The translations under genes and the position numbers were made by a program. Positions 1 to 58,897 of a stretch of 58,897 nt of DNA are shown one piece after another (position 1 is the stretch's first letter; each line of letters begins with the position of its first letter). The stretch is from an uncultured SAR86 cluster bacterium (GTDB lineage Bacteria > Pseudomonadota > Gammaproteobacteria > Magnimaribacterales > D2472), in assembly GCA_902617955.1 (NCBI GenBank), contig CACMYW010000002.1, forward strand, positions 1 to 58,897, given 5' to 3'. The notes under the pieces were generated by a model. The model made no database searches, was not told the origin of the DNA, and was given only the letters and a program-made list of their open reading frames with translations.

Positions 1-1
1 A

Positions 2-1189
2 GAAGTAAAAGCTTTTTGTAAAAAATATGATGGCGTTACTTTTACAGATGCAAGTAAGAACCCTCTTGCAAGCTTAAGCAGTAAGAAAAAAAAGATACAA
101 GTCACCAGGAGTGAGTGGCAAAAAATTCTTATCGAACAAGGTTATTTTGCAAGAGCAGTTCCGAAAGAATATGGGGGATATGGCGGTGAGCCGGATATTC
201 TAAAAAGCAGAATAATTGCAACTGAGTTCTCTAAAGCAAAAACACCTGCTCCAATGGGAGGTCAAGGGATAGATATGTTAGTCCCTACCCTGCTTGAAAT
301 GGGCACAGAGGAACAAAAAGAGAAATACATAAAACCAACGCTTCATGGTGAGATGATTTGGTGTCAGGGCTACTCAGAACCAAATGCGGGCAGTGATCTT
401 GCAGCATTGCAAACAAAAGGTGAATTAATTGATGGTGAATGGGTCATTAATGGGCAAAAGATTTGGACCTCAACAGCCCAATATTCACAAATGATGTTTT
501 GCTTAGTGAGAACAGAACCTGAAGCTCAAAAACATGCAGGTATAAGCTATTTATTAATTCCAATGGATTCAGAGGGTATCGAAGTGAGGCCGTTAGTAGA
601 TATGACAATGAAAGCAGGATTTAATGAGGTATTTTTTACCGATGTAAAAATTCCTGAAACAAATATTGTTGGTAAACGAGGTGAAGGTTGGGCGGTTGCA
701 AATGCAACACTTGGTCATGAGCGAGGCTCCCTAGCACCGCCTGATGCAATTATGAACAGACTAAACATGCTTATTGATTTAATGAAACAAGAAAAGCTGG
801 ATGGCAAACCACTGATTGAGCATTCGATTTACAGAGATAGGCTTATGAAGATCCAGGGGAAAGTTATGGCTTCCCAGTCTCATGCTCTGAGATTATTGTC
901 AGCTAAATTGAACCCCGGTCAAGATGTCAAAGTTGGCAAAATGATTCAAAAATTAGTTGGTACTGAGTTAAGGCATGAACTAGAGGGTTTGGCGATTGAT
1001 GTTATGGGTGAGATTGGAGTGTTGTATGAGGATAGTCCCCACCTTCGTGATAAAGGATCATGGCAATTTATTTATATGTATTTCCTAGGATTAATTATTG
1101 GGGGTGGCACCAGTCAAATACAAAAAAATATTATTTCTGAACGAGGACTTGGGCTCCCAAAGGAACCTAAAGTTCAAGGAGCTCAATAA
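2..1189 (+). CDS. acyl-CoA dehydrogenase family protein (5'-partial, runs off the window edge)
   Basis: Frame 2 has no stop from nt 2 (EVKAFCKKYDG...PKEYGGYGGE) into the listed ORF at 254. Carries ACAD motifs GYSEPNAGSDLAALQTK and INGQKIWTSTA. Confidence 0.85.
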   Translation, partial: EVKAFCKKYDGVTFTDASKNPLASLSSKKKKIQVTRSEWQKILIEQGYFARAVPKEYGGYGGEPDILKSRIIATEFSKAKTPAPMGGQGIDMLVPTLLEMGTEEQKEKYIKPTLHGEMIWCQGYSEPNAGSDLAALQTKGELIDGEWVINGQKIWTSTAQYSQMMFCLVRTEPEAQKHAGISYLLIPMDSEGIEVRPLVDMTMKAGFNEVFFTDVKIPETNIVGKRGEGWAVANATLGHERGSLAPPDAIMNRLNMLIDLMKQEKLDGKPLIEHSIYRDRLMKIQGKVMASQSHALRLLSAKLNPGQDVKVGKMIQKLVGTELRHELEGLAIDVMGEIGVLYEDSPHLRDKGSWQFIYMYFLGLIIGGGTSQIQKNIISERGLGLPKEPKVQGAQ

Positions 1190-1191
1190 AA

Positions 1192-2277
1192 ATGTATTTT
1201 GGATTATCAGAGGATCAAATTTTCTTTCAAGATAATATTAAAAAGTTTCTAGAGGAGAATTCATCAGTAGACATCCTTAGAAAAATTGCAGCTGATGATC
1301 GAACATTTGCAAAAGATATCCATGATGGGATTGTTAATTTAGGTATTAATGGTCTTCTAGTCCCTGAGGAATTTGGAGGGCTTGGATTAGACATATTGTT
1401 TGCAGCGGCAATATCAGAATCATTGGGATATGGGGCAGGAGCAACTCCTTTCATAGGATCGTATGTTATGGCACCAATAGCTATTATTGATGGTGGATCA
1501 GATAAACAAAAGCAAAATTACTTGACCAAAGTTGCATCTAATGAAGTTAAATTTGGAGTTGGATTTTCAGCTCTCACTGGAGCAAGAGATGACTCAGAAA
1601 TCCAAATAAAAGGAAATAAAATTTCAGGCAGATCGCTTTTTGTATTGGATTATGAATATGCAACTCATTTTTTGATCTCTGATATAAATGGATGCATCGG
1701 TATCATTGATGCACAAGCAAATGGAATAGATTTAGTTGAATTAAAAACAATCGATAGAACTAGAAATGTCTGTGAATTGATATTAAAAAATGTTGATTTT
1801 GAAATCTTAGAGCAAACAAAAAATTCAAAAAATACTGCAGAAAAGGTAATTGATGCAGGACGAATAATGCTTGCAGCTGACTCTCTTGGAGCAGCTCAAA
1901 ACATGATTAATAAAGCTGTTGATTATGCAAAAGAAAGAAAACAATTTGGTAGAGCTATTGGTTCTTTTCAAGCTGTAAAGCATATGTGTGCGGAGATGGT
2001 TGCTGAATTAGAGCCCTGCTACGCCTTGGTGTGGCATGCAGCTCATGCACAAAAGCATATGCCTAATGAAGCAAGGCTGATGGCATGCCAAGCTAAATCT
2101 CATTTAAGTGACGTAACTAAAGAAGTGGCAAAAAAGTCAACTGAAGTTCATGGAGGTATGGGTTTTACAGACTTATTAGGACTACATTATTGGTTCAAAA
2201 GAATTGGTTTAAATAGGCAATTATTGGGCACACCTGAACGTGTCCGAGAAGAAGCTGCATTACTTCAACTCAACTGA
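1192..2277 (+). CDS. acyl-CoA dehydrogenase family protein (second, shorter paralog)
   Basis: ACAD C-terminal motifs (RKQFGRAIGSFQAVKHMCAEM, EVHGGMGFT). Its ATG lies 2 nt after the upstream ACAD stop, suggesting translational coupling. Confidence 0.8.
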   Translation: MYFGLSEDQIFFQDNIKKFLEENSSVDILRKIAADDRTFAKDIHDGIVNLGINGLLVPEEFGGLGLDILFAAAISESLGYGAGATPFIGSYVMAPIAIIDGGSDKQKQNYLTKVASNEVKFGVGFSALTGARDDSEIQIKGNKISGRSLFVLDYEYATHFLISDINGCIGIIDAQANGIDLVELKTIDRTRNVCELILKNVDFEILEQTKNSKNTAEKVIDAGRIMLAADSLGAAQNMINKAVDYAKERKQFGRAIGSFQAVKHMCAEMVAELEPCYALVWHAAHAQKHMPNEARLMACQAKSHLSDVTKEVAKKSTEVHGGMGFTDLLGLHYWFKRIGLNRQLLGTPERVREEAALLQLN

Positions 2278-2875
2278 TCTTTAATTGCTCCTCTAGTAAT
2301 TGGATCCTATCATTGCCAAAAAACATAGAATCTTTAAAAAAATATGTTGGTGATCCAAAGCCACCTCTATTAATTAAATCCTGAGTATTTTCCTTTAATG
2401 CATTTTTTGTAGTCTCTTGATTTATGAAATTCAAGAAAACATTTGAGTCTAAATTTAAATCCTCACATATTTGAGAAATCACGTTATCTTGGGAAATGTC
2501 TTTTCCATCAGTCCAGTAAGCTTTAAAAATCTTAAGAGCATAATCAGAGATTTGCTTTTGGTCCTTAAAAAATAATGCGCCACGCATAGCCTTTACAGAG
2601 TTAATGGGAAAAATAGATGGCCAATTAATTTGGATGTTCCTCGCCTTAGCCCACATTTTTAGATCTTGATTATAGTAATTAGATTTTAATGGATTGGGCT
2701 TGGCTCTGAATCTATATACTTCGTCATTTACTGAATTAAAGACTCCTCCTACAAGAATTGGTAAAAATTTAATCTCAACGTTGTACTTCGCAGATAACTC
2801 ATTGATTCCAACAAAGCCTAAATATGTCCAAGGACTTGAACAATCGAAGTAGAATTCGATATAGTTACTACTCAT
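2270..2875 (-). CDS. DsbA-like thioredoxin-fold protein, 2-hydroxychromene-2-carboxylate isomerase family
   Basis: 201 aa. N-terminal IEFYFDCSSPWTYLGF motif and length are typical of HCCA isomerase/DsbA-like family proteins. Confidence 0.65.
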   Translation of the reverse strand: MSSNYIEFYFDCSSPWTYLGFVGINELSAKYNVEIKFLPILVGGVFNSVNDEVYRFRAKPNPLKSNYYNQDLKMWAKARNIQINWPSIFPINSVKAMRGALFFKDQKQISDYALKIFKAYWTDGKDISQDNVISQICEDLNLDSNVFLNFINQETTKNALKENTQDLINRGGFGSPTYFFKDSMFFGNDRIQLLEEQLKIS

Positions 2876-2894
2876 CTTTGTAATTTTATTCCAA

Positions 2895-4952
2895 ATGATA
2901 TTTATTAGAAATTTAAATTTATTTTTCTGTGCTATTTACGCAGGTTTAATCCTTGCAGTAGATATTAATTTAGATATCAAACCAACGCTAGAAAACCAAA
3001 AAATACAAAAAGAAATTATCAAAAAAGTAAAGGAAGATCATTTTTTTAAAGTAAATAATATTGAAGACATAAATAATATCTTTCAGGAAAAACTAATTGA
3101 AAGCCTGGATCCTTCGAAAGTCTATTTTACAAAATTGGAATTTGAGCAATATGGAAATAACCTTAATGATGAAAGTTTTGATCTAAATAATAGCTTTAGA
3201 ATATTAAATAAGTATTTTAATCGTCTTATAGAGGCTACTTCATACCAGATTGAAATCTTGAAAAATTTTAATTTTGATTTTTCAAAGTCTGAATATTTAG
3301 ATATTTATTCTGACGATAATGAATGGAAGTCCTCATTTACAGAATTACGAAAAGAATGGTTTCTTCTTGCAAAGAATGATTTATTGAATGAAGTCCTTGA
3401 CGAAGATTTATCTAATGAAACTAATAGCAGGCAAACAATTATTGATAGGTATGAACGAAGAATAAGGAGAATTACTCAGCGAACTAACGAGGACTATTTT
3501 TCAATCATTATGAATAATTTTACTAGCCAATTTGATCCTCATTCAGCCTATTTATCGCCAAAATCCGCGGAAGATTTTGATATGCAAATGAGCTTAAGTC
3601 TTGAAGGTATTGGTGCTCTGCTGGGAATTGAAGATGATTATGCAAAAGTTGTAAGTTTAGTTCCTGGTGGACCTGCTGCTAAATCAAATCAGCTATCTCC
3701 TGATGACAGAATAGTTTCTATAAGACAGGCATATGAAGAAAAAAGTACGGATGTAGTTGGCTGGAGAATAGATGAGATTGTCAAGCTGATTCGAGGAGAT
3801 GCGGGTACTGAAGTAGAGCTTGAAATAATACCGTCAAAATCTCTTGAATCCTCAGAAAGAAAGTTCGTAACTCTTGTGAGGGAAGAAGTTCAGCTTGAAG
3901 AGCAAGCTGCAAAAAGCAAAATTATTAGCATAGACTCAGAATCAAGGAACTATAGAGTTGGAATAATTGAGTTGCCAGCATTTTATATAGACTTTAATGC
4001 TTGGAGAGAAAGAGATCCAAATTTTAGAAGTAGCTCAAGAGATGTTGAAAATATTCTCAGGTCATTTAACAAAGATAATGTAGATGCAGTTTTAGTTGAT
4101 CTCAGAGGTAATTCTGGTGGTTCATTATATGAAGCAAATAAACTCACTGGTTTATTTGTTGCATCTGGTGCAACTGTTCAGGTGAAAGAGAGTTCTGGAA
4201 ACATTAGGCCTTGGGGTGATGGAAGAGCCAAGCAAATATGGAAAAAACCTGTAGGAGTTTTAGTTGATAGATACTCAGCCTCAGCATCAGAAATCTTTGC
4301 TGGAGCGATTCAAGACTATAAAAGAGGCATAGTAATTGGTCACAGAACATTTGGTAAAGGCACAGTTCAGCGCCTGGATGATCTTAGCGCAGGTCAGATT
4401 AAAATTACAGAATCAAAATTTTACAGGGTCAGCGGTTCAAGCACTCAGGCCAAAGGTATTGAACCAGATATTGTGCTGCCATCAACATGGGACATCGAAG
4501 AAACTGGTGAAAGCTCCTTAGATGAGTCTCTTCCTTGGGATACTATAAGACCAATTAGGCATAGAATATATAATTTGAATGATTTCGCAATTCAAAGAGC
4601 ATCTGATAATCACCTTGAAAGATTATCTAGTGATCCTAATATGCAATATATTTTAAAGATCAGACAAAAATATGATCAACGTAAAAATAGAAAGCAACTT
4701 TCTTTAAATATTGATGAAAGAAAAAAAGATAAGTTAGACAGAAGATTATGGATTCTAAATACTGAAAATTCTCGAAGAAATCTTTTAAATATTGAGACAT
4801 TTAGTACTTATGATGATTTGGAGACATTTAGAGAGGATATTGACTCTGAGGAGATATCTTTGGAAAATGATTTTCTTCTTAATGAATCAAAAAATATAAT
4901 TATTGATTACCTAAAATTTAGCTATCCATTAATTGCTGCTAATCAAAATTAA
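2895..4952 (+). CDS. prc: carboxy-terminal processing (tail-specific) protease, S41 family
   Basis: 685 aa with a hydrophobic N-terminus. Has a PDZ-like segment (LEGIGALLG..VVSLVPGGPAAKS) and an S41 core (DLRGNSGGSL, SASASEIFAGA, FGKGTVQ). Confidence 0.9.
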   Translation: MIFIRNLNLFFCAIYAGLILAVDINLDIKPTLENQKIQKEIIKKVKEDHFFKVNNIEDINNIFQEKLIESLDPSKVYFTKLEFEQYGNNLNDESFDLNNSFRILNKYFNRLIEATSYQIEILKNFNFDFSKSEYLDIYSDDNEWKSSFTELRKEWFLLAKNDLLNEVLDEDLSNETNSRQTIIDRYERRIRRITQRTNEDYFSIIMNNFTSQFDPHSAYLSPKSAEDFDMQMSLSLEGIGALLGIEDDYAKVVSLVPGGPAAKSNQLSPDDRIVSIRQAYEEKSTDVVGWRIDEIVKLIRGDAGTEVELEIIPSKSLESSERKFVTLVREEVQLEEQAAKSKIISIDSESRNYRVGIIELPAFYIDFNAWRERDPNFRSSSRDVENILRSFNKDNVDAVLVDLRGNSGGSLYEANKLTGLFVASGATVQVKESSGNIRPWGDGRAKQIWKKPVGVLVDRYSASASEIFAGAIQDYKRGIVIGHRTFGKGTVQRLDDLSAGQIKITESKFYRVSGSSTQAKGIEPDIVLPSTWDIEETGESSLDESLPWDTIRPIRHRIYNLNDFAIQRASDNHLERLSSDPNMQYILKIRQKYDQRKNRKQLSLNIDERKKDKLDRRLWILNTENSRRNLLNIETFSTYDDLETFREDIDSEEISLENDFLLNESKNIIIDYLKFSYPLIAANQN

Positions 4953-5761
4953 TGAAAATAATTTCTTTCAATATTAATAGTGTAAGAGCTAGACCTCATC
5001 AACTTGAATACATTCGTGACAATCTTGATCCTGATGTTATTGGACTTCAGGAAACAAAAGTACATGATGATGAATTTCCTATCGAGTTAATTAATGAGAT
5101 TGGTTATCACTGTGAATACTGGGGGCAAAAAGGTCATTATGGGGTGGCATTACTAAGCAAGAAAAAGCCACTGGAGGTTTCAAAAGGATTTCTAAGAGAT
5201 ACTGCTGAAGATCAAAAGAGATTTATTCAAGGAAAATATAAGTTTAAAAAAAAAGATATCTACATATTAAATGGTTATTTTCCTCAAGGTGAAAATAGAA
5301 ATCATGAAACCAAGTTTCCCAAAAAAATTAAGTACTATAAAGATTTGAAATCTCATATAAAAAGGTTACAAAAATCAACTTCGAATATCATAGTAATGGG
5401 TGACTTTAATGTAGCTCCAAACGAAAAGGATATAGGGATAGGTGAAAATAATGCTAAGAGATGGCTTAGAGATGGAAAATGTGCTTTTTTGCCAGAGGAA
5501 ATTAAGATGTGGAATTCAATTAGAGACCTAGGGTTTGTTGATAGTTGGAGATTGCAAAATCCTGATGAAGGTTCTATCTATTCTTGGTTTGATTATAGGT
5601 CAAGAATGTTTGATGATAACCCAAAAAGGGGCCTCAGGATTGATCATATTTTGGTATCAAATGAGCTCTCATCATCAATAAAATCAACTGGTATAGATTA
5701 TAAAGCAAGGTCTTTAGAGAAACCCTCCGATCATTGTCCTATTTGGTTAGAAATTAACTAG
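4952..5761 (+). CDS. xthA: exodeoxyribonuclease III / AP endonuclease
   Basis: Motifs IISFNINSVRAR, GLQETK, MGDFNVAP and SDHCPIW. Its ATG overlaps the prc stop (TAATG). Confidence 0.92.
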   Translation: MKIISFNINSVRARPHQLEYIRDNLDPDVIGLQETKVHDDEFPIELINEIGYHCEYWGQKGHYGVALLSKKKPLEVSKGFLRDTAEDQKRFIQGKYKFKKKDIYILNGYFPQGENRNHETKFPKKIKYYKDLKSHIKRLQKSTSNIIVMGDFNVAPNEKDIGIGENNAKRWLRDGKCAFLPEEIKMWNSIRDLGFVDSWRLQNPDEGSIYSWFDYRSRMFDDNPKRGLRIDHILVSNELSSSIKSTGIDYKARSLEKPSDHCPIWLEIN

Positions 5762-6224
5762 TTTTTTTTCGCCTTCCATGAAAAAATTTTCTTAAAATCT
5801 CTGCAGATTCATCTGCCAGTATGCCATAGGAATATTTAACTTTATGGTTGTGAAAAGTTTTTTCAAAGAAGTTGTCAACCGATACAATTGCGCCAGTCTT
5901 AGGTTCTGTGACAGCAAATATCACCTCATCAATTCTTGATTCTAGAATTGCTTTTGCACACATATGGCATGGTTCAAGCGTAATATAGATCTGTGACCCT
6001 TTACCAATCCTGTAATTCCCAAGTGTTTTACATGCCATTTCGATAGCCTCTATCTCAGCATGCATAATTGGCGAGTTTTTTCTGATGACTTTGTTAAACC
6101 CCTCCCCAATTAAGATATCATCTTTTACAATTACACTGCCAACTGGGACCTCATTTTGGTGTGCAGCCTCTTTAGCGAGCTGTAAACTCTTTCTCATGTA
6201 AAATAAGTGTTTTGAATTAGTCAT
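5754..6224 (-). CDS. tadA: tRNA adenosine(34) deaminase
   Basis: 156 aa with the zinc deaminase motifs HAEIEAI and PCHMCAKAI. Confidence 0.9.
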   Translation of the reverse strand: MTNSKHLFYMRKSLQLAKEAAHQNEVPVGSVIVKDDILIGEGFNKVIRKNSPIMHAEIEAIEMACKTLGNYRIGKGSQIYITLEPCHMCAKAILESRIDEVIFAVTEPKTGAIVSVDNFFEKTFHNHKVKYSYGILADESAEILRKFFHGRRKKTS

Positions 6225-6280
6225 GTTTAATACATATAAACGGATATTTACAAATTGATTATAATGCGCATCCTTTAAAA

Positions 6281-7759
6281 ATGTCTTTTCAATTTATATG
6301 CTTTGCTAACAACTCACATCAACTTGAGAAAGCCAATACGCTCTCTGGATTATTAGATAATAAGTTATTGATAATATATCAAGGAAATTCAAACTCTTTA
6401 CTTAATTCTTCATCCAACATTGTCTTTGATGCGCCACTAGAATTTCTTAAATCTAATCCAAGTAAAATTTTTAAGACAGCCATATTTTTTACTCTTCATG
6501 CAAATAAAGATAATTATGAAATTTTGAAGTTTTTTAGAAAAAAACATACTTTGACAGTTGCTTTTCAAGAAACTTTTCAACTCTCAACTCATAATGAGAA
6601 AATCTTCAATATTATCCTTTCACCAGATATCATAATTAGTTCATCATATCTTGAAAAAAAATTAATAATTAAAAATTGTTTATTCCCTGATGAAAAAATA
6701 ATTGACAAAGGCTGGATCTTTAAAAATATTAAATTTAATGAAAAATCAACCTCGGATCAAAATAAGATTTTAGTCCTCTTTGGTGCATCCCGAAAAATAA
6801 GCTCTATAAGCGGCGAGTTAGATAGATTAAGATATGATCTCTTACAATACATATCTAGAGAATTTCCTTGGAAAAAGATTGAAGTAAGGCTTCATCCTCA
6901 AGATAGTCAACAGCGAAGATTTAAGGACATTGAAAGCGGCAACATAAAATTTCTATCTAAAGAAGATGAATTGCAAGAAATTATTAACGATTATGAAATA
7001 ATTTTCTGTTCTGAAAAAACTCAAGCAATGTTTGATTTGGTCTTTGCTAAAGCTCAATATTTTATATTTTCTTTTGGGAATGAGAATATCTTTTATAGAT
7101 CACTTTCTTGTAAGCCAATTAAAGTTAATAAATTTATTACTGTTAAAAAGTTTAATCAAAAATATGATTTGGATAAGTTTGAGTCAATCCATGGCTACTC
7201 AGATAAAGACTCTACTTCAATACTCAAATTAATCTCGCAGCCTTTGGTCACTGAAAATGATAATATCAAATTTGAAAATGTCTTATGGGATAATTATTTT
7301 GAAATTGAAGGGAGCTCATGTGAGCTTCCTATAAATCATAGAAATTTGTTGAAAGATTTTAAATCTGTAAACCTTCAAGAACTTGCACTTAGAAATAATT
7401 CAGCCTCATTACAAGCCTCTTCATTCTTAATACTCTTAAATAAAATTATCAAAAGTAATTACAATGACAAAGATTTTAATAAAGACTTTATCAAATACCT
7501 AATTAAAGATTTTTTGATAGTAAATTTTCCTTATCAATCTCTTAGGTATTATCTTTTTCTTTTGAGAAATCAAGATGCCGGACTTCTTACTGATGACAAG
7601 GAGTGGATACTTAAAAATATTTATGAAGGATTAATGTATAGACTTCAATTAAAAACTGTAATTAAATTACCAGCCTTTTTACTAAGTCCATATTTGCTTA
7701 AATACAGGATCTACAATCTTATAATTAATAAGATATTAAATATTCTAATTCATCGGTAA
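6281..7759 (+). CDS. hypothetical protein, possible GT-B-like or capsule-synthesis-like transferase with an unknown C-terminal helical region
   Basis: 492 aa with no clear family motif. A central stretch (ILVLFGASRK...KIEVRLHPQD) weakly recalls the (K/R)xHP motif of KpsS/KpsC-type capsule synthesis proteins. Sits at the left edge of the glycan island. Confidence 0.3.
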   Translation: MSFQFICFANNSHQLEKANTLSGLLDNKLLIIYQGNSNSLLNSSSNIVFDAPLEFLKSNPSKIFKTAIFFTLHANKDNYEILKFFRKKHTLTVAFQETFQLSTHNEKIFNIILSPDIIISSSYLEKKLIIKNCLFPDEKIIDKGWIFKNIKFNEKSTSDQNKILVLFGASRKISSISGELDRLRYDLLQYISREFPWKKIEVRLHPQDSQQRRFKDIESGNIKFLSKEDELQEIINDYEIIFCSEKTQAMFDLVFAKAQYFIFSFGNENIFYRSLSCKPIKVNKFITVKKFNQKYDLDKFESIHGYSDKDSTSILKLISQPLVTENDNIKFENVLWDNYFEIEGSSCELPINHRNLLKDFKSVNLQELALRNNSASLQASSFLILLNKIIKSNYNDKDFNKDFIKYLIKDFLIVNFPYQSLRYYLFLLRNQDAGLLTDDKEWILKNIYEGLMYRLQLKTVIKLPAFLLSPYLLKYRIYNLIINKILNILIHR

Positions 7760-8596
7760 TTCGTCCAAAATATTGAATATGTCTTGCCTTACATATCCCT
7801 TATTTACAAATCTCAACATCTCATTTCTTGAGATGAAATTATTTTCAATAGCTTTATTCAAAGATCTAAAGAAAAACTCTGAGACTTCTCTTTTTGGATG
7901 ATCAACACCTATCCTTAATGGCTTTTTAAGGATCTTGTAGATTAGATCCCTCTGAATAAATCCAAATATCGGGGGTATAAATGAATTCAGAGGAAGCCCT
8001 TTTCTCCAGGGCTGTGTAACTTTTTGTGTGGTGTGAAGAAAGATTGTTTCATCATCAAGTGAGTCAAAATCATTCCATTTTTTATCAAGCTTTTTAATTC
8101 TTAAACTAGTATTCTTTAGATTAATCAAATCATTGTAATCAATAGTATGGTCTAAAAGGCCTTCAACAATTTTCTCAAGTCTCCATGACCTTAAATTAGC
8201 ACAATTTAAAAACATCAGGCTGGTTGCATGAGTTCCAGAATTATTGCCTGGCCTGCAAAGAAGATCGCATTCTTCAATATATTCAATTTTCGCAAGCGGA
8301 TCACCTCCAATAAAAAAGATATCTGGATCAATTACTAAAGCATTATTCTTGTATTCCAATAGCTCAGGGATTGCAAATCTAAGCAAGGTGAAGTTCTGCA
8401 TATCATTAGGGTCATATATACTAATTTTATTTGATCTCAAAAATTTTTTTCCTTTCAGAAGGTTTAGAACTTCAAAGTCTTTCTCATTTATTATTTTTAT
8501 TTCATGTTCTTTAAAATAATTGCTACTAGTTAATAAAAATTTTGAAACTTTTGCACCAATTAGCTGCTCATCATTTGTACAAATAAAAACATCCAT
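7745..8596 (-). CDS. putative glycosyltransferase, GT8-like nucleotide-diphospho-sugar transferase fold
   Basis: LRFAIPELL...NALVIDPDIFF (DxD-type motif) and WNDFD...IFLHTTQKVTQPW match the GT8 pattern. Confidence 0.5.
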   Translation of the reverse strand: MDVFICTNDEQLIGAKVSKFLLTSSNYFKEHEIKIINEKDFEVLNLLKGKKFLRSNKISIYDPNDMQNFTLLRFAIPELLEYKNNALVIDPDIFFIGGDPLAKIEYIEECDLLCRPGNNSGTHATSLMFLNCANLRSWRLEKIVEGLLDHTIDYNDLINLKNTSLRIKKLDKKWNDFDSLDDETIFLHTTQKVTQPWRKGLPLNSFIPPIFGFIQRDLIYKILKKPLRIGVDHPKREVSEFFFRSLNKAIENNFISRNEMLRFVNKGYVRQDIFNILDELPMN

Positions 8597-8597
8597 A

Positions 8598-9578
8598 TTA
8601 GTTTTTAGATTGTAAAATTCTAATTAGGCCTGATATTCTTCCAGGTATTTTAATTAGATCAAGCAAGAAGCCATAAGCACCTACTAATAACCAATTGAAG
8701 GGGAATAGAAATAATAAATATTCCTTTTTTAAAAAAGGAATAATTAATGATCTAGCAAGAAAATATATTAAAAATAATGAATTCCAAACTATTGAATTTA
8801 GATTTGGAATAAATGCATCACTTCTATCCCATTGGCCAAAAGTGAAAACAAAATTCCACGAATATATGAAGTATAAAAATCCTAATAAACAAACATAGGA
8901 GTACATAACCTTTTGAGAGGTTAATATGTTGATTTTAGAGTTTTCGATAGAATACAGATACCATTTCTTGATTGCTTCGGCAAAAGTTTCAGGAAAACCA
9001 TAATAACTTATATGTGTCTTTTCAAAAATTTTAATATTGAGACTTAATGTATTTAGTCTTGAAATCCACTCAATATCTTCACCTGCTCGAATTGCCTTTA
9101 CAAAAAAACCAGATTTTTTGAGGGCTTTTCTGGTTATTATTGTGCCTGGCAGACACCTAAACGATTTATTTCCATAAGTTAAGGCTTTTATTAATCTTTG
9201 ATTGTAATTACTTGCAATTCCTCTTCCTTTGCCAAGCAATACTTCCAGAGACTTATCTTTAAAATGTACTAAAGCATCCTCTAACCAATCACTTTTAGGA
9301 AGAGTTTTTAGATCTATAAAAGAAATCAATTCAAAGTCACTATTCTCAATGCCTTTATTCCTTGCTTCGCCAGGGAATGCACCCTTGGCTCTTACGATCT
9401 TAACTTCTTGATGAAGATTACTTAAATCTGCAATCTCATCAATACCATCAATCGAAGAGTCAACAATTATTAGTTGAAAATTTTTGTATGTCTGGTCTGC
9501 TAGGGAGGCAATACCTTTATGTATAAATGAGCTCTTTTTATGGATTGGTAAAATAACCGAAATCTGTTTCTTATCCAT
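8598..9578 (-). CDS. glycosyltransferase family 2 with a C-terminal membrane domain
   Basis: ISVILPIHKKSSFIHKGIASLADQTYKNFQLIIVDSS is a GT2 N-terminal signature. The C-terminal ~100 aa are strongly hydrophobic. Confidence 0.85.
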   Translation of the reverse strand: MDKKQISVILPIHKKSSFIHKGIASLADQTYKNFQLIIVDSSIDGIDEIADLSNLHQEVKIVRAKGAFPGEARNKGIENSDFELISFIDLKTLPKSDWLEDALVHFKDKSLEVLLGKGRGIASNYNQRLIKALTYGNKSFRCLPGTIITRKALKKSGFFVKAIRAGEDIEWISRLNTLSLNIKIFEKTHISYYGFPETFAEAIKKWYLYSIENSKINILTSQKVMYSYVCLLGFLYFIYSWNFVFTFGQWDRSDAFIPNLNSIVWNSLFLIYFLARSLIIPFLKKEYLLFLFPFNWLLVGAYGFLLDLIKIPGRISGLIRILQSKN

Positions 9579-10686
9579 TAACTTCTAAAATTTCAAAAAT
9601 ATTTTTATTCACTTTTTGGACATCATATTTGCTTTCACAATATTTCCTTGATTCATTACCCATTCTTATTAGATCTACATTCATTATTTTAAAGAAAAAG
9701 GGTAGCGCTCCTTCAGCATCTTTTGCAGGAACTAAGTATCCATTAACCCCATGACGAACTGTTTCTCTACAACCAGAAACATCTGTAGTAATAATTGGTC
9801 TACCAACTGACATTGCTTCGAGGACACTCCTTGGTGTTCCTTCATTGTAAGATAATAATACATATATACTTGATTTCTGAATCGCTGCTTCAACATCAAC
9901 AACATTTCCTATGTATTCAATCCCAAAAGAATGATACCAATCTTGTTCAATTTCATTTATATCTAAAGAGTCGTTATGTTTGTCAGCTGGACCTCCTAGC
10001 AAGAATCTGACATTTGGATAGACGCTTTTAAATGCCTTTGATACGTTAGCGTATTCAACTATTCCTTTTGATTTAATTAATCTTGCCAAACAAAGAAAAG
10101 TTAAATCCTTGGGAAACTCAGATTTTCTAAATTTTGATAAATCAACACCTGATCCATTAACTTGAAATGAATTAGCATCATCAGCAAGATTTAAATCAAT
10201 AAATAATTTTTTGTCGTCTGGATTTTGAAAAATAATGTGTGTGCTAAAAAATAATGCTATTTTGAAGAAGAAAAGTCCAATTTTTTTCCTTAATTTATGA
10301 AAAAATGTATCCTCTTCAAATAAATGTCCTGTTCCAGTAATTAATGAAATTATATTTTTAGTACCACAAATCTTTCCTGCAAATGCACCAACTAAAACAG
10401 GCTTGTGTGTGTACGAGAAAATATGTGATGGTCTATATTTGATAATAATTTTTATAAGAGATATGACGCTCAACACAGCCTTAAAAGGGTTTATGCTTTT
10501 TCTTTCAATAGAAACATATTCAAATGATGCCCCCCAGCTATCTAATAAAGTTAAATTATGAGTGTCTATATTAGGCGCGACACCTAATACACTAAAGCCA
10601 CTATTCAAGAATTTTTTAATTAGCTCTCCACGAAAATTAATTAGTGAATTACCATCTCCGCAGTAAAAGATAATTAATTTTTTCAT
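9571..10686 (-). CDS. glycosyltransferase family 4 (GT-B, WbuB/PglA-like)
   Basis: EGTPRSVLEAMSVGRPIITTDVSGCRETV is the E(x7)E-type GT4 motif. 371 aa. Confidence 0.88.
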   Translation of the reverse strand: MKKLIIFYCGDGNSLINFRGELIKKFLNSGFSVLGVAPNIDTHNLTLLDSWGASFEYVSIERKSINPFKAVLSVISLIKIIIKYRPSHIFSYTHKPVLVGAFAGKICGTKNIISLITGTGHLFEEDTFFHKLRKKIGLFFFKIALFFSTHIIFQNPDDKKLFIDLNLADDANSFQVNGSGVDLSKFRKSEFPKDLTFLCLARLIKSKGIVEYANVSKAFKSVYPNVRFLLGGPADKHNDSLDINEIEQDWYHSFGIEYIGNVVDVEAAIQKSSIYVLLSYNEGTPRSVLEAMSVGRPIITTDVSGCRETVRHGVNGYLVPAKDAEGALPFFFKIMNVDLIRMGNESRKYCESKYDVQKVNKNIFEILEVNG

Positions 10687-11639
10687 ATCCCAAGATAACT
10701 CTTATAAGTTCCAAGGTGTTCATACTCAGTCGAAATATTTGCAAGCTTTTTCAGTGTGGTTTTATTTCCCAAAGACAGCCACTGATGTTGTCTAAAATAA
10801 CTTACAAGGCCGCTGGGGATGCCTTTGGATTGTATAAAAAATTTTAAATTAACCATAAATTCTTTTTTGTGAAGCAAATCATAAGGATGAAGATATATCT
10901 GCGGTATAAAATTATTTTCAAGGCTAACATTCATTATTGATTTAATGTAGTTAACTGGCAACAATCTAAAATATGTTCCACCTGACTTCAAATTAAATAA
11001 TCGAAGACTCTTTTTGGTAACAATTGGGAATTCAATTAAATCTAAATCTGGATATTCTTTAAAAATTTTTTTGTAATTTTTATCATGGATGTCATTTAAT
11101 ATATAACTCGAATCATAGGTAAAATGTTTTGCTAATAATTTATAAACGTTGGCATTAAAAGGATTAATTGAAAATGCTGGCGCTCTAAATCCTCTTGGGG
11201 TAATTCCGCAAGCATTTTTAATCGATTCCTTTGCAATAATAATATTTTCTTCAACCTCATCTAATGATTGTTTATACATTAGATCATGGAAATTATAGTG
11301 TGATGAAATTTCGTTTCCATCAGCTGATATTTTTGATATTAATTCTGGATATTCACGGGCTAATGTGCCAGTTGTGAAGAATGTAAATTTACTGTTATCT
11401 AAAAATTTAGAAGAAAAATCTGAAATGGATTTATAACAGCTTTCAAGTGCTGTATGATTCGTCCTTAGGTCTCGCCCTAAATTTCTAAGTGTATCATAAG
11501 TGAAATCCTCAAGATCTATACTGATGAAAAATTTGTTTGAGTTTTTTTTAACTCGGCTTTCTGATGGTAACAAAAAAACCTCTTGATTCAACAACAACTT
11601 CAGCAAAATCAATGCAACCTGCTTTTTCGAGGCATTCAT
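10683..11639 (-). CDS. polysaccharide deacetylase family protein
   Basis: FFISIDLEDFTYD N-terminal motif and RGFRAPAFS are typical of the DUF3473-type polysaccharide deacetylase subfamily. The listed ATG overlaps the upstream gene by 92 nt, so the true start may be an internal TTG (for example 11573). Confidence 0.75.
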   Translation of the reverse strand: MNASKKQVALILLKLLLNQEVFLLPSESRVKKNSNKFFISIDLEDFTYDTLRNLGRDLRTNHTALESCYKSISDFSSKFLDNSKFTFFTTGTLAREYPELISKISADGNEISSHYNFHDLMYKQSLDEVEENIIIAKESIKNACGITPRGFRAPAFSINPFNANVYKLLAKHFTYDSSYILNDIHDKNYKKIFKEYPDLDLIEFPIVTKKSLRLFNLKSGGTYFRLLPVNYIKSIMNVSLENNFIPQIYLHPYDLLHKKEFMVNLKFFIQSKGIPSGLVSYFRQHQWLSLGNKTTLKKLANISTEYEHLGTYKSYLGI

Positions 11640-12222
11640 CTAAAAATTTTCTTGAATAAGAATACAGAGGGCAGTTTTTTAGTTTGTATCGAACTCTTCG
11701 CTGCAATCCAATTAAACCACTTTCATTTGGTATTGAAATATATATTTCTTTATTACATTCAGATAAAAGTTTTTTTAGAACACTTACAGGATCTGAGACA
11801 TAGTCAAAGAAGCCCATCACACAGATTGCATCAAACTTATTTTCAAAATTATGGGCCATGTAGTCTGCGACAAGGTATGAACAATTTGATTCTTTATTAA
11901 GTTTTCTAACTTTTTCTTTTGTTAGCTCGATCATATCTTCAGCAATATCCAAAGCTGTAACAGTTTTTCCTTGATTTAAAAATGCTGCAGTATGATGTCC
12001 CGGACCACAACCAACATCAAGAACTGTATTTATAGAATCTTTTTGGGTGCGTTCAAGGGACCATTGATATCTCTTGTAGACGCCTTGTCTAAAAAATTTA
12101 TCAATTAACTTATCAAAATAGCTTCTGGGTTTATCATCCTCTGTGTATATGCTTGAAAAACCTTTTGAATAGGAATTAAAGAAGTTTTTTATGTCCTCTA
12201 AATCTTTTTTATTAGTGCTCAT
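11548..12222 (-). CDS. class I SAM-dependent methyltransferase
   Basis: VLDVGCGPGHH SAM-binding motif I. 224 aa. Confidence 0.85.
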   Translation of the reverse strand: MSTNKKDLEDIKNFFNSYSKGFSSIYTEDDKPRSYFDKLIDKFFRQGVYKRYQWSLERTQKDSINTVLDVGCGPGHHTAAFLNQGKTVTALDIAEDMIELTKEKVRKLNKESNCSYLVADYMAHNFENKFDAICVMGFFDYVSDPVSVLKKLLSECNKEIYISIPNESGLIGLQRRVRYKLKNCPLYSYSRKFLDECLEKAGCIDFAEVVVESRGFFVTIRKPS

Positions 12223-12360
12223 AGTCTATTTAAATTTTCCGACATTTTAAACTTTTAATACATCAGAAACAACATACAAAAAATGTATATTTTTATTTAT
12301 AAATATACAGTTAATAAAGCCCTAAGATATATGTTCTCTAAAATAATTTAGAAATAATTA

Positions 12361-12447
12361 TGGTGCCCAGAGCCGGACTTGAACCGGCACGAGGTTGCCC
12401 TCGAGGGATTTTAAATCCCTTGTGTCTACCAATTCCACCACCTGGGC
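12361..12447 (-). tRNA. tRNA-Leu (anticodon UAA), CCA encoded
   Basis: Reverse complement reads GCCCAGGTGGTGGAATTGGTAGACACAAGGGATTTAAAATCCCTCGAGGGCAACCTCGTGCCGGTTCAAGTCCGGCTCTGGGCACCA. It folds by hand: 7-bp acceptor stem; anticodon stem AGGGA/TCCCT with loop TTTAAAA (UAA); long variable arm CGAGG-GCAA-CCTCG; T arm GCCGG-TTCAAGT-CCGGC. Confidence 0.95.
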
Positions 12448-12459
12448 AGAGGAGAGATG

Positions 12460-12465
12460 ATTATA
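12460..12465 (-). promoter_or_regulatory. candidate -10 box (TATAAT) for the tRNA-Leu gene
   Basis: A perfect TATAAT on the minus strand ends 12 nt upstream of the mature tRNA 5' end. The -35 region is poor (TCTTTA/CTTTAT at 17-18 nt spacing). Confidence 0.3.
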
Positions 12466-12545
12466 TTGCATTCAAGCAATAAATAAAGATTATTAATTTT
12501 GATCATAGTAATGGAATTGATATTTGGTATGTAAAAATTGTGTTT

Positions 12546-13361
12546 TTACAGAGATTTTTTAATTTTTGTAATTAATATCCTCATATCATGAAATTTTTTC
12601 TTAAAAAAACCATGCTTTCTAAAAATATCTTTCTTTGTTTCGCCGACTAAATTTACAAAGCATCTTGGATGATTTGTTTTTTGTCTTTCTGAAACACCAT
12701 GCAAAGAATTAATTGAATTTAAAAAGATAATGCCGACATTATTCTCATATTCTACTTCTTTAACAAGGTTACAAAATTTCGGATTAAGTCCTTCTTGATA
12801 AATCTTAATTTTATTTCTTAATGAATAACTCTCTTTCCACTCATATAATTCTAGATTTCCTCCAACTGAATCATCTTCGGGCAATCTTAAATAAAATAAT
12901 CCACTAAAAAGTTTATTACTATTATCAACATGAATCTTTCTAACTGATGAAGTCTTAGTTACTGGTGAATTTATTGATATCTGTGCATCAAGATACATTT
13001 TATCCTCTTCGTGTATCTCTGAACCCCTCTTAAAAGATTCCATATTCCTGTATTTCTCATAATCATCCCTAGAGATATGATTTTTAAAGACCTCAAGGAC
13101 CTCTATATAAAATGATTCTGAGCTGTGATAATCTATGAACTCTTTCCAATGACTTATCAAACTTTTATCTTTTGAGACCTCTAAAGCAGAATAATCAAAT
13201 CTGGTATTATTTTTATCATCGTCAAATAAATCAATTGGAAAGTTGCTCGTGAGTGATTGTGCTAAATTGTCAGGTATCGCATTTTTAACAATGATATGAG
13301 GAAATGGATAATCTGATACTAACGATGAGTCTGCTTTACTTAAAATTGAAAAAGTACTCAT
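12546..13361 (-). CDS. putative 2OG-Fe(II) oxygenase superfamily protein
   Basis: N-terminal YPFPHIIVKNAIPD, HxD motif (KIHVDNSNK), distal His (NSLHGVS) and basic residue (HPRCFVNL). The pattern fits small 2OG-Fe(II) oxygenases. Confidence 0.45.
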   Translation of the reverse strand: MSTFSILSKADSSLVSDYPFPHIIVKNAIPDNLAQSLTSNFPIDLFDDDKNNTRFDYSALEVSKDKSLISHWKEFIDYHSSESFYIEVLEVFKNHISRDDYEKYRNMESFKRGSEIHEEDKMYLDAQISINSPVTKTSSVRKIHVDNSNKLFSGLFYLRLPEDDSVGGNLELYEWKESYSLRNKIKIYQEGLNPKFCNLVKEVEYENNVGIIFLNSINSLHGVSERQKTNHPRCFVNLVGETKKDIFRKHGFFKKKFHDMRILITKIKKSL

Positions 13362-13440
13362 AATTAAGCTGAAGTTAAAATTTAATATTCATTGAGAAAC
13401 GTATCGTAGAAAAATATCCATAATAATAAATTTTGCATTC

Positions 13441-14442
13441 TTAACATTTATAGTAGTCTTTGTACCATTGCAAGAAATTTTGAATGCCTTCTTCCACATT
13501 AGTTTTTGGATTGTAGCCTAACTCCTTTTTGGCTAACGATATATCAGACTCGGTTGAAACTACATCGCCCTTTTGGAGTGGCAAATATTCAACAATAGCT
13601 TTCTTATTTAGAAGCTTTTCTATTATTTTTACATACTCCAAAAGCTTAACTGGTTTGCTATTACCTAGGTTAAAAATTCTATAAGGGGCGCTGCTTTTCT
13701 CAGGTGATGGTTCGCTAGCATCCCAAGTTATATTCTCACTAAAGGTGTAGCCAATGCATGCAATAATGCCTTCGACGATATCATCTATGTAAGTAAAATC
13801 TCTAATGTGATTTCCATTATTAAAAACCTGGATTGGTAATCCTTTCAAGATATTACTTGTAAATTTAAATAGTGCCATATCTGGTCTTCCAAATGGACCA
13901 TAAACTGTAAAAAATCTTAAACCAATGGATTCTATTTGATACATTGAGCTATATGAGTGTGCCATGATTTCATTTGCTCTTTTTGTTGCTGCATAATATT
14001 GAATAGGATGATCAGCAATATTCAATTCACTGAAAGGTTGGTTCTTATTTGCTCCATAAACGCTGCTAGTACTTGCATAAATCAGTCTACTCTTTTTTCT
14101 TCTTGCGAGTTCCAGGATATTTGAAAACCCAACTAAATTGCTTAAGGTATAGTCGCCTGGATTATTAATAGAATGTCTTACTCCAGCTTGAGCAGCAAGA
14201 TTAATAATTATGTCGACATCTTCTTGAATAAGATTCAATATGTTTTCAGATGCAATATCTTGATTTATGAAGCTAAAGTTAGGTTGCTCAATAAGGTCGC
14301 TTAATCTTGATTCTTTTAAAGACACATCATAGTAAGAATTCATATTATCAATTCCAATTACAATGTGAGAATCTAATAATAGTCTTTTAGCTAGATGGTA
14401 TCCAATGAAACCAGAGCAACCAGTTAATAAAATTCTTTTCAT
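13441..14442 (-). CDS. NAD-dependent nucleotide-sugar 4-epimerase (UDP-glucuronate / UDP-GlcNAcA 4-epimerase-like)
   Basis: Has the LTGCSGFIGYHL Rossmann motif, a catalytic YAATK (YxxxK) and is 333 aa. Overlaps the upstream dehydrogenase by 4 nt, the classic dehydrogenase-epimerase pairing (TviB/TviC-like). Confidence 0.85.
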   Translation of the reverse strand: MKRILLTGCSGFIGYHLAKRLLLDSHIVIGIDNMNSYYDVSLKESRLSDLIEQPNFSFINQDIASENILNLIQEDVDIIINLAAQAGVRHSINNPGDYTLSNLVGFSNILELARRKKSRLIYASTSSVYGANKNQPFSELNIADHPIQYYAATKRANEIMAHSYSSMYQIESIGLRFFTVYGPFGRPDMALFKFTSNILKGLPIQVFNNGNHIRDFTYIDDIVEGIIACIGYTFSENITWDASEPSPEKSSAPYRIFNLGNSKPVKLLEYVKIIEKLLNKKAIVEYLPLQKGDVVSTESDISLAKKELGYNPKTNVEEGIQNFLQWYKDYYKC

Positions 14443-15737
14443 AAAGAAAAAAAGTCGCTTTGTTCTAGAGCATTGGTCATATCAAAAACATGGCCTTTTG
14501 GTCTTAATTTAGATCTAAGCATCGAGGGGGTAATAGATAAGTATTCTTTGTGAGGCACCAAGAGTAGTATTGCATCAAATTTATTTTCATCAGCGAACAA
14601 TTCACAAATGTGATGGAACTTTGCCTTAAATGAGGTTGTAGCAGTTGGATAATTTGGATCATGAATGAATGGAGTTATTCCTAATTTATTAAATTTCTTA
14701 ATAACAGATACAGAACCAGAATTCCTTGTATCTGGACAGTTTTCTTTAAAGGATATACCCATAATTAGAATCTTATGAATTGATTTCTTTTTTGATAATC
14801 TTCCAAGTGTTTGATTGACAACTCTTGAAACAACAGCATTATTGGTTTTCCTTCCTGACAAAATCATCGCCGGATTAACTCCCAGCTGCTGTGATTTATA
14901 AGATAAATAATAAGGATCTACCCCAATACAATGACCGCCAACTAATCCAGGTCTAAAGTTCAAAAAATTCCATTTTGTATTAGAGGCTTTTAAAACCTCA
15001 CTTGTTTTAATATCAAGCTTAAAACAAATTTCTGAGAGCTCATTCATCAAAGCAATATTAATATCACGTTGAGTATTTTCTATTACTTTTGATGCTTCAG
15101 CTACCTTGATTGATGCGGCCTTGTAAACTTCTGCATCAATAACAGATTTATATAATTTATATATAAAATTTAAAGATTTTTCGGAAGAACCACTAACCAC
15201 TTTGTTGATCTTTTCAAATGTGTGTACTGAATCTCCCGGGTTAATTCTTTCTGGAGAGTAGCCTACAAAGAAATCCTTATTTAATTTCAGATTAGAATAC
15301 TTTTCGAGAATAGGGATACATATCTCTTCAGTGCAGCCTGGATAGACTGTGGACTCAAAAATAATAACAGCATTCTTTTTTAAAATTTTAGCCATATTCT
15401 GACATGCTGATTCAAGAAATGATAAATCAGGTTTTGTTCTAGAATTCACTGGTGTAGGAACTGTAACTATGAAAACTTTTATATTTTTTAACGTATTAAT
15501 ATCATCGGTCAAGGTTAAATTAGATTTCTTAATTTTTGATTTGCTAACTTCAAGAGTATTATCAAAGTTATCTTTTAATTCCCTAATTCGGTTACTTGAA
15601 ATATCAAAACCACTTGTTGGATATTTCTTTGCAAATGCAATGGCTAGTGGCAGACCTACATAACCTAATCCAATAACCGCTATAGATACATTTTTAAGAT
15701 CTAAAATATTTGATGCCATTTTTAATATGAAATTCAT
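14439..15737 (-). CDS. nucleotide-sugar 6-dehydrogenase (UDP-glucose/GDP-mannose dehydrogenase family, TviB/WbpO-like)
   Basis: IAVIGLGYVGLPLA NAD-binding motif and GGHCIGVDP catalytic Cys motif. The start may be the internal Met at 15719. Confidence 0.88.
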   Translation of the reverse strand: MNFILKMASNILDLKNVSIAVIGLGYVGLPLAIAFAKKYPTSGFDISSNRIRELKDNFDNTLEVSKSKIKKSNLTLTDDINTLKNIKVFIVTVPTPVNSRTKPDLSFLESACQNMAKILKKNAVIIFESTVYPGCTEEICIPILEKYSNLKLNKDFFVGYSPERINPGDSVHTFEKINKVVSGSSEKSLNFIYKLYKSVIDAEVYKAASIKVAEASKVIENTQRDINIALMNELSEICFKLDIKTSEVLKASNTKWNFLNFRPGLVGGHCIGVDPYYLSYKSQQLGVNPAMILSGRKTNNAVVSRVVNQTLGRLSKKKSIHKILIMGISFKENCPDTRNSGSVSVIKKFNKLGITPFIHDPNYPTATTSFKAKFHHICELFADENKFDAILLLVPHKEYLSITPSMLRSKLRPKGHVFDMTNALEQSDFFSL

Positions 15738-15814
15738 TTATTATAAGGTTTTATAGGTCATGCTTTTGCAAAAAGTTTAATAAAGTATAAATTGTTTGCT
15801 AGAATGTTCATTTA

Positions 15815-16147
15815 TTGAACACTGTATTTATATGTATGCTTAAAGAAAACTTAAAAATAAAAGAAGATGATTTAGATGTTTTACAACTTATTCATGAAGA
15901 TCCAAAGATAAGTCAAAGAAAGATAGCCAACAAACTTGGTTTAAGTTTGGGCAAAGTTAATTACTGTATTAAATCTTTGTCAAAAGTGGGTTTTATAAAG
16001 CTTAAAAATTTTTCTGGTTCCGATAATAAAAAACTATACATGTATCTCCTTACACCAAAAGCAATACTTGAAAAAACTCGCATCACCAAAAAATTTATTA
16101 AAGCAAAAAAAGAAGAGTTTGATAAATTGCATAGCTATTTGGAATAA
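15815..16147 (+). CDS. small winged-helix (MarR-type, EPS-associated) transcriptional regulator
   Basis: ~105 aa. VLQLIHEDPKISQRKIANKLGLSLGKVNYCIKSL is a helix-turn-helix typical of MarR-family EPS-locus regulators. The listed start is TTG; an in-frame ATG at 15836 is an equally likely start. Confidence 0.7.
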   Translation: MNTVFICMLKENLKIKEDDLDVLQLIHEDPKISQRKIANKLGLSLGKVNYCIKSLSKVGFIKLKNFSGSDNKKLYMYLLTPKAILEKTRITKKFIKAKKEEFDKLHSYLE

Positions 16148-16206
16148 CTTTAAGAAATAAAATAATTATCAATTACAAAAATACATTGGAACTTAGAGGA
16201 GATTAA

Positions 16207-17397
16207 TTGAAAAATTATAAAAATATTATTGGTAGAAATTCAGACCTCTTTAAAGATGATATAAATGCAAATAAGGAAATTCTTTGCGAAATAATTGAGT
16301 CATCAAAGTTTTTAATCCTTGGAGGCTCTGGTTCAATCGGTCAAGCAGTTACTAAAGAAATTTTTAAGAGAAATCCCATTAAGATTCATGTGGTAGATAT
16401 AAATGAGAATACGCTTACTGAACTAGTTAGGGATATAAGAAGTGCATTTGGATATATAAAAGGTGAATTTAAGACCTTTTGTATTGATATTGGAAGTAAA
16501 GAGTATTTATCTTTTATTGAGCATGACGGTGATTATGACTATGTGCTGAACCTTTCTGCCTTAAAACATGTTAGAAGTGAAAAAGATCCTTTTACATTGA
16601 TGAGAATGATTAATGTAAATATCTTAAATACTATAAAAAGTATTGAATTATCAATCTCAAATTCTACGTCAAAATATTTTTGCGTTTCAACTGATAAAGC
16701 AGCGAACCCAGTAAATATGATGGGGGCTTCAAAAAGAATTATGGAAATGTTTTTAATTAAACACAGCAGGTCGATTCCTATCTCAACTGCACGATTTGCA
16801 AATGTAGCCTTTTCAGATGGCTCATTAATGTATGGTTTTGATCAAAGAATTGCAAAACATCAACCCATTGTTGCTCCTGATGATATTAAAAGGTATTTCA
16901 TTACACCTGAAGAATCTGGAGAGTTGTGCGTGATGTCGTGCATATTAGGGAAAAATAGTGAGATTTTCTTTCCAAAACTATCTGAAAAATTACAACTTAC
17001 ATCATTTTCTGACTTAGCAAAAAAATATCTTAAGGAACTAGGTTACAAGCCTATAGTGTGTAGTTCTGAGGAAGAAGCAAGAAAACTAACAAAACAAATA
17101 TCAAAGAATAAAGAATGGCCATGCTTATTTACTAAAAGTGATACAACAGGAGAAAAAGATTTTGAGGAATTCTTTACAGATGGTGAAGAACTAGATCTTG
17201 AAAAGTTTAATAGCATTGGAATTGTAAAAAATAATCTTAGTTTTGATGAAGGGCTACTAATAAATTTTATTGAGAATATAAATAATTTCTTAGAAACTAA
17301 GTCGTGGAATAAAGATATTTTGGTAAAAATCTTTGAAGATACCCTGGCACATTTCTCTCATAAAGAAACTGGTAAGTACCTAGATGATAAAATGTAA
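16207..17397 (+). CDS. soluble CapD/Polysacc_synt_2-type nucleotide-sugar 4,6-dehydratase (LegB/PseB-like role)
   Basis: ILGGSGSIGQAV Rossmann motif and STDKAANPVNMMGASKRIMEMF. It is paralogous to the C-terminal domain of 55761..57671. TTG start is preceded by AGGAG with a 5-nt spacer. Confidence 0.8.
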   Translation: MKNYKNIIGRNSDLFKDDINANKEILCEIIESSKFLILGGSGSIGQAVTKEIFKRNPIKIHVVDINENTLTELVRDIRSAFGYIKGEFKTFCIDIGSKEYLSFIEHDGDYDYVLNLSALKHVRSEKDPFTLMRMINVNILNTIKSIELSISNSTSKYFCVSTDKAANPVNMMGASKRIMEMFLIKHSRSIPISTARFANVAFSDGSLMYGFDQRIAKHQPIVAPDDIKRYFITPEESGELCVMSCILGKNSEIFFPKLSEKLQLTSFSDLAKKYLKELGYKPIVCSSEEEARKLTKQISKNKEWPCLFTKSDTTGEKDFEEFFTDGEELDLEKFNSIGIVKNNLSFDEGLLINFIENINNFLETKSWNKDILVKIFEDTLAHFSHKETGKYLDDKM

Positions 17398-17420
17398 GAA
17401 ATGCTAAACCTTCTAGAAAC

Positions 17421-18491
17421 ATGTCGTTGATAATTGCAGAAGCCGGAGTAAATCATAACGGTTCAGAGGATATAGCTTTTGATTTAATAGATGTAGCTCA
17501 TGCTGCAGGTGCAGACATCGTAAAATTTCAAACTTTTAAATCATCTGACTTAGTTACTCAAAATGCAAAAAAAGCTCAATATCAGTCAATCAACACTAAA
17601 AATGATGTATCACAATTAAAGATGCTGAAGGACCTAGAATTACCCTATTCTTCTTTTAAAAAGCTTGCAAATTATTGTGATGATTTAAGAATTGAATTTT
17701 TATCCACAGCTTTCGATAGGGTTAGTTTAGATTTTCTTGTTAATGATATCGGAATGCGAAGACTAAAAATTCCCTCTGGAGAATTAAATAATGCTCCTTT
17801 TATTCTTGATCATGCACGAACTGGAATGAGCATTATCTTATCAACAGGCATGGCAAATCTTAACGAAATTAAAATGGCTTTAGGTGTGATTGCTTTTGGT
17901 TACATTGGTGATGAGAGGAAGCCTTCAATTCAAAGTTTTGAGGAAGCATTTAATTCGATTGAGGGCAAGAATATACTTAAGGAAAAGGTTCATTTACTAC
18001 ATTGCACATCAGAGTACCCTGCTCCCTTGGAAGAGGTAAATTTAAATGCAATTCAACTTCTTAAAAAAGAGTTTGGCCTAAAGATAGGATATTCTGATCA
18101 CACTCTTGGTATTGATATTGCCTTAGGTGCAGTAGCATTGGGAGCAGAAGTAATTGAAAAACATTTTTCTTTGTCTAGAGATTCTGAAGGCCCAGATCAT
18201 AGAGCTTCTCTTGAACCAGACGAATTGAATCTGATGGTCAGTAAAATTAGACAAATGGAAATAGCGCTTGGGAAAGAAGAAAAGATTAGAACTCCCTCAG
18301 AGATCAAAAATCTGAAAATTGCAAGAAAGAGTATTGTTGCTGAAAAGACTATCAATCCAGGAGATCAATTCTCGAAGACTAATATTAGCATTAAAAGGCC
18401 AGGAGTTGGGATGCAACCAATTTCTTTTTGGGACCTACTTTCAAAAAAATCTTCAAAAAAGTATAAGCCTGGAGACCTCATAGATGAATAA
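17421..18491 (+). CDS. neuB: nonulosonic acid synthase (N-acetylneuraminate/legionaminate synthase family)
   Basis: IIAEAGVNHNGS, VKFQTF, HCTSEYPAP and a C-terminal SAF domain (SIKRPGVG). Confidence 0.92.
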   Translation: MSLIIAEAGVNHNGSEDIAFDLIDVAHAAGADIVKFQTFKSSDLVTQNAKKAQYQSINTKNDVSQLKMLKDLELPYSSFKKLANYCDDLRIEFLSTAFDRVSLDFLVNDIGMRRLKIPSGELNNAPFILDHARTGMSIILSTGMANLNEIKMALGVIAFGYIGDERKPSIQSFEEAFNSIEGKNILKEKVHLLHCTSEYPAPLEEVNLNAIQLLKKEFGLKIGYSDHTLGIDIALGAVALGAEVIEKHFSLSRDSEGPDHRASLEPDELNLMVSKIRQMEIALGKEEKIRTPSEIKNLKIARKSIVAEKTINPGDQFSKTNISIKRPGVGMQPISFWDLLSKKSSKKYKPGDLIDE

Positions 18492-19104
18492 AGAAATTAT
18501 TATGCTAGGATCAGGTGGTCATGCTACTAGCCTTCTTGAAATATTGAGATCTCATAATAAGAGTATTTCTGCTGTATTTTCTCAAAATAAAAATGAGTCA
18601 AGTATAAATTTTCCAGACTCTGATCACTTTTATAATGATGAAGATATTTGTAAATTTAATCCAGAAAAAGTGCTTATAGTAAATGGTATTGGTGCTGTAC
18701 CTCAAAATGAAACTAGAAATAAAGTTTATCAAAAATTTAAAAGTTCAAGGTTTCATTTTCTAACGTTGATTTCAAATTCTTCTCAACTTGCTGAAGATGT
18801 TCACCTTGGTGAAGGAGTGCAGATTTTAAATGGTGTGATCATAAATTCTGGCTCAATTATAGACTATCAAACTATTGTTAATACTGGAGTAATAATTGAG
18901 CATGGTTGTAAGATAGGTTCTAACTGTCATCTAGCACCCGGAGTAATAGTTTGTGGTGATGTAAGGATTCAAGATAAAGTTTTTATTGGTCCAGGTGCAA
19001 TATTGTCAAGAGGAATTGAGATTGGGGAAGGTTCAATTATTGGGGCTGGATCAAAAATTCTTAAAAATATCAAACCGCATACAAAAGTAATACAAAGAAT
19101 ATGA
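18484..19104 (+). CDS. NeuD/PglD-family hexapeptide-repeat sugar N-acetyltransferase
   Basis: N-terminal IIMLGSGGHATSLLEI plus left-handed beta-helix repeats (IGSNCHLAPGVIVCGDVRIQDKVFIGPGA). Confidence 0.85.
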   Translation: MNKEIIMLGSGGHATSLLEILRSHNKSISAVFSQNKNESSINFPDSDHFYNDEDICKFNPEKVLIVNGIGAVPQNETRNKVYQKFKSSRFHFLTLISNSSQLAEDVHLGEGVQILNGVIINSGSIIDYQTIVNTGVIIEHGCKIGSNCHLAPGVIVCGDVRIQDKVFIGPGAILSRGIEIGEGSIIGAGSKILKNIKPHTKVIQRI

Positions 19105-20156
19105 ACCTAGAAAAATACTTAATTTCTGAAAATGCTACTATCTTAGAGGCCATAGATAAAATAAATAAAAATGGGGACAGATTTATACTTATTATCAATA
19201 ATAAGAGTCAAGTTGTTGGTCTGGCAACTGACGGAGACATCAGAAGAACAATCCTAAATAAAGTCGGTCTTAAAGAATATATTACTAAAGCAATGAATAG
19301 AGACTTCTTCTACTTAAACACTAGTGGAGATAAGTTTGAGGTATTTGAAGAAAATATTCACTTTGTACCTATCATCAATCAAAAAACTAAACAGCTGGAA
19401 GATATCTTATTTTTAGATGGTCAATCTAGACAGAATCAATATCATGAAATTCCAGCATTAATAATGGCCGGGGGATTCGGTAAGCGTCTCAGACCATTAA
19501 CTAATGATGTCCCAAAACCAATGTTGGAGATTGCTGGAATACCATTGCTAGAAATTACTATCAACTACCTTAAAAGCTTAGGAATAAAGAAAATTTTAAT
19601 TTCTACATTCCACCTGTCTGAAAAGATAATAAATTATTTTGGTGACGGCTCAATTTTTAATGTTGAAATAGTGTATCTTCATGAAAAATCACCCTCTGGT
19701 ACAGCTGGATGCCTAGGGATAATACCTGATAGCTACCAATTTGAATCACTGTTAATAATCAATGGAGACATATTAACTAGAATTAATTATCCTGAGCTAA
19801 TAGATTTTCATATAGATAACAGAAATGATTTAACAGTTGCGACTAATTTTTATGAACATCAGGTGCCTTACGGTGTAATTAATTCAAAAAAGGGGAGGCT
19901 GGTAAGCATTATTGAAAAACCTATCCAAAATTACGAAATCAGTGCGGGAATCTATTTAATTAATAGGTCAATAATTGAAAAACATATTAATAAGAAAGCA
20001 AAGATGGACATGCCCGAGTTAATATCTAAAGTACTTAATAATATGGGAAATATCGGAGCTTTTCCTATACATGAATACTGGTTAGACATTGGTAGAAAAA
20101 ATGATTTTGATAGAGCGCAGAGTGAATTAGAAATTTATTTTGAGAAATCAACATAA
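19101..20156 (+). CDS. CBS-domain sugar-1-phosphate nucleotidyltransferase (PtmE-like)
   Basis: N-terminal CBS pair followed by IMAGGFGKRLRPLTNDVPKPM, the nucleotidyltransferase signature. This architecture matches the GlcN-1-P guanylyltransferase of the GDP-linked legionaminic acid route. Confidence 0.8.
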   Translation: MNLEKYLISENATILEAIDKINKNGDRFILIINNKSQVVGLATDGDIRRTILNKVGLKEYITKAMNRDFFYLNTSGDKFEVFEENIHFVPIINQKTKQLEDILFLDGQSRQNQYHEIPALIMAGGFGKRLRPLTNDVPKPMLEIAGIPLLEITINYLKSLGIKKILISTFHLSEKIINYFGDGSIFNVEIVYLHEKSPSGTAGCLGIIPDSYQFESLLIINGDILTRINYPELIDFHIDNRNDLTVATNFYEHQVPYGVINSKKGRLVSIIEKPIQNYEISAGIYLINRSIIEKHINKKAKMDMPELISKVLNNMGNIGAFPIHEYWLDIGRKNDFDRAQSELEIYFEKST

Positions 20157-20183
20157 CATACAAAAATTTTTTTAAAGTCTTAG

Positions 20184-21173
20184 ATGAGAGTTTTCAATCA
20201 AATTGGGGTAGTAGGAACAGGGAATATAGCAGAGAGACATCGCTCTAATATAAAAAAGTTAATTCCAGACACAAAAATAATTGCGCTATCTTCAAGAGAA
20301 AACTATCCCCAAAAAAAATTATATTATGCTGACTCTATCGCAAAAAATGTTGATGATTTAATTGAAAAACAAATTGATTGCGCAATAGTTGCTGCCCCAG
20401 CTAATCTTCATGAATATTTTTCTAACAAATTTATTCAAAATGGAATACCTGTCCTTATTGAAAAACCTCTTGCGACAACAATTTCTGATGCTAAAAAAAT
20501 TTATATGAATGCCAATAAATTCAAAATACCTGTAGGTGTTGGGTATTGTTTAAGATACTTACCATCATCAAATATTGTAAAAAAAATTCTTTCAAGTGGT
20601 CGTTTGGGAAGACTATTCTATGGAAATGTAGAGGTTGGTCATTATTTACCTGATTGGAGACCAGATCAGGACTATCTAAAGTCAGTTTCAGCTAACAAAG
20701 AGCTTGGCGGTGGTGTCCTCTTGGAATTAAGTCATGAACTCGATTATTTGAATTGGTTTTTTGGTCCCCTAGAAGTAATACATTCAAATTTAAGGCGCTC
20801 AAGTGAGCTAAGGCTTGATGTTGAAGACTGTGTAGATTTTACTTTAAAAAACGATAATGAAATAAACATAAGCATCCATTTAGATTTTTTACAAAAAAAA
20901 CCACATAGAAAATGTCGATTTGTTGGAACAGAAGGTGTCCTTGAATGGGATTTATTTAACCACAAGGTAGTATTAGTTGATAAAAAAAATTCTGAAGTAA
21001 TCTACGATAATGAGAATTTTGATTTAAATTGGATATATATAGAAATGTTAAAAGATTTTATAAATCTTTGTAATCAGGCTAGAAATATTTTAGCAACCCC
21101 AAAAGATGGTGTTGAGGTGATTGATTTAATTGAAAAAATAAAATTACATAATCTTGATCAAGTAAATAAATAA
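20184..21173 (+). CDS. Gfo/Idh/MocA family oxidoreductase
   Basis: IGVVGTGNIAERH Rossmann motif and LIEKPLA motif. Commonly found in NulO clusters. Confidence 0.8.
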   Translation: MRVFNQIGVVGTGNIAERHRSNIKKLIPDTKIIALSSRENYPQKKLYYADSIAKNVDDLIEKQIDCAIVAAPANLHEYFSNKFIQNGIPVLIEKPLATTISDAKKIYMNANKFKIPVGVGYCLRYLPSSNIVKKILSSGRLGRLFYGNVEVGHYLPDWRPDQDYLKSVSANKELGGGVLLELSHELDYLNWFFGPLEVIHSNLRRSSELRLDVEDCVDFTLKNDNEINISIHLDFLQKKPHRKCRFVGTEGVLEWDLFNHKVVLVDKKNSEVIYDNENFDLNWIYIEMLKDFINLCNQARNILATPKDGVEVIDLIEKIKLHNLDQVNK

Positions 21174-21871
21174 TGAAAAATTTTGCATTTATTTTTGCTA
21201 GAGGTGGATCTAAGGGTCTTCCAAATAAAAATTTAAGATTGTTAAAAGGCAAGCCACTTTTAGAATACTCAATCAATATTGCTCAGAGTTGTAAAATGAT
21301 TTCCAAGATTTTTGTTTCATCCGATAGTGAAAGGATTCTTGATCTTGCTAAAAACCTTGGCGCAAATGCAATAAGAAGACCAGACAAAATTTCTAATGAC
21401 AGCAGTCCTGAATGGCTTGCATGGCAACATGCAGTTTCACATGTAGAAAATAGATATGGTAATTTTGATAAATTTATTAGTCTTCCAACTACCAGCCCTT
21501 TAAGAAGAGTAGAAGATGTCAACGAAGCAATAACCAAAATATCAAATGAAGATGCGGATATTTGTATTGGAATTACTAAAGCGGATAATAATCCTTATTT
21601 TAATATGGTTGAGTACAACCAAAGCCACTGTCTTAAAATTGTAAAAAAGTTAGATAAAGAAGTGATCAGGAGACAAGATCAACCAAAAGTATTCAATGTA
21701 ACTACTGTTGTATATGTAACAACGCCTGATTATATAAAAAAGAATAATGGTGTTTTTGATGGCAAAGTGATAGGAGTTGATATTCATAAAAAAAATGCAA
21801 TAGATATAGATGATATTTATGATTTTAAATTTGCCGAATCTCTTATGGGAGTCCAGCAAGATGAAATTTGA
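21173..21871 (+). CDS. neuA: CMP-nonulosonic acid synthetase (acylneuraminate cytidylyltransferase family)
   Basis: AFIFARGGSKGLPNKN signature. 232 aa. Confidence 0.9.
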   Translation: MKNFAFIFARGGSKGLPNKNLRLLKGKPLLEYSINIAQSCKMISKIFVSSDSERILDLAKNLGANAIRRPDKISNDSSPEWLAWQHAVSHVENRYGNFDKFISLPTTSPLRRVEDVNEAITKISNEDADICIGITKADNNPYFNMVEYNQSHCLKIVKKLDKEVIRRQDQPKVFNVTTVVYVTTPDYIKKNNGVFDGKVIGVDIHKKNAIDIDDIYDFKFAESLMGVQQDEI

Positions 21872-22607
21872 TATCAAGAACAAAAGCTTCCTCATATTTG
21901 GTGCAAATGGTCTATTAGGAAAAAAGCTTACTAAGGAGCTTCTGTCTCATGGAGCAAAAATATACGCAGCAGACATAAACTTTTCTAAAGATAAAGTTTT
22001 TCAGCATAAGAACTTAAAAGTTCTAAATATTAATATTAATAATTTAGATCAAGTTGAGGGACTTTTTAAAAGAGATATTAGGTTTGATGGAGCGGTGAAC
22101 TGCACTTATCCAAGAAATAATAATTATGGTAAAAGCTTCTTTGATGTTGCAGTTGAAGATTTCAATGAAAATATCTCAATGAATTTAGGTGGAGTATTTT
22201 CATTTTCTAGATGTTGTGCAAATTACTTTATAAAAAGAAAAACACCTTTTTCCTTGGTAAATATTGCATCTATATATGGAGTGATAAGCCCAAAATTTGA
22301 AATTTATAATGATACAAAAATGACGATGCCAATCGAGTACTCAGCAATAAAATCATCTCTAATTCACCTAAGCAAGTACATCACATCGTACATTAATCAC
22401 TCTGACTTTCGTATAAACTGTGTTAGTCCTGGTGGCATCTTTGATAATCAAGAAAAAAATTTTTTAGAAGCATACAAAAGGAATACCTTTGGAACTGGAA
22501 TGCTAGAAGCTGAAGATGTATGTGGGACAGTTCTATTCCTGTTGTCTGATGCATCTAAGTTTATTAATGGACAAAATATTATCGTTGATGATGGTTTTTC
22601 TTTATGA
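21861..22607 (+). CDS. short-chain dehydrogenase/reductase (SDR)
   Basis: FLIFGANGLLGKKL Rossmann motif and catalytic YSAIK (YxxxK). The start was moved to the ATG at 21861 (MKFDIKNK), because the listed 21810 start overlaps neuA by 62 nt. Confidence 0.8.
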   Translation: MKFDIKNKSFLIFGANGLLGKKLTKELLSHGAKIYAADINFSKDKVFQHKNLKVLNININNLDQVEGLFKRDIRFDGAVNCTYPRNNNYGKSFFDVAVEDFNENISMNLGGVFSFSRCCANYFIKRKTPFSLVNIASIYGVISPKFEIYNDTKMTMPIEYSAIKSSLIHLSKYITSYINHSDFRINCVSPGGIFDNQEKNFLEAYKRNTFGTGMLEAEDVCGTVLFLLSDASKFINGQNIIVDDGFSL

Positions 22608-23977
22608 AAACTATAATGTATTTATTCAGTGTCTCAGATAATTTCTTTATAGACTACTCACCGATTTTAAAAGAACAAGGATTTGAGAATTTCATTGGAA
22701 TTGCCTACGGTAAAAATGAGAATTTTGGTAACTTTGAATTTAATGATCTTATATATATTTCAGAATTAGAAAGGGAAATTCTTTCAGGAAAATATGAGCT
22801 AAAGAATGATCTCAGAGAGATAGAAGAATTTACAAATTTATCAATATCTAATTGCATTAATGCAGATAGGCATTTGATGAAGAAACCCAAGCAGTTAAGA
22901 GAAAGACTCGCATATAAAATTATTGATGAGGCAATTTCTCTAATAAACAAATATCAAGTTGACTTAATTTTTTCTTCCCATGCTGCTGATCTTCTTTCAT
23001 TTTTTGTGTCTGAATATTGCTTGAAAGCAAATATACACTTTTTGTATCCAATTCACGCTAGGATTGGTAGTAAATTTTTTTATGCTTGTAAATTTGATAA
23101 TATGCCAATCAATTTTCTTGAGAGATATAGACACAATTTATTAGAAGAAAAAAATAGGGAAGAACAGCTAATAAAAGAATATGTCGCTAATAAGCAACAG
23201 CCTGGTTATTTAGCATCCAGCAATGAATTGCAATTCAAATATTTAACTACTACTCAACTCATTGATTACTTGAGCTATATAAAACGCTATTTTGCTGACA
23301 ATAAATCTCTGCATCTAACAGAAAGCCCGCTTGAACTATTTTTTGGAAAATTGCAAAAGATATACAGAAAAATTGGGTATGATAAAGTTAAAAAATATAG
23401 ACATTTTTCCGAAAAGTATTTTATTTTTCCTCTTCAGTTTATTCCAGAGGCAGCTACTTTAGTTCAAGGAAGCAAGTTATATGATATGTTTGCTTTAACT
23501 GAATTATTATCTAAATCAATGCCATATGGATACAAATTAGTAGTCAAGGAACATAAGCACTGTATTGGCAGAAGGCCTGTATCATTTTATAAAAAGATTG
23601 CAAATTTTCACAATGTTACTCTTTGTGATGAAAATTATGATATTTATGATTTAATCTCTGATTCATCTGGTGTCTTAACGATTTCATCAACAATGGGATT
23701 AGAAGCAATGATGATGGGAAAGCCTGTTGGGGTGTTAGGACAAAACTATTTTAATATTTCTAAAAATGCATACCCACTTCATAATTTGTATGAAATAGAA
23801 AACCAATTACGACTAATGATTGATCATAAATTTAATAAAAATGACTTGCTCTCAATCATTAAAACTATTCTTGATTGTAGTTTCGATGCAAATATACATC
23901 CTAAATATTATAGTGATCTCGATAAACTTCCAAACATAAAAGCTTATATAAATTCTTTAAAAAATAAAAGTGCTTAA
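22604..23977 (+). CDS. capsule-synthesis (KpsS/KpsC/LpsZ, PF05159-like) family protein; candidate ulosonic-acid transferase
   Basis: YFIFPLQFIPEAATLVQG and LVVKEHKHCIGRRP resemble the two conserved blocks of the Capsule_synth family. Overlaps the upstream SDR by 4 nt. Confidence 0.5.
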   Translation: MKTIMYLFSVSDNFFIDYSPILKEQGFENFIGIAYGKNENFGNFEFNDLIYISELEREILSGKYELKNDLREIEEFTNLSISNCINADRHLMKKPKQLRERLAYKIIDEAISLINKYQVDLIFSSHAADLLSFFVSEYCLKANIHFLYPIHARIGSKFFYACKFDNMPINFLERYRHNLLEEKNREEQLIKEYVANKQQPGYLASSNELQFKYLTTTQLIDYLSYIKRYFADNKSLHLTESPLELFFGKLQKIYRKIGYDKVKKYRHFSEKYFIFPLQFIPEAATLVQGSKLYDMFALTELLSKSMPYGYKLVVKEHKHCIGRRPVSFYKKIANFHNVTLCDENYDIYDLISDSSGVLTISSTMGLEAMMMGKPVGVLGQNYFNISKNAYPLHNLYEIENQLRLMIDHKFNKNDLLSIIKTILDCSFDANIHPKYYSDLDKLPNIKAYINSLKNKSA

Positions 23978-25142
23978 ATTAAAGCTTAGCAGTGAAAGGT
24001 TGGTATATCTTTCAAAATTTATTTACTTAACTTTTTCCTCATTATTAACTTTATTTTTAATGTTTCAAAAAAGCCCTGCTTTATTTGGCGAATACTCATT
24101 ATTTACAGTACAAATAATGTTCAGCTCTTATATCATGTTGCATGGTTTGCCAAATGTATTGCAGCATTCAGTATCTAAGCAAAGAGCGATAAATTTATTT
24201 TTTTTCTTTCCAAGCCTCATCAGTCTTGTATTAATTTTAATCCTATCTTGCTTCCTTGGTATTTCAAATCCTGTTTTATTCTTTGCAATTCTTTTCGGTA
24301 GCATAACTTTCTCAATTATTAACATACATACAATTGGGTCTCAAAAGTACTTCTTGAATTTAATTTTAACTATAGCAGGAAACCTATGGATGCCTCTTGT
24401 GATGCTTTTGGATTTATTTTATTCGGTTGATCTAGACTTTATTTTAAATATTTGGAGTCTGAACTCTGTTCTCATTCTTATATTTTCGAGTATTTATTTT
24501 ATCCAGATTAGGATCTACAAAAATTTTATATTTAATCCAAATGTCAGTGATCTATTAAATATGATATCTAACACTTTACTGGGTTTACCTTTTGAGCTGC
24601 TACGATATATCGAAAGAAATTTCTTTTCATCAATCCTTTCAGAAACAATTTTTGGTGTTTACAGCTTCATTGCATATTTTATGTCATCTATCCAAGGCAT
24701 TTTTATTAGGACAAAAAATCAATTTCTAATTAATAAGATAAGTGATGATCAAACACAAATAAAGCTTATTCAAATATACAAGAAGTCAATTATTAACTTA
24801 TTCTTCTATATTCTAATTCCTTATGCTCTCCTAATGTTTGCACTTTTTTCTTATTATGGGCTGAGTGAGCTTAATTACTTATATTTGCTATTATTCCCGT
24901 ATATTTATAACCTAATTTTCAATTTGGCTAGTGGATATTTAATTAGTATTGAGCTTTTCTCAAATACTTATATAAAAACTTTATTTTTTTTACTGATTAC
25001 ATCCTTAATTTTTATTTTATTTCTAGTTATTTCTTCTGTTATGTCGCTGAATTTGTCAATCTCATTATTACTGTTGTGCTTTTTTGCATTATATTTTCTT
25101 GCAAGGTTTCTATGGAAATCAAATAACCTTAGGATCAATTAA
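23970..25142 (+). CDS. polytopic membrane protein, putative O-unit flippase or polymerase (Wzx/Wzy-like)
   Basis: 390 aa, ~10 hydrophobic segments, extremely AT-rich, GTG start overlapping the upstream gene. No diagnostic motif. Confidence 0.35.
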   Translation: MLKLKLSSERLVYLSKFIYLTFSSLLTLFLMFQKSPALFGEYSLFTVQIMFSSYIMLHGLPNVLQHSVSKQRAINLFFFFPSLISLVLILILSCFLGISNPVLFFAILFGSITFSIINIHTIGSQKYFLNLILTIAGNLWMPLVMLLDLFYSVDLDFILNIWSLNSVLILIFSSIYFIQIRIYKNFIFNPNVSDLLNMISNTLLGLPFELLRYIERNFFSSILSETIFGVYSFIAYFMSSIQGIFIRTKNQFLINKISDDQTQIKLIQIYKKSIINLFFYILIPYALLMFALFSYYGLSELNYLYLLLFPYIYNLIFNLASGYLISIELFSNTYIKTLFFLLITSLIFILFLVISSVMSLNLSISLLLLCFFALYFLARFLWKSNNLRIN

Positions 25143-25253
25143 TATTTGTTTAAGAAACTGTTAACATTTCTTTGATAACCATATTTTTTTGGTAACGACA
25201 GATTGCACTTACTTGAAATATTTATGAATGAGAATCAGTTTATTAAGTAATTT

Positions 25254-26480
25254 CTATGGTTTAGTAATCTTTTTAGGCCCATTTACGGAATGTTTAAGAA
25301 TCCATTGATTTCCATCCATTTTCCATAAATGAGGAGATCTAAATTCATCCTCAACTTTACTAAATTCCTCTGGGGTTATATCTAGATATTCAAGAATTTC
25401 ATTAAAATAATTATCTGGAAATTCACCATCAAACTTATTAACAAGTGCTTGAGCTTCTTCTCTTGTTATATGATTATTTCTAATCTCTTGAGAAGAGTCA
25501 TAAGATGCGCGACCTAAACCAAACTTGATGAAGGTAGTATAGTAATGGAGATCATCTATTTTATCATCGATGCTATTATACTTTGAGTAAGTACCTTGAG
25601 TTCTAAAGGGTCTTGCTTCAAAGTTTACGTTTTCAACGGCGTAATAGTAAGCTTCTTGAGGTATCCATTTAAGGTAATACCCTAAGTAATGAACTTCAAT
25701 GTTAGTTTTTTCATAATCAGATGCCTCTAGTGGTAGAAATGCCTTTAAATCACTTTTTGATATGCCGTGATTCTCTATTAGTTCTTTGTATGGTATCCCA
25801 GCTATATAACTATCATCGAGGTTTTTTAGGGTATGGTATGACTTATCTCTTAAGGATCTTGAATTATCTGCAAGAGGGTTTCCATATTCTGCTTCATTCT
25901 CCCCATAGAATATTAGGTCAATTCCAAAGTTTTTTGCTATCTTTGGAGCTAGATTCTTTTGACCCAATATAAATGTTTGAAAAGGATGGAAAAGATTCAG
26001 AATCCCTAGCCTTGTGAGAGTTTTCATGGCTTTGCCATTTGGTTTGAACGTAACATTATCAAACCCACCAATTTCTATCCAATTTTTAAAATTTTGATAC
26101 CCATAATCTGTATACAAAATTGGAGGCCATGTACATGTTAGAGGATTCATGCCATATTTATATTTCAAGATATGGGACTGGAAAACACTATCTTTGCCAC
26201 CACTACCTGGTACTAAACAATCGTACTCACCATTATTTTTTCTGTGTTTTTCAAGAAGCAAAATAAGCTCTTGTTCTCTAGAATCCCAGTCAATTTTCTC
26301 TTTATCTTCTGCATGTCTACATGCATCGCAAATTCCTTGGTCATCAATATTAAGGTACTTAGCACCATCTCTATTTCTTGTATGCTTAAATTCAGGAATT
26401 GAAGCTGGTCTTTGATTAGACATAACACACCTTGTACAAAATTTAACTTCGGCAGGTAAATTAAATAAGGTTTTTGACAT
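25254..26480 (-). CDS. N-acetyl sugar amidotransferase (WbpG/WbuX/PseA-type, PP-loop)
   Basis: N-terminal Cys-rich motifs (CTRCVMSN...CDAC) and the PP-loop LVPGSGGKDS. Lies directly downstream of HisH/HisF paralogs. Confidence 0.85.
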   Translation of the reverse strand: MSKTLFNLPAEVKFCTRCVMSNQRPASIPEFKHTRNRDGAKYLNIDDQGICDACRHAEDKEKIDWDSREQELILLLEKHRKNNGEYDCLVPGSGGKDSVFQSHILKYKYGMNPLTCTWPPILYTDYGYQNFKNWIEIGGFDNVTFKPNGKAMKTLTRLGILNLFHPFQTFILGQKNLAPKIAKNFGIDLIFYGENEAEYGNPLADNSRSLRDKSYHTLKNLDDSYIAGIPYKELIENHGISKSDLKAFLPLEASDYEKTNIEVHYLGYYLKWIPQEAYYYAVENVNFEARPFRTQGTYSKYNSIDDKIDDLHYYTTFIKFGLGRASYDSSQEIRNNHITREEAQALVNKFDGEFPDNYFNEILEYLDITPEEFSKVEDEFRSPHLWKMDGNQWILKHSVNGPKKITKP

Positions 26481-26482
26481 AA

Positions 26483-27109
26483 TTACTTTATTAGATTAAA
26501 AAAATTGGTACATAAAGCTAATCCGCAGGCTCCACTTTTCTCAGGATGGAACTGCGTAGCGATAATGTTACCCTTTCCAAAAGAAGAACAAAAGGTTTGC
26601 TCTCCAAAATTAGTTTCACATATAAAATCTAGTGAAGATAAGGGAGAAACAAAGAATGAGTGCACAAAATAGAAATAGTCTTCTTTAAAGTCTGTTCCCA
26701 AAAAAGGAGTGGTTCCATTTTTAAGAAATACTTTATTCCAGCCAACATGGGGAATTGAAGGGACTTTGTTTGAATCTAGTTTTGATACGTTACCCTCGAT
26801 AATCCCCAATCCCTTTGTAAGACCAAATTCGTCACTCTCTTCCATAAGAAGCTGCATTCCAAGGCAAATTCCCAAAACTGGATTTCCAGAATGACAAAAA
26901 TCTTTTATTCTCGAAATCATATCCAATTTTTGTAAGTTTTTCATTGCCTCCTTATAAGAACCAACTCCAGGAAGAATAATAGATTTTGCATTTTTTAGAT
27001 CTTTAACTTCGTTTGAGGTGGCATAGCTAATTTGAAATTTTTTGCAAAGATTAATTACGCTGTGTAGATTGCTTAACTGGGTATCAATAATAATAGTATC
27101 TAAATTCAT
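26483..27109 (-). CDS. hisH: HisH-like class I glutamine amidotransferase (WbuY-type LPS paralog)
   Basis: GICLGMQLL nucleophile elbow and QFHPEKS. No other his genes are nearby. Confidence 0.85.
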   Translation of the reverse strand: MNLDTIIIDTQLSNLHSVINLCKKFQISYATSNEVKDLKNAKSIILPGVGSYKEAMKNLQKLDMISRIKDFCHSGNPVLGICLGMQLLMEESDEFGLTKGLGIIEGNVSKLDSNKVPSIPHVGWNKVFLKNGTTPFLGTDFKEDYFYFVHSFFVSPLSSLDFICETNFGEQTFCSSFGKGNIIATQFHPEKSGACGLALCTNFFNLIK

Positions 27110-27951
27110 AGCCTTATTGGAACATCCCTTTTTTGCAGCAAATTTTTAAGTTGCTTTATTGAAGAAGTTTGAACAAGTGTTGGAGTATCTAAATTTTCAT
27201 CAATAAATTTATAATTTCCTTCGCTAGATCTGGTAGATCCCAGGCTTTTACAAATTTGATAATGTAATATTGATGCTATCGCAACACCATCGCATCCTGC
27301 ATCCTGACAGATTTTTATATCTTCAACAGTATTGATTCCACCATGGTAAATAAAAGGAACGTTGATTTCACTGCACACCAAAGCAAGGAGATCTTGATCG
27401 GTTCCCTTGGCTGTACCTTCTCTGTTAACGTTAGTTAAAACTATCTCTCCAGCACCAAGGTCTTGAATTTTTTTCACCCAGTCTAAAACATGATAATTTG
27501 ATCTTTCTCTGCCATTATCAAAAGTAGCTATCCACTGATTAGCTATCTTGCTGCATTCTATTGAAATACAAATTGTGGATGATCCAAAAGCCTCAGATGC
27601 TTCTTTAATAAAGTTAGGGTTCTTAATTGCTGCTGTATTTATAGATACCTTATCAGCTCCTGCTCTTAGAATATTCTCAATATCTATAATTTTTCTTATC
27701 CCGCCGCCGACTGTAAGTGGTATAAATACTTTTTCTGCAACAATATTTACAATATCTGAAAGATTATTACGATCATATAAGCTAGCTACAATGTCTTGAA
27801 AAAAGAATTCATCAGCACCATCATTAAAATAATGTTCTGCAAATAATTCAGGGTTTCCGAGCACTCTTAGGCCTTCAAGTTTAACTCCTTTAACCAAGTT
27901 AGGCCCTTTGATATCAAGTCTTGGGATAATTCTTAGAGGTTTTTTAGCCAT
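27106..27951 (-). CDS. hisF: HisF-like cyclase subunit (WbuZ-type LPS paralog)
   Basis: IIPRLDIKGPNLVKG, PLTVGGGIR and ADKVSINTAA are HisF TIM-barrel motifs. Overlaps the hisH-like gene by 4 nt. Confidence 0.85.
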   Translation of the reverse strand: MAKKPLRIIPRLDIKGPNLVKGVKLEGLRVLGNPELFAEHYFNDGADEFFFQDIVASLYDRNNLSDIVNIVAEKVFIPLTVGGGIRKIIDIENILRAGADKVSINTAAIKNPNFIKEASEAFGSSTICISIECSKIANQWIATFDNGRERSNYHVLDWVKKIQDLGAGEIVLTNVNREGTAKGTDQDLLALVCSEINVPFIYHGGINTVEDIKICQDAGCDGVAIASILHYQICKSLGSTRSSEGNYKFIDENLDTPTLVQTSSIKQLKNLLQKRDVPIRL

Positions 27952-28133
27952 TACTTAAAAATTTTTGTGCATTATACAGTTAAATAGATCTTATTGTTCC
28001 AACAAAATTCTAAGAAATTTGCAAAGTTACTACTTCTTCTCTTAACTGCTCTGGCGAGCCAAATAACTGTCTATTAAAACCAATCCGCTTTTTTAGTTTT
28101 TAAAAAAAATAATAATTTCTAAAGGTAAATATT

Positions 28134-29297
28134 TCATTTTAAGTCATAAAATTCTTTATGTATTAAGGAAGATAAATCAACATTCGAAATAGTTTCCACT
28201 ATTCTTTTAGCAGCTCCGCCATCTCCATAAGGGTTTCGTACATTCAGAAGGCGCTCCTTAAACTCTTGGCTATAAGAATCTTTAATTGCTTTTTGAATAT
28301 CTTGGGATAGAGGTTTGCAGTTAATCACGCTTTTAGACTGGATTCTTCCTTTTTGTCTATCTCCAATATTAATTGTTGCTTTTCTGAAACTTGGAGCCTC
28401 ATGGAGACCACTTGAAGAATTTCCGACAATAGCATCTACCTGTGCTAAGCAACTTAAATATCTTACTTGACCTAGAGAGATAAAAACATATGCATTCTTA
28501 TTAGATGAAACATAGTCTTCTATCTTTTCAAAAATAACCTGGCTGTCACCATCAGCATTTGGCATTGTGAATATCAAAGATGTATTCCGAAGATTAGATA
28601 AGGCATCTAAAAGCTCTGAAATTTGCTTTAAAGAAGACCCATCTTCAAGCGTAACTGGATGAAAGGTTATTAATAGATTTTTTTTTAAAAATTTAATATT
28701 GAGATCTTTTTCTAGTTTATTCTTTGGAATAAGATTTATATCATTTATAGCATCAACTCCAAGACCACCAACATTAAATACACGCTCTGGTTTCTCGCCA
28801 AGCTGTATCACTCTTTTACGGTAAACTTCATTACCTACAAAATGAAGATGAGAAAATTTTGTGATCGAGTGCCTTATCGCATCATCAATTGCTCCTTCTG
28901 TGAGCTCTCCTCCATGTATGTGGGCGATTGGTATTCTTGCAAACATAGCAGCAATAACTGCTGACAAAATTTCAAACCTATCTCCCAAAACAAGAATCAT
29001 GTCAGGATTTAATAATTCAAATTCACCTGCAAATCCACTTAAACCAATAGATGTAGATTTTGAGATTCCTATTGGTGTATCAGATACCAAATTTATATCA
29101 ATTTTTGAATTAATTTTAAAACCATCTCCCTCAACCTCGTTTATTGTTTCCCCAAATTTTTTAGAAAGATGCGAGCCTGTTACAATTAATTGCAGTTGAA
29201 AGAGTTCAGAGACATCTAATATCTTAATTAATTTTCTTAACAAGCCATATTCTGCACGAGAGCCTGTTATCACACATATTTTTTTTATATCAAGCAT
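28134..29297 (-). CDS. neuC: hydrolysing NDP-N-acetylglucosamine-type 2-epimerase (NeuC/LegG family)
   Basis: VITGSRAEYGLL, HIHGGE and HPVT motifs. 387 aa. Confidence 0.88.
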   Translation of the reverse strand: MLDIKKICVITGSRAEYGLLRKLIKILDVSELFQLQLIVTGSHLSKKFGETINEVEGDGFKINSKIDINLVSDTPIGISKSTSIGLSGFAGEFELLNPDMILVLGDRFEILSAVIAAMFARIPIAHIHGGELTEGAIDDAIRHSITKFSHLHFVGNEVYRKRVIQLGEKPERVFNVGGLGVDAINDINLIPKNKLEKDLNIKFLKKNLLITFHPVTLEDGSSLKQISELLDALSNLRNTSLIFTMPNADGDSQVIFEKIEDYVSSNKNAYVFISLGQVRYLSCLAQVDAIVGNSSSGLHEAPSFRKATINIGDRQKGRIQSKSVINCKPLSQDIQKAIKDSYSQEFKERLLNVRNPYGDGGAAKRIVETISNVDLSSLIHKEFYDLK

Positions 29298-29469
29298 ATT
29301 AAATCTATCTTATATTAATAAGGAAATTATTTATTTTTAATTATAAATAACTTATCTAATATCTTTTAATGATTATGGCTTTACTGAAAAATAAAAATTC
29401 TAGATTTTATTTACTGATATTTTTAGATAAATCAAATGCTCTTAAAAACAGTTATATAGGCAAGCTAGA

Positions 29470-31239
29470 CTATGAGTAGTCAAAAAAGGTTAAGTTGCCA
29501 TCTTTTAATTCAAAGATCTTATTGCATCCATATAAGTTTTCTTTTTTATGAGAAACAATCAAAATAGTCTTTTCTTTAAGGTTATAAATGGATTCTAATA
29601 CCTTGGCTTCGCTCTTTTCATCAAGTGAACTGGTAATTTCATCTAAGATCAATAAATTTGGATTCCTAATAAGTGCCCTTGCAATACCTATCCTTTGTTT
29701 TTGACCACCAGAAATATTTTTTTCGTTAATAATTTTCTTATCAGAATTAGTTTCAAGTCTAGTTACAAAATTTTCAAGGTCTGCTAGTCTAAGACACTTT
29801 TTGGCATGCTCAATTTTATCGCTAGTATATTCCTTATCAATAAATAAATTTATAAATAAAGAATCATTTAGGAGTGTGACCTCTTGTGGAACATATCCTA
29901 TTTTCGATTGCCATGAATTGTGGTTATTATTAGAAATTTCTAATCCATCGACTAAAATTTTTCCTCTTGATGGGCTTATGAGTCCCATGATTAAATCCAA
30001 AAGTGTTGATTTACCTCCACCAGACTTTCCAATAATACCTACACGATCATTTTTATTAATTTTTAAATTTATATCTTCAAGTTGATATTTTTTTGCATTT
30101 TCATATTTAAAATAAACATTCTCTAAAGTTAAGGTCTCTTTAAGCCTAATTTGGGTCGAGTCTTGTTTGTATATTTTCTTTTGCTCATTTTCTCTATAAG
30201 TTTCTATTCCACTTATTAAATTATCAATAATTTCGTCAAGATACTTAAGACTTGAAATTCCAATATAAATGCTTTGCATAGCCGGTTTAATTCTTATTAC
30301 CGCATATGTAAATAAAGCAAAATATGGAACAAGTTCTTGAACTATTGGAGCCTCTACGCCGCCATTAGTAATAATAAGTAACAGTGCAGCTAAAATTACT
30401 ACTGAAAATATTAATCCCTCAACTACAAAAGCAGAAGTCTGGTTTGCGGTCATAAATCTTGCCATAGATGAACCAGAAACTTTTGCAGCATCATCGTATT
30501 TTTTAATAAAAAAATTTTCTTGATTTTGAATCTTAATCATTTTGATTAAATTTGCTGCATCAATAATATGCTTATGTCGCTTCTCATTTGATGCGGAGAG
30601 AGATGCCCCAGCATTTTTTATAAAAGAATTTAATGAATTAAAAGTTAAAAGATATAAAACAATAAAGCTCACTAAAGCAATTAGTGTGGGTAATGGACTT
30701 ATTAATAAAAAAATTGAGCTGAGTAAAACTAAGAATATTGTTTGAGAAAAACCAATAACAACTGCCCTGAAAACTTTGTCCACAAAATAATCTACTTCAG
30801 AAATAACTGTTTTAGATGCATCTGCAGCATTGTGATTATAATAGAAAGAATATTCTGCATTTAAATAAACACTTAATAATCTTTTTGATAGACCAATCCT
30901 ATTTTCTTCAATGTATTTATTCATGTTATGTGAGGTGTAGGCCCTTAAAATTGTAGAAATTAAAATTAAGCCAGCAGATAGGACGCCCAAAAAAATTAAA
31001 AAACTATCTTTATCTATTTCGATCTTATTATTAAGAAGAGAATATATGTAAGAAAGAAAGCCATCGCCATTCAGTTGAGCAGGATCAATTATTAACATCA
31101 GGAATGGGAGTATTGATATGATCCCAATTGCATCAAGAAATGAAGCAAAAAACTGAACAAGAACTAATAATGCAAACTTTGTTCTTTGCTTTCTTGAAAG
31201 AAGTGTAAAAATTTTTGCTATCATTGCCTTGAGATTCAA
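29470..31239 (-). CDS. fused ABC transporter permease/ATPase (MsbA/PglK-like exporter)
   Basis: N-terminal 6-TM domain, Walker A GKSGGGKST, signature ISGGQKQRIGIARAL and Walker B LLILDEITSSLD. Confidence 0.88.
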   Translation of the reverse strand: MNLKAMIAKIFTLLSRKQRTKFALLVLVQFFASFLDAIGIISILPFLMLIIDPAQLNGDGFLSYIYSLLNNKIEIDKDSFLIFLGVLSAGLILISTILRAYTSHNMNKYIEENRIGLSKRLLSVYLNAEYSFYYNHNAADASKTVISEVDYFVDKVFRAVVIGFSQTIFLVLLSSIFLLISPLPTLIALVSFIVLYLLTFNSLNSFIKNAGASLSASNEKRHKHIIDAANLIKMIKIQNQENFFIKKYDDAAKVSGSSMARFMTANQTSAFVVEGLIFSVVILAALLLIITNGGVEAPIVQELVPYFALFTYAVIRIKPAMQSIYIGISSLKYLDEIIDNLISGIETYRENEQKKIYKQDSTQIRLKETLTLENVYFKYENAKKYQLEDINLKINKNDRVGIIGKSGGGKSTLLDLIMGLISPSRGKILVDGLEISNNNHNSWQSKIGYVPQEVTLLNDSLFINLFIDKEYTSDKIEHAKKCLRLADLENFVTRLETNSDKKIINEKNISGGQKQRIGIARALIRNPNLLILDEITSSLDEKSEAKVLESIYNLKEKTILIVSHKKENLYGCNKIFELKDGNLTFFDYS

Positions 31240-31392
31240 TCTATATCAGTATTTTCTTAAGATAAATTAATTACTAAGTTTATGTAATTGTATTAGAAAT
31301 TAAATAATATTTTTTACTTAAATAAATATTTAGGCTGAGTAATAAAATCATTTCAAAAATTAACTTATTAATTTACAAGTAATTCAATAATT

Positions 31393-31485
31393 TTATCTAC
31401 TAAAAAGATCAAAGCCAGTATGAAATAGAATAACAGGCAGAACTACTAATGCTCTCAAACCATCAATTTCAACCCTATAATTCAT
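31393..31485 (-). pseudogene. N-terminal remnant (30 codons + stop) of an acyltransferase-3 (OafA-like) gene
   Basis: Hand translation gives MNYRVEIDGLRALVVLPVILFHTGFDLFSR-stop. About 21 of the first 26 residues match the start of the intact acyltransferase at 37560 (MNYRPEIDGLRALAVLPVILFHAGFE). Confidence 0.8.
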
Positions 31486-31533
31486 ACAAAAATTATCTCT
31501 TTAAGCTTTAGTTAGCCTTACATAAACTTAATA

Positions 31534-31887
31534 TTACTCTTGCATACCAAATAGATAATCATGATGTGACAACTGATCAATTAAGTGGTATCCATTTGTG
31601 TGAAGAAAACTTTTTAGGCGATTAATATCTCTAGATTCAACCAAAATATATTTAAAGGAATACTTAAAAAAATTAACCCCTTTCAAAACTTCTAATTCTG
31701 CTCCTTCTACATCAAGTGATAATAAATCAATTACTGCGGGTGCATTAGTAGCGTCTAAAATACTAGATAAAGTTCTTGCTTTTGCTCCAAAACTCAGTGA
31801 CTTTTCATATTTGTTAAATCCCTTTCTTGCCTGATCAATAAAATCTTTTTTATTATTCGTCTTATCATATGGTTTTAAGGTAATTTT
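31534..31887 (-). pseudogene. C-terminal remnant of an FkbM-family methyltransferase (no start codon, N-terminal half missing)
   Basis: Hand translation gives KITLKPYDKTNNKKDFIDQARKGFNKYEKSLSFGAKARTLSSILDATNAPAVIDLLSLDVEGAELEVLKGVNFFKYSFKYILVESRDINRLKSFLHTNGYHLIDQLSHHDYLFGMQE-stop. (I/L)DLLxxDVEGAELEVLKG is the FkbM hallmark. The frame has no ATG except 3 codons from its end. Only 77 nt separate it from the next gene. Confidence 0.8.
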
Positions 31888-31964
31888 TTACAATTATTTC
31901 ATTTAAATTACATTAAGACTTCCGTTGACCAAATTCATAATTAACTTCACAAAGTATTACAACC

Positions 31965-33098
31965 TTAGGTATTTATCAGGTCTAGGCATTTGCTGTAAGC
32001 ATATGCAACAGCATGATAGCCTTTCTTATTAAGATGTTTCCAGTCTAATGGTCCATGAACAGGAATACCCTCTCTTGTTAATGACAAAATGCTCGATGTT
32101 GCATCACAAAAATGCCAATCATTTTTATCAAGATAAGAACTTATAACTTCGCGAATATATCTGCTCCTTTGATCATTAAACTCACCTGTGGTTTCAAAAT
32201 ACTCATTGCCTTGGTAGCTTTGTACTTTTAATTTACCATTAATTTCGTATGAGCTTGTTACAGAAGGAATATAAAGCAGTAAGAAATTATAAGCATCTGG
32301 CAACATGGTTTTTATCGAGTCTAGACTAGACATCAAGAGATTTACACTTTGATCAAGCTCATCATCATTTAATTCTGTTGCTGCTGATTGCGGATAAGTA
32401 TCTTTATATGCCTCAAAAAAATTATTAGTCAAAGGATTCTCATTTTTAGGTTTCTCTAACTCATCATTAATGTAGTCATCAAAAATTTTTAATAATCTTC
32501 TTAACTCTTTGAACATGAACTCATAAACTGGAAGAAAGAATCTAATTTTATAAGTTAGCTCATTAAATTTCCTCTCTTTCTCAACCAAATTATTATTAAG
32601 ATCATTTCCTTCATAAAATACAAAAGTTACTTGTGATCGAATAATTTCGTCCGTATTAAAATCCGTGTAAGTTGAAAGAAGTGGATAGCAATGCTTGAAT
32701 TCCATCACTGTTCCAATATTCCCGTATCCTCCGCGTCCAAAAATTAATGCACTGCTTTTGGTATCTTTAAGTTTATTAAAAATACCGTATTCTGGATCTG
32801 AGCTTAAAAATTCATCTCCAGCTCCTTCGCTAAAACTATCTCCAAATACAAAGTTTATTTGGCTTAAATTTTTGCCATCATAATGATAAAGGGTTCTGTA
32901 ACAAGGCAAGATTGATCCTGCTACTATTACAGGAAGATTTTTTAAAATTTTTGGTGAGTAGTAAACAAATGTAAAGTTAACTAAAGTGATAAGAAGAAAT
33001 GTTATTACAAGAATAGTCATGATATCTCTATTAGTACTTTTCTTAATCAAGCTCATATCTTTCTTTGTAATTTTCTTTGAGTGATGTGTCCTGCTCAT
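31965..33098 (-). CDS. membrane-anchored hypothetical protein, possible SGNH/GDSL-type esterase/acyltransferase
   Basis: One N-terminal TM segment. FVFGDSFSEGAGD resembles SGNH block I. Alternative starts at 33056 or 33020 would reduce or remove the 56-nt overlap with the carbamoyltransferase. Confidence 0.35.
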   Translation of the reverse strand: MSRTHHSKKITKKDMSLIKKSTNRDIMTILVITFLLITLVNFTFVYYSPKILKNLPVIVAGSILPCYRTLYHYDGKNLSQINFVFGDSFSEGAGDEFLSSDPEYGIFNKLKDTKSSALIFGRGGYGNIGTVMEFKHCYPLLSTYTDFNTDEIIRSQVTFVFYEGNDLNNNLVEKERKFNELTYKIRFFLPVYEFMFKELRRLLKIFDDYINDELEKPKNENPLTNNFFEAYKDTYPQSAATELNDDELDQSVNLLMSSLDSIKTMLPDAYNFLLLYIPSVTSSYEINGKLKVQSYQGNEYFETTGEFNDQRSRYIREVISSYLDKNDWHFCDATSSILSLTREGIPVHGPLDWKHLNKKGYHAVAYAYSKCLDLINT

Positions 33099-34881
33099 AT
33101 TTCAATAAAAAACAGTTTCCAATAACCAATATATCTAGTTCTGTACCCATAAAACATTTAAAGGCATCTAATGGTGAACAAACAATGGGTTCACCCCTTA
33201 CATTAAAGGAAGTGTTAACAACCAGTGGATAACCGGTTTTCTCCTTGAATTTTGTAATAACAGCATGATAAAGGGGATTAGTGTCTGCATGAACAGTTTG
33301 AATTCTCGCACTGTAATCCACATGAGTAATTGCTGGAACAGAAGAACGCGGAACATTTAACTTATCAATTCCAAATAGAAGTTCATTCTCTTGAGATACT
33401 GAAAGACGTTTTTGCTCTCTTACTTTTGTAACCAATAACATATAGGGACTATCTTCATCATGTTCAAACCAATCACTAACTTCTTCACGTAAAACACTTG
33501 GTGCAAAGGGTCTAAAACTTTCTCTAAATTTCACTTTTAGATTTAACTGTTTTTGCATTGTTGGTGAGCGTGGATCAGCAATAATGCTTCTCCCACCTAG
33601 CGCCCTAGGTCCAAACTCCATTCTGCCCTGCATCCAGCCGACTGCTTTTCCATTGGCAAGTGCCGATGCAACATTTTCTATTAACTCCGCATTTAAATGT
33701 TTTCTATAAATGGCGCCGGCTGAATTTAGCTGGTCTTCTATTTCAAAATCTGAATATCCTGGGCCTAAATAAGAACCCTTCATTGCATCACGTTGAGTTG
33801 AAGGATTGCGCTTATTAGTATTATGTAAATACCATGCACAAAAGGCTGCTCCCAGCGAGCCACCGGCATCACCAGCAGCTGGTTGTATCCAGATGTTATC
33901 AAAGATTTTTTCTTTCAATAATACGCCGTTAATTACGCAATTTAACGCAACCCCACCAGCAAGACACAAATTTCGCATACCAGTTTCCTTTGAAATGTTT
34001 TTTGCCATTTTTATAACAACTTCTTCCACAACTTTCTGTATTGATGCAGCTAAATCCATTTCTCGCTGTGTTAAATCTGTTTCTGAAGTTCGGGGTGGTC
34101 CTCCAAATAGTAAGTCAAATTTTTTACTGGTCATTGTAAGTCCGGTTGCATAATCAAAGTAGCTCATATCAAGCCAAAAGCTTCCATCCTCATGAATTTT
34201 TATTAAATTCTCTTTTATTAAATCAACATATTTTGGCTTTCCGTATGGTGCTAAACCCATTACCTTATATTCACCTGAATTTACTTTGAAGCCAGTGTAA
34301 AAAGTAAATGCTGAATAAAGTAAGCCTAGAGAGTGCGGAAACATAATTTCCTTTAAAACTCTTAAATTAGAGCCTTCTCCTATTGCCACTGAAGATGTTG
34401 TCCACTCACCCACTCCATCTATTGTTAATATAGCTGCTTTTTCAAAGGGCGATGGATAAAAGGCACTGGCTGCATGCGATAAATGATGCTCAGAAAATAA
34501 TATACGGTCATGCCATTTTGTTTCCTCACCAAGAATAGTAATAAGATCTTTTATCAATTGTGATTTTTGAAATAACTTATCCTTAATCCATAAAGGCATT
34601 GCCATTGCAAAGCTTTTAAATCCCTTAGGTGCAAATGCTAGATATGTTTCAAGAAGACGTTCAAACTTTAAAAAAGGTTTTTCATAGAAAATCACATGAC
34701 TGATCTCGTTAGCATTAATATTTGCCTCTTTTAAACAATACTCAATAGCATTTTTTGGGAAACTACTGTCATGCTTCTTTCGCGTAAATCGTTCTTCTTG
34801 AGCAGCAGCTACTATTTCACCATTTTTTATTAAAGATGCAGCACTATCATGATAAAAAGCAGATATACCAAGTATAAACAT
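33043..34881 (-). CDS. carbamoyltransferase (NodU/CmcH family)
   Basis: 612 aa. N-terminal MFILGISAFYHDSAASL. Both the N-terminal kinase-like domain and the C-terminal carbamoyltransferase domain are present by length. Confidence 0.88.
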   Translation of the reverse strand: MFILGISAFYHDSAASLIKNGEIVAAAQEERFTRKKHDSSFPKNAIEYCLKEANINANEISHVIFYEKPFLKFERLLETYLAFAPKGFKSFAMAMPLWIKDKLFQKSQLIKDLITILGEETKWHDRILFSEHHLSHAASAFYPSPFEKAAILTIDGVGEWTTSSVAIGEGSNLRVLKEIMFPHSLGLLYSAFTFYTGFKVNSGEYKVMGLAPYGKPKYVDLIKENLIKIHEDGSFWLDMSYFDYATGLTMTSKKFDLLFGGPPRTSETDLTQREMDLAASIQKVVEEVVIKMAKNISKETGMRNLCLAGGVALNCVINGVLLKEKIFDNIWIQPAAGDAGGSLGAAFCAWYLHNTNKRNPSTQRDAMKGSYLGPGYSDFEIEDQLNSAGAIYRKHLNAELIENVASALANGKAVGWMQGRMEFGPRALGGRSIIADPRSPTMQKQLNLKVKFRESFRPFAPSVLREEVSDWFEHDEDSPYMLLVTKVREQKRLSVSQENELLFGIDKLNVPRSSVPAITHVDYSARIQTVHADTNPLYHAVITKFKEKTGYPLVVNTSFNVRGEPIVCSPLDAFKCFMGTELDILVIGNCFLLKYEQDTSLKENYKERYELD

Positions 34882-34890
34882 GTTTTAAAT

Positions 34891-35040
34891 CTAGAATATC
34901 GTATATATAAAAGGAGCAATAACAGAGCCCTGAGCCAAAATCAATAAGCCACCCAAAATCAACATTACAAAGATAATTGGGGTTAACCAAAGCTTTTTAC
35001 GTACTCGAAGAAATGTAAGAAGCTCTTTTAAAAAATTCAT
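34891..35040 (-). CDS. 49-aa single-TM protein, DUF5989/SxtK-like (absent from the supplied ORF track)
   Basis: Hand translation gives MNFLKELLTFLRVRKKLWLTPIIFVMLILGGLLILAQGSVIAPFIYTIF-stop. It lies 9 nt upstream of the carbamoyltransferase ATG and 14 nt after the SxtJ-like stop. This small protein class typically accompanies SxtJ-like and carbamoyltransferase genes. Confidence 0.7.
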   Translation of the reverse strand: MNFLKELLTFLRVRKKLWLTPIIFVMLILGGLLILAQGSVIAPFIYTIF

Positions 35041-35054
35041 AGCTTATCTATACA

Positions 35055-35453
35055 TTAAAACTGATTTTTAAATAATGTTACTTGCGGTCCTTGTTTGCGT
35101 TTTACCCAGTCACTATCATTCTTTTTGTATCTCAGATTCAATTCGTCTCGTCCAAACAGTCGCATAATAATAGCCATGGGAGTAAAAATTCCAAAGAAAA
35201 TAACACCCATTACAATTGGGCCAATAATTTTTCCTATTAGAAATCCAAATCGCATCCATATGACGTTAAGAGGAGACAACACTTTTGGATTAAAAATACT
35301 TATTACCAAGAAAGTGACAAACAGCAATCCAAACATGTATAACAATATTTCATGGTCATCCAAGTAAAAGTAAATTGCAGCGATTAAGAAGATTAAAGTA
35401 AAAAATAAACCAAACTTCCGGTTTGAGGGTAATTCTATATTTGTATGGTCCAT
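35055..35453 (-). CDS. SxtJ-family small membrane protein
   Basis: 132 aa. Has NRKFGLFFTLIFLIAAIYF, further TM segments and a basic C-terminal tail (RLFGRDELNLRYKK). It occupies the usual SxtJ position next to a carbamoyltransferase. Confidence 0.6.
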   Translation of the reverse strand: MDHTNIELPSNRKFGLFFTLIFLIAAIYFYLDDHEILLYMFGLLFVTFLVISIFNPKVLSPLNVIWMRFGFLIGKIIGPIVMGVIFFGIFTPMAIIMRLFGRDELNLRYKKNDSDWVKRKQGPQVTLFKNQF

Positions 35454-35598
35454 ATAGTTTTTTTTATTTTTTTTACGTTAAAAATAATAAATATAATCTC
35501 TTACAGCATACCATTTTATGTTTAAGTTAATTACTTATAAGTTTTCAAAAATTGCATTTTAACATTTCAAAGTCTTGTAAACTCAGACCAATAATACT

Positions 35599-37560
35599 CT
35601 AATTTAAAATCACTTTTAGATCATTTAGTAAGAGCTTTGCTCCTTCAGAATTGAAATGATTTTCGTCAGAATATATCAATTTTTTCATATATATTGGTGA
35701 GCACATATTATTCGTTGAGCCTGATTTTCTACAGACATAATTTGAAGGAAAAACTCTTAGTACATTATCTCCCTCAATCTTATTTAGTAGATCAAAGGCC
35801 TTTTCTGATCTTTCATTGAAATATTTTTTTTCGTAGGAGTTATTTAAATTTTTTCCCCACAATAATCCTTTTGCATACAATTTATACTGATCAAAACCAA
35901 ATTCAGGTATTGGATAAATTAATATAAGTTGTGAACTAATTTCAGCGAGCCTGTGCAGATATTGTTCTACAGCATCTACATATTCATATTGAGAATCATC
36001 AATCGCAATGAAAGGTCTATATGTATCAGATTCCTCTCTAAAAAATTCTCCATCAGATAAGTAAAGTGGTAATCTACCGCCGACAACAATAATAGGATTG
36101 TCAAGCTCATTAATAAGCTTAAATCTCTCATTTTGGATTCTAAAACTACATGATTCCTGCTCTATTCCTGTTTTAGAAAATACTTTTCTAAATCCTAAAA
36201 CAGGGAAGCACTCTCCAGCAATCAACGGTATGAGAGTATAATCTTTGCTAAATTGATCATCCATGAAAACATTCACTAAAGATAATAAATGGCTATCTCC
36301 GATGAATATAATTTCTTTGCCTTTACCAATCCTGCATGTTTCATGGATATCCTTAATTTCAAAACAATTTTTACCAGATGGCAAAGTAATATCTCTATAA
36401 TCCACAAATTCTTGGAACTTGTTAATTCTATACTCGGCACCTTCTGATTTATCTAGTATTAAACCTATTGAGATAAATAAAATAATAAATGATGCTAATA
36501 ATTTAAAAATTGTAGTTCTTTTTACATAATTTTTTTGCCTAAATGGTCTTTCAACAAATAGCCAAGTTAGCCATCCTATAAATATTGACATCAAGCATAA
36601 AAATATCAGAATAGTCACTGATTCATCCTCAAAAAATCTATGCTTATAAAATGCTAGCAAAGGTTGGTGCCACAAATATGCGCTATAGGAAATAAGGCCC
36701 ATTCCGACAAATAATTTCATGCTGAGTAATTTATAAACGAAAGTCTTTGGTACAGCACATAAAATTAATAACAATGTTCCAATTGTAGGGATAAGGGCAT
36801 ATAAACCAGGAAAAGGCGTTGATTCATTAAAAGTGATAATCGAATAAACGATCATTCCAATACCTAATATGCTTAACAATTGATTAAAAAAATAAGAGCT
36901 AAAATGTAAATTATTCTTGAGATAAAATGCAGCAAAAACTCCAATTAGCAATTCCCAGCCTCTGGATGGCAAAAGAAAGAATGTACCTGATATTAATCTA
37001 GGAGTATTGGAATTCTGTATCCAAAATATCGCAAGAATTAAACTAACCAAAAAAGCTATAGATAGCAATATAAGTATAGTTTTAATTCCTAATCGCCAAG
37101 TGGTTAACAAGAATAAAGGGAATAATAAATAAAACTGCTCCTCAACTGCCAAACTCCAAGTATGAAGCAGAGGTTTCAACTCAGCTGCATTATCAAAGTA
37201 ACCGCTCTCCAACCAAAAGAGAATGTTTGATGAAAAAGTTGCAACAGCAATGAGGCTCTGCCCAAAGTCCTTTAAGTCATTAGGTGTAAGCCATAACCAT
37301 GCAAAAGGAAGAGATATAAACATCACAAAAAATAATGCTGGTAAAAGTCGTCGAGTTCTTCGCTCATAGAAGTTGATGAGGCTAAATGTACCTTTATCCA
37401 TTTCAGAGATAATAATGTTTGTTATTAAATAGCCGCTAATAACAAAAAAAACGTCAACCCCTACAAATCCTCCATCAAACCATTCAAAACCAGCATGAAA
37501 TAAAATTACCGGTAATACTGCTAAAGCTCTAAGCCCATCTATTTCTGGTCTATAATTCAT
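35599..37560 (-). CDS. acyltransferase family 3 O-acetyltransferase with a C-terminal SGNH-like domain (OafA/OatA-like)
   Basis: N-terminal RPEIDGLRALAVLPVILFHAG motif, ~10 TM segments, then a ~270-aa soluble domain (IFIGDSH). Confidence 0.88.
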   Translation of the reverse strand: MNYRPEIDGLRALAVLPVILFHAGFEWFDGGFVGVDVFFVISGYLITNIIISEMDKGTFSLINFYERRTRRLLPALFFVMFISLPFAWLWLTPNDLKDFGQSLIAVATFSSNILFWLESGYFDNAAELKPLLHTWSLAVEEQFYLLFPLFLLTTWRLGIKTILILLSIAFLVSLILAIFWIQNSNTPRLISGTFFLLPSRGWELLIGVFAAFYLKNNLHFSSYFFNQLLSILGIGMIVYSIITFNESTPFPGLYALIPTIGTLLLILCAVPKTFVYKLLSMKLFVGMGLISYSAYLWHQPLLAFYKHRFFEDESVTILIFLCLMSIFIGWLTWLFVERPFRQKNYVKRTTIFKLLASFIILFISIGLILDKSEGAEYRINKFQEFVDYRDITLPSGKNCFEIKDIHETCRIGKGKEIIFIGDSHLLSLVNVFMDDQFSKDYTLIPLIAGECFPVLGFRKVFSKTGIEQESCSFRIQNERFKLINELDNPIIVVGGRLPLYLSDGEFFREESDTYRPFIAIDDSQYEYVDAVEQYLHRLAEISSQLILIYPIPEFGFDQYKLYAKGLLWGKNLNNSYEKKYFNERSEKAFDLLNKIEGDNVLRVFPSNYVCRKSGSTNNMCSPIYMKKLIYSDENHFNSEGAKLLLNDLKVILN

Positions 37561-37731
37561 AACTTATTTTCTGCTTCACAAATAAAGGAATCTCTTAAAG
37601 ATACATAAACTAATCTTTTGTGCTGGGATGATTAAAAAGCTATAAAAATTTTATATTGTTCCCCATCACCATCGCATAGTTTAAAACCCCTTAGATACAG
37701 TACTTTTAAAACATTTTGTACGAAGTTTGTA

Positions 37732-38082
37732 TCATTTTTTTGAAAAAAATGTTTTTGCAAATCTATCAAGCAAACTTAATTTATCTTGAAGAACTACAAC
37801 CCCGTTCACCATTATTGATAATTTGACTGAGAAAAACCCTGCCAAAAAAACTTCAATAGATTTTATATCATCAGAAACTTCACTTTTAGTAAGCATTGCT
37901 TTGTTAGGATTTACCAACATGTCTGTGTTTCGATCTAAATGTTCATTATCTAAATATAAATCTGCGGCACCCTTCCCTTCCCAATTCCACCAATTAGATA
38001 CTTTGATTATTTTTCCATTAAAATTAACAGACCATTCTTTGTAATTAGATTTTTCCATTTTATTCACACTCAATAGGATCAA
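37732..38082 (-). CDS. hypothetical protein
   Basis: 116-aa ORF (a likelier start is the Met at MEKSNYKEW). No recognisable motif. Coding status is inferred only from length and tight spacing to the upstream methyltransferase. Confidence 0.4.
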   Translation of the reverse strand: MILLSVNKMEKSNYKEWSVNFNGKIIKVSNWWNWEGKGAADLYLDNEHLDRNTDMLVNPNKAMLTKSEVSDDIKSIEVFLAGFFSVKLSIMVNGVVVLQDKLSLLDRFAKTFFSKK

Positions 38083-38095
38083 TTACTTATTTAAT

Positions 38096-38923
38096 TCACA
38101 TCGATTTATTGAAATAAAGTTTCATATAAGGCAAAAAGTTGGGAAACTTCTTTATTAAGTTCAAAACTCCTAAAGCCTTCAACAACGAGGCAACTTTTCC
38201 AATAGTAGATTGTCGTTTCCTAAATTCAGCATCCTTTGACACTCGCTCAATCATGTAGTCAATTATTGAAGTGTCGTCACTCACAGAGAATCCAAGTTTC
38301 GAAATATTTTTTTTACAGTACGCTAAAACATGTCTCTTTTTGACAAAGTTTAAAGACTTCCAAAGTCCCAAAGAGTTGTTATTTTTTTCAAAATTTAAGA
38401 TGTTGTTTCCAAAAATACTAAAAGTGAGTCTTTTATTAAAAATAATAGGTATTTTGAAGTGTGATTCATAAGGAAATCCATAATTTGGACAAAGTACTAC
38501 AAATCGTCCATTTTCAGTAAGATTGTTAGAGGCCCAATCTAAAAAATGCTGCCAATCATTAACGTGCTCAAAAACATTTACGCAGTAAATAAAATCATAC
38601 CTAGATTGATGTTCTTCATACCTTTCAATCGACAGATTTACACCTAAGTCTTTAACAACAGCATTCAAATCTTTAAGGTTTGAAAATCCATCTCCAAATG
38701 GCTCAATCCCCAAAAATTTATGGTTAGGAAATTCTTCAGCTAAAACAGACAAGAGAATTCCGCTTCCACACCCAACTTCCAATATTTTTGAGTCATCAGC
38801 AAGTGAAGATATTGTTTCTTTTAATTGCGAAAATCCAAATTTCGCTTCTGCAAGCCATAATTTCGAATTATCTAAATCAGAAGCATTGATAAATTTTGTG
38901 ATTTTGTAATTATTCAAGTTCAT
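38096..38923 (-). CDS. class I SAM-dependent methyltransferase
   Basis: ILEVGCGSGILLS motif I, with a downstream acidic/aromatic motif (IYCVNVFEHV). Confidence 0.85.
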   Translation of the reverse strand: MNLNNYKITKFINASDLDNSKLWLAEAKFGFSQLKETISSLADDSKILEVGCGSGILLSVLAEEFPNHKFLGIEPFGDGFSNLKDLNAVVKDLGVNLSIERYEEHQSRYDFIYCVNVFEHVNDWQHFLDWASNNLTENGRFVVLCPNYGFPYESHFKIPIIFNKRLTFSIFGNNILNFEKNNNSLGLWKSLNFVKKRHVLAYCKKNISKLGFSVSDDTSIIDYMIERVSKDAEFRKRQSTIGKVASLLKALGVLNLIKKFPNFLPYMKLYFNKSM

Positions 38924-38988
38924 TTAAACCTCAATTAAGAATTAGACGTGTTCAACGATCAACATGAATACATAATTAACAAACAATA

Positions 38989-39002
38989 TCAATAAAATCA
39001 AT
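38989..39002. repeat. short direct repeat Y1 (tcaataaaatcaat)
   Basis: 14/14 identical to 40269..40282. The partially similar extension ends in ttaag in both copies. Confidence 0.55.
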
Positions 39003-39019
39003 AAGTTAAGTTATTTCAA

Positions 39020-39043
39020 CTACTCCCACTCAACTGTAGCACG
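39020..39043 (-). repeat. displaced guaA 3'-terminus remnant A (R-A-T-V-E-W-E-stop)
   Basis: Minus strand reads CGT GCT ACA GTT GAG TGG GAG TAG. The authentic guaA end is CCT GCA ACT ATT GAG TGG GAA TAA. 18/24 nt are identical, and the differences are mostly synonymous or conservative. Confidence 0.65.
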
Positions 39044-39078
39044 TATGTAAGTTATTGATTTTTAACATATAACTTTTT

Positions 39079-39100
39079 AGTTTCCAACTACCTTCTAACT
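39079..39100. repeat. short direct repeat X1 (agtttccaactaccttctaact)
   Basis: 18/20 identical to 40177..40196. Its right half also matches 40113..40124. Confidence 0.6.
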
Positions 39101-39188
39101 TTTTATGGCAATCTACATATGTACTGCAGGCAACACATTACTTTGCCACATAAAATTTCAGTTTTTATTAAAGACAATATTAGTTTTT

Positions 39189-40085
39189 TTAAATAAATCT
39201 AATTCGAAATTTTTTTAGAGGTAAAAATTGTGACGATTCTTTAGTTTCAACAAAGGATGCGTCTGTTATTTTAAGCAATCCACTTCCACAAATAATAATT
39301 GGACACCCTTTCTCAACAAAAATAACTTTTCCAATATGCCTTAACTTGCAATCAACATCTGGAATAACTTCTGCATCTTTAATTGAAATTTCACTTCCAT
39401 CGCTTAATTTGCTGCGAGCACCCAAATATGGAAATCCAACAGCATCAATTAGTCGCTTAATCTCATTAGATGATTTGCTCCAATCTACAAAGTAATCGTC
39501 ATAGTCTCTCCAAATTGAATATGAAGATTCAGATTCTTTTTGTGGGATGGAGGATATATCTTTATCAGCAGAAATTTTCTCTACTACTTCCAAAACAAGA
39601 CTTTTAAAATTCTCATTATTAATCTGAATGGCATCTTGAATCTTGATTGGATAACCAATAGTTGTTTTTTTCTGAGAAATAATCTCACCCCTATCGTATT
39701 CATCAGCACCAAAGATTGCGGAGACTCCGATTTCTTTTTCTCCATTTATCAGCATATTAACTAATGGTGCAAAACCTCTGTATTTAGGCAAAATAGAGTC
39801 ATGAAAAATTATTAGTTTATTTTTTGGATGCTTTATCATCCATCGCCAAGAAACTGCCATAACATAAATGTTTTTATCTATTTTTGGCTGATTTTCTCGA
39901 AAATAAAATTCTATATTGTTATCAATGCATAAAGTTGTGATTTTTTCGCTGTAATCATCATTTACACTCGCATCTTTTCCGATAATCACAAAAGCAATTA
40001 AGTTCTTTAAGTGAATTATCGTTTTTAGAACTTCAAAACCTTTTTCAGTCATTAAATTAAGAACGAGATAGTTGTCTTTTTTCAT
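39189..40085 (-). CDS. formyltransferase-domain protein (sugar N-formyltransferase / Fmt-like)
   Basis: HDSILPKYRGFAPLVNMLINGE matches the formyl_trans_N catalytic block (H..LP.yRG). 298 aa with a C-terminal beta-barrel-like extension. Confidence 0.75.
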   Translation of the reverse strand: MKKDNYLVLNLMTEKGFEVLKTIIHLKNLIAFVIIGKDASVNDDYSEKITTLCIDNNIEFYFRENQPKIDKNIYVMAVSWRWMIKHPKNKLIIFHDSILPKYRGFAPLVNMLINGEKEIGVSAIFGADEYDRGEIISQKKTTIGYPIKIQDAIQINNENFKSLVLEVVEKISADKDISSIPQKESESSYSIWRDYDDYFVDWSKSSNEIKRLIDAVGFPYLGARSKLSDGSEISIKDAEVIPDVDCKLRHIGKVIFVEKGCPIIICGSGLLKITDASFVETKESSQFLPLKKFRIRFI

Positions 40086-40112
40086 ATTTCTTATGCTTTG
40101 TAATAGTTGCTG

Positions 40113-40124
40113 TACTTTCTAACT
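40113..40124. repeat. partial repeat X3 (tactttctaact)
   Basis: Matches the right half of X1/X2. Low complexity, so weak alone. Confidence 0.3.
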
Positions 40125-40176
40125 TTGTTTTAAACAATATAGACAGAAAGTAAGTAATAGCAACAAAAAAGGGTTG

Positions 40177-40196
40177 AGTTTCTAACTACTTTCTAA
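40177..40196. repeat. short direct repeat X2 (agtttctaactactttctaa)
   Basis: 18/20 identical to X1 at 39079. Confidence 0.6.
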
Positions 40197-40234
40197 ATCA
40201 TAAATCCTTATATTATATTTCTAAAAGTGATGAA

Positions 40235-40258
40235 CTATTCCCACTCCATAGTTACGTT
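40235..40258 (-). repeat. displaced guaA 3'-terminus remnant B (..V-T-M-E-W-E-stop)
   Basis: Minus strand reads AAC GTA ACT ATG GAG TGG GAA TAG. 16 of the last 18 nt are identical to the authentic guaA end. Confidence 0.65.
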
Positions 40259-40268
40259 ATCTAAAACC

Positions 40269-40282
40269 TCAATAAAATCAAT
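40269..40282. repeat. short direct repeat Y2 (tcaataaaatcaat)
   Basis: Exact 14-mer copy of Y1. Confidence 0.55.
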
Positions 40283-40333
40283 GGTTTTAAGAGTATTGAA
40301 ATAGACTTTGTAACTTCTTTGTAACTATTATTC

Positions 40334-40921
40334 TCAATTACTTTTAAGTCCTAGTTGAAGAACTTTCTCAATCCATCGATCTCGAGTCTTTGGTTTAGAG
40401 CCTTTTACCGGAGAAAATTCAGTTACCTTAACAGGCTTTACTCCACAGAATTCAAGCGTCGCTTTCTTCAACTGATTGACGCTAGGGGCATTAAAAATCC
40501 AACGGTAATAGAAAGTTGGGGTATCCATAGTAGCTATAATGCGCGCTGATTTTCCTTCAAGATACCCATCCCATCCCATACCGCCGAGCTTCGATTCGTT
40601 GTAATCAAAAACAATGGAAGGGAGAAAAGTTCTATCAATAAACCCTTTTGCAAGCGCTGGTAAACCGCCCCACCAAACAGGGTGAAACCAAACCATGTGC
40701 TCACATGCTTTAATTTCATCAATAGCCATCAGCAGATCAGGTTCTAGATCAATGCGCTTCTCATAACCAAACTTAAGATTAGGATTAAATTCCATATCTC
40801 TTATGATTATAGTTCTAATGTCGTATCCACTTTGAAGTGCGCCTCGCTTGTAAGCATCTACCAAAGAACTGGTAAGTCTGTTGCTATCAGGATGTGCGTC
40901 AATTAATAGAATTTTTTTCAT
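40334..40921 (-). CDS. flavodoxin-like fold NAD(P)H dehydrogenase (quinone) family protein (Flavodoxin_2, KefF/MdaB-like)
   Basis: ILLIDAHPDSNRLTSSL N-terminus and FHPVWWGGLPALAKGFIDR motif. Its ATG directly abuts the guaA stop (TAAATG). Confidence 0.75.
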   Translation of the reverse strand: MKKILLIDAHPDSNRLTSSLVDAYKRGALQSGYDIRTIIIRDMEFNPNLKFGYEKRIDLEPDLLMAIDEIKACEHMVWFHPVWWGGLPALAKGFIDRTFLPSIVFDYNESKLGGMGWDGYLEGKSARIIATMDTPTFYYRWIFNAPSVNQLKKATLEFCGVKPVKVTEFSPVKGSKPKTRDRWIEKVLQLGLKSN

Positions 40922-42502
40922 TTATTCCCACTCAATAGTTGCAGGTGGTTTGCCTGAGATATCATAAACTACCCTGCTCACTCCCTCTAATTCATTTACG
41001 ATCCTGTTTGATACTTTCCCCAAAAACTCTAAAGGTAATTTTGACCATTCAGCTGTCATAAAGTCAACAGTCTTAACAGACCTTAGAGCTATAACATCTG
41101 CATAACGTCTTTCATCCCCAACGACACCAACAGATTTTACTGGTAGGTATACACAAAATGCTTGGCTGACCTCGTCATAAAGGCCCTCTTTTTTTAATTC
41201 ATCAATAAAAATTGAGTCTGCCTCTTGCAGTATTGAAATATTTTCTTGATTTATCTCACCCAATATTCTTACTCCGAGTCCGGGACCAGGAAAAGGATGT
41301 CTTTTAAGTATTTCATTAGGCAGGCCTAATAAAGCGCCCATTTTTCTGACCTCATCTTTAAATAGATCCCTAAGAGGTTCTACTAAGCTCATCTTCATTT
41401 CATCTGGCAATCCACCAACGTTGTGATGAGACTTAATTATTCTAGCTTCCTTTGATTCAGACTCAGATGATTCAATCACATCAGGATAAATTGTTCCTTG
41501 TGCTAAAAAACTTATTTCGTCAGAGGTATGTAAATTTACTGATTCGTTATCAAAAACATCTATAAAGGTCCTACCGATAACTTTTCTTTTTTGCTCGGGA
41601 TCAGTTACGCCTTTTAGGTGCCTATAAAATGTTTTCTTTGCATCCACAACCTCAAGGTTAAGATTAATTTTATTTTTAAAAAGATCTATTACCTCATTAA
41701 CTTCATTTTTTCTTAATAGGCCGTTATCAACGAACATACAAATTAAGTTTTTACCGATCGCCCTATCAAGCAACATAGCAGTTACCGATGAATCGACTCC
41801 CCCAGATAGTCCTAAAAGAACTTTTTTATCCCCAACTTTCGCTTTAATGTCTTTTATTCTGTGATCAATTAAATCATTTAATTTCCAATTTCTTCTAGAT
41901 TTACAAATATCTATTATAAAATTTTCAATGATTTTTTGGCCCTTATCTGTATGCGTTACTTCGGGATGAAATTGAAGAGCATAATAAGGCATATCTTTAT
42001 GCTCCATTGCCGCGATAGGTGCAGATTGAGTTGATGCACTCAATATAAAATCATCGGGCAAGATCGAAACATGATCTCCGTGACTCATCCAAACATCTAG
42101 ATTTTTTGTATCTAAGTCATCAAAGATTTTAGAGGCATACTCAATCTTTAATTCTGCATAACCAAACTCCTTTGTAGATGAAGTGGTTACACTTCCTCCA
42201 TTTTGCTCGGCCAGTGTTTGCATTCCATAACAAATACCCAGAATAGGAATGCCTAAGTTAAAAATAATTTCTGGAATTCTTGGAGTATTTTCTTGAGTTA
42301 CAGATTCTGGGCCACCAGATAGAATTACCCCTTTAGGGTTTAGTGCAGATATTTTTTCTGTTGCAATATCCCATGGGAATATTTCGGAATAAACTCCAAG
42401 TTCTCTGACTCTTCTAGCTATTAATTGAGTATATTGAGATCCAAAATCTAAAACTAAAATAGTATCAAGATCTGACTTTGATAAAGTTATATTACTGCTC
42501 AT
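40922..42502 (-). CDS. guaA: GMP synthase (glutamine-hydrolysing)
   Basis: GATase domain (GICYGMQ), PP-loop [11 protein letters not shown] and the canonical C-terminus [10 protein letters not shown]. Confidence 0.97.
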
Positions 42503-43065
42503 TTTATAAGCTTTGATAACTTATTAATCAGTTTTGAAACTTCGGGTTTATTATCTCTTAATTCCTTTAATGAAAGACCCTCAAGTTCATGTGGAAATAC
42601 AAGCCATTTGTCAGTTTCATAAAGATAATAATCTGGTCTTTTATTAGTTTTATTGTTTGTTGGCTTAAAGTAAGGTGTTGCAACCCTTATTTCAGGTGTA
42701 TTTTTTTTACAAGCGAACTTAAGGTCAGAAATTATCTTTTCAATAGATATACCAGTATCATGGACATCATCAACTATTAGCAGCGAATCTTCAGATTCCA
42801 CTTGCTTAATAATATAATTAAGTCCATAAACTTGAACTTCGCTATCTCTTTGATTGATAGCCTTATAGTGTGAAGTTCTGATGGCAATGTGATCTGAAGA
42901 GACTCCCATTACACTAAAAAGTTCTTGGACTGCTATTCCAATGGGCGCTCCACCTCTCCAAACACCAATAATATAATTTGGTCTATATCCATCTTCGTAG
43001 ACCTGCATGGCAAGCTGAAAAGAATCTTGAATAAGGTCTTCAGATTTAATAAAAAGCTTTTCCAT
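42499..43065 (-). CDS. purine phosphoribosyltransferase (xanthine-guanine PRT-like)
   Basis: [12 protein letters not shown] and the PRPP-binding [14 protein letters not shown] motif. Overlaps guaA by 4 nt. Confidence 0.75.
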
Positions 43066-43118
43066 GGCTAATTATATATTGATAACCACGAAATTTAAGT
43101 ACAGAGCTGAATAACTTT

Positions 43119-45419
43119 TTAGTAATTCATGCTTAATCTAAGCATATATTGTCTTGGTGGAATTAATTCTAAACCGGTAGCCGCAACTCCAAATACGTCC
43201 GTCATGCTAGAGTTGACTCCATCCTCATCGGTTGCATTAAGAATCATGAAATCTAATCCCCATTTATCACCAACAAAATCAAAGCTAGCAGTTAGGTTCA
43301 AAATATCATAAGCATCAATAGCGTCTACTATCGGATTGTTATTTACGCGTTGTTGGAATTCGCCTCTTTCTACATATTGAAGTATTCCAGTAAACATTGT
43401 TCCTGAAGATAATACAGTTTCATATGTCATAGTTATGTCAGCTGTAAATTCAGGCGTCTTAGCCAGTTCATTACCTCTAATATTTTTTCTTAGGCCATAT
43501 CTCAAATCTTCTTCACCAAAGAAGTACTGGTATGCATCAACATTATCTAGCGCCTCATAATCAGAGGATACTTCTGAGTCAAGAAATGCTAGATTCATGT
43601 CTAAGGTTAGCGAATCAGAAATTAAGCCAGTAAATTCAATCTCTAAACCTGACATTTCTGATTCAGGAATGTTGGCAACTCCACCTCGGTAAGGATCAGG
43701 ATCTGTCGCTTGGAATTGAAGATTTTCATAATCATATGAAAAAATTGCAATATTTGCTCTTGCCCTGCCATCATATAAATCTGTTTTAAGACCAAATTCC
43801 ATGGACTCTACTGTTTCAGCCTCAAAATTCGGGTAAACCATTGGGGGCGCGTTATCATCGGCAAAGCCATATGTAAGATTTGTTCCTCCTGGTTTAAAGC
43901 CAGCCGAGAAAGCAAGATACGCCAAAGTATTATCATCAAGATCAAATTCAGCAGCTATTTTTCCAGTTGTCTTATCAGAACTGCCACTTAAGTTGTCACA
44001 TACAGTTGTGAAGAAATTTTTAACACAACTCTCGACTTCATCATCAGAATATCGAAGCCCACTAAGGATACGGAATTGGTCAGAAACGCTGTAGGTGGTT
44101 TCTCCATAAACTGAGAATGACTCTCTTTTTGGGAAAGCATCGCTTACAAAGTCAAATTCAAAGAAAAACCAGGGATCAGGACCACCAACTGTAAAACAGT
44201 AATCATTTCTTGCAAATGGCTCACCACAAACATATTGTAATTCTCCGTCTAAATCGTTATCTCTATATCCTCGAATATGATTTTCAATCTCATGATCCAT
44301 GTAGAATGCACCAATTGTCCAATCAAGCTTTCCACCCATTGCAGGCTCATTAGAAACTAAATTAATTTCAAAGGTTGTTGTGTCGACTAGAGAAGTTTCA
44401 GGGCGAAACTCAGCTCTCTGATAAGTTGCTCCTTCTCCCAGACCAGGAATAGCTAAAACCGGATCACCGAAATTGTGACGGTCATTATCTCTGGTTACCG
44501 AAATGTCATCCTCTTGGATGCTCGCCATAATTTTTAAATTTGCGTAACCAAGATCAGATTCATAAATTGCGGCAAAGATCTTTGACGTTAGCTCATGATT
44601 TGAGATAGAGTCTTGAGATAAGTCCCTTGGATCCGGTGAGGGATCATCTATACCTTTCATAGCAGAACCATTTCTATCAACTTCAAAAAACTGACCAAAA
44701 AATCTTAATGATGAACTATTTCCAAACTCTGTAAGGAAATCCGCACGAAGGCTCAAATTACTATCATCATCTAGATCTTGTCCTGTTACTAGATTATCGC
44801 TAAAACCATCTCTTTCTGTAGTGGAAATTGAAAATCTGGCAGCAGTTGAACTACCTAAAACAATATTGTTAGATGAGCGAAATTTTGTTAGGCCATAATT
44901 TCCAAAAGTAATATCAGTTTTACCTAAATATCCATCCATGGATGGTTTTTTGCTAATTACATTTATCACCCCCCCAGTAGAATTCTGTCCAAAGAGTGTT
45001 CCTTGAGGACCTCTTAGAACCTCAATTCTTTCTACATCAATAAAATCAGTTTGTAATGAAAATGGAGAAGCTATAAAAATACCATCCATGTGGAAAGCAA
45101 CTGAAGGAGCTGCGATCGCATTTTGATTAGTTTCGTTTCCGACACCTCTTATAGAAATTACTGTCTTATAACCTTCATTTTTTGCTACAGTTACTCCTGG
45201 AACGATTGCACTTAGATCCACAAAGGAAGTTATGTTTTTATTTTCTATATCTTCATCACTTATTGCCGTCACCGCCTGTGATATATCTTGCAAGCTTTCG
45301 CTTCTCTTTTCGGCAGTTACAAATACTTCTTCTATGAAGCTATCTTGTGCACTAAGACCAATACAACCAAAAAGAAGTGTGAAAAACTTAATACTTTTTA
45401 GATGGCTTGTTAATTTCAT
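43119..45419 (-). CDS. TonB-dependent outer-membrane receptor
   Basis: Signal peptide, TonB-box-like EEVFVTAEKR, plug domain (IEVLRGPQGTLFGQNSTGGVINV) and a long beta-barrel ending in an aromatic residue. Confidence 0.92.
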   Translation of the reverse strand: MKLTSHLKSIKFFTLLFGCIGLSAQDSFIEEVFVTAEKRSESLQDISQAVTAISDEDIENKNITSFVDLSAIVPGVTVAKNEGYKTVISIRGVGNETNQNAIAAPSVAFHMDGIFIASPFSLQTDFIDVERIEVLRGPQGTLFGQNSTGGVINVISKKPSMDGYLGKTDITFGNYGLTKFRSSNNIVLGSSTAARFSISTTERDGFSDNLVTGQDLDDDSNLSLRADFLTEFGNSSSLRFFGQFFEVDRNGSAMKGIDDPSPDPRDLSQDSISNHELTSKIFAAIYESDLGYANLKIMASIQEDDISVTRDNDRHNFGDPVLAIPGLGEGATYQRAEFRPETSLVDTTTFEINLVSNEPAMGGKLDWTIGAFYMDHEIENHIRGYRDNDLDGELQYVCGEPFARNDYCFTVGGPDPWFFFEFDFVSDAFPKRESFSVYGETTYSVSDQFRILSGLRYSDDEVESCVKNFFTTVCDNLSGSSDKTTGKIAAEFDLDDNTLAYLAFSAGFKPGGTNLTYGFADDNAPPMVYPNFEAETVESMEFGLKTDLYDGRARANIAIFSYDYENLQFQATDPDPYRGGVANIPESEMSGLEIEFTGLISDSLTLDMNLAFLDSEVSSDYEALDNVDAYQYFFGEEDLRYGLRKNIRGNELAKTPEFTADITMTYETVLSSGTMFTGILQYVERGEFQQRVNNNPIVDAIDAYDILNLTASFDFVGDKWGLDFMILNATDEDGVNSSMTDVFGVAATGLELIPPRQYMLRLSMNY

Positions 45420-45544
45420 AATTTTTAATCCCTTCTTAAATAAAATGTTCTTATATAATATTTATGCAATATTAATGCCATTTTTTGTTAGATAATTTTT
45501 AAAATTACGAACCTCGAAAAGTATGAGAGATTTACTTTTGGTTG

Positions 45545-45558
45545 TTAAATGCATTTAA
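45545..45558. promoter_or_regulatory. perfect 14-bp palindrome TTAAATGCATTTAA in the divergent TBDR/permease intergenic region (candidate operator)
   Basis: Self-complementary when read by hand. Lies ~63 nt upstream of the permease ATG. Confidence 0.2.
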
Positions 45559-45620
45559 AAGCTATAACAAAAATATAGTATAAGTTGTAAACTTGATTTT
45601 AAAATACCTTTAAAGAAAAA

Positions 45621-46910
45621 ATGCTCGAAAAAATCTTCAAATTAAAAAATTTTAATACTGATTTTAAGAGTGAGATTCTTGCAGGTATCACTACCTTCAT
45701 AACCATGGCATATATTATCTTTGTGAATCCACAAATGATGGCTGCAAGCGGCATGGATATTGGTGCCAGTTTCGTTGGGACATGTATTGCTGCCTCTATT
45801 GCCTGTATTGCAATGGGAGTATATGCAAATTGGCCTGTTGGTTTAGCGCCTGGCATGGGTCTAAATGCTTTTTTTACTTATACAGTGGTTGGTGAAATGG
45901 GTTACACATGGGAGGTTGCTTTAGGTGCCGTATTTCTAGCTGGAATTCTATTTTTTATAATGAGTGTAACGCCACTAAGACAGTGGATGTTAGAGAGTAT
46001 TCCTTTCAATTTACGAATTGCAATGGGTGCAGGTGTTGGTCTATTCATTGGAATTATTGGTCTTAAAAGTGGCGGGATAATTACTTCAAATGAATCTACT
46101 CTCCTCAGCATGGGTGACCTTAATAAGCCAGAAACTTTTTTAGCAATGGTTAGTTTTTTAGTAATTGCTGTACTGTCGATCCGTAAAATACCAGGTGCCA
46201 TTGTTATAGGAATATTTTTAGTGACTTCAATAGCTTTAGCTCTAAATCTAATTAAATTTAATGGAATCATTTCATCGCCCCCCTCATTAATGCCAGTTTT
46301 GTTGAAACTAGATATTTCTCAAGCATTTGACTTAGCCATGATCAGTATTATTATGTCGTTTCTCTTTGTTAACTTATTCGATACAGCTGGAACCCTTGTT
46401 GGGGTTGCTAACCAAGCTAAACTTATAAACGATGATGGTGGTATTGATAATTTAGATAGAGCACTAAAAGCTGACAGTAGTTCAAGTGCTGTTGGTTCTT
46501 TATTTGGATGCTCTCCTGTAACTAGTTACGTTGAGAGCTCTGCTGGAATAGAGGCTGGCGGAAGAACTGGTTTAACTGCAGTTACAGTTGGAATTTTGTT
46601 TCTTTTGGCAATATTTTTTGCTCCACTTGCTACGATGATTCCTGCTTATGCAACATCTGGTGCATTGATTTACGTAGCAATCTTGATGTTGAGCAGCATG
46701 GAAAAACTGAATTGGTCTGATTTAAGCGATCTACTACCAGCTCTTGTAATAATTGTAATGATGCCATTAACCTTTTCGATCGCAAATGGAATAGCGCTTG
46801 GATTTTTATCTTATGTGATAATAAAAATTTTTTCAGGACAACTTAAAACTATCTCCTCAGGAGCATGGTTTCTTACAATAATCTTTTTGTCAAAATTTAT
46901 TTTTTTATAA
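45621..46910 (+). CDS. NCS2/AzgA-family purine (adenine/guanine/hypoxanthine) permease
   Basis: 429 aa, ~12 TM. Motifs EILAGITTFITMAYIIFVNP and ESSAGIEAGGRTGLTA are typical of AzgA-like purine permeases. Confidence 0.88.
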   Translation: MLEKIFKLKNFNTDFKSEILAGITTFITMAYIIFVNPQMMAASGMDIGASFVGTCIAASIACIAMGVYANWPVGLAPGMGLNAFFTYTVVGEMGYTWEVALGAVFLAGILFFIMSVTPLRQWMLESIPFNLRIAMGAGVGLFIGIIGLKSGGIITSNESTLLSMGDLNKPETFLAMVSFLVIAVLSIRKIPGAIVIGIFLVTSIALALNLIKFNGIISSPPSLMPVLLKLDISQAFDLAMISIIMSFLFVNLFDTAGTLVGVANQAKLINDDGGIDNLDRALKADSSSSAVGSLFGCSPVTSYVESSAGIEAGGRTGLTAVTVGILFLLAIFFAPLATMIPAYATSGALIYVAILMLSSMEKLNWSDLSDLLPALVIIVMMPLTFSIANGIALGFLSYVIIKIFSGQLKTISSGAWFLTIIFLSKFIFL

Positions 46911-46911
46911 G

Positions 46912-48375
46912 CTAGCTTCTTTGATAATTTGGAGCTTCTTTAGTGATCATGACGTCGTGAACATGACTTTCCATCATGCCAGCATTAGTTACCTCGATGA
47001 ATTCTGTATCAGTTTGCATCGATTCTATGGTTTTGCATCCAACGTATCCCATGCTTTGACGCAATCCACCCTCAAACTGATCTAAAACTTTAACTGCAAC
47101 GCCTTTATAAGGCACCCTGCCTTCTACTCCCTCTGGAACAAGCTTTTCTGCCTCTACCTCATCTTGAGAATATCTATTTGTATCATTTCTTTCTGACATT
47201 GCACCTAAAGAACCCATTCCTCTGTATGTTTTAAAGCTTCTGCCTTGATAAAGTTCTATTTCACCCGGAGCTTCTTCTGTGCCTGCCAACATACTGCCAA
47301 GCATTACCGAAGATGCACCAGCAGCAATTGCTTTTGCTAAATCGCCTGAAAACCTAATACCCCCATCAGCAATTAGTGGAGTCATTGAATTTTTCATAGC
47401 ATGTTTAATAGATAATATTGCTGTAATTTGAGGGACACCAATTCCTGCGATAATTCTAGTGGTGCATATAGAACCAGGACCCATACCTATCTTGATTGCA
47501 TCTGCTCCAGCCTCATCCAAAGCGACTGCACCATCAGGTGTTGCAACATTTCCAGCAATCACTTGAACATCTTTAAAGTTACTTTTTAGCAGTTTGATAG
47601 TTTCAATAACATTCTTTGAGTGGCCATGAGCTGAATCGACAACAAATACATCTACGCCCATTTCATTGAGGGCTTCGGCCCTATCAAATGTATCAGCACC
47701 GGTTCCTAGGGCAGCAGCAACTAGTAATTGTCCAGAGTTATCTTTTGTTGCTAACGGAAACTCAGCAGACTTATCTATGTCCTTCATGGTAACTAGTCCA
47801 GAAAGACTGCCAGCTTTATCCAGTACTAATACCTTTTCAATGCGGTTCTGATACATTAATTTTTTCACTTCATCTTGATTAGTTCCCTCATCAACAGTAA
47901 TTAACCTATCAAGTGGAGTCATGATAGAACTAACAGATTCATTTAAATTATCTGCATACCTAAAATCTCTAGAAGTAACTATGCCTTTTAAAATTCCATC
48001 ATCAACAACTGGCATGCCTGAGATATTGAGTTCACTTGTAAGCTTAACTAGGTCTTCGATTAATTCAGTTGACTCAATCGTTATCGGATCTTTAACAATT
48101 CCACTCTCATATTTCTTGACTGTTCGAACATGGGTTGCTTGATCTTCAATAGTATTGTTTTTATGAATAACTCCAATACCCCCGCTTTCAGCCATAGCAA
48201 TTGCCATTCTTGATTCAGTTACTGTATCCATTGCGGCTGAAATTATTGGCAAATTTAAAGATATTTCTCTAGTAAGGTTTGTTCTTAAAGAGGCTTCTTT
48301 TGGGACAAAATCAGAGTATCTTGGTAACAGCAAGACATCATCATATGTTAGAGCTTTGAATTTGATCTTTCCCAT
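46912..48375 (-). CDS. guaB: IMP dehydrogenase
   Basis: [11 protein letters not shown]-terminus, CBS pair, catalytic [11 protein letters not shown]-type loop ([11 protein letters not shown]) and GGIRFSGD. Confidence 0.97.
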
Positions 48376-48424
48376 ATGGAATTATACTTTTAGGAAAAAG
48401 AAAAAACAAAATAACTTTATGAAG

Positions 48425-48757
48425 TCATTTGGCTAGTAATTCAGTTTTGGCTGCACAAATAAAGTCATTCATATGTAAACCTTTTATCTTGTGTGACCAC
48501 CATTGGACTCTTACAGAACCCCATTCTAATAAAATTGCCGGATGGTGATCTTCGTCTTCAGCTAATTTCGCGATGTCCATGGAAAACTTGACAGAGTCAT
48601 TGTAGCTATTAAATGAATAGGTTTTAGAGAGAATATTAATATTTCCAAAAATAATTTCCCAACCATCAAGATCTTTCAAAAGTTCAGGAAATCTTTTTTC
48701 ATCTACCAATGGAGCATCAATGGTGCATGCTTCACACTTTTGTTTTGTTAGATCCAT
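48425..48757 (-). CDS. phhB: 4a-hydroxytetrahydrobiopterin (pterin-4a-carbinolamine) dehydratase
   Basis: 110 aa with the EDHHP motif followed by ...VQWWSH. Confidence 0.85.
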   Translation of the reverse strand: MDLTKQKCEACTIDAPLVDEKRFPELLKDLDGWEIIFGNINILSKTYSFNSYNDSVKFSMDIAKLAEDEDHHPAILLEWGSVRVQWWSHKIKGLHMNDFICAAKTELLAK

Positions 48758-48760
48758 AAA

Positions 48761-50146
48761 TTAAATACCACCTTTGGTTAGCTTTTTTGGATCTAGTATT
48801 GATTTTAATTTTTTAATTGATATCCCTGTCTCTTCATGTGCAACTTCAATTATAGGTCTGTTCTCTTTATATGCTTTTTTAGCAATCAAAGCAGCCTTTT
48901 CATAGCCAATTTCTCTATTGAGAGCAGTAACTAAAATAGGATTTTTAGATAATTGTTTTTCAATATTGTTTTTATTGACCTTAAAGGTTTTGATTCCTTT
49001 TGAAGCCAATAAAGCACATGAGTTAGCTGCAAGAGTAATACTTTTAAGTAAGTTATATGCAATGACAGGCAACATGACATTCAATTGAAAGTTTCCGGCT
49101 TGGTTTGCATAAGACACAGTCAAATCATTTCCTAATATATCAGCAGAAGCCATCATTACCGATTCACTTACAACAGGATTAACCTTTCCAGGCATGATAC
49201 TACTTCCAGGTTGAAGAGCCTGAAGTTCAATTTCACCTAAACCAGTTAAAGGGCCGCTATTCATCCATCGCAAGTCATTTGAAATTTTTAAAAGTACTAA
49301 TGCCAAGTTTTTTACTGCACTGGAAATATTTGTAGGAGCATCTTGACTGCTAAGAGATTTAAAATAGTTTCTTGATGGCTTAAATTTCATCTTTGTTAGT
49401 TTTGAGACCTCATTAGCAAAAATGTTTCCAAAATCTTTTGGCGCATTGATCCCAGTCCCTATTGCTGTGCCCCCCTGAGGCAATGATTTTAAGCCTTCAG
49501 TTGCAAGCTTAATTTGTTTATATTGGTCACCTAATTGAGCGGCCCAACCTGATAGCTCTTGAGCCATGTCGATGGGCATAGCATCCATAAGATGAGTTCT
49601 TCCAGTTTTAACAATACCCTTAACATTAGATTCTTTAGACTTTATTTGTTTTATAAGGTTTTGAAGGGATGGTAATAATAGCTTTTCAACATCAAGCAAA
49701 GCAGAAATATGAATTGCTGTTGGAATAACGTCATTGCTGCTTTGACTCATGTTCACATCATCATTAGGATGAATTGATGATTTGCCTTTTCTTGATGCAA
49801 TTGTTGCCATGACTTCATTTGCATTCATATTTGTGCTTGTTCCTGAGCCTGTTTGGAAAATATCTAATGGAAATTGATCATCATGCTTGCCATCAATAAC
49901 CTCTTTAGCAGCGAACTTTATATGCTTTGCTTTGTTTGATGGTAGTAATTTTAATTTGGCATTAGAGCTAGCAGCAGCGTGCTTAATTATGCCTAGCGCT
50001 TCAATAAAAGATCTTCCAAAAGGAAATGCAAACTTAATTCCACTGATTTTGAAATTATCTAGTGCTCTTTGCGTTTGAGCACCCCAAAGTGCGGTTGATG
50101 GCACTTTAACTTCACCAAGAGAGTCTTTTTCTATTCTATATTTCAT
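48761..50146 (-). CDS. fumC: class II fumarate hydratase
   Basis: N-terminal EKDSLGEVKVPSTALWGAQTQRA and the GSSIMPGKVNP signature. 461 aa. Confidence 0.88.
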   Translation of the reverse strand: MKYRIEKDSLGEVKVPSTALWGAQTQRALDNFKISGIKFAFPFGRSFIEALGIIKHAAASSNAKLKLLPSNKAKHIKFAAKEVIDGKHDDQFPLDIFQTGSGTSTNMNANEVMATIASRKGKSSIHPNDDVNMSQSSNDVIPTAIHISALLDVEKLLLPSLQNLIKQIKSKESNVKGIVKTGRTHLMDAMPIDMAQELSGWAAQLGDQYKQIKLATEGLKSLPQGGTAIGTGINAPKDFGNIFANEVSKLTKMKFKPSRNYFKSLSSQDAPTNISSAVKNLALVLLKISNDLRWMNSGPLTGLGEIELQALQPGSSIMPGKVNPVVSESVMMASADILGNDLTVSYANQAGNFQLNVMLPVIAYNLLKSITLAANSCALLASKGIKTFKVNKNNIEKQLSKNPILVTALNREIGYEKAALIAKKAYKENRPIIEVAHEETGISIKKLKSILDPKKLTKGGI

Positions 50147-50193
50147 ATCCGCCTCGATTTGGTTAAACTATTTTACACTCTGGAGAAAGAATT

Positions 50194-51003
50194 ATGGCAA
50201 AAGTTTCACCATTAAGAATTGATACTAAATTAGGAAAATTACCCTTAAAAGATAAAGGGCTTGAGATAATTGAATTTGAATCTCCGGCAGAGTTGAGACG
50301 AAACCAGCTTGAAAAACTAGTCGCTGGGTTTAGATTATTTTCCTATTTTGGCTATGACGAAGGAGTTGCTGGACATATTACTTTCAGAGATCCCGAATTT
50401 AGTGATCATTTCTGGGTGAATCCTTTAGGAGTTCACTTCAGTCAAATTAAAATATCAGATCTATTACTTGTAAACCATGATGGTGAAGTTGTTCAAGGTA
50501 GTAAGCCTGTGAACGTTGCTGCCTTTGCAATACATTCGAGACTTCATAAAGCCAGACCAGATGTTAATGCCGCAGCTCATTCTCATTCAATGTATGGAAG
50601 AACGTTTTCATCTCTTGGCAAGTTTCTTGACCCAATCACTCAAGATTCATGTGCTTTTTATGAAAGACAAGCAATTTATGATGATTTTTCTGGTGTGGTA
50701 GAAGAAACTGAGGAAGGGGATAGAATTGCAAATTCCCTTGGAGATAAGCAAGTAATTATCCTTAAGAATCACGGAATTTTGGCCACTGGTAGTTCTGTAG
50801 ATATTGCGCTTTGGTACTTTTTATCTATGGAAAAATGCTGTCAGTCACAGCTAATGGCAGAAGCAGCAGGAAAGCCAACTTTGATTCCTCATGAAGTGGC
50901 AATTAAAACAAGAGGTTTTATTGCTAACGACGTTGCACTATGGGCTAGCTTTCAACCTTTGTTTGATATGATTGTCAACGAGCAGCCTGATCTCTTAGAT
51001 TAA
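50194..51003 (+). CDS. class II aldolase/adducin domain protein
   Basis: GHITFRDP and AAAHSHSMYG metal-binding His cluster. 269 aa. Confidence 0.75.
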   Translation: MAKVSPLRIDTKLGKLPLKDKGLEIIEFESPAELRRNQLEKLVAGFRLFSYFGYDEGVAGHITFRDPEFSDHFWVNPLGVHFSQIKISDLLLVNHDGEVVQGSKPVNVAAFAIHSRLHKARPDVNAAAHSHSMYGRTFSSLGKFLDPITQDSCAFYERQAIYDDFSGVVEETEEGDRIANSLGDKQVIILKNHGILATGSSVDIALWYFLSMEKCCQSQLMAEAAGKPTLIPHEVAIKTRGFIANDVALWASFQPLFDMIVNEQPDLLD

Positions 51004-52424
51004 CTTCCAATAATAGCTTTTGTTTCAAGGCACTCAACAAGGCCTAGTCTACCATGCTCTCTTCCATTCCCAGAGGTTTTAAACCCTCCAAATGGTGCTG
51101 CCGGTCCAGCATTTGAACCGCCATTAATAGCAATTTGTCCTGCTCTTATTTTTGTTGCAACTTCTTTTGCATGATCAAAATTCTCAGACTGAACGTACCC
51201 CGCTAATCCATATGGAGTGTCGTTTGCTATGTTAACTGCTTCATCTTCAGTTTCATAGGAAAGCATACACAAGACTGGACCAAAGATCTCCTCTCTGGCT
51301 ATTGTCATATCATTTGTAACATTTGAAAAAATTGTTGGTTTTACAAAGAATCCATTCTCAAATCCTTCAGGTAAATCAGTCCCACCACAAACAAGAGTTG
51401 CTCCTTCTTCAATACCAATATCAATAAGTCTTTTGACTTTTTCATATTGAGATCTATTAGAAATAGGGCCGATTCTTACTCCTTCATCATTTGGTTTCCC
51501 AACAACAATAGAATTAGCTACGTTTTTAGCAATTTCAACTGCCTCCTTATATTGTGAAGAATGCACCAACATTCTAGTAGGAGCATTACATGATTGTCCT
51601 GTGTTTAAAAAACAATGATTTGCACCTGCAGCTACTGCCTTTTCAAGATTTGCATCTTTGAGAATAATATTTGCTGATTTTCCACCTAACTCTTGAGCCA
51701 CCCTCTTGACAGTCGGAGCAGATGCTTGAGCAACGGCTACTCCAGCTCTGGTTGATCCTGTAAAGTGCATCATATCCACATCAGGATGCTCAGATAAAGC
51801 TGCACCAACAACAGGCCCATATCCATGAACTAAATTAAAGACTCCATTAGGTAGATTAGATTTATCTAAGATTTCGGTTAGCATTACTGCACAGAAAGGG
51901 GTTATTTCGCTTGGTTTAAGAACCATAGTGCAGCCAGCTGCCAATGCTGAAGCAATTTTTGTGCACATTTGATTCATAGGCCAATTCCATGGAGTAATCA
52001 TTCCAACAACACCAATTGGTTCTTTTCTGACTAAGTAATGGTCTTCATTTGACTCAAATTCAAAGTCTTTTAAGACCGCTAAGGTATCTTTAAAGTGCCC
52101 TAAGCCAGATGCAACTTGCGCGACTTGAGAAAGCCACAGTGGTGCACCCATCTCTTCAGATATGCATAATGCTAAATCCTCAGCTGATGCCTCATAGTTT
52201 TTTATGATTTCTTCTAAAATTGCAATCCTATCTTCCTTTGATGTAAACCCAAAGGATTGAAATGCATTTTTTGCTGCAGCTACTGCAAGATCTATATCTT
52301 CTGTTGTGCCTGCAGAAATGGAACCAATGACCTCTTCAGTTGATGGATTTTCAATCTCTATTAGCTCATTTGAAGATGAATTAATCCATTCACCATTTAT
52401 GTAGAATCTATGCTCTTTTTTCAT
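51000..52424 (-). CDS. NAD(P)-dependent aldehyde dehydrogenase
   Basis: ELGGKSANII (catalytic Glu) and NTGQSCNAPTR (catalytic Cys). 474 aa. Confidence 0.92.
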   Translation of the reverse strand: MKKEHRFYINGEWINSSSNELIEIENPSTEEVIGSISAGTTEDIDLAVAAAKNAFQSFGFTSKEDRIAILEEIIKNYEASAEDLALCISEEMGAPLWLSQVAQVASGLGHFKDTLAVLKDFEFESNEDHYLVRKEPIGVVGMITPWNWPMNQMCTKIASALAAGCTMVLKPSEITPFCAVMLTEILDKSNLPNGVFNLVHGYGPVVGAALSEHPDVDMMHFTGSTRAGVAVAQASAPTVKRVAQELGGKSANIILKDANLEKAVAAGANHCFLNTGQSCNAPTRMLVHSSQYKEAVEIAKNVANSIVVGKPNDEGVRIGPISNRSQYEKVKRLIDIGIEEGATLVCGGTDLPEGFENGFFVKPTIFSNVTNDMTIAREEIFGPVLCMLSYETEDEAVNIANDTPYGLAGYVQSENFDHAKEVATKIRAGQIAINGGSNAGPAAPFGGFKTSGNGREHGRLGLVECLETKAIIGS

Positions 52425-52514
52425 GTAATTTTCCCTATTTTTGAATAAAGATTATACATAAACACTAATGATTATTGATAATATTTATTTATAAAATAAG
52501 TAATAGTTATATTG

Positions 52515-53924
52515 TTATTTGTTAGCCTTAAATACTTCGATAGCTCTTAATCTTGAAGATTTAAGATCTACAATTTGATCAGGATAATCGATTTCAAAAA
52601 GGTTTTCAGGTGATGGCAGATGAATTTCTTTATTATTAAGTGAAGCCAATTGTGGCAAGTATTTTTTGATAAATTCCCCACTTGGATCAAAATTTTGTGA
52701 TTGAGTGACTGGGTTAAATATTCTAAAGTATGGTGCAGCATCGGTTCCAGTTGAAGCACTCCACTGCCAACCTCCATTATTAGAGGCAAAGTCGCCATCA
52801 ATTAGGTTCTCCATAAAAAAAGCTTCGCCAATGCGCCAATCATGAAGTAAATTCTTTGTAAAAAACATTGCCACTACCATTCTTAACCTATTATGCATCC
52901 AGCCTTCATACTTAAGCTGAAGCATGGCAGCATCAATTAATGGAAATCCTGTTTTACCATCTTTCCATGCTTTAATCTCCACTTCATTATGCCTCCACTG
53001 AATTGATGTAGTAGACATATTAAAAGGCTTATTCATACTTACCCTTGGAAAGGAATGCATGATATTTTTATAAAACTCTCTCCAAATAATTTCATCAATC
53101 CATTTACAGACTCCTTTATTACCAGTCTGTAATTCAAAATTATTTAATTTAAGAGCTTCTAATAAACAACGCCGATTTGAAATGGCACCTATAGCTAGAT
53201 ATGGAGACATCCTACTGGTTCCATCAAGGATCGGATCATTTCTGTCTTTAGAGTAGTGAAATACTTTTTTACTTAGAAAACTTTTTAGTCTGGTTTCAGC
53301 AGCAAGCTCTCCTGGAGGCCACAAGTCCATACCTACAGCATGAGTTTTCGTAAATGAAATTTCTTCACTAAGGGTATTAATTACCTTAAATGGTTCTTTT
53401 ATGCGGATATCAGTTTCTATTTCCAAATGATCCAGTGAAAAGGTCTCAATCCATTTCTTCTTAAAAGGAGTAAAGACTGAAAAAGGATTCCCCTGACCAG
53501 TAAGAAGTGTTCCAGGTTTAAATAAAGTTTGGTCATCAAAACTCTGATATTCTATTTCTAAACTTTTGAGTCTAGACTCAACATTTTTGTCTCTTCTTTC
53601 TTCATCAACACCAAACTCATTGTTCCAATAACATTTTTTAATATTATTAGAACTGCACAACTTGGAAATTATAATTGGGATTTCATCAAAGCTTGTTGCG
53701 CATGCAGAGATTAATGGTATGTTCAACTTTTTAAGATCTCCTGACAAACTCTTTAAGTTTCTAAGAATGAAGTCTAGCTTTACGTTAGCATTATTGTGTA
53801 TTTTCCACTCTTTATCTGCTAGTAAATATATGCAGACTAGCTTTTTACATTCAACGCTAGCCATGCTTAAAGCAGGATTATCATCAATTCTTAAATCAGA
53901 TCTTAGCCAGACTAATCCATTCAT
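52515..53924 (-). CDS. phrB: deoxyribodipyrimidine photolyase (CPD class I type)
   Basis: LVWLRSDLRIDDNPAL N-terminus and the FAD-binding C-terminal motifs WREFY and DGDFASNNGGWQW. Confidence 0.92.
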   Translation of the reverse strand: MNGLVWLRSDLRIDDNPALSMASVECKKLVCIYLLADKEWKIHNNANVKLDFILRNLKSLSGDLKKLNIPLISACATSFDEIPIIISKLCSSNNIKKCYWNNEFGVDEERRDKNVESRLKSLEIEYQSFDDQTLFKPGTLLTGQGNPFSVFTPFKKKWIETFSLDHLEIETDIRIKEPFKVINTLSEEISFTKTHAVGMDLWPPGELAAETRLKSFLSKKVFHYSKDRNDPILDGTSRMSPYLAIGAISNRRCLLEALKLNNFELQTGNKGVCKWIDEIIWREFYKNIMHSFPRVSMNKPFNMSTTSIQWRHNEVEIKAWKDGKTGFPLIDAAMLQLKYEGWMHNRLRMVVAMFFTKNLLHDWRIGEAFFMENLIDGDFASNNGGWQWSASTGTDAAPYFRIFNPVTQSQNFDPSGEFIKKYLPQLASLNNKEIHLPSPENLFEIDYPDQIVDLKSSRLRAIEVFKANK

Positions 53925-54667
53925 TCTTGAGTTACTTTTCCATTTGTAAATTTTGCATCTACACGAAAATCATTTTTTATTTCTGACAAACTTGCAAAAC
54001 CGCCTGCCTCTTCAACTATTATTGCTCCAGCAGCTACATCCCATATGAAAGTTCCATTTTCTTCATAACAGTCTGCCTTGCCTATAGCAACAAATAAGTT
54101 TGCTATTGCTGCGGAGCCTATCATTCTTATTTTTTTCCATGATTGAAAAAGATTTATGATTGCTGAGAATTCTTCATCTGTATAGTTGGATTTTGCTGGG
54201 ATTCCGGTCATGATGGTCCCATCTTTAGCATTAGTAATATTTGATACTGATAATTTTTGTTCATTGCAGAAAGATCCATGGCTTTTTGCTGCATAGTAAA
54301 GGTCATCATTCATAAAATCATATATAACACCCAGTAAAGGTTTCTTATCTTTCATGAGTGCAATTGATACAGCACATAAAGGTATTTTTCTAAAATAATT
54401 TGAGGTTCCATCAAGCGGATCTACTATCCAATATTTTTCCCCTAAATCATCAGTTTTTCCTGATTCTTCAGATAATATTGGAAGGTTTGATTCGCTCCTT
54501 ATAGTATTGAGTATTAAGTTCTCTGATTCTGAATCTATTGCAAGCTTAATATCTCTTCCATCATCAAATGTCTTTATGTGCGGATTATTGAAATTACTTT
54601 TTAAAAATAAGCCTGCCTCTAAGGCAGATCTTTTAGCTAAATCAAGTAGCTTCCTGAGATCTTGCAT
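53921..54667 (-). CDS. inositol monophosphatase family protein
   Basis: WIVDPLDGTSNY and WDVAAGAIIVEEAGG motifs. Confidence 0.88.
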   Translation of the reverse strand: MQDLRKLLDLAKRSALEAGLFLKSNFNNPHIKTFDDGRDIKLAIDSESENLILNTIRSESNLPILSEESGKTDDLGEKYWIVDPLDGTSNYFRKIPLCAVSIALMKDKKPLLGVIYDFMNDDLYYAAKSHGSFCNEQKLSVSNITNAKDGTIMTGIPAKSNYTDEEFSAIINLFQSWKKIRMIGSAAIANLFVAIGKADCYEENGTFIWDVAAGAIIVEEAGGFASLSEIKNDFRVDAKFTNGKVTQE

Positions 54668-54676
54668 AAAAAGATA

Positions 54677-55783
54677 TCAGGTTTCTGAACTAATTTTATA
54701 GATGAGATTTGAATGATCATCACTCACGAGAAGTGAACCGTCTGAAAGCATAAATGGTACAGCAGGTCTTCCAAGTACTTTTTGACCATCTAGAAAACCA
54801 GTTAAGAAGTCATGAGCTGCATCAAATTCACCAGATTCATTTAGAGTTACACGGATAACTTTATAACCTACTTTGTTAGATGAGTTCCAGCTTCCATGAA
54901 GTGCTATGAAAGCATTATTAACATATTCAGTTGGAAATTGATCACCAGAGTAAAATTCCATTCCTGTTGGAGCTACATGAGCACCAAGATTGTATATTGG
55001 TTTTCTTATTTCGTAGCCATGATCATGATTCCCAAACTTTGGATCAACTACATTTTTAGCGTGTTGGTAGGGAAAACCAAAAAAATCTCCTGATTCTTCA
55101 AGAACATTAAGCTCACATGAAGGCATATTATCGCCCATCCAATCTCTTCCATTATCTGTAAAATATAACTTTTTGTTCTCAGGATGAATGTCAAAACCAA
55201 TACTATTTCTTACGCCCCGTGCTTCAATAGTCCATTTTTCCTCCTTATATCTAAGGATTGTTGCAAACCTATCGTCTTCCTTAAGACAAACATTACATGG
55301 AGCCCCAACATTTACCAGAATACTTCCATCTTCATCAACTATGATCCACTTTCTTCCATGCCAAGTTTCAGATGGAAGGTCATCGGTTACAAGCACCTTA
55401 TCAAGACTATTTTTATCAAAGCTTTCTAATTTTTCTTCAATACTATCTATACGCCATATCTTATTAATATCAGCTATATAAAGTGATCCTTCAAAATAAG
55501 CTACGCCTGATGAGTCACTAAAGTCATCAGCTATAATTTCAATATCATCAATTTCACCATTTCTGTCATGATCTTTAATTGCATAAACCTTGCCTGAACT
55601 AGATCCAACAAACACATAACCATTTTTTCCTTCAGCCATTTGCCTTGGTTTATCGACGTTATTTGCAAATATATTAATATTGAATCCATCAGGAACTTTC
55701 AAGCTTTCAATATCTGTTGAGTAAGCAACTAACGGAAAAAATAATATAGTTATAAATAATTTAATCTTCATCTGGATACCCAT
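54677..55783 (-). CDS. secreted PQQ-dependent sugar (sorbosone/glucose) dehydrogenase-like beta-propeller protein
   Basis: Signal peptide (the likely start is MKIKLF at 55771). Propeller-type repeats and the RNSIGFDIHPENKKLYFTDNGRD motif are typical of soluble aldose sugar dehydrogenases. Confidence 0.6.
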   Translation of the reverse strand: MGIQMKIKLFITILFFPLVAYSTDIESLKVPDGFNINIFANNVDKPRQMAEGKNGYVFVGSSSGKVYAIKDHDRNGEIDDIEIIADDFSDSSGVAYFEGSLYIADINKIWRIDSIEEKLESFDKNSLDKVLVTDDLPSETWHGRKWIIVDEDGSILVNVGAPCNVCLKEDDRFATILRYKEEKWTIEARGVRNSIGFDIHPENKKLYFTDNGRDWMGDNMPSCELNVLEESGDFFGFPYQHAKNVVDPKFGNHDHGYEIRKPIYNLGAHVAPTGMEFYSGDQFPTEYVNNAFIALHGSWNSSNKVGYKVIRVTLNESGEFDAAHDFLTGFLDGQKVLGRPAVPFMLSDGSLLVSDDHSNLIYKISSET

Positions 55784-57671
55784 CTACATACTTCCTTAAT
55801 AATTTTTTTATTTCTGTTATGTTATTTTTTTCAACATTGTTCGTCATTTCATATTTTAACTCTAACAACTCCTCATAAGAAATATGTGACTCATTTGATT
55901 TAAAAATTTTTTTATTAACTGTTTCTTTCTCATTGCCTGAAATAAGAAGCTCTTCATACATCTTCTCACCTTGTCTTAATCCAATCTCAATAATTTTAAT
56001 TCCATTTTCATCATCCCCCTCTGCAATACTTCTACCCGAGAGATGAATTAATCGTCTAGCAATATCAATTACTTTCATTTGTTCACCCATATCTAAAATA
56101 AATACTTCACCGCCATTTGATAGCTCACCAGCTTGTATCACAAGATTTGAAGCTTCTGGTATAGTCATAAAATATCTTTCTACCTCTTTATGAGTAATTG
56201 TCAAAGGTCCCCCAGCAGCAATCTGCTCTAAAAAGGTTGGGATAACTGAGCCGGATGAATTAATAACATTGCCAAATCTGACCATTGAAAGGCTACTCTT
56301 TTGATATTTTTCATTTAAAGCTTGAATAGATAATTCTGCAAGACGTTTTGATGCACCCATAATGTTCGTTGGCCTTACTGCCTTGTCAGTTGAAACTAAT
56401 ACAAATGAATTAATGCCTGCTTGTGCAGCTTCTTCCGCGAAGGTAAAAGTACCAAGAAAGTTGTTTTCTAAAGCAGACGATATATTTTCTTCAATTTCAA
56501 TTAATGGGACATGCTTGTAAGCTGCAGCATGAAAAATAGTATCTATGCTATGTTTTTTGAATATCCTCTTTAAAAATTTACGGTCCTTGATATCTCCAAG
56601 GATTGGAATTATTTCTATCTGAGCATTTGTATTTTTTAGTATTGCTTTAGTTTCCTCATATATTTTAAAGAGGTTAAACTCAAAATTATCAATTACATAA
56701 ATTTTTCCAACACTAGATGCAATTAGTTGTCTAACTATCTCAGAGCCAATTGATCCGCCCCCACCACTTACCAATATCTCCCTTTGAGCAAAGTTCTTAA
56801 TAACGAGCCTGTCAATAATTCTATTCGGAAGAATGTCATTTATGGATAAATTTTGTATGTCAGACATTTTCTTTGAATCAAAGACCAATTCATGAAATGC
56901 TGGAACAGTTCGAACAGCAATCCTGAGTTTTTCAAGCTTTGTAATTAATTCTCTACGTTTATGTAAATTTAAGCTGGGTATTGCCAATAGAACTGACAAA
57001 TTAGCATAAGAACTCCGTAATGACTTTAGTTTACTGAATTTAGTGTAGATTGGGATGTTATTAATTATCCTGTTAGAGAGCTCATCTGAATCATCAAAAA
57101 ATCCAATAATTTTTTTTGATTTATCAAATTGTAAAGCCTCATAAAGCTCCTTCCCTGCAGATCCTGCTCCATAAATAATTATTGGCTCTGCATTTATATC
57201 TGAGGCTTTTAAAGTAAAAAGAATATATTTTGCGAAAATTCTTATTGAGCTCAAAAATGAATATAAGACAATAGATAGCATGAAAGCTTGCAAGAGAAAT
57301 ACAAAGAAATACTCATTTAAAAAAACAGGCAAAGAAAGCAAATAGGTTATTAACCAAGAAAACCCATAAATAAAAGATCCAGTTAATGCTATAAATATTG
57401 TATCTAGGGTGTCATAGAAACGAATCATCGTTTTGTAAAAGCCAGTAAGAAATAAAAATAATAGTGAGATGATTGCCGGAATTATGACCTGATAAACTTC
57501 ATCAAAAATAATATCTAGAACTTCATTACCAAAGCCTTGTGTCATTAAAGTCGAAAGTGGGGGACCAAATATTACCCACACAAGAATCATACAAAATAAA
57601 TCTGAGGATATTACTATAAAAAGCTTTTGAGATCTGGTTAAGTTTAGTAATGCTTTAGCAATATTTTTCAT
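55761..57671 (-). CDS. membrane-anchored CapD/WbpM/PglF-type UDP-GlcNAc 4,6-dehydratase
   Basis: 4-5 N-terminal TM segments, VSGGGGSIGSEI Rossmann motif and STDKAVRPTNIMGASKRLAE. 636 aa. Confidence 0.9.
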   Translation of the reverse strand: MKNIAKALLNLTRSQKLFIVISSDLFCMILVWVIFGPPLSTLMTQGFGNEVLDIIFDEVYQVIIPAIISLLFLFLTGFYKTMIRFYDTLDTIFIALTGSFIYGFSWLITYLLSLPVFLNEYFFVFLLQAFMLSIVLYSFLSSIRIFAKYILFTLKASDINAEPIIIYGAGSAGKELYEALQFDKSKKIIGFFDDSDELSNRIINNIPIYTKFSKLKSLRSSYANLSVLLAIPSLNLHKRRELITKLEKLRIAVRTVPAFHELVFDSKKMSDIQNLSINDILPNRIIDRLVIKNFAQREILVSGGGGSIGSEIVRQLIASSVGKIYVIDNFEFNLFKIYEETKAILKNTNAQIEIIPILGDIKDRKFLKRIFKKHSIDTIFHAAAYKHVPLIEIEENISSALENNFLGTFTFAEEAAQAGINSFVLVSTDKAVRPTNIMGASKRLAELSIQALNEKYQKSSLSMVRFGNVINSSGSVIPTFLEQIAAGGPLTITHKEVERYFMTIPEASNLVIQAGELSNGGEVFILDMGEQMKVIDIARRLIHLSGRSIAEGDDENGIKIIEIGLRQGEKMYEELLISGNEKETVNKKIFKSNESHISYEELLELKYEMTNNVEKNNITEIKKLLRKYVDGYPDED

Positions 57672-57702
57672 GAGATCTTTAAGATTTTAATTTAGGCCTT
57701 CA

Positions 57703-58875
57703 TCACATCTGCTCATAGCTTTTAAGTACATTGAAGATTATCTTTGACTCTTCTTTAACTTTCTTGCTTGTTTTAGTGGGATGGACAAGTAGCATAATTG
57801 AGTTTTCTTGAAGGAAGATGGAGTTTTTGGTTGATAGCTTTTTTGTAGAATATTTTAAAAACCCTCTCTCAGAATCAATAGCACCTGTCGCTCCAAAAGA
57901 AGCATCTACTCCTTTAGATTGAAGAGCTTCAATAATACATTTTCTTGAAGCACCTTTTTTAAGATAATCACTATTTAATGTTAAATACAACTTGTAAAAG
58001 GCATGAGAGTAATTTTTCTTTACTTTTGGGCATCTTACTATTTTTAAATTTTTTAAAGCATCAATAATAATTTTTGCATTTCTGTTCCTAATCTTATGCC
58101 ATCGATCTAATTTCTCGAGCTGTATTAATCCTATTGCTGACTGTGCTTCAGTGATTCTATAGTTAAGACCTAAACTGTCATGAACGTTTGGAAATGAATA
58201 AACTTTTTTTGACTGAACCTTATTAATCTTTTGAAAATTCTTACCGTGATTGTTAAATGATTCTATGATCTTATAAAGTTTCATAGAGTTTGTTGTTACC
58301 ATGCCGCCCTCGCCGCCAGTTGACATTATCTTATCGTTACAAAAAGACCATGCATTTATATCTCCAAAAGATCCCACGCTTCTGTCTTTAATTCGAGCAC
58401 CATGAGCTTGTGCGCAATCCTCAATGATGCAAAGATTATTTTTTTTTGCAAAACTGCATATTTCATGCATATCGCATGGGTAGCCTGCAAAGTGAACACA
58501 TATAATTGCTTTAGTTTTTTTTGTAATAGCTGGCTTTATTGTTCTTAAAGAAATATTTTGACTATCAAGCTCTGTGTCGACAAATACTGGTACTGCTCCA
58601 AGAATTGATATGCAGGATGCTGAGGCAATGAATGATCTGCTAGTTACAATAATCTCATCGCCTTTTTTTACATCAATTGCTCGTAGACAAAGATCAAGAG
58701 CCAGAGTGCCATTGGCTACAGCCAGAGCTTTCTTCACACCTATATATTTAGCAAACTCTTTTTCAAACAACTTTCCGTTATTGCCAAAAACGTAATTTAC
58801 ATTTCCTGAAGCATAAACAGAGTTAACAGCTTGAAGTTCTTTTTTGGAGTAATAAGGCCAACTATAATTTGACAT
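57703..58875 (-). CDS. DegT/DnrJ/EryC1/StrS family PLP-dependent sugar aminotransferase
   Basis: NGTLALDL, the DCAQAHGA block and a following FCNDKIMSTGGEGG (PLP lysine region). 390 aa. Confidence 0.9.
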   Translation of the reverse strand: MSNYSWPYYSKKELQAVNSVYASGNVNYVFGNNGKLFEKEFAKYIGVKKALAVANGTLALDLCLRAIDVKKGDEIIVTSRSFIASASCISILGAVPVFVDTELDSQNISLRTIKPAITKKTKAIICVHFAGYPCDMHEICSFAKKNNLCIIEDCAQAHGARIKDRSVGSFGDINAWSFCNDKIMSTGGEGGMVTTNSMKLYKIIESFNNHGKNFQKINKVQSKKVYSFPNVHDSLGLNYRITEAQSAIGLIQLEKLDRWHKIRNRNAKIIIDALKNLKIVRCPKVKKNYSHAFYKLYLTLNSDYLKKGASRKCIIEALQSKGVDASFGATGAIDSERGFLKYSTKKLSTKNSIFLQENSIMLLVHPTKTSKKVKEESKIIFNVLKSYEQM

Positions 58876-58897
58876 TGTGAAAGTATTTTAAACTAAT

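Follow-up and report, generated by a model that had tools for sequence, protein, structure and literature searches.

Introduction

Cyanobacterial saxitoxin gene clusters hold, together with the carbamoyltransferase gene sxtI, two small genes to whose products, SxtJ and SxtK, the literature assigns no function; these products have only been 'hypothesised to work in conjunction' with SxtI. These clusters also carry sxtL, which encodes a GDSL lipase annotated with 'decarbamoylation'. For DltX and PatA, an acyl-shuttle motif, FXYXXF, has been defined at the extracytoplasmic C-terminus (PMC12148441), which reads FIYANF in PatA (PMC12148441), and LpDltX, a protein of 49 aa, has FIYNEF at its end (PMC13653941). 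DltX acts in the Dlt pathway, the other parts of which are DltA/DltC, the MBOAT protein DltB and the SGNH-like protein DltD. Here, we analyse a four-gene cassette from an uncultured SAR86 cluster bacterium in the light of these systems.

Architecture of the SAR86 cassette

The window, that is, the whole stretch of DNA analysed (58,897 nucleotides, GCA_902617955.1 CACMYW010000002.1:1-58897), carries four consecutive genes on its minus strand. These encode an SxtJ-family membrane protein of 132 aa (35055..35453), a DUF5989 (SxtK-type) microprotein of 49 aa (34891..35040), an O-carbamoyltransferase (CT) of the TobZ/NodU/CmcH/SxtI type of 612 aa (33043..34881), and a TM-anchored protein with an SGNH hydrolase fold, of 363 aa when read from Met15 (31965..33056). 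A preliminary description of this DNA had given four minus-strand genes, the first three with these sizes, spacers of 14 and 9 nt and a last junction that overlaps or is nearly zero, and these features were found as claimed. The SxtJ and DUF5989 genes are separated by exactly 14 nt (tgtatagataagct), and DUF5989 and CT by exactly 9 nt (atttaaaac). The overlap between the CT and SGNH genes amounts to 56 nt when the longest ORF of the latter is read (377 aa, 31965..33098, minus strand), and to 14 nt (ATGAGCTTGATTAA) with the start at Met15 (33056). This second start is more likely, because homologues are 359-367 aa long, it was chosen in three of the four gene calls on near-identical contigs, and an overlap of the same 14 nt recurs at nine other loci.

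The SxtJ protein scores 29.8 bits with PF19588 (cut-off 24.4), and its match extends from position 4 to position 98 of the 99 in the profile; it has more than 2,074 homologues, relatives being named 'SxtJ family membrane protein' by NCBI. Its AF2 model (pLDDT 82.7) comprises helices at residues 11-31 and 35-54, a long helix at 56-99 and then a basic C-terminal tail, and no fold match was found for this model among PDB structures. Conserved motifs are LPSNRKFG at the N-terminus, LPLN..W, GRDEL.L and, at the C-terminus, FK.QF; neither an invariant His among the conserved columns nor a match to the MBOAT profile was found. From the distribution of charges, most of these motifs may be assigned to the cytoplasmic side, an arrangement that would suit a platform for docking more than a channel.

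The microprotein matches PF19451 over its full length (1-49 of 49) at 84.6 bits (cut-off 27) and belongs to a family of 5,124 cluster representatives; in 44 sequences drawn from several phyla, mean column identity is 82%. A basic amphipathic head (residues 1-18), with a net charge of +3.3, leads into a single TM helix (residues 19-36), after which comes a tail without charge, QGSVIAPFIYTIF. An N-in/C-out topology with a periplasmic tail is therefore predicted, the prediction being based on the positive-inside rule and hydropathy only. In the SAR86 protein this tail ends in FIYTIF, residues 44-49, encoded by the minus-strand codons at 34894..34911 (F44-I-Y46-T-I-F49). The pattern F[IV]YTxF forms the C-terminus of DUF5989 in 77 of 78 loci, whereas among 9,206 background ORFs, for which 0.88 would be expected, a single one ends in it; the looser ending F.Y..F occurs in 115 of the top 150 DUF5989 representatives. 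This agreement, at the level of sequence, between the DUF5989 C-terminus and the published FXYXXF acyl-shuttle motif is new in this analysis. When the endings are compared, genuine DltX has GQGSFIYNEF and DUF5989 has AQGSvvAPFIYTLF, which differs in that VVAP, an addition of four residues, separates QGS from FIY. The DltX profile PF12459 retrieved none of the 44 DUF5989 members, even at E<=10, and hhalign gave a probability of 1.1% for DUF5989 against five genuine DltX proteins, homology thus not being detected. The likeness is therefore one of motif and architecture only, and it could be convergent or coincidental.

The CT contains both domains at full length, Carbam_trans_N (358 bits) and Carbam_trans_C (247 bits), the first being Kae1-like and the second YrdC-like. 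Its translation carries GPRALGGRS, which includes the published motif GPRALG, and it lacks a TM segment and a signal peptide, a cytoplasmic location being predicted. Against the PDB entries for NovN, GdmN and TobZ, E-values range from 3e-89 to 1e-83, the alignment to NovN covering residues 9-592 (E 3e-89); against the NodU equivalog model it scores 155 bits, under the cut-off of 1000. Of its insertions relative to NovN, the first, at about residues 76-106, is specific to the cassette enzymes. Column identity among 76 cassette CTs is 78% overall and 86% within this insertion, which is a candidate docking element.

The fourth protein falls under the Pfam GDSL cut-off (20.8 vs 32.9 bits), and its assignment comes from catalytic blocks and fold. 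In an alignment of 53 family sequences, S74, G110/G112, N151 and D338/H341 are invariant or nearly so; block I is G72-D73-S74, block II has the canonical glycine, block III is G150-N151-D152 and block V is DWKH. The AF2 model (pLDDT 93.1) shows an N-terminal helix at residues 2-40 followed by the SGNH domain, and Foldseek returned many GDSL esterases at probability 1.00, with TMt up to 0.68. Among the top 50 matches, esterases rank first, and DltD, PatB and AlgJ were not found. Because a basic head precedes the TM helix and the domain that follows it is acidic, a periplasmic location is predicted for the catalytic part of the protein. Its homologues number about 128 (359-367 aa), none of which has been named.

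Distribution and genomic neighbourhood

Among 80 loci from named genomes, 77 hold SxtJ, DUF5989 and CT intact and in this order, with gaps of 1-15 nt. These loci span Alpha-, Beta- and Gammaproteobacteria, Flavobacteriales and Acidobacteriota, and the co-occurrence of the trio is far above chance. The preliminary description had made its reading depend on family matches for the two small proteins and on their conserved co-occurrence with carbamoyltransferases: the profile searches place both above the Pfam cut-offs, and the co-occurrence proves near-universal at 77/80 loci. Its CT and its membrane-anchored, GDS-bearing protein are borne out by the Carbam_trans domains and by the SGNH blocks and fold, respectively.

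The SGNH gene is a frequent, not a universal, partner of the trio. A TM-anchored SGNH-like gene adjoins the CT in 30 of 77 loci when the full signature is counted, or in 42 with partial signatures, and mostly overlaps the CT stop codon, by 4-26 nt. Clusters spanning 28 loci relate to the SGNH family of the window in hhalign (probability >=89%). When 50 ORFs downstream of the CT were compared with Pfam, GDSL_2 was matched by 26, GDSL by 23 and ALGX by 8. In a glycosyltransferase locus, the gene for a homologue only 36% identical to the SGNH protein of the window also runs across the stop codon of a CT gene and has SxtJ upstream, and relatives at 25% identity have no CT nearby. Mean identity among the SGNH partners is 13%, with G72, S74, H341 and G346 nearly invariant. 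The contrast with the CT (78%) and DUF5989 (82%) would fit a situation in which the acceptor seen by the CT is invariant and the specificity for the final acceptor lies in the SGNH protein.

Concerning the wider context, the preliminary description had placed the unit in a polysaccharide locus next to an OafA-type O-acetyltransferase. This is correct for the SAR86 window, in which a complete AT3-SGNH (OafA/OatA-type) O-acyltransferase gene (35599..37560, minus strand; Acyl_transf_3 plus SGNH domain) lies directly upstream of the cassette, and a PglK/MsbA-like ABC exporter gene (29470..31239, minus strand; ABC_membrane plus ABC_tran; NCBIfam PglK 278 bits, under the cut-off of 1000) lies downstream. 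In the window and its close relatives, the cassette is found within a nonulosonic-acid/capsule-type island. As a general trait, the claim does not hold: just 2 of 80 loci have an AT3 gene close to the cassette, about 20 SAR11 loci have unrelated metabolic genes as neighbours, the flanks over 77 loci are heterogeneous and consist mainly of non-glycan genes, and a glycan context is limited to a minority of loci. Glycan context and OafA neighbour are thus particular to the lineage of the SAR86 window, and the neighbouring AT3-SGNH enzyme is a separate, self-sufficient acylation system.

Proposed carbamoyl relay and alternative explanations

It is proposed that the CT would use carbamoyl phosphate and ATP to form carbamoyl-AMP, as TobZ does, and would dock onto SxtJ and DUF5989 in the membrane. 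Carbamoyl would then be loaded onto Tyr46 in the FIYTIF tail of DUF5989, predicted to be periplasmic, and this tail would hand it to the TM-anchored SGNH protein in the periplasm, at Ser74; this protein would finally pass it to a hydroxyl group of an envelope acceptor. In the SAR86 window, the acceptor would probably be a nonulosonic-acid-containing glycan from the surrounding island. In serine hydrolases, the catalytic serine is a target for carbamoylation by aryl carbamates, and an O-carbamoyl-tyrosine would therefore be a competent donor. We infer the carbamoyl-tyrosine intermediate, the role of the SGNH protein as a transferase (not an esterase), the nature of the acceptor and, above all, the passage of carbamoyl from the cytoplasmic active site to the periplasmic tyrosine. 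The preliminary description had suggested that the small proteins link a cytoplasmic enzyme with a periplasmic or lipid-linked substrate. We keep this view, as a proposed function, for a step outside the cytoplasm, and the FXYXXF tail and the predicted periplasmic SGNH domain give it a concrete footing. The relay as a whole, from the CT through Tyr46 and the SGNH serine to an envelope acceptor, is put forward tentatively, with a chance somewhat below even. Several observations count against it: there is no evident membrane route for carbamoyl, in a cassette without an MBOAT or AT3 conduit; SxtJ has only 132 aa and three predicted helices, with neither an invariant His nor a PDB counterpart; homology of DUF5989 to DltX was not detected; block II of the SGNH protein has the canonical glycine, unlike the transferases PatB and OatA, and esterases lead the Foldseek results; no SGNH gene is adjacent in 35-47 of 77 loci; and the presumed acceptor in the saxitoxin case is a small soluble molecule.

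Some of these same features point to an anchor-only arrangement, in which SxtJ and DUF5989 would tether and orient the CT at the inner membrane face, the CT would directly carbamoylate a lipid-linked sugar (e.g., on undecaprenyl-PP) or a membrane-bound acceptor before export, and the SGNH protein would act afterwards as an esterase, trimming or editing carbamoyl or acetyl groups in the manner of Ape1 on peptidoglycan and of the decarbamoylation proposed in the literature for SxtL, whose annotation favours this explanation. The TobZ-type apparatus of the CT is complete, and all its solved relatives transfer straight to hydroxyl acceptors; SxtJ is too small for a known acyl conduit, and its conserved basic segments can mostly be placed on the cytoplasmic side; the block II glycine is of the hydrolase type, with esterases as the nearest structural matches; and, in the SAR86 window, a PglK-like flippase is encoded just downstream. 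However, a mere anchoring function leaves unexplained why an uncharged, 13-residue F-I-Y-T-x-F tail, predicted to be periplasmic, is invariant across phyla, gives no reason for a CT held at 78% identity across different glycans with divergence in the SGNH protein alone, and does not account for the frequent translational coupling of CT and SGNH genes. We consider this arrangement rather unlikely, although it has the strongest case among the alternatives to the relay.

The SGNH gene could also be independent of the other three, as a general envelope esterase or acyltransferase serving the AT3-SGNH O-acetylation system or the glycan island, the trio being the true unit. The 35-47 loci of 77 without an adjacent SGNH-like gene, the complete OafA-type enzyme next door in the SAR86 window and the 25%-identity relatives far from any CT agree with this, but dozens of loci without AT3 have an SGNH gene abutting the CT stop with overlaps of 4-26 nt, the pairing persists at 36% identity and saxitoxin clusters have a putative equivalent of the fourth part in sxtL, which makes such independence improbable. 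Least of all do we expect that the cassette, as in the case of saxitoxin, tailors a small secreted product or secondary metabolite instead of an envelope polymer, with the two membrane proteins coupling carbamoylation to export. It is true that the only named family members belong to a small-molecule pathway and that the flanks over 77 loci are heterogeneous and mainly non-glycan; nevertheless, the window and its close relatives present a nonulosonic-acid/capsule-type island without PKS, NRPS, amidinotransferase or other sxt-type genes, and a family with 5,124 representatives that is present in the streamlined SAR11 genomes, poor in secondary metabolites, makes this explanation very improbable.

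Comparison with known systems

The preliminary description had related the trio to saxitoxin clusters, where the two small proteins have no assigned function; this agrees with the literature, although the fourth part, sxtL, had been missed. Since saxitoxin clusters contain sxtL, it is the whole four-gene unit, beyond the trio, that would parallel sxtI-J-K-L. Compared via Pfam models only, the same four parts are present, namely a CT, an SxtJ of about 132 aa, an SxtK/DUF5989 of about 50 aa and, as a putative counterpart of SxtL, a GDSL/SGNH protein, and sxtI, with 1839 bp, encodes 612 aa, a length identical to that of the cassette CT. The order differs, being J-K-I-L in the SAR86 window and I-J-K-L in saxitoxin clusters, as does the setting, which in the window is a surface-glycan island. 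Pfam annotation of 13.4-46.9 kb did not reveal core sxt genes (sxtA-type PKS-like, amidinotransferase sxtG, etc.), and the genes in this region are for sugar-nucleotide, glycan, purine and transport functions only; with no other sxt genes in this part of the window, this is therefore not a toxin cluster. The unit exemplifies a module of four parts that is portable, very widespread and of an sxtI-J-K-L-type composition, and envelope carbamoylation is suggested as the role of this module, with a chance somewhat below even.

With the Dlt pathway, the cassette shares an enzyme that forms an adenylate in the cytoplasm, a microprotein of 49 aa with one TM segment and the ending F-I-Y-x-x-F, and an SGNH protein which, like DltD, has an N-terminal TM anchor and a catalytic domain outside the cytoplasm (predicted for the cassette). 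It differs in having no MBOAT or carrier protein, in the group transferred (carbamoyl, as proposed, instead of D-alanyl) and in the Gram-negative envelope of its host. No MBOAT was found in the annotated genes of the window or in the top 25 flanking families of the 77 loci. PatA/PatB and AlgI/AlgJ/AlgX resemble the proposed relay in that an FXYXXF tyrosine shuttle feeds a periplasmic SGNH transferase, the match of 8 of the 50 downstream ORFs to ALGX adding to the likeness with AlgX; in these MBOAT-SGNH systems, however, the motif is fused to the MBOAT protein and the donor is acetyl-CoA, and block II of PatB is non-canonical, whereas the cassette SGNH protein has the canonical Gly. OafA/OatA enzymes likewise modify envelope glycans by means of a membrane domain and an extracytoplasmic SGNH domain, but they are single fused polypeptides with a 10-TM AT3 domain, use acetyl-CoA and are unrelated in sequence to SxtJ and DUF5989. 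TobZ, NovN, GdmN, NodU and CmcH are two-domain (Kae1-like plus YrdC-like) enzymes, as the cassette CT is; they act alone on soluble acceptors, and the conserved segment at about residues 76-106 sets the cassette enzyme apart. To our knowledge, partners of the SxtJ/DUF5989 type have not been described for these soluble O-carbamoyltransferases.

If the relay is true, SxtJ, SxtK and SxtL in saxitoxin clusters would be parts of a carbamoyl relay, and not 'unknown, unknown, decarbamoylase', and the DUF5989 tail motif suggests a role, open to testing, for proteins that have lacked an explanation since 2008. It is conceivable, although we would give it a less than even chance, that CT, SxtJ, DUF5989 and SGNH protein constitute a third, very widespread class of trans-envelope group transfer, independent of MBOAT and AT3, which would be made up of an SxtJ-docked CT, an O-carbamoyl-tyrosine microprotein and interchangeable, fast-evolving SGNH transferases.

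The Four Genes and Their Junctions

The cassette is formed by four minus-strand open reading frames, all of which are found where the preliminary description had placed them. They encode SxtJ (35453-35055, 132 aa; PF19588 at 29.8 bits, cut-off 24.4), the DUF5989 microprotein (35040-34891, 49 aa; PF19451 over its full length at 84.6 bits, cut-off 27), a TobZ/NodU-type carbamoyltransferase (CT; 34881-33043, 612 aa; Carbam_trans_N 358 bits, Carbam_trans_C 247 bits) and an SGNH-like protein (33098-31965, 377 aa), which matches GDSL Pfam families below cut-off only. Thus, both small proteins, at first merely likened to SxtJ and DUF5989, score above the thresholds of these families. The spacers of 14 and 9 nt separating SxtJ from DUF5989 and DUF5989 from CT were read correctly, and the last junction, thought to overlap or to be nearly zero, is a true overlap, 14 nt long when the SGNH gene starts at Met15. 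This start (33056; overlap with the CT stop, ATGAGCTTGATTAA) is the most likely one from the sequence comparison, taking into account the length of the homologues (359-367 aa), three of the four gene calls in near-identical contigs and the recurrence of the overlap. The same 14 nt are shared in nine other loci, because the conserved C-terminus of CT, YELD* (TAT GAG CTT GAT TAA), holds the ATG.

A promoter and terminator scan of positions 31000-38200 gave fewer matches than shuffled sequences. Short metatranscriptome contigs match the SGNH gene (32187-32350), CT (33281-33476 and 33509-33691) and sxtJ (35084-35299) at 99-100% identity; none of them spans a junction between cassette genes, and DNA carry-over is a possible source of these matches. 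It has to be noted that the 49-codon DUF5989 gene, located between SxtJ and CT, was overlooked by gene callers in three of the four near-identical contigs (L085, L086 and L087), so that this microprotein is systematically under-annotated.

Distribution of the Cassette

When one genome per species was scanned with an SxtJ alignment, 80 loci were obtained, belonging to SAR11, SAR116, SAR86, other Alpha-, Beta- and Gammaproteobacteria, Flavobacteriales and Acidobacteriota. In 77 of them SxtJ, DUF5989 and CT are consecutive and co-oriented, only a few bases apart, so the co-occurrence anticipated for the trio is borne out well beyond the window. The exceptions are L021, in which DUF5989 has decayed, L026, a deletion remnant, and L082, which is cut by a contig end. 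The trio is therefore an invariant core, and the SGNH protein, anchored by a transmembrane (TM) helix, is a frequent and fast-evolving fourth part. The family occurs widely in the numerically dominant bacteria of the ocean, SAR11, SAR116 and SAR86 among them, and DUF5989 alone accounts for 5,124 cluster representatives (50% identity).

Some individual loci deserve mention. In L021 (8400-8570) a DUF5989 pseudogene with in-frame stops adjoins an intact CT, and L026 (8400-8900) retains SxtJ and the first 12 DUF5989 codons only, as a deletion scar. In L001, from a 2.96-Mb genome, a reverse-transcriptase gene (RVT_1, of group II intron type) is inserted together with a 72-aa ORF between SxtJ and DUF5989/CT (4603-5806); the cassette is otherwise intact, down to an SGNH gene whose reading frame overlaps the end of CT. 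Natural SxtJ-DUF5989 fusions were discarded, as the long DUF5989 representatives are out-of-frame upstream extensions or read-through gene calls. In two database proteins of the family, P0302 and P0374, translation continues from DUF5989 into the N-terminus of CT, with a Q where the stop would be, reflecting either a stop-reassigned code used in the gene call or lineages that read TAA/TAG as Gln.

Genomic Surroundings

In the window, the cassette sits in a glycan island containing NeuC, NeuB, a PglD-like acetyltransferase, nucleotidyl- and cytidylyltransferases, a Capsule_synth protein, a HisH/HisF-like pair, a formyltransferase and methyltransferases. Immediately upstream of the cassette is an AT3-SGNH O-acyltransferase, and downstream of it a PglK-like ABC exporter; the gene order is unchanged in near-identical metagenomic contigs. 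In two of these relatives (L084:9153-9878 and L085:8409-9134) the SGNH gene is separated from the exporter by an intact FkbM-type methyltransferase of 241 aa (PF05050), where the window has merely a 725-bp gap (31240-31964), indicating that this gene has decayed or been lost in the window strain.

The polysaccharide setting with a neighbouring OafA-type acetyltransferase, to which the preliminary description gave weight, is thus real in the window but is not a property of the cassette. Flanking genes are heterogeneous across loci, being clearly of glycan type in a minority, and an AT3 gene is found nearby in only 2 of 80 loci, from which it follows that this setting is local to the lineage of the window. 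The same census of flanking genes rules out the cassette as a glycan-locus marker. In eight loci from different lineages guaA lies directly upstream of SxtJ, preceded in L030 (4254-8399) by guaB, and the cassette appears to have landed repeatedly on the 3' side of guaA; in the window, guaA (40922-42502) is 5.5 kb away. In about 20 Pelagibacteraceae (SAR11) loci the trio occupies a conserved non-glycan neighbourhood, with a TPP enzyme directly upstream and, as further neighbours, a TauE sulfite exporter, a galactarate/altronate dehydratase-like protein, YeiH and TerC (for instance, L056:5997-7781, L072:1748-2833 and L078:4682-5848). In five SAR11 loci CT and an SGNH-like gene converge, their ends overlapping by 4 nt.

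The Carbamoyltransferase and SxtJ

The solved structures of NovN, GdmN and TobZ match CT with E values from 3e-89 to 1e-83, and neither a TM segment nor a signal peptide was predicted in it. Across loci its column identity is 78% and its length is nearly always 612 aa, that of the sxtI product. The best-conserved part of the cassette enzymes (86% column identity) is a basic, amphipathic segment comprising residues ~76-106 (window 34564-34656), ERLLETYLAFAPKGFKSFAMAMPLWIKDKLFQK, which is missing from NovN and could be a membrane- or partner-docking element.

Relatives of the SxtJ of the window are 39-55% identical to it. The protein has three predicted helices (11-31, 35-54 and 56-99) and lacks an invariant histidine, and a Foldseek search with its model gave no meaningful structural relative. 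From an ambiguous charge distribution, its conserved motifs can be read as lying mostly on the cytoplasmic face, which would suit a docking platform for CT better than a conduit. At its extreme C-terminus (window 35055-35072), a conserved F-K-x-Q-F closes a basic tail, with Q131 invariant and K129 and F132 nearly so.

The DUF5989 Tail and the Acyl-Shuttle Motif

In DUF5989 (82% column identity), a basic amphipathic head (net charge +3.3) leads into a single TM helix, after which a tail of 13 residues without net or individual charges closes in F-I-Y-T-I-F. F[IV]YTxF is the C-terminal end in 77 of 78 loci, the sole exception being cut by a contig end, while among the other ORFs of the same loci an F.Y..F end occurs once in 9,206 (0.88 expected). 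It is also present in 115 of the top 150 of the 5,124 cluster representatives, and most of the remaining ones in that set show the motif followed by read-through artefacts.

This ending corresponds to the published acyl-shuttle motif FXYXXF, the tyrosine of which ferries an acyl group to the active-site serine of an SGNH partner; the motif closes DltX on the extracytoplasmic side or is fused to an MBOAT, as in PatA (FIYANF) (PMC12148441). The DltX of L. plantarum has 49 residues, the last six being FIYNEF; the TM helices of DltX and DltD pair, and the final DltX residues enter a DltD pocket (PMC13653941). Compared directly, genuine DltX closes in GQGSFIYNEF and DUF5989 in AQGSvvAPFIYTLF. No match between DUF5989 and DltX (PF12459) was obtained in a lax Pfam scan at E<=10, a PDB profile search of DUF5989 gave no matches, and hhalign against five genuine DltX proteins gave 1.1%; DUF5989 is thus not demonstrably homologous to DltX and is not assigned to its family. 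Neither an MBOAT nor an AT3 partner exists within the cassette. The 2025 PatAB paper states that a DltX-like microprotein is absent from pathways other than Dlt (PMC12148441); in a collection of about 8.4 million papers, none was found to name DUF5989 or to tie the acyl shuttle to carbamoyl transfer.

The SGNH Protein

The fourth protein, its weak Pfam score notwithstanding, is a genuine SGNH enzyme as judged by its sequence blocks, its AF2 model and Foldseek. In an alignment of 53 family sequences, G72-D73-S74, G110/G112, G150-N151-D152, D338 and H341 are invariant or nearly so, and the model (pLDDT 93.1) places an N-terminal helix before an alpha/beta domain. Foldseek returned many matches, all of them generic GDSL esterases, a fold match that does not distinguish transferase from esterase; the protein may be either, given its canonical block II glycine and esterases as nearest structures. 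Its architecture is that of DltD: a basic head leads into a TM helix and then into an acidic catalytic domain, for which an extracytoplasmic location is predicted.

In most loci CT is followed at once by an ORF of 300-430 aa, which adjoins its stop codon or overlaps it. The mean identity of these ORFs is only 13%, and G72, S74, H341 and G346 are nearly invariant among them. Fifty of these ORFs were compared with Pfam, matching GDSL_2 (26), GDSL (23) and ALGX (8). Iteration of a single HMM from the SGNH family reached just nine downstream ORFs, too short a range, so profile-profile comparison and motif signatures were needed: hhalign relates clusters spanning 28 loci to the family of the window at a probability of at least 89%, and the signature of TM anchor, block I and block V is complete downstream of CT in 30 of 77 loci and partial in 12 more. 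Elsewhere, a homologue sharing 36% identity with the SGNH protein of the window overlaps a CT stop, also with SxtJ upstream.

Possible Functions of the Cassette

Taken together, the four genes very probably constitute an envelope-associated carbamoylation module of the SxtIJKL type. A full relay, in which the carbamoyl group would pass from CT to Tyr46 in the DUF5989 tail, then to the SGNH serine and finally to an envelope acceptor, is put forward tentatively, falling somewhat short of an even chance. It would require that the carbamoyl of carbamoyl-AMP, at a cytoplasmic active site, reach a periplasmic tyrosine, and this step marks one limit of the shuttle analogy. A simpler scheme, in which the small proteins just tether CT and the SGNH protein is an editing esterase, one of the two activities compatible with its blocks and fold, is possible but rather unlikely. 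It leaves unaccounted for the invariant, uncharged and predicted-periplasmic DUF5989 tail, which the shuttle reading explains, as well as the frequent translational coupling of CT and SGNH genes and the conservation of CT across phyla with different glycans as against a hypervariable SGNH protein. This last disparity suggests that the acceptor of CT is constant and that acceptor specificity resides in the SGNH protein.

That the SGNH gene is unrelated to the trio seems improbable. Small-molecule tailoring, as in saxitoxin biosynthesis, has a slighter chance still; sxt-type genes other than the cassette parts are absent from the window, which is therefore not a toxin cluster. If the relay through the DUF5989 tyrosine is true, a free microprotein that bears this tail and works with a CT in place of an MBOAT would widen the tyrosine-shuttle principle to another donor chemistry and another membrane partner. 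Surface glycans of marine bacteria would then be predicted to carry carbamoyl groups, which would affect their recognition by phages and grazers.

Comparison with Saxitoxin Clusters

In saxitoxin clusters, sxtI (1839 bp, carbamoylation) neighbours sxtJ (405 bp) and sxtK (165 bp), both listed as of unknown function. Since the cluster description of 2008, SxtJ and SxtK have been annotated as hypothetical proteins that work with SxtI, and a 2026 preprint still has I, J and K "hypothesised to work in conjunction". The parallel drawn in the preliminary description was confined to this trio, which is indeed seen here, and overlooked a further neighbour, sxtL (1281 bp), a GDSL lipase to which "decarbamoylation" is ascribed. 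Taking the SGNH gene, from the published description of sxtL, as its probable equivalent, all four sxtI-J-K-L parts would have counterparts in the cassette.

Follow-up and report, generated by a model that had tools for sequence, protein, structure and literature searches.

We report that the 2.86 kb following guaA in a SAR86 genome is best explained as an array of three miniature integrative elements, and that cassettes of this kind are probably moved in trans by a heterobivalent tyrosine integrase encoded outside the arrays. The window, by which we mean the whole 58,897-nt stretch analysed here, comes from an uncultured SAR86 cluster bacterium whose guaA product has 95% amino acid identity to that of the SAR86 SAG AG-447-K20. 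The upstream neighbours of guaA in the window encode a phosphoribosyltransferase and a TonB-dependent receptor. Separately, guaA adjoins a cell-surface glycosylation island of the replacement type.

The original prediction described three minus-strand copies of the guaA 3' terminus as 24-mers: the authentic end of the gene (40945-40922), copy B (40258-40235, 16/18 identical) and copy A (39043-39020, 18/24 identical). We reproduced these positions, the strand and both identities, along with the single ORF between successive copies and the start codon of the Flavodoxin_2 ORF (40334-40921), which is fused to the guaA stop as TAAATG. The repeats therefore stand, while their number does not: a copy that had been missed, D (18-mer CCTATTGAGTGTGAATAA at 38077-38060, 16/18 identical), lies immediately 3' of a methyltransferase gene and immediately before the next ORF. 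The guaA terminus is thus present in four same-strand copies, which bound three cassettes, and the last 21 nt of guaA itself form the proximal att core (Table 1). Copy D is decayed, as marked by a G-to-T change in its overlap, and it constitutes the distal end of the entire insertion.

Allowing up to three mismatches, the 18-mer matched four times in the window against 0.11 expected, a count reached in 0 of 100 shuffles, and dinucleotide shuffles of the individual spacers gave p<5e-4 for both B and D and p=5e-4 for A as a 24-mer, so that chance, which had been named as a possible refutation, is excluded. Similarity to guaA drops sharply at about -20 and +1 in the window and in 46 distinct copies from related loci, as had been claimed for the window; the search pattern was the -17 to 0 stretch, and the independent evidence therefore lies only in the -20/-19 extension and the sharp fall-off on each side. 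A plus-strand 18-mer match (3949-3966) inside prc, the tail-specific protease gene, was considered as a core and set aside as a chance match, being conserved in locus L003.

Table 1. Features of the guaA-linked array, in guaA reading order
Feature	Position in window	Strand	Basis or remark
guaA (GMP synthase), target gene	40922..42502	-	Pfam GATase + GMP_synt_C
Proximal att core GCAACTATTGAGTGGGAATAA, attL-type, ACTATT/GAGTGGG/AATAA	40922..40942	-	extent defined on 46 copies
Cassette C1, 687 nt, flavodoxin-like NAD(P)H oxidoreductase ORF 40334-40921	40235..40921	-	Pfam Flavodoxin_2
C1 P-arm direct-repeat pair AGTTACAAAG x2, 11-nt phase, ~75 nt upstream of core B	40306..40326	-	putative arm-type sites
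C1 P-arm small hairpin AAAACC..GGTTTT	40263..40288	-	counterpart of CCCTT..AAGGGTTT hairpin in other cassettes
Core copy B, GTAACTATGGAGTGGGAATAG, overlap GAGTGGG intact	40235..40255	-	sequence + shuffles
Cassette C2, 1,215 nt, formyltransferase ORF 39189-40085, two arms	39020..40234	-	Pfam Formyl_trans_N/C
C2 P'-arm direct-repeat pair ATTTAGAAAGTA / AGTTAGAAACT	40176..40198	-	sequence
C2 P-arm direct-repeat pair AGTTAGAAGGTA / AGTTGGAAACT, repeat type as in C2 P' arm	39078..39100	-	sequence
C2 P-arm hairpin AGTTAT..ATAACT	39050-39074	-	sequence
Core copy A, GCTACAGTTGAGTGGGAGTAG, overlap intact, two changes in left half-site	39020..39040	-	sequence + shuffles
Cassette C3, 960 nt, SAM-methyltransferase ORF 38096-38923	38060..39019	-	Pfam Methyltransf_23/12
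Core copy D, GATCCTATTGAGTGTGAATAA, distal attR-type boundary	38060..38080	-	L081 alignment + shuffles
Small ORF, 108 aa, no Pfam match, ancestral right flank	37732..38058	-	L081, L001 comparison

Comparison with relatives supports an insertion at this point. In locus L081, whose GuaA is 96% identical in amino acid sequence to that of the window, the small ORF follows guaA directly, and the single core (bases 1570-1596) aligns to the guaA end and to copy D alike. The presence of this empty site in a near relative means that 2,862 nt have been inserted between direct repeats in the window. Locus L001 represents a one-cassette state, in which the small ORF follows a single cassette.

The same arrangement recurs widely. 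Extra copies of the guaA terminus, one to four per locus, occur in 31 of 78 SAR86 guaA loci, which answers the call for a survey of variable remnants behind guaA; all 51 extra copies lie downstream and on the guaA strand, with none in 512 kb of upstream sequence. Most copies have just 19-23 nt in common with guaA, with sharp edges. Only five copies, all in other loci, are longer, diverged tails; these run to 106-329 nt and match the closest SAR86 guaA at 77-83% identity. The copies in the window are not displaced tails of other guaA alleles, as had been proposed, but ~20-nt att cores on cassette arms. The units between copies measure 0.1-2 kb (cassettes 0.4-2.2 kb) and typically hold one gene, with most ORFs on the guaA strand; arrays reach six extra copies, 'empty' units of about 96-129 nt exist, and one truncated cassette (in L083) keeps 64 nt. 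Among the cargo are enzymes that modify surface sugars, restriction-modification systems, hydrolases and small ligand-binding proteins, and homologues of the C3 methyltransferase account for nine array ORFs, distributed over eight other loci. Exact-protein look-ups placed neither the C1 nor the C2 protein of the window on record. Across loci L267-L275, cassette content differs despite the same gene order upstream of guaA, and the variable slot is position 2 rather than the guaA-proximal one, so that an array does not simply have its newest member beside guaA.

Individual cassettes are shared between divergent hosts and appear at different array positions. Loci L001, L013, L091 and L151 share an SRPBCC-like cassette at 99.2-100% identity over 451-483 nt, while the last 1 kb of their guaA genes is only 70-84% identical; this cassette always starts at GGGAGTAA/TGATGCG, and in L151 it stands second in the array. 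Its exact protein, P0093, occurs on 135 contigs (151 index blocks listed), and outside SAR86 is found immediately after guaA both in a lineage of 38% GC with guaB-guaA synteny and in an organism of 55% GC; its variant P0013 holds the same place in a host of 41% GC. Identity of 99-100% across divergent hosts indicates that the integrase-less unit itself was transferred recently.

The boundaries of the cassettes are precise. The variable R-T-R-R bases, which include the stop codon, go with the downstream cassette whatever stands to their left, and this places the exchange in GAGTGGGA, the experimentally defined core of GIsul2 (PMC9376610); the suggestion that the guaA 3' end serves here as a GIsul2-type target gains support from this boundary. 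The core ACTATT/GAGTGGG/AATAGT carries a 7-bp spacer between inverted repeats of 6-9 bp (in L092_C1, GTAACTATT/GAGTGAG/AATAGTTAC), and in this it matches the core of a lambda-type attP, where inverted half-sites enclose a 6-8-bp overlap. A resemblance to Xer/dif sites (IMEX/pdif) was rejected by inspection: set beside the dif, cer and psi sequences, with their 11-6-11 plan and ATAA / TTAT inner half-sites, the core offers TATT-N7-AATA with a 7-bp spacer and no dif-like arms.

Around the core, we observe a recurrent arm architecture. In 24 of 42 cassettes, two direct repeats phased at 11 nt stand 60-76 nt upstream of the core; in all six two-armed cassettes the repeat types of the two arms are equal, and segments of the P and P' arms are inverted repeats of each other on either side of the core. 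In the window, the P arm of C1 is 78% identical to that of L006_C1 and, by eye, ~90% identical to the L272 +1297 arm, whose cargo differs, and the C1-type repeat pair is found at equal distance in L006, L160 and L272. The P' arm of C2 has a third repeat copy (40113-40124) followed by a pseudo-core, ACTATTACA, at 40099-40107. Several cassettes are without one or both arms, including C1, which has no P' arm, and C3, in which no recognisable arm repeats are left. In L189, the order core, spacer, repeat pair, hairpin and repeats occupies the interval between guaA and an Arm-DNA-bind_3 + Phage_integrase gene, and L021 has these elements in a slightly different order, hairpin first and then repeats. 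The fixed distance, the covariation of arms and this parallel layout beside genuine P4-type (Arm-DNA-bind_3) integrases linked to guaA suggest that the direct repeats are putative arm-type integrase sites. At least eight direct-repeat types occur across cassettes; should these be arm sites, they would call for several cognate integrases or for a single tolerant one.

The absence of a recombinase, claimed in the original prediction for this stretch, holds for the window, which has no Phage_integrase domain, and well beyond it. Phmmer and profile searches detected the positive controls L021 and L189 and returned no integrase among 1,248 ORFs from the window and 96 SAR86 loci, nor any in L258-L276; across ~116 loci there is no recombinase gene within 8-10 kb, and none of the ~116 marine array loci contains an integrase fragment. 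Complete elements with an integrase do occur at guaA in bacteria of other kinds, namely in L021, in L189 and in 11 further IMG/VR loci. IMG/VR, the INPHARED phages and the PLSDB plasmids yielded no cassette-type attP and no helper element: a 219-nt reconstructed attP had no BLAST match in INPHARED or PLSDB, two patterns of repeat pair plus core had none in IMG/VR, and the pattern of core plus CTVMAACCC gave one random match of 61% GC there. The 56 IMG/VR matches to GGGTTTCAG..ATTGAGTGGGA were discarded, as nearly all represent one conserved phage coding sequence (ending in RGFQIKSAIEWEKFVNGQ and the stop) unrelated to att sites. A scan of 37600-41100 for terminators and promoters returned nothing above background.

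Together, the empty site in L081, the recurrent arrays, the shared cassettes, the boundary in GAGTGGGA and the lack of a recombinase bear out serial cassette insertion at the guaA 3' end, and of the mechanisms considered at the outset a trans-acting integrase fits best. We propose that each cassette is a cargo gene between the two arms of a lambda-type attP, and that it would enter in circular form through conservative site-specific recombination, the strands being exchanged in the 7-bp overlap GAGTGGG of a core corresponding to the I-E-W-E-stop end of guaA; integration would restore guaA, with the final bases and stop codon supplied by the cassette, and would put a second core copy at the far end of the cassette, so that the array could grow by repeated integration at any core copy. 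The enzyme would probably be an arm-binding (heterobivalent) tyrosine integrase of the P4/GIsul2 kind, and, because the cassettes encode no recombinase, it would have to act in trans, from a helper element that is unlinked or only transiently present.

Several alternatives deserve consideration. The cassettes could be decayed remnants of complete guaA-integrating elements (prophages, satellites, GIsul2/PIME-like islands) that lost their own integrases by deletion, left cargo and att scars, and are immobile today. Degenerate cores (the changed overlap of D, the changed half-site of A), the truncated L083 cassette, the 'empty' units and the integrase-bearing guaA elements of other bacteria are all compatible with such decay. 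However, none of the ~116 marine array loci has kept an integrase fragment, and random deletion would not repeatedly spare both arms and one gene. A cassette can also be 99-100% identical between hosts whose guaA has diverged by as much as 30% at the nucleotide level or ~46% at the amino acid level, and between hosts of 38-55% GC; and cassette content varies in L267-L275 under a constant upstream gene order. We therefore regard decay as unlikely. Homologous recombination in guaA with foreign DNA, with an illegitimate far-side join and a new guaA tail displacing the old, would need no dedicated recombinase; it predicts the five long diverged tails seen at distal copies elsewhere, and the neighbouring glycosylation island is thought to turn over in this manner. 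Nevertheless, we find this explanation improbable, given that most copies hold so short and sharply edged a piece of guaA, that cassettes have passed between hosts with 52-70% guaA identity, which are too divergent for such recombination, with the left boundary still at the same few bases, and that the conserved arm modules and within-cassette covariation would be left unexplained.

A strict integron-like system, in which an IntI-like enzyme encoded elsewhere recombines folded single strands at attC-type hairpins (a CALIN-like array), would account for co-oriented, mostly single-gene, apparently promoterless cassettes at one fixed site with no adjacent integrase, and the inverted repeats flanking the core recall such hairpins. 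Yet five reconstructed attP sites fold as single-stranded DNA no better than shuffled sequences (z +0.4 to -1.3), no Rfam family was matched in five array loci, the inverted-repeat geometry puts the core in the loop and not in the stem, and the core has the half-site, 7-bp spacer, half-site form of a duplex substrate. This makes a true integron very unlikely; the earlier suggestion of integron-like capture is apt for function and fails for mechanism, there being no attC-type fold. There is a negligible probability that the repeats arose by chance or serve as a motif in regulation or translation that has nothing to do with DNA mobility: the prc match on the other strand illustrates how a similar 18-mer can arise by chance, but the shuffle tests exclude chance, and the 51 downstream against 0 upstream copies and the empty-site comparison also speak against this reading.

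A trans-mobilised cassette array has partial parallels among known systems. As in GIsul2 and PIMEs, the target is the 3' end of guaA, with the crossover motif in a ~19-21-nt direct repeat (PMC9376610; bioRxiv 10.64898/2026.01.12.698999), and in those islands, too, extra att copies delimit an integrase-less unit moved by Int in trans, as described for CR2-sul2 and the GIsul2 Int (PMC9376610). In contrast, those islands are 15-22 kb long, with int, alpA, rep and transfer genes adjacent to guaA; the units found here have no int within 8-10 kb, measure 0.1-2 kb, stand up to six deep, and reside in streamlined marine plankton. CIMEs (cis-mobilisable elements), known with accretion at ICE att sites from streptococci, are likewise att-flanked, devoid of recombination genes and tandem at one attB, and depend on a helper's integrase, as these cassettes presumably do; CIMEs, however, are kilobase-scale ICE deletion derivatives of Firmicutes, whereas the guaA units look like minimal cargo-plus-attP modules exchanged across lineages. 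Integron arrays and CALINs resemble the guaA arrays in function: capture takes place at one fixed chromosomal site behind an expressed gene, the cassettes mostly hold a single gene, mostly lack a promoter and point the same way, they belong to a shared pool, and there are arrays with no integrase beside them. Unlike in integrons, there are here no attC hairpins and no IntI next to an attI with a Pc promoter; the recombination site has the layout of a lambda-type attP, with repeats on its arms and a core of duplex type, and a housekeeping gene supplies the 'attI' with its terminus.

The likeness to additive flexible genomic islands, drawn in the original prediction, is well founded in that terminal ~20-nt target-gene repeats recur and content varies by strain. 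Examples of such islands include the tRNA-linked islands of Prochlorococcus and tycheposons, the latter carrying their own recombinase, unlike these cassettes. In the tRNA-Lys island of 'Ca. Methylopumilus', repeats of the last ~20 nt of the target gene mark an additive island (PMC10872708). Here, by contrast, the target is protein-coding and every insert restores its stop codon, an attP layout with both arms can be made out in full, and distant lineages carry identical cassettes; the window has no partial tRNA-Leu repeats of a tRNA-linked island. The guaA arrays are best read as a new variant of additive islands, integron-like in behaviour and not an integron, and our literature search found no description of them in SAR86.

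SAR86 and other streamlined plankton of this type rank with the most numerous heterotrophs of the ocean, and their gene content varies greatly between strains although they show few conventional mobile elements. The guaA site offers them a precise, recurrent and testable route for gene gain and loss, with a cassette pool visibly common to distant lineages, and adds minimal passenger units to what is known of integrases that target guaA (GIsul2, PIMEs, satellites, prophages). Since the I-E-W-E-stop dock is nearly universal in bacteria, a ~230-bp attP with its integrase could serve as a broad-host-range tool for marine bacteria that are hard to engineer. More tentatively, SAR86 and no fewer than three further lineages of 38-55% GC, all marine Gammaproteobacteria, might share an unrecognised integron-like capture platform, with the guaA end as its dock and a common pool of tiny attP-bearing cassettes across lineages; an arm-binding integrase of broad host range, unlinked and perhaps only transiently present, would drive it. 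If true, this shared platform would represent a second, mechanistically distinct form of cassette-based plasticity, in hosts thought to be almost free of mobile elements.

We show that guaA in the window is followed by an array of cassettes bounded by copies of the guaA terminus. The window belongs to a gammaproteobacterium of the SAR86 cluster; its guaA protein is 95% identical to that of the SAR86 SAG AG-447-K20, and all relevant genes of the locus lie on the minus strand. The original prediction had recognized three copies of the terminal 24-mer, namely the guaA end itself and copies B and A, whose positions and identities proved exact on re-reading; the count of three did not hold, as a fourth copy, D (CCTATTGAGTGTGAATAA, 38077-38060), is found past the methyltransferase stop and ahead of the following ORF. 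With up to three mismatches allowed, the 18-mer has four matches in the window versus 0.11 expected, and the downstream copies withstood dinucleotide shuffling of each spacer (p<5e-4 for B and D, p=5e-4 for A). Another 18-mer resembling the terminus (ACTATAGAGTTGGAATAA, window 3949-3966, plus strand; 15224-15207 in guaA locus L003) sits on the opposite strand inside the conserved tail-specific protease gene and was rejected as an att site, being a coding coincidence.

In the metagenome contig L081, which carries the guaA closest to the window's (96% amino acid identity), the small ORF directly follows guaA, and bases 1570-1596 align twice in the window, at the guaA end and at copy D. The window thus has an insert of 2,862 nt flanked by two direct repeats, and B and A split it into three cassettes (C1, C2 and C3) of 687, 1,215 and 960 nt. 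At another guaA locus, L001, a single unrelated cassette comes after guaA, succeeded by a core copy and by the small ORF known from the window. A precise empty site would read guaA-GAGTGGGAATAA-AATGGAAAAATC, and a circle junction of C2, joining its P and P' arms (upstream and downstream of the core, respectively), would read ...CATACGTGCTACAGTTGAGTGGGAATAGTTCATCACTTTTAG....

Genes, core copies and att-site elements of the window locus
Feature	Position	Strand	Remark
guaA	40922-42502	minus	
Core copy, guaA end	40942-40922	minus	
Flavodoxin_2 protein	40334-40921	minus	cassette C1
C1 P-arm repeat pair	40326-40306	minus	
Core copy B	40255-40235	minus	
C2 repeats	40198-40176, 40124-40113, 39100-39078	minus	full architecture present
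C2 pseudo-core	40107-40099	minus	
Formyltransferase	39189-40085	minus	cassette C2
C2 hairpin	39074-39050	minus	
Core copy A	39040-39020	minus	
SAM-methyltransferase	38096-38923	minus	cassette C3
Core copy D	38080-38060	minus	
108-aa ORF	37732-38058	minus	the small ORF
AT3-SGNH acyltransferase, then SxtJ-like protein, then carbamoyltransferase	past the 108-aa ORF	minus	
tRNA-Leu(TAA)	12361-12447		inside surface-polysaccharide island

Among the loci gathered around guaA (16 from SAR86 genomes and 80 from metagenomes), divergence begins right after the guaA stop in nearly all genomes compared. A search with ACNATHGARTGGGARTRR, allowing at most two mismatches, returned 51 downstream copies on the guaA strand at SAR86 guaA loci and four on the opposite strand, at least two of which are coding coincidences in the conserved prc gene; upstream of guaA, no copies occurred in 512 kb. 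The variable numbers of EWE-stop remnants anticipated in relatives were found, with one to four extra copies at 31 of the 78 loci that extend at least 1.5 kb downstream, while an extra copy was present in only 2 of 59 non-SAR86 genomes. Similarity to guaA covers positions ~-20 to 0 and falls to background beyond. In a Cardiobacteriaceae MAG (L033, 6714-6870) and a 624-kb viral-labelled contig (L187, after guaA), the guaA tail is repeated as short tandem units, ~50-72 nt or 15 nt long, and the copies have no intervening gene. About 55 viral contigs from IMG/VR (L202-L257), many of ~4.2 kb, share a conserved gene ending in ..NRGFQIKSAIEWEKFVNGQ and the stop, the DNA of which mimics part of the att pattern; we set them aside as an unrelated phage gene family.

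The reconstructed attP core consists of inverted half-sites around a 7-bp spacer (ACTATT-GAGTGGG-AATAGT; GTAACTATT-GAGTGAG-AATAGTTAC in the first cassette of L092). The E. coli guaA ends in ACCATTGAGTGGGAATGA. In 24 of 42 cassettes, the P arm has a pair of ~9-11-nt direct repeats in 11-nt phase, 60-76 nt from the core; after the pair come a small hairpin (CCCTT..AAGGG) and then TTTCAGAG or TTGTAAAA. The P' arm of many cassettes runs from a ~30-nt conserved segment (CCCTACAACCCC or CTCTGAAACCCC, an inverted repeat of the P-arm segment) through a repeat pair, a hairpin and a second repeat pair to ACTATTAC. There are at least eight repeat types, among them GTTGTAAAG, AGTTACAAAG, CTTGTAAAC, GATACAAAC and GTTACACG, and the type agrees between arms in all six two-armed cassettes. 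The C1 P arm is, by eye, ~90% identical to an arm with different cargo in a lineage of 38% GC, and arm-only "empty" units of ~96-129 nt exist. The same layout is found in the E. coli-type locus L189, where it separates guaA from a genuine integrase gene with Arm-DNA-bind_3, Phage_int_M and Phage_integrase domains, and in the Aeromonas locus L021 a hairpin precedes the repeats next to a guaA-linked integrase. A gammaproteobacterial MAG of 50% GC carries a 7.6-kb guaA island between core copies, without an integrase (L050, 11548-19149), the first ~60 nt of which resemble one SAR86 P'-arm family (CTTTTCTGG..TTGACTTGCA).

The last variable bases ahead of a cassette, R-T-R-R with the stop codon among them, stay the same in related cassettes, whether the left neighbour is guaA or another cassette. 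The incoming cassette therefore brings these bases with it, which puts the exchange in or to the left of GAGTGGGA. Experiments have defined this sequence as the core of GIsul2, an island with 19-bp att sites that integrates at the 3' end of guaA; its integrase also transfers CR2-sul2, a unit lacking an integrase, from one att copy to another (PMC9376610). As a consequence, the guaA stop codon is supplied by the adjoining cassette: it is TAA, TAG or TGA depending on the strain, and the last glutamate and stop codons (GAATAA, GAGTAA, GAGTAG, GAATGA and others; L001-L015 and L073; window 40922-40926) co-vary with the adjacent cassette. Judged from these sequences, the insert repeatedly rewrites the end of an essential gene, guaA.

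Cassettes are also shared between hosts. One cassette, whose product is an SRPBCC-like protein of 157-159 aa from a family with clusters of 130-827 sequences, is 99.2-100% identical over 451-483 nt among four loci (L001, L013, L091 and L151) whose guaA genes are only 70-84% identical over the last 1 kb. Its start is constant (GGGAGTAA followed by TGATGCG), and in L151 it stands second in the array. The exact protein sequence P0093 occurs on 135 contigs (151 index blocks list it) and directly follows guaA in a gammaproteobacterial lineage of 38% GC with guaB-guaA synteny (L267, L269-L276) and in an organism of 55% GC (L268) whose guaA is ~75% identical to Halomonas-type guaA; P0013, a closely related exact variant, does so in an organism of 41% GC (L259) whose guaA is 54% identical in amino acids to the window's. 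Arrays of the 38% GC lineage (L267-L275, positions 8001 onward) hold up to six extra cores, and cassette presence or absence differs among loci with identical gene order upstream of guaA, the variable slot being position 2, behind the SRPBCC cassette. These loci derive from ONT contigs of 1.0-1.4 Mb; array-bearing lineages also include SAR86 CP097973.1 and HIMB1674. In the ONT-derived contig L258, a garbled guaA terminus precedes the SRPBCC cassette (9920-10000) and the gene itself is broken up into two ORFs, probably through assembly error; this locus was therefore not used.

The view that no recombinase is present in the window was upheld, since Pfam annotation of nearly all ORFs of at least 100 aa from 254 to 45419 shows none; ORFs from ~45.6 to 58.9 kb were covered by integrase searches alone. 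No integrase turned up in 1,248 ORFs of the window and 96 SAR86 loci, nor in L258-L276, either with phmmer and five tyrosine-recombinase probes or with a profile derived from those probes. As positive controls, 12 IMG/VR loci yielded integrases in these searches, within ~70-400 nt of the core in nine of them, as did the Aeromonas locus.

The best-supported model is that a circular cassette-attP unit would enter at the guaA core and be integrated by a trans-acting tyrosine integrase of the heterobivalent type; we infer both the enzyme and the circle. Were the cassettes instead products of the decay of complete elements, the total absence of int and the near-identical cassettes in distant hosts would be hard to accommodate, and we disfavour this reading. 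Homologous or illegitimate recombination may account for five distal copies in which longer stretches of diverged guaA tail, 106-329 nt, are present, but the sharp ~20-nt cores and the strong divergence of the hosts disfavour it. The absence of attC-type structure likewise disfavours a true integron mechanism; single-stranded DNA folding of the sites was no better than that of shuffles, and no Rfam family matched in five array loci.

The cargo genes of the cassettes are varied and encode SAM and FkbM methyltransferases, an epimerase, a serine hydrolase, an MBL-fold protein, DUF3800, GNAT, GDSL, SnoaL, flavodoxin-like and formyltransferase proteins, as well as a type IIG restriction-modification enzyme and a DNA methylase. 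Among the cassettes with defence genes, one encodes a 1,079-aa Eco57I-like type IIG restriction-modification enzyme (L150, 9378-12617) and another an N6/N4 DNA methylase with a convergent 303-aa ORF (L092, 2142-3945). From tadA (5754-6224) to guaA, the window holds a variable surface-polysaccharide island of ~34.7 kb (6225-40921) with NeuB/nonulosonic-acid, cytidylyltransferase, capsule-synthesis, glycosyltransferase, epimerase and ABC exporter genes and no partial tRNA-Leu repeats; its counterpart in the relative L003 spans only ~1.26 kb plus 0.27 kb (~1.5 kb in total). The island adjoins the array, which thus forms an additive margin to a glycosylation island of the replacement type. Within the island, at window 31400-31539 (minus strand), an AT3 acyltransferase gene is cut down to its leader and 5' end; this fragment is 77% identical to the intact gene start at 37484-37561 and ~76% identical to the L006 sequence that comes straight after the final guaA core copy there, and may be what is left of an earlier junction of array and flank, well inside the island.

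The original prediction had named the guaA 3' end as a target of GIsul2-type islands, and GIsul2, PIMEs, satellites and prophages are indeed known to use guaA as attB. Other streamlined plankton are known to carry additive islands in which repeats of the last 20 nt of the target serve as marks (PMC10872708). In the literature we found no description of these guaA cassette arrays. New here are miniature cassettes that lack an integrase but have complete attP arms, their stacking in the manner of an integron, and a pool of cassettes common to marine gammaproteobacterial lineages.
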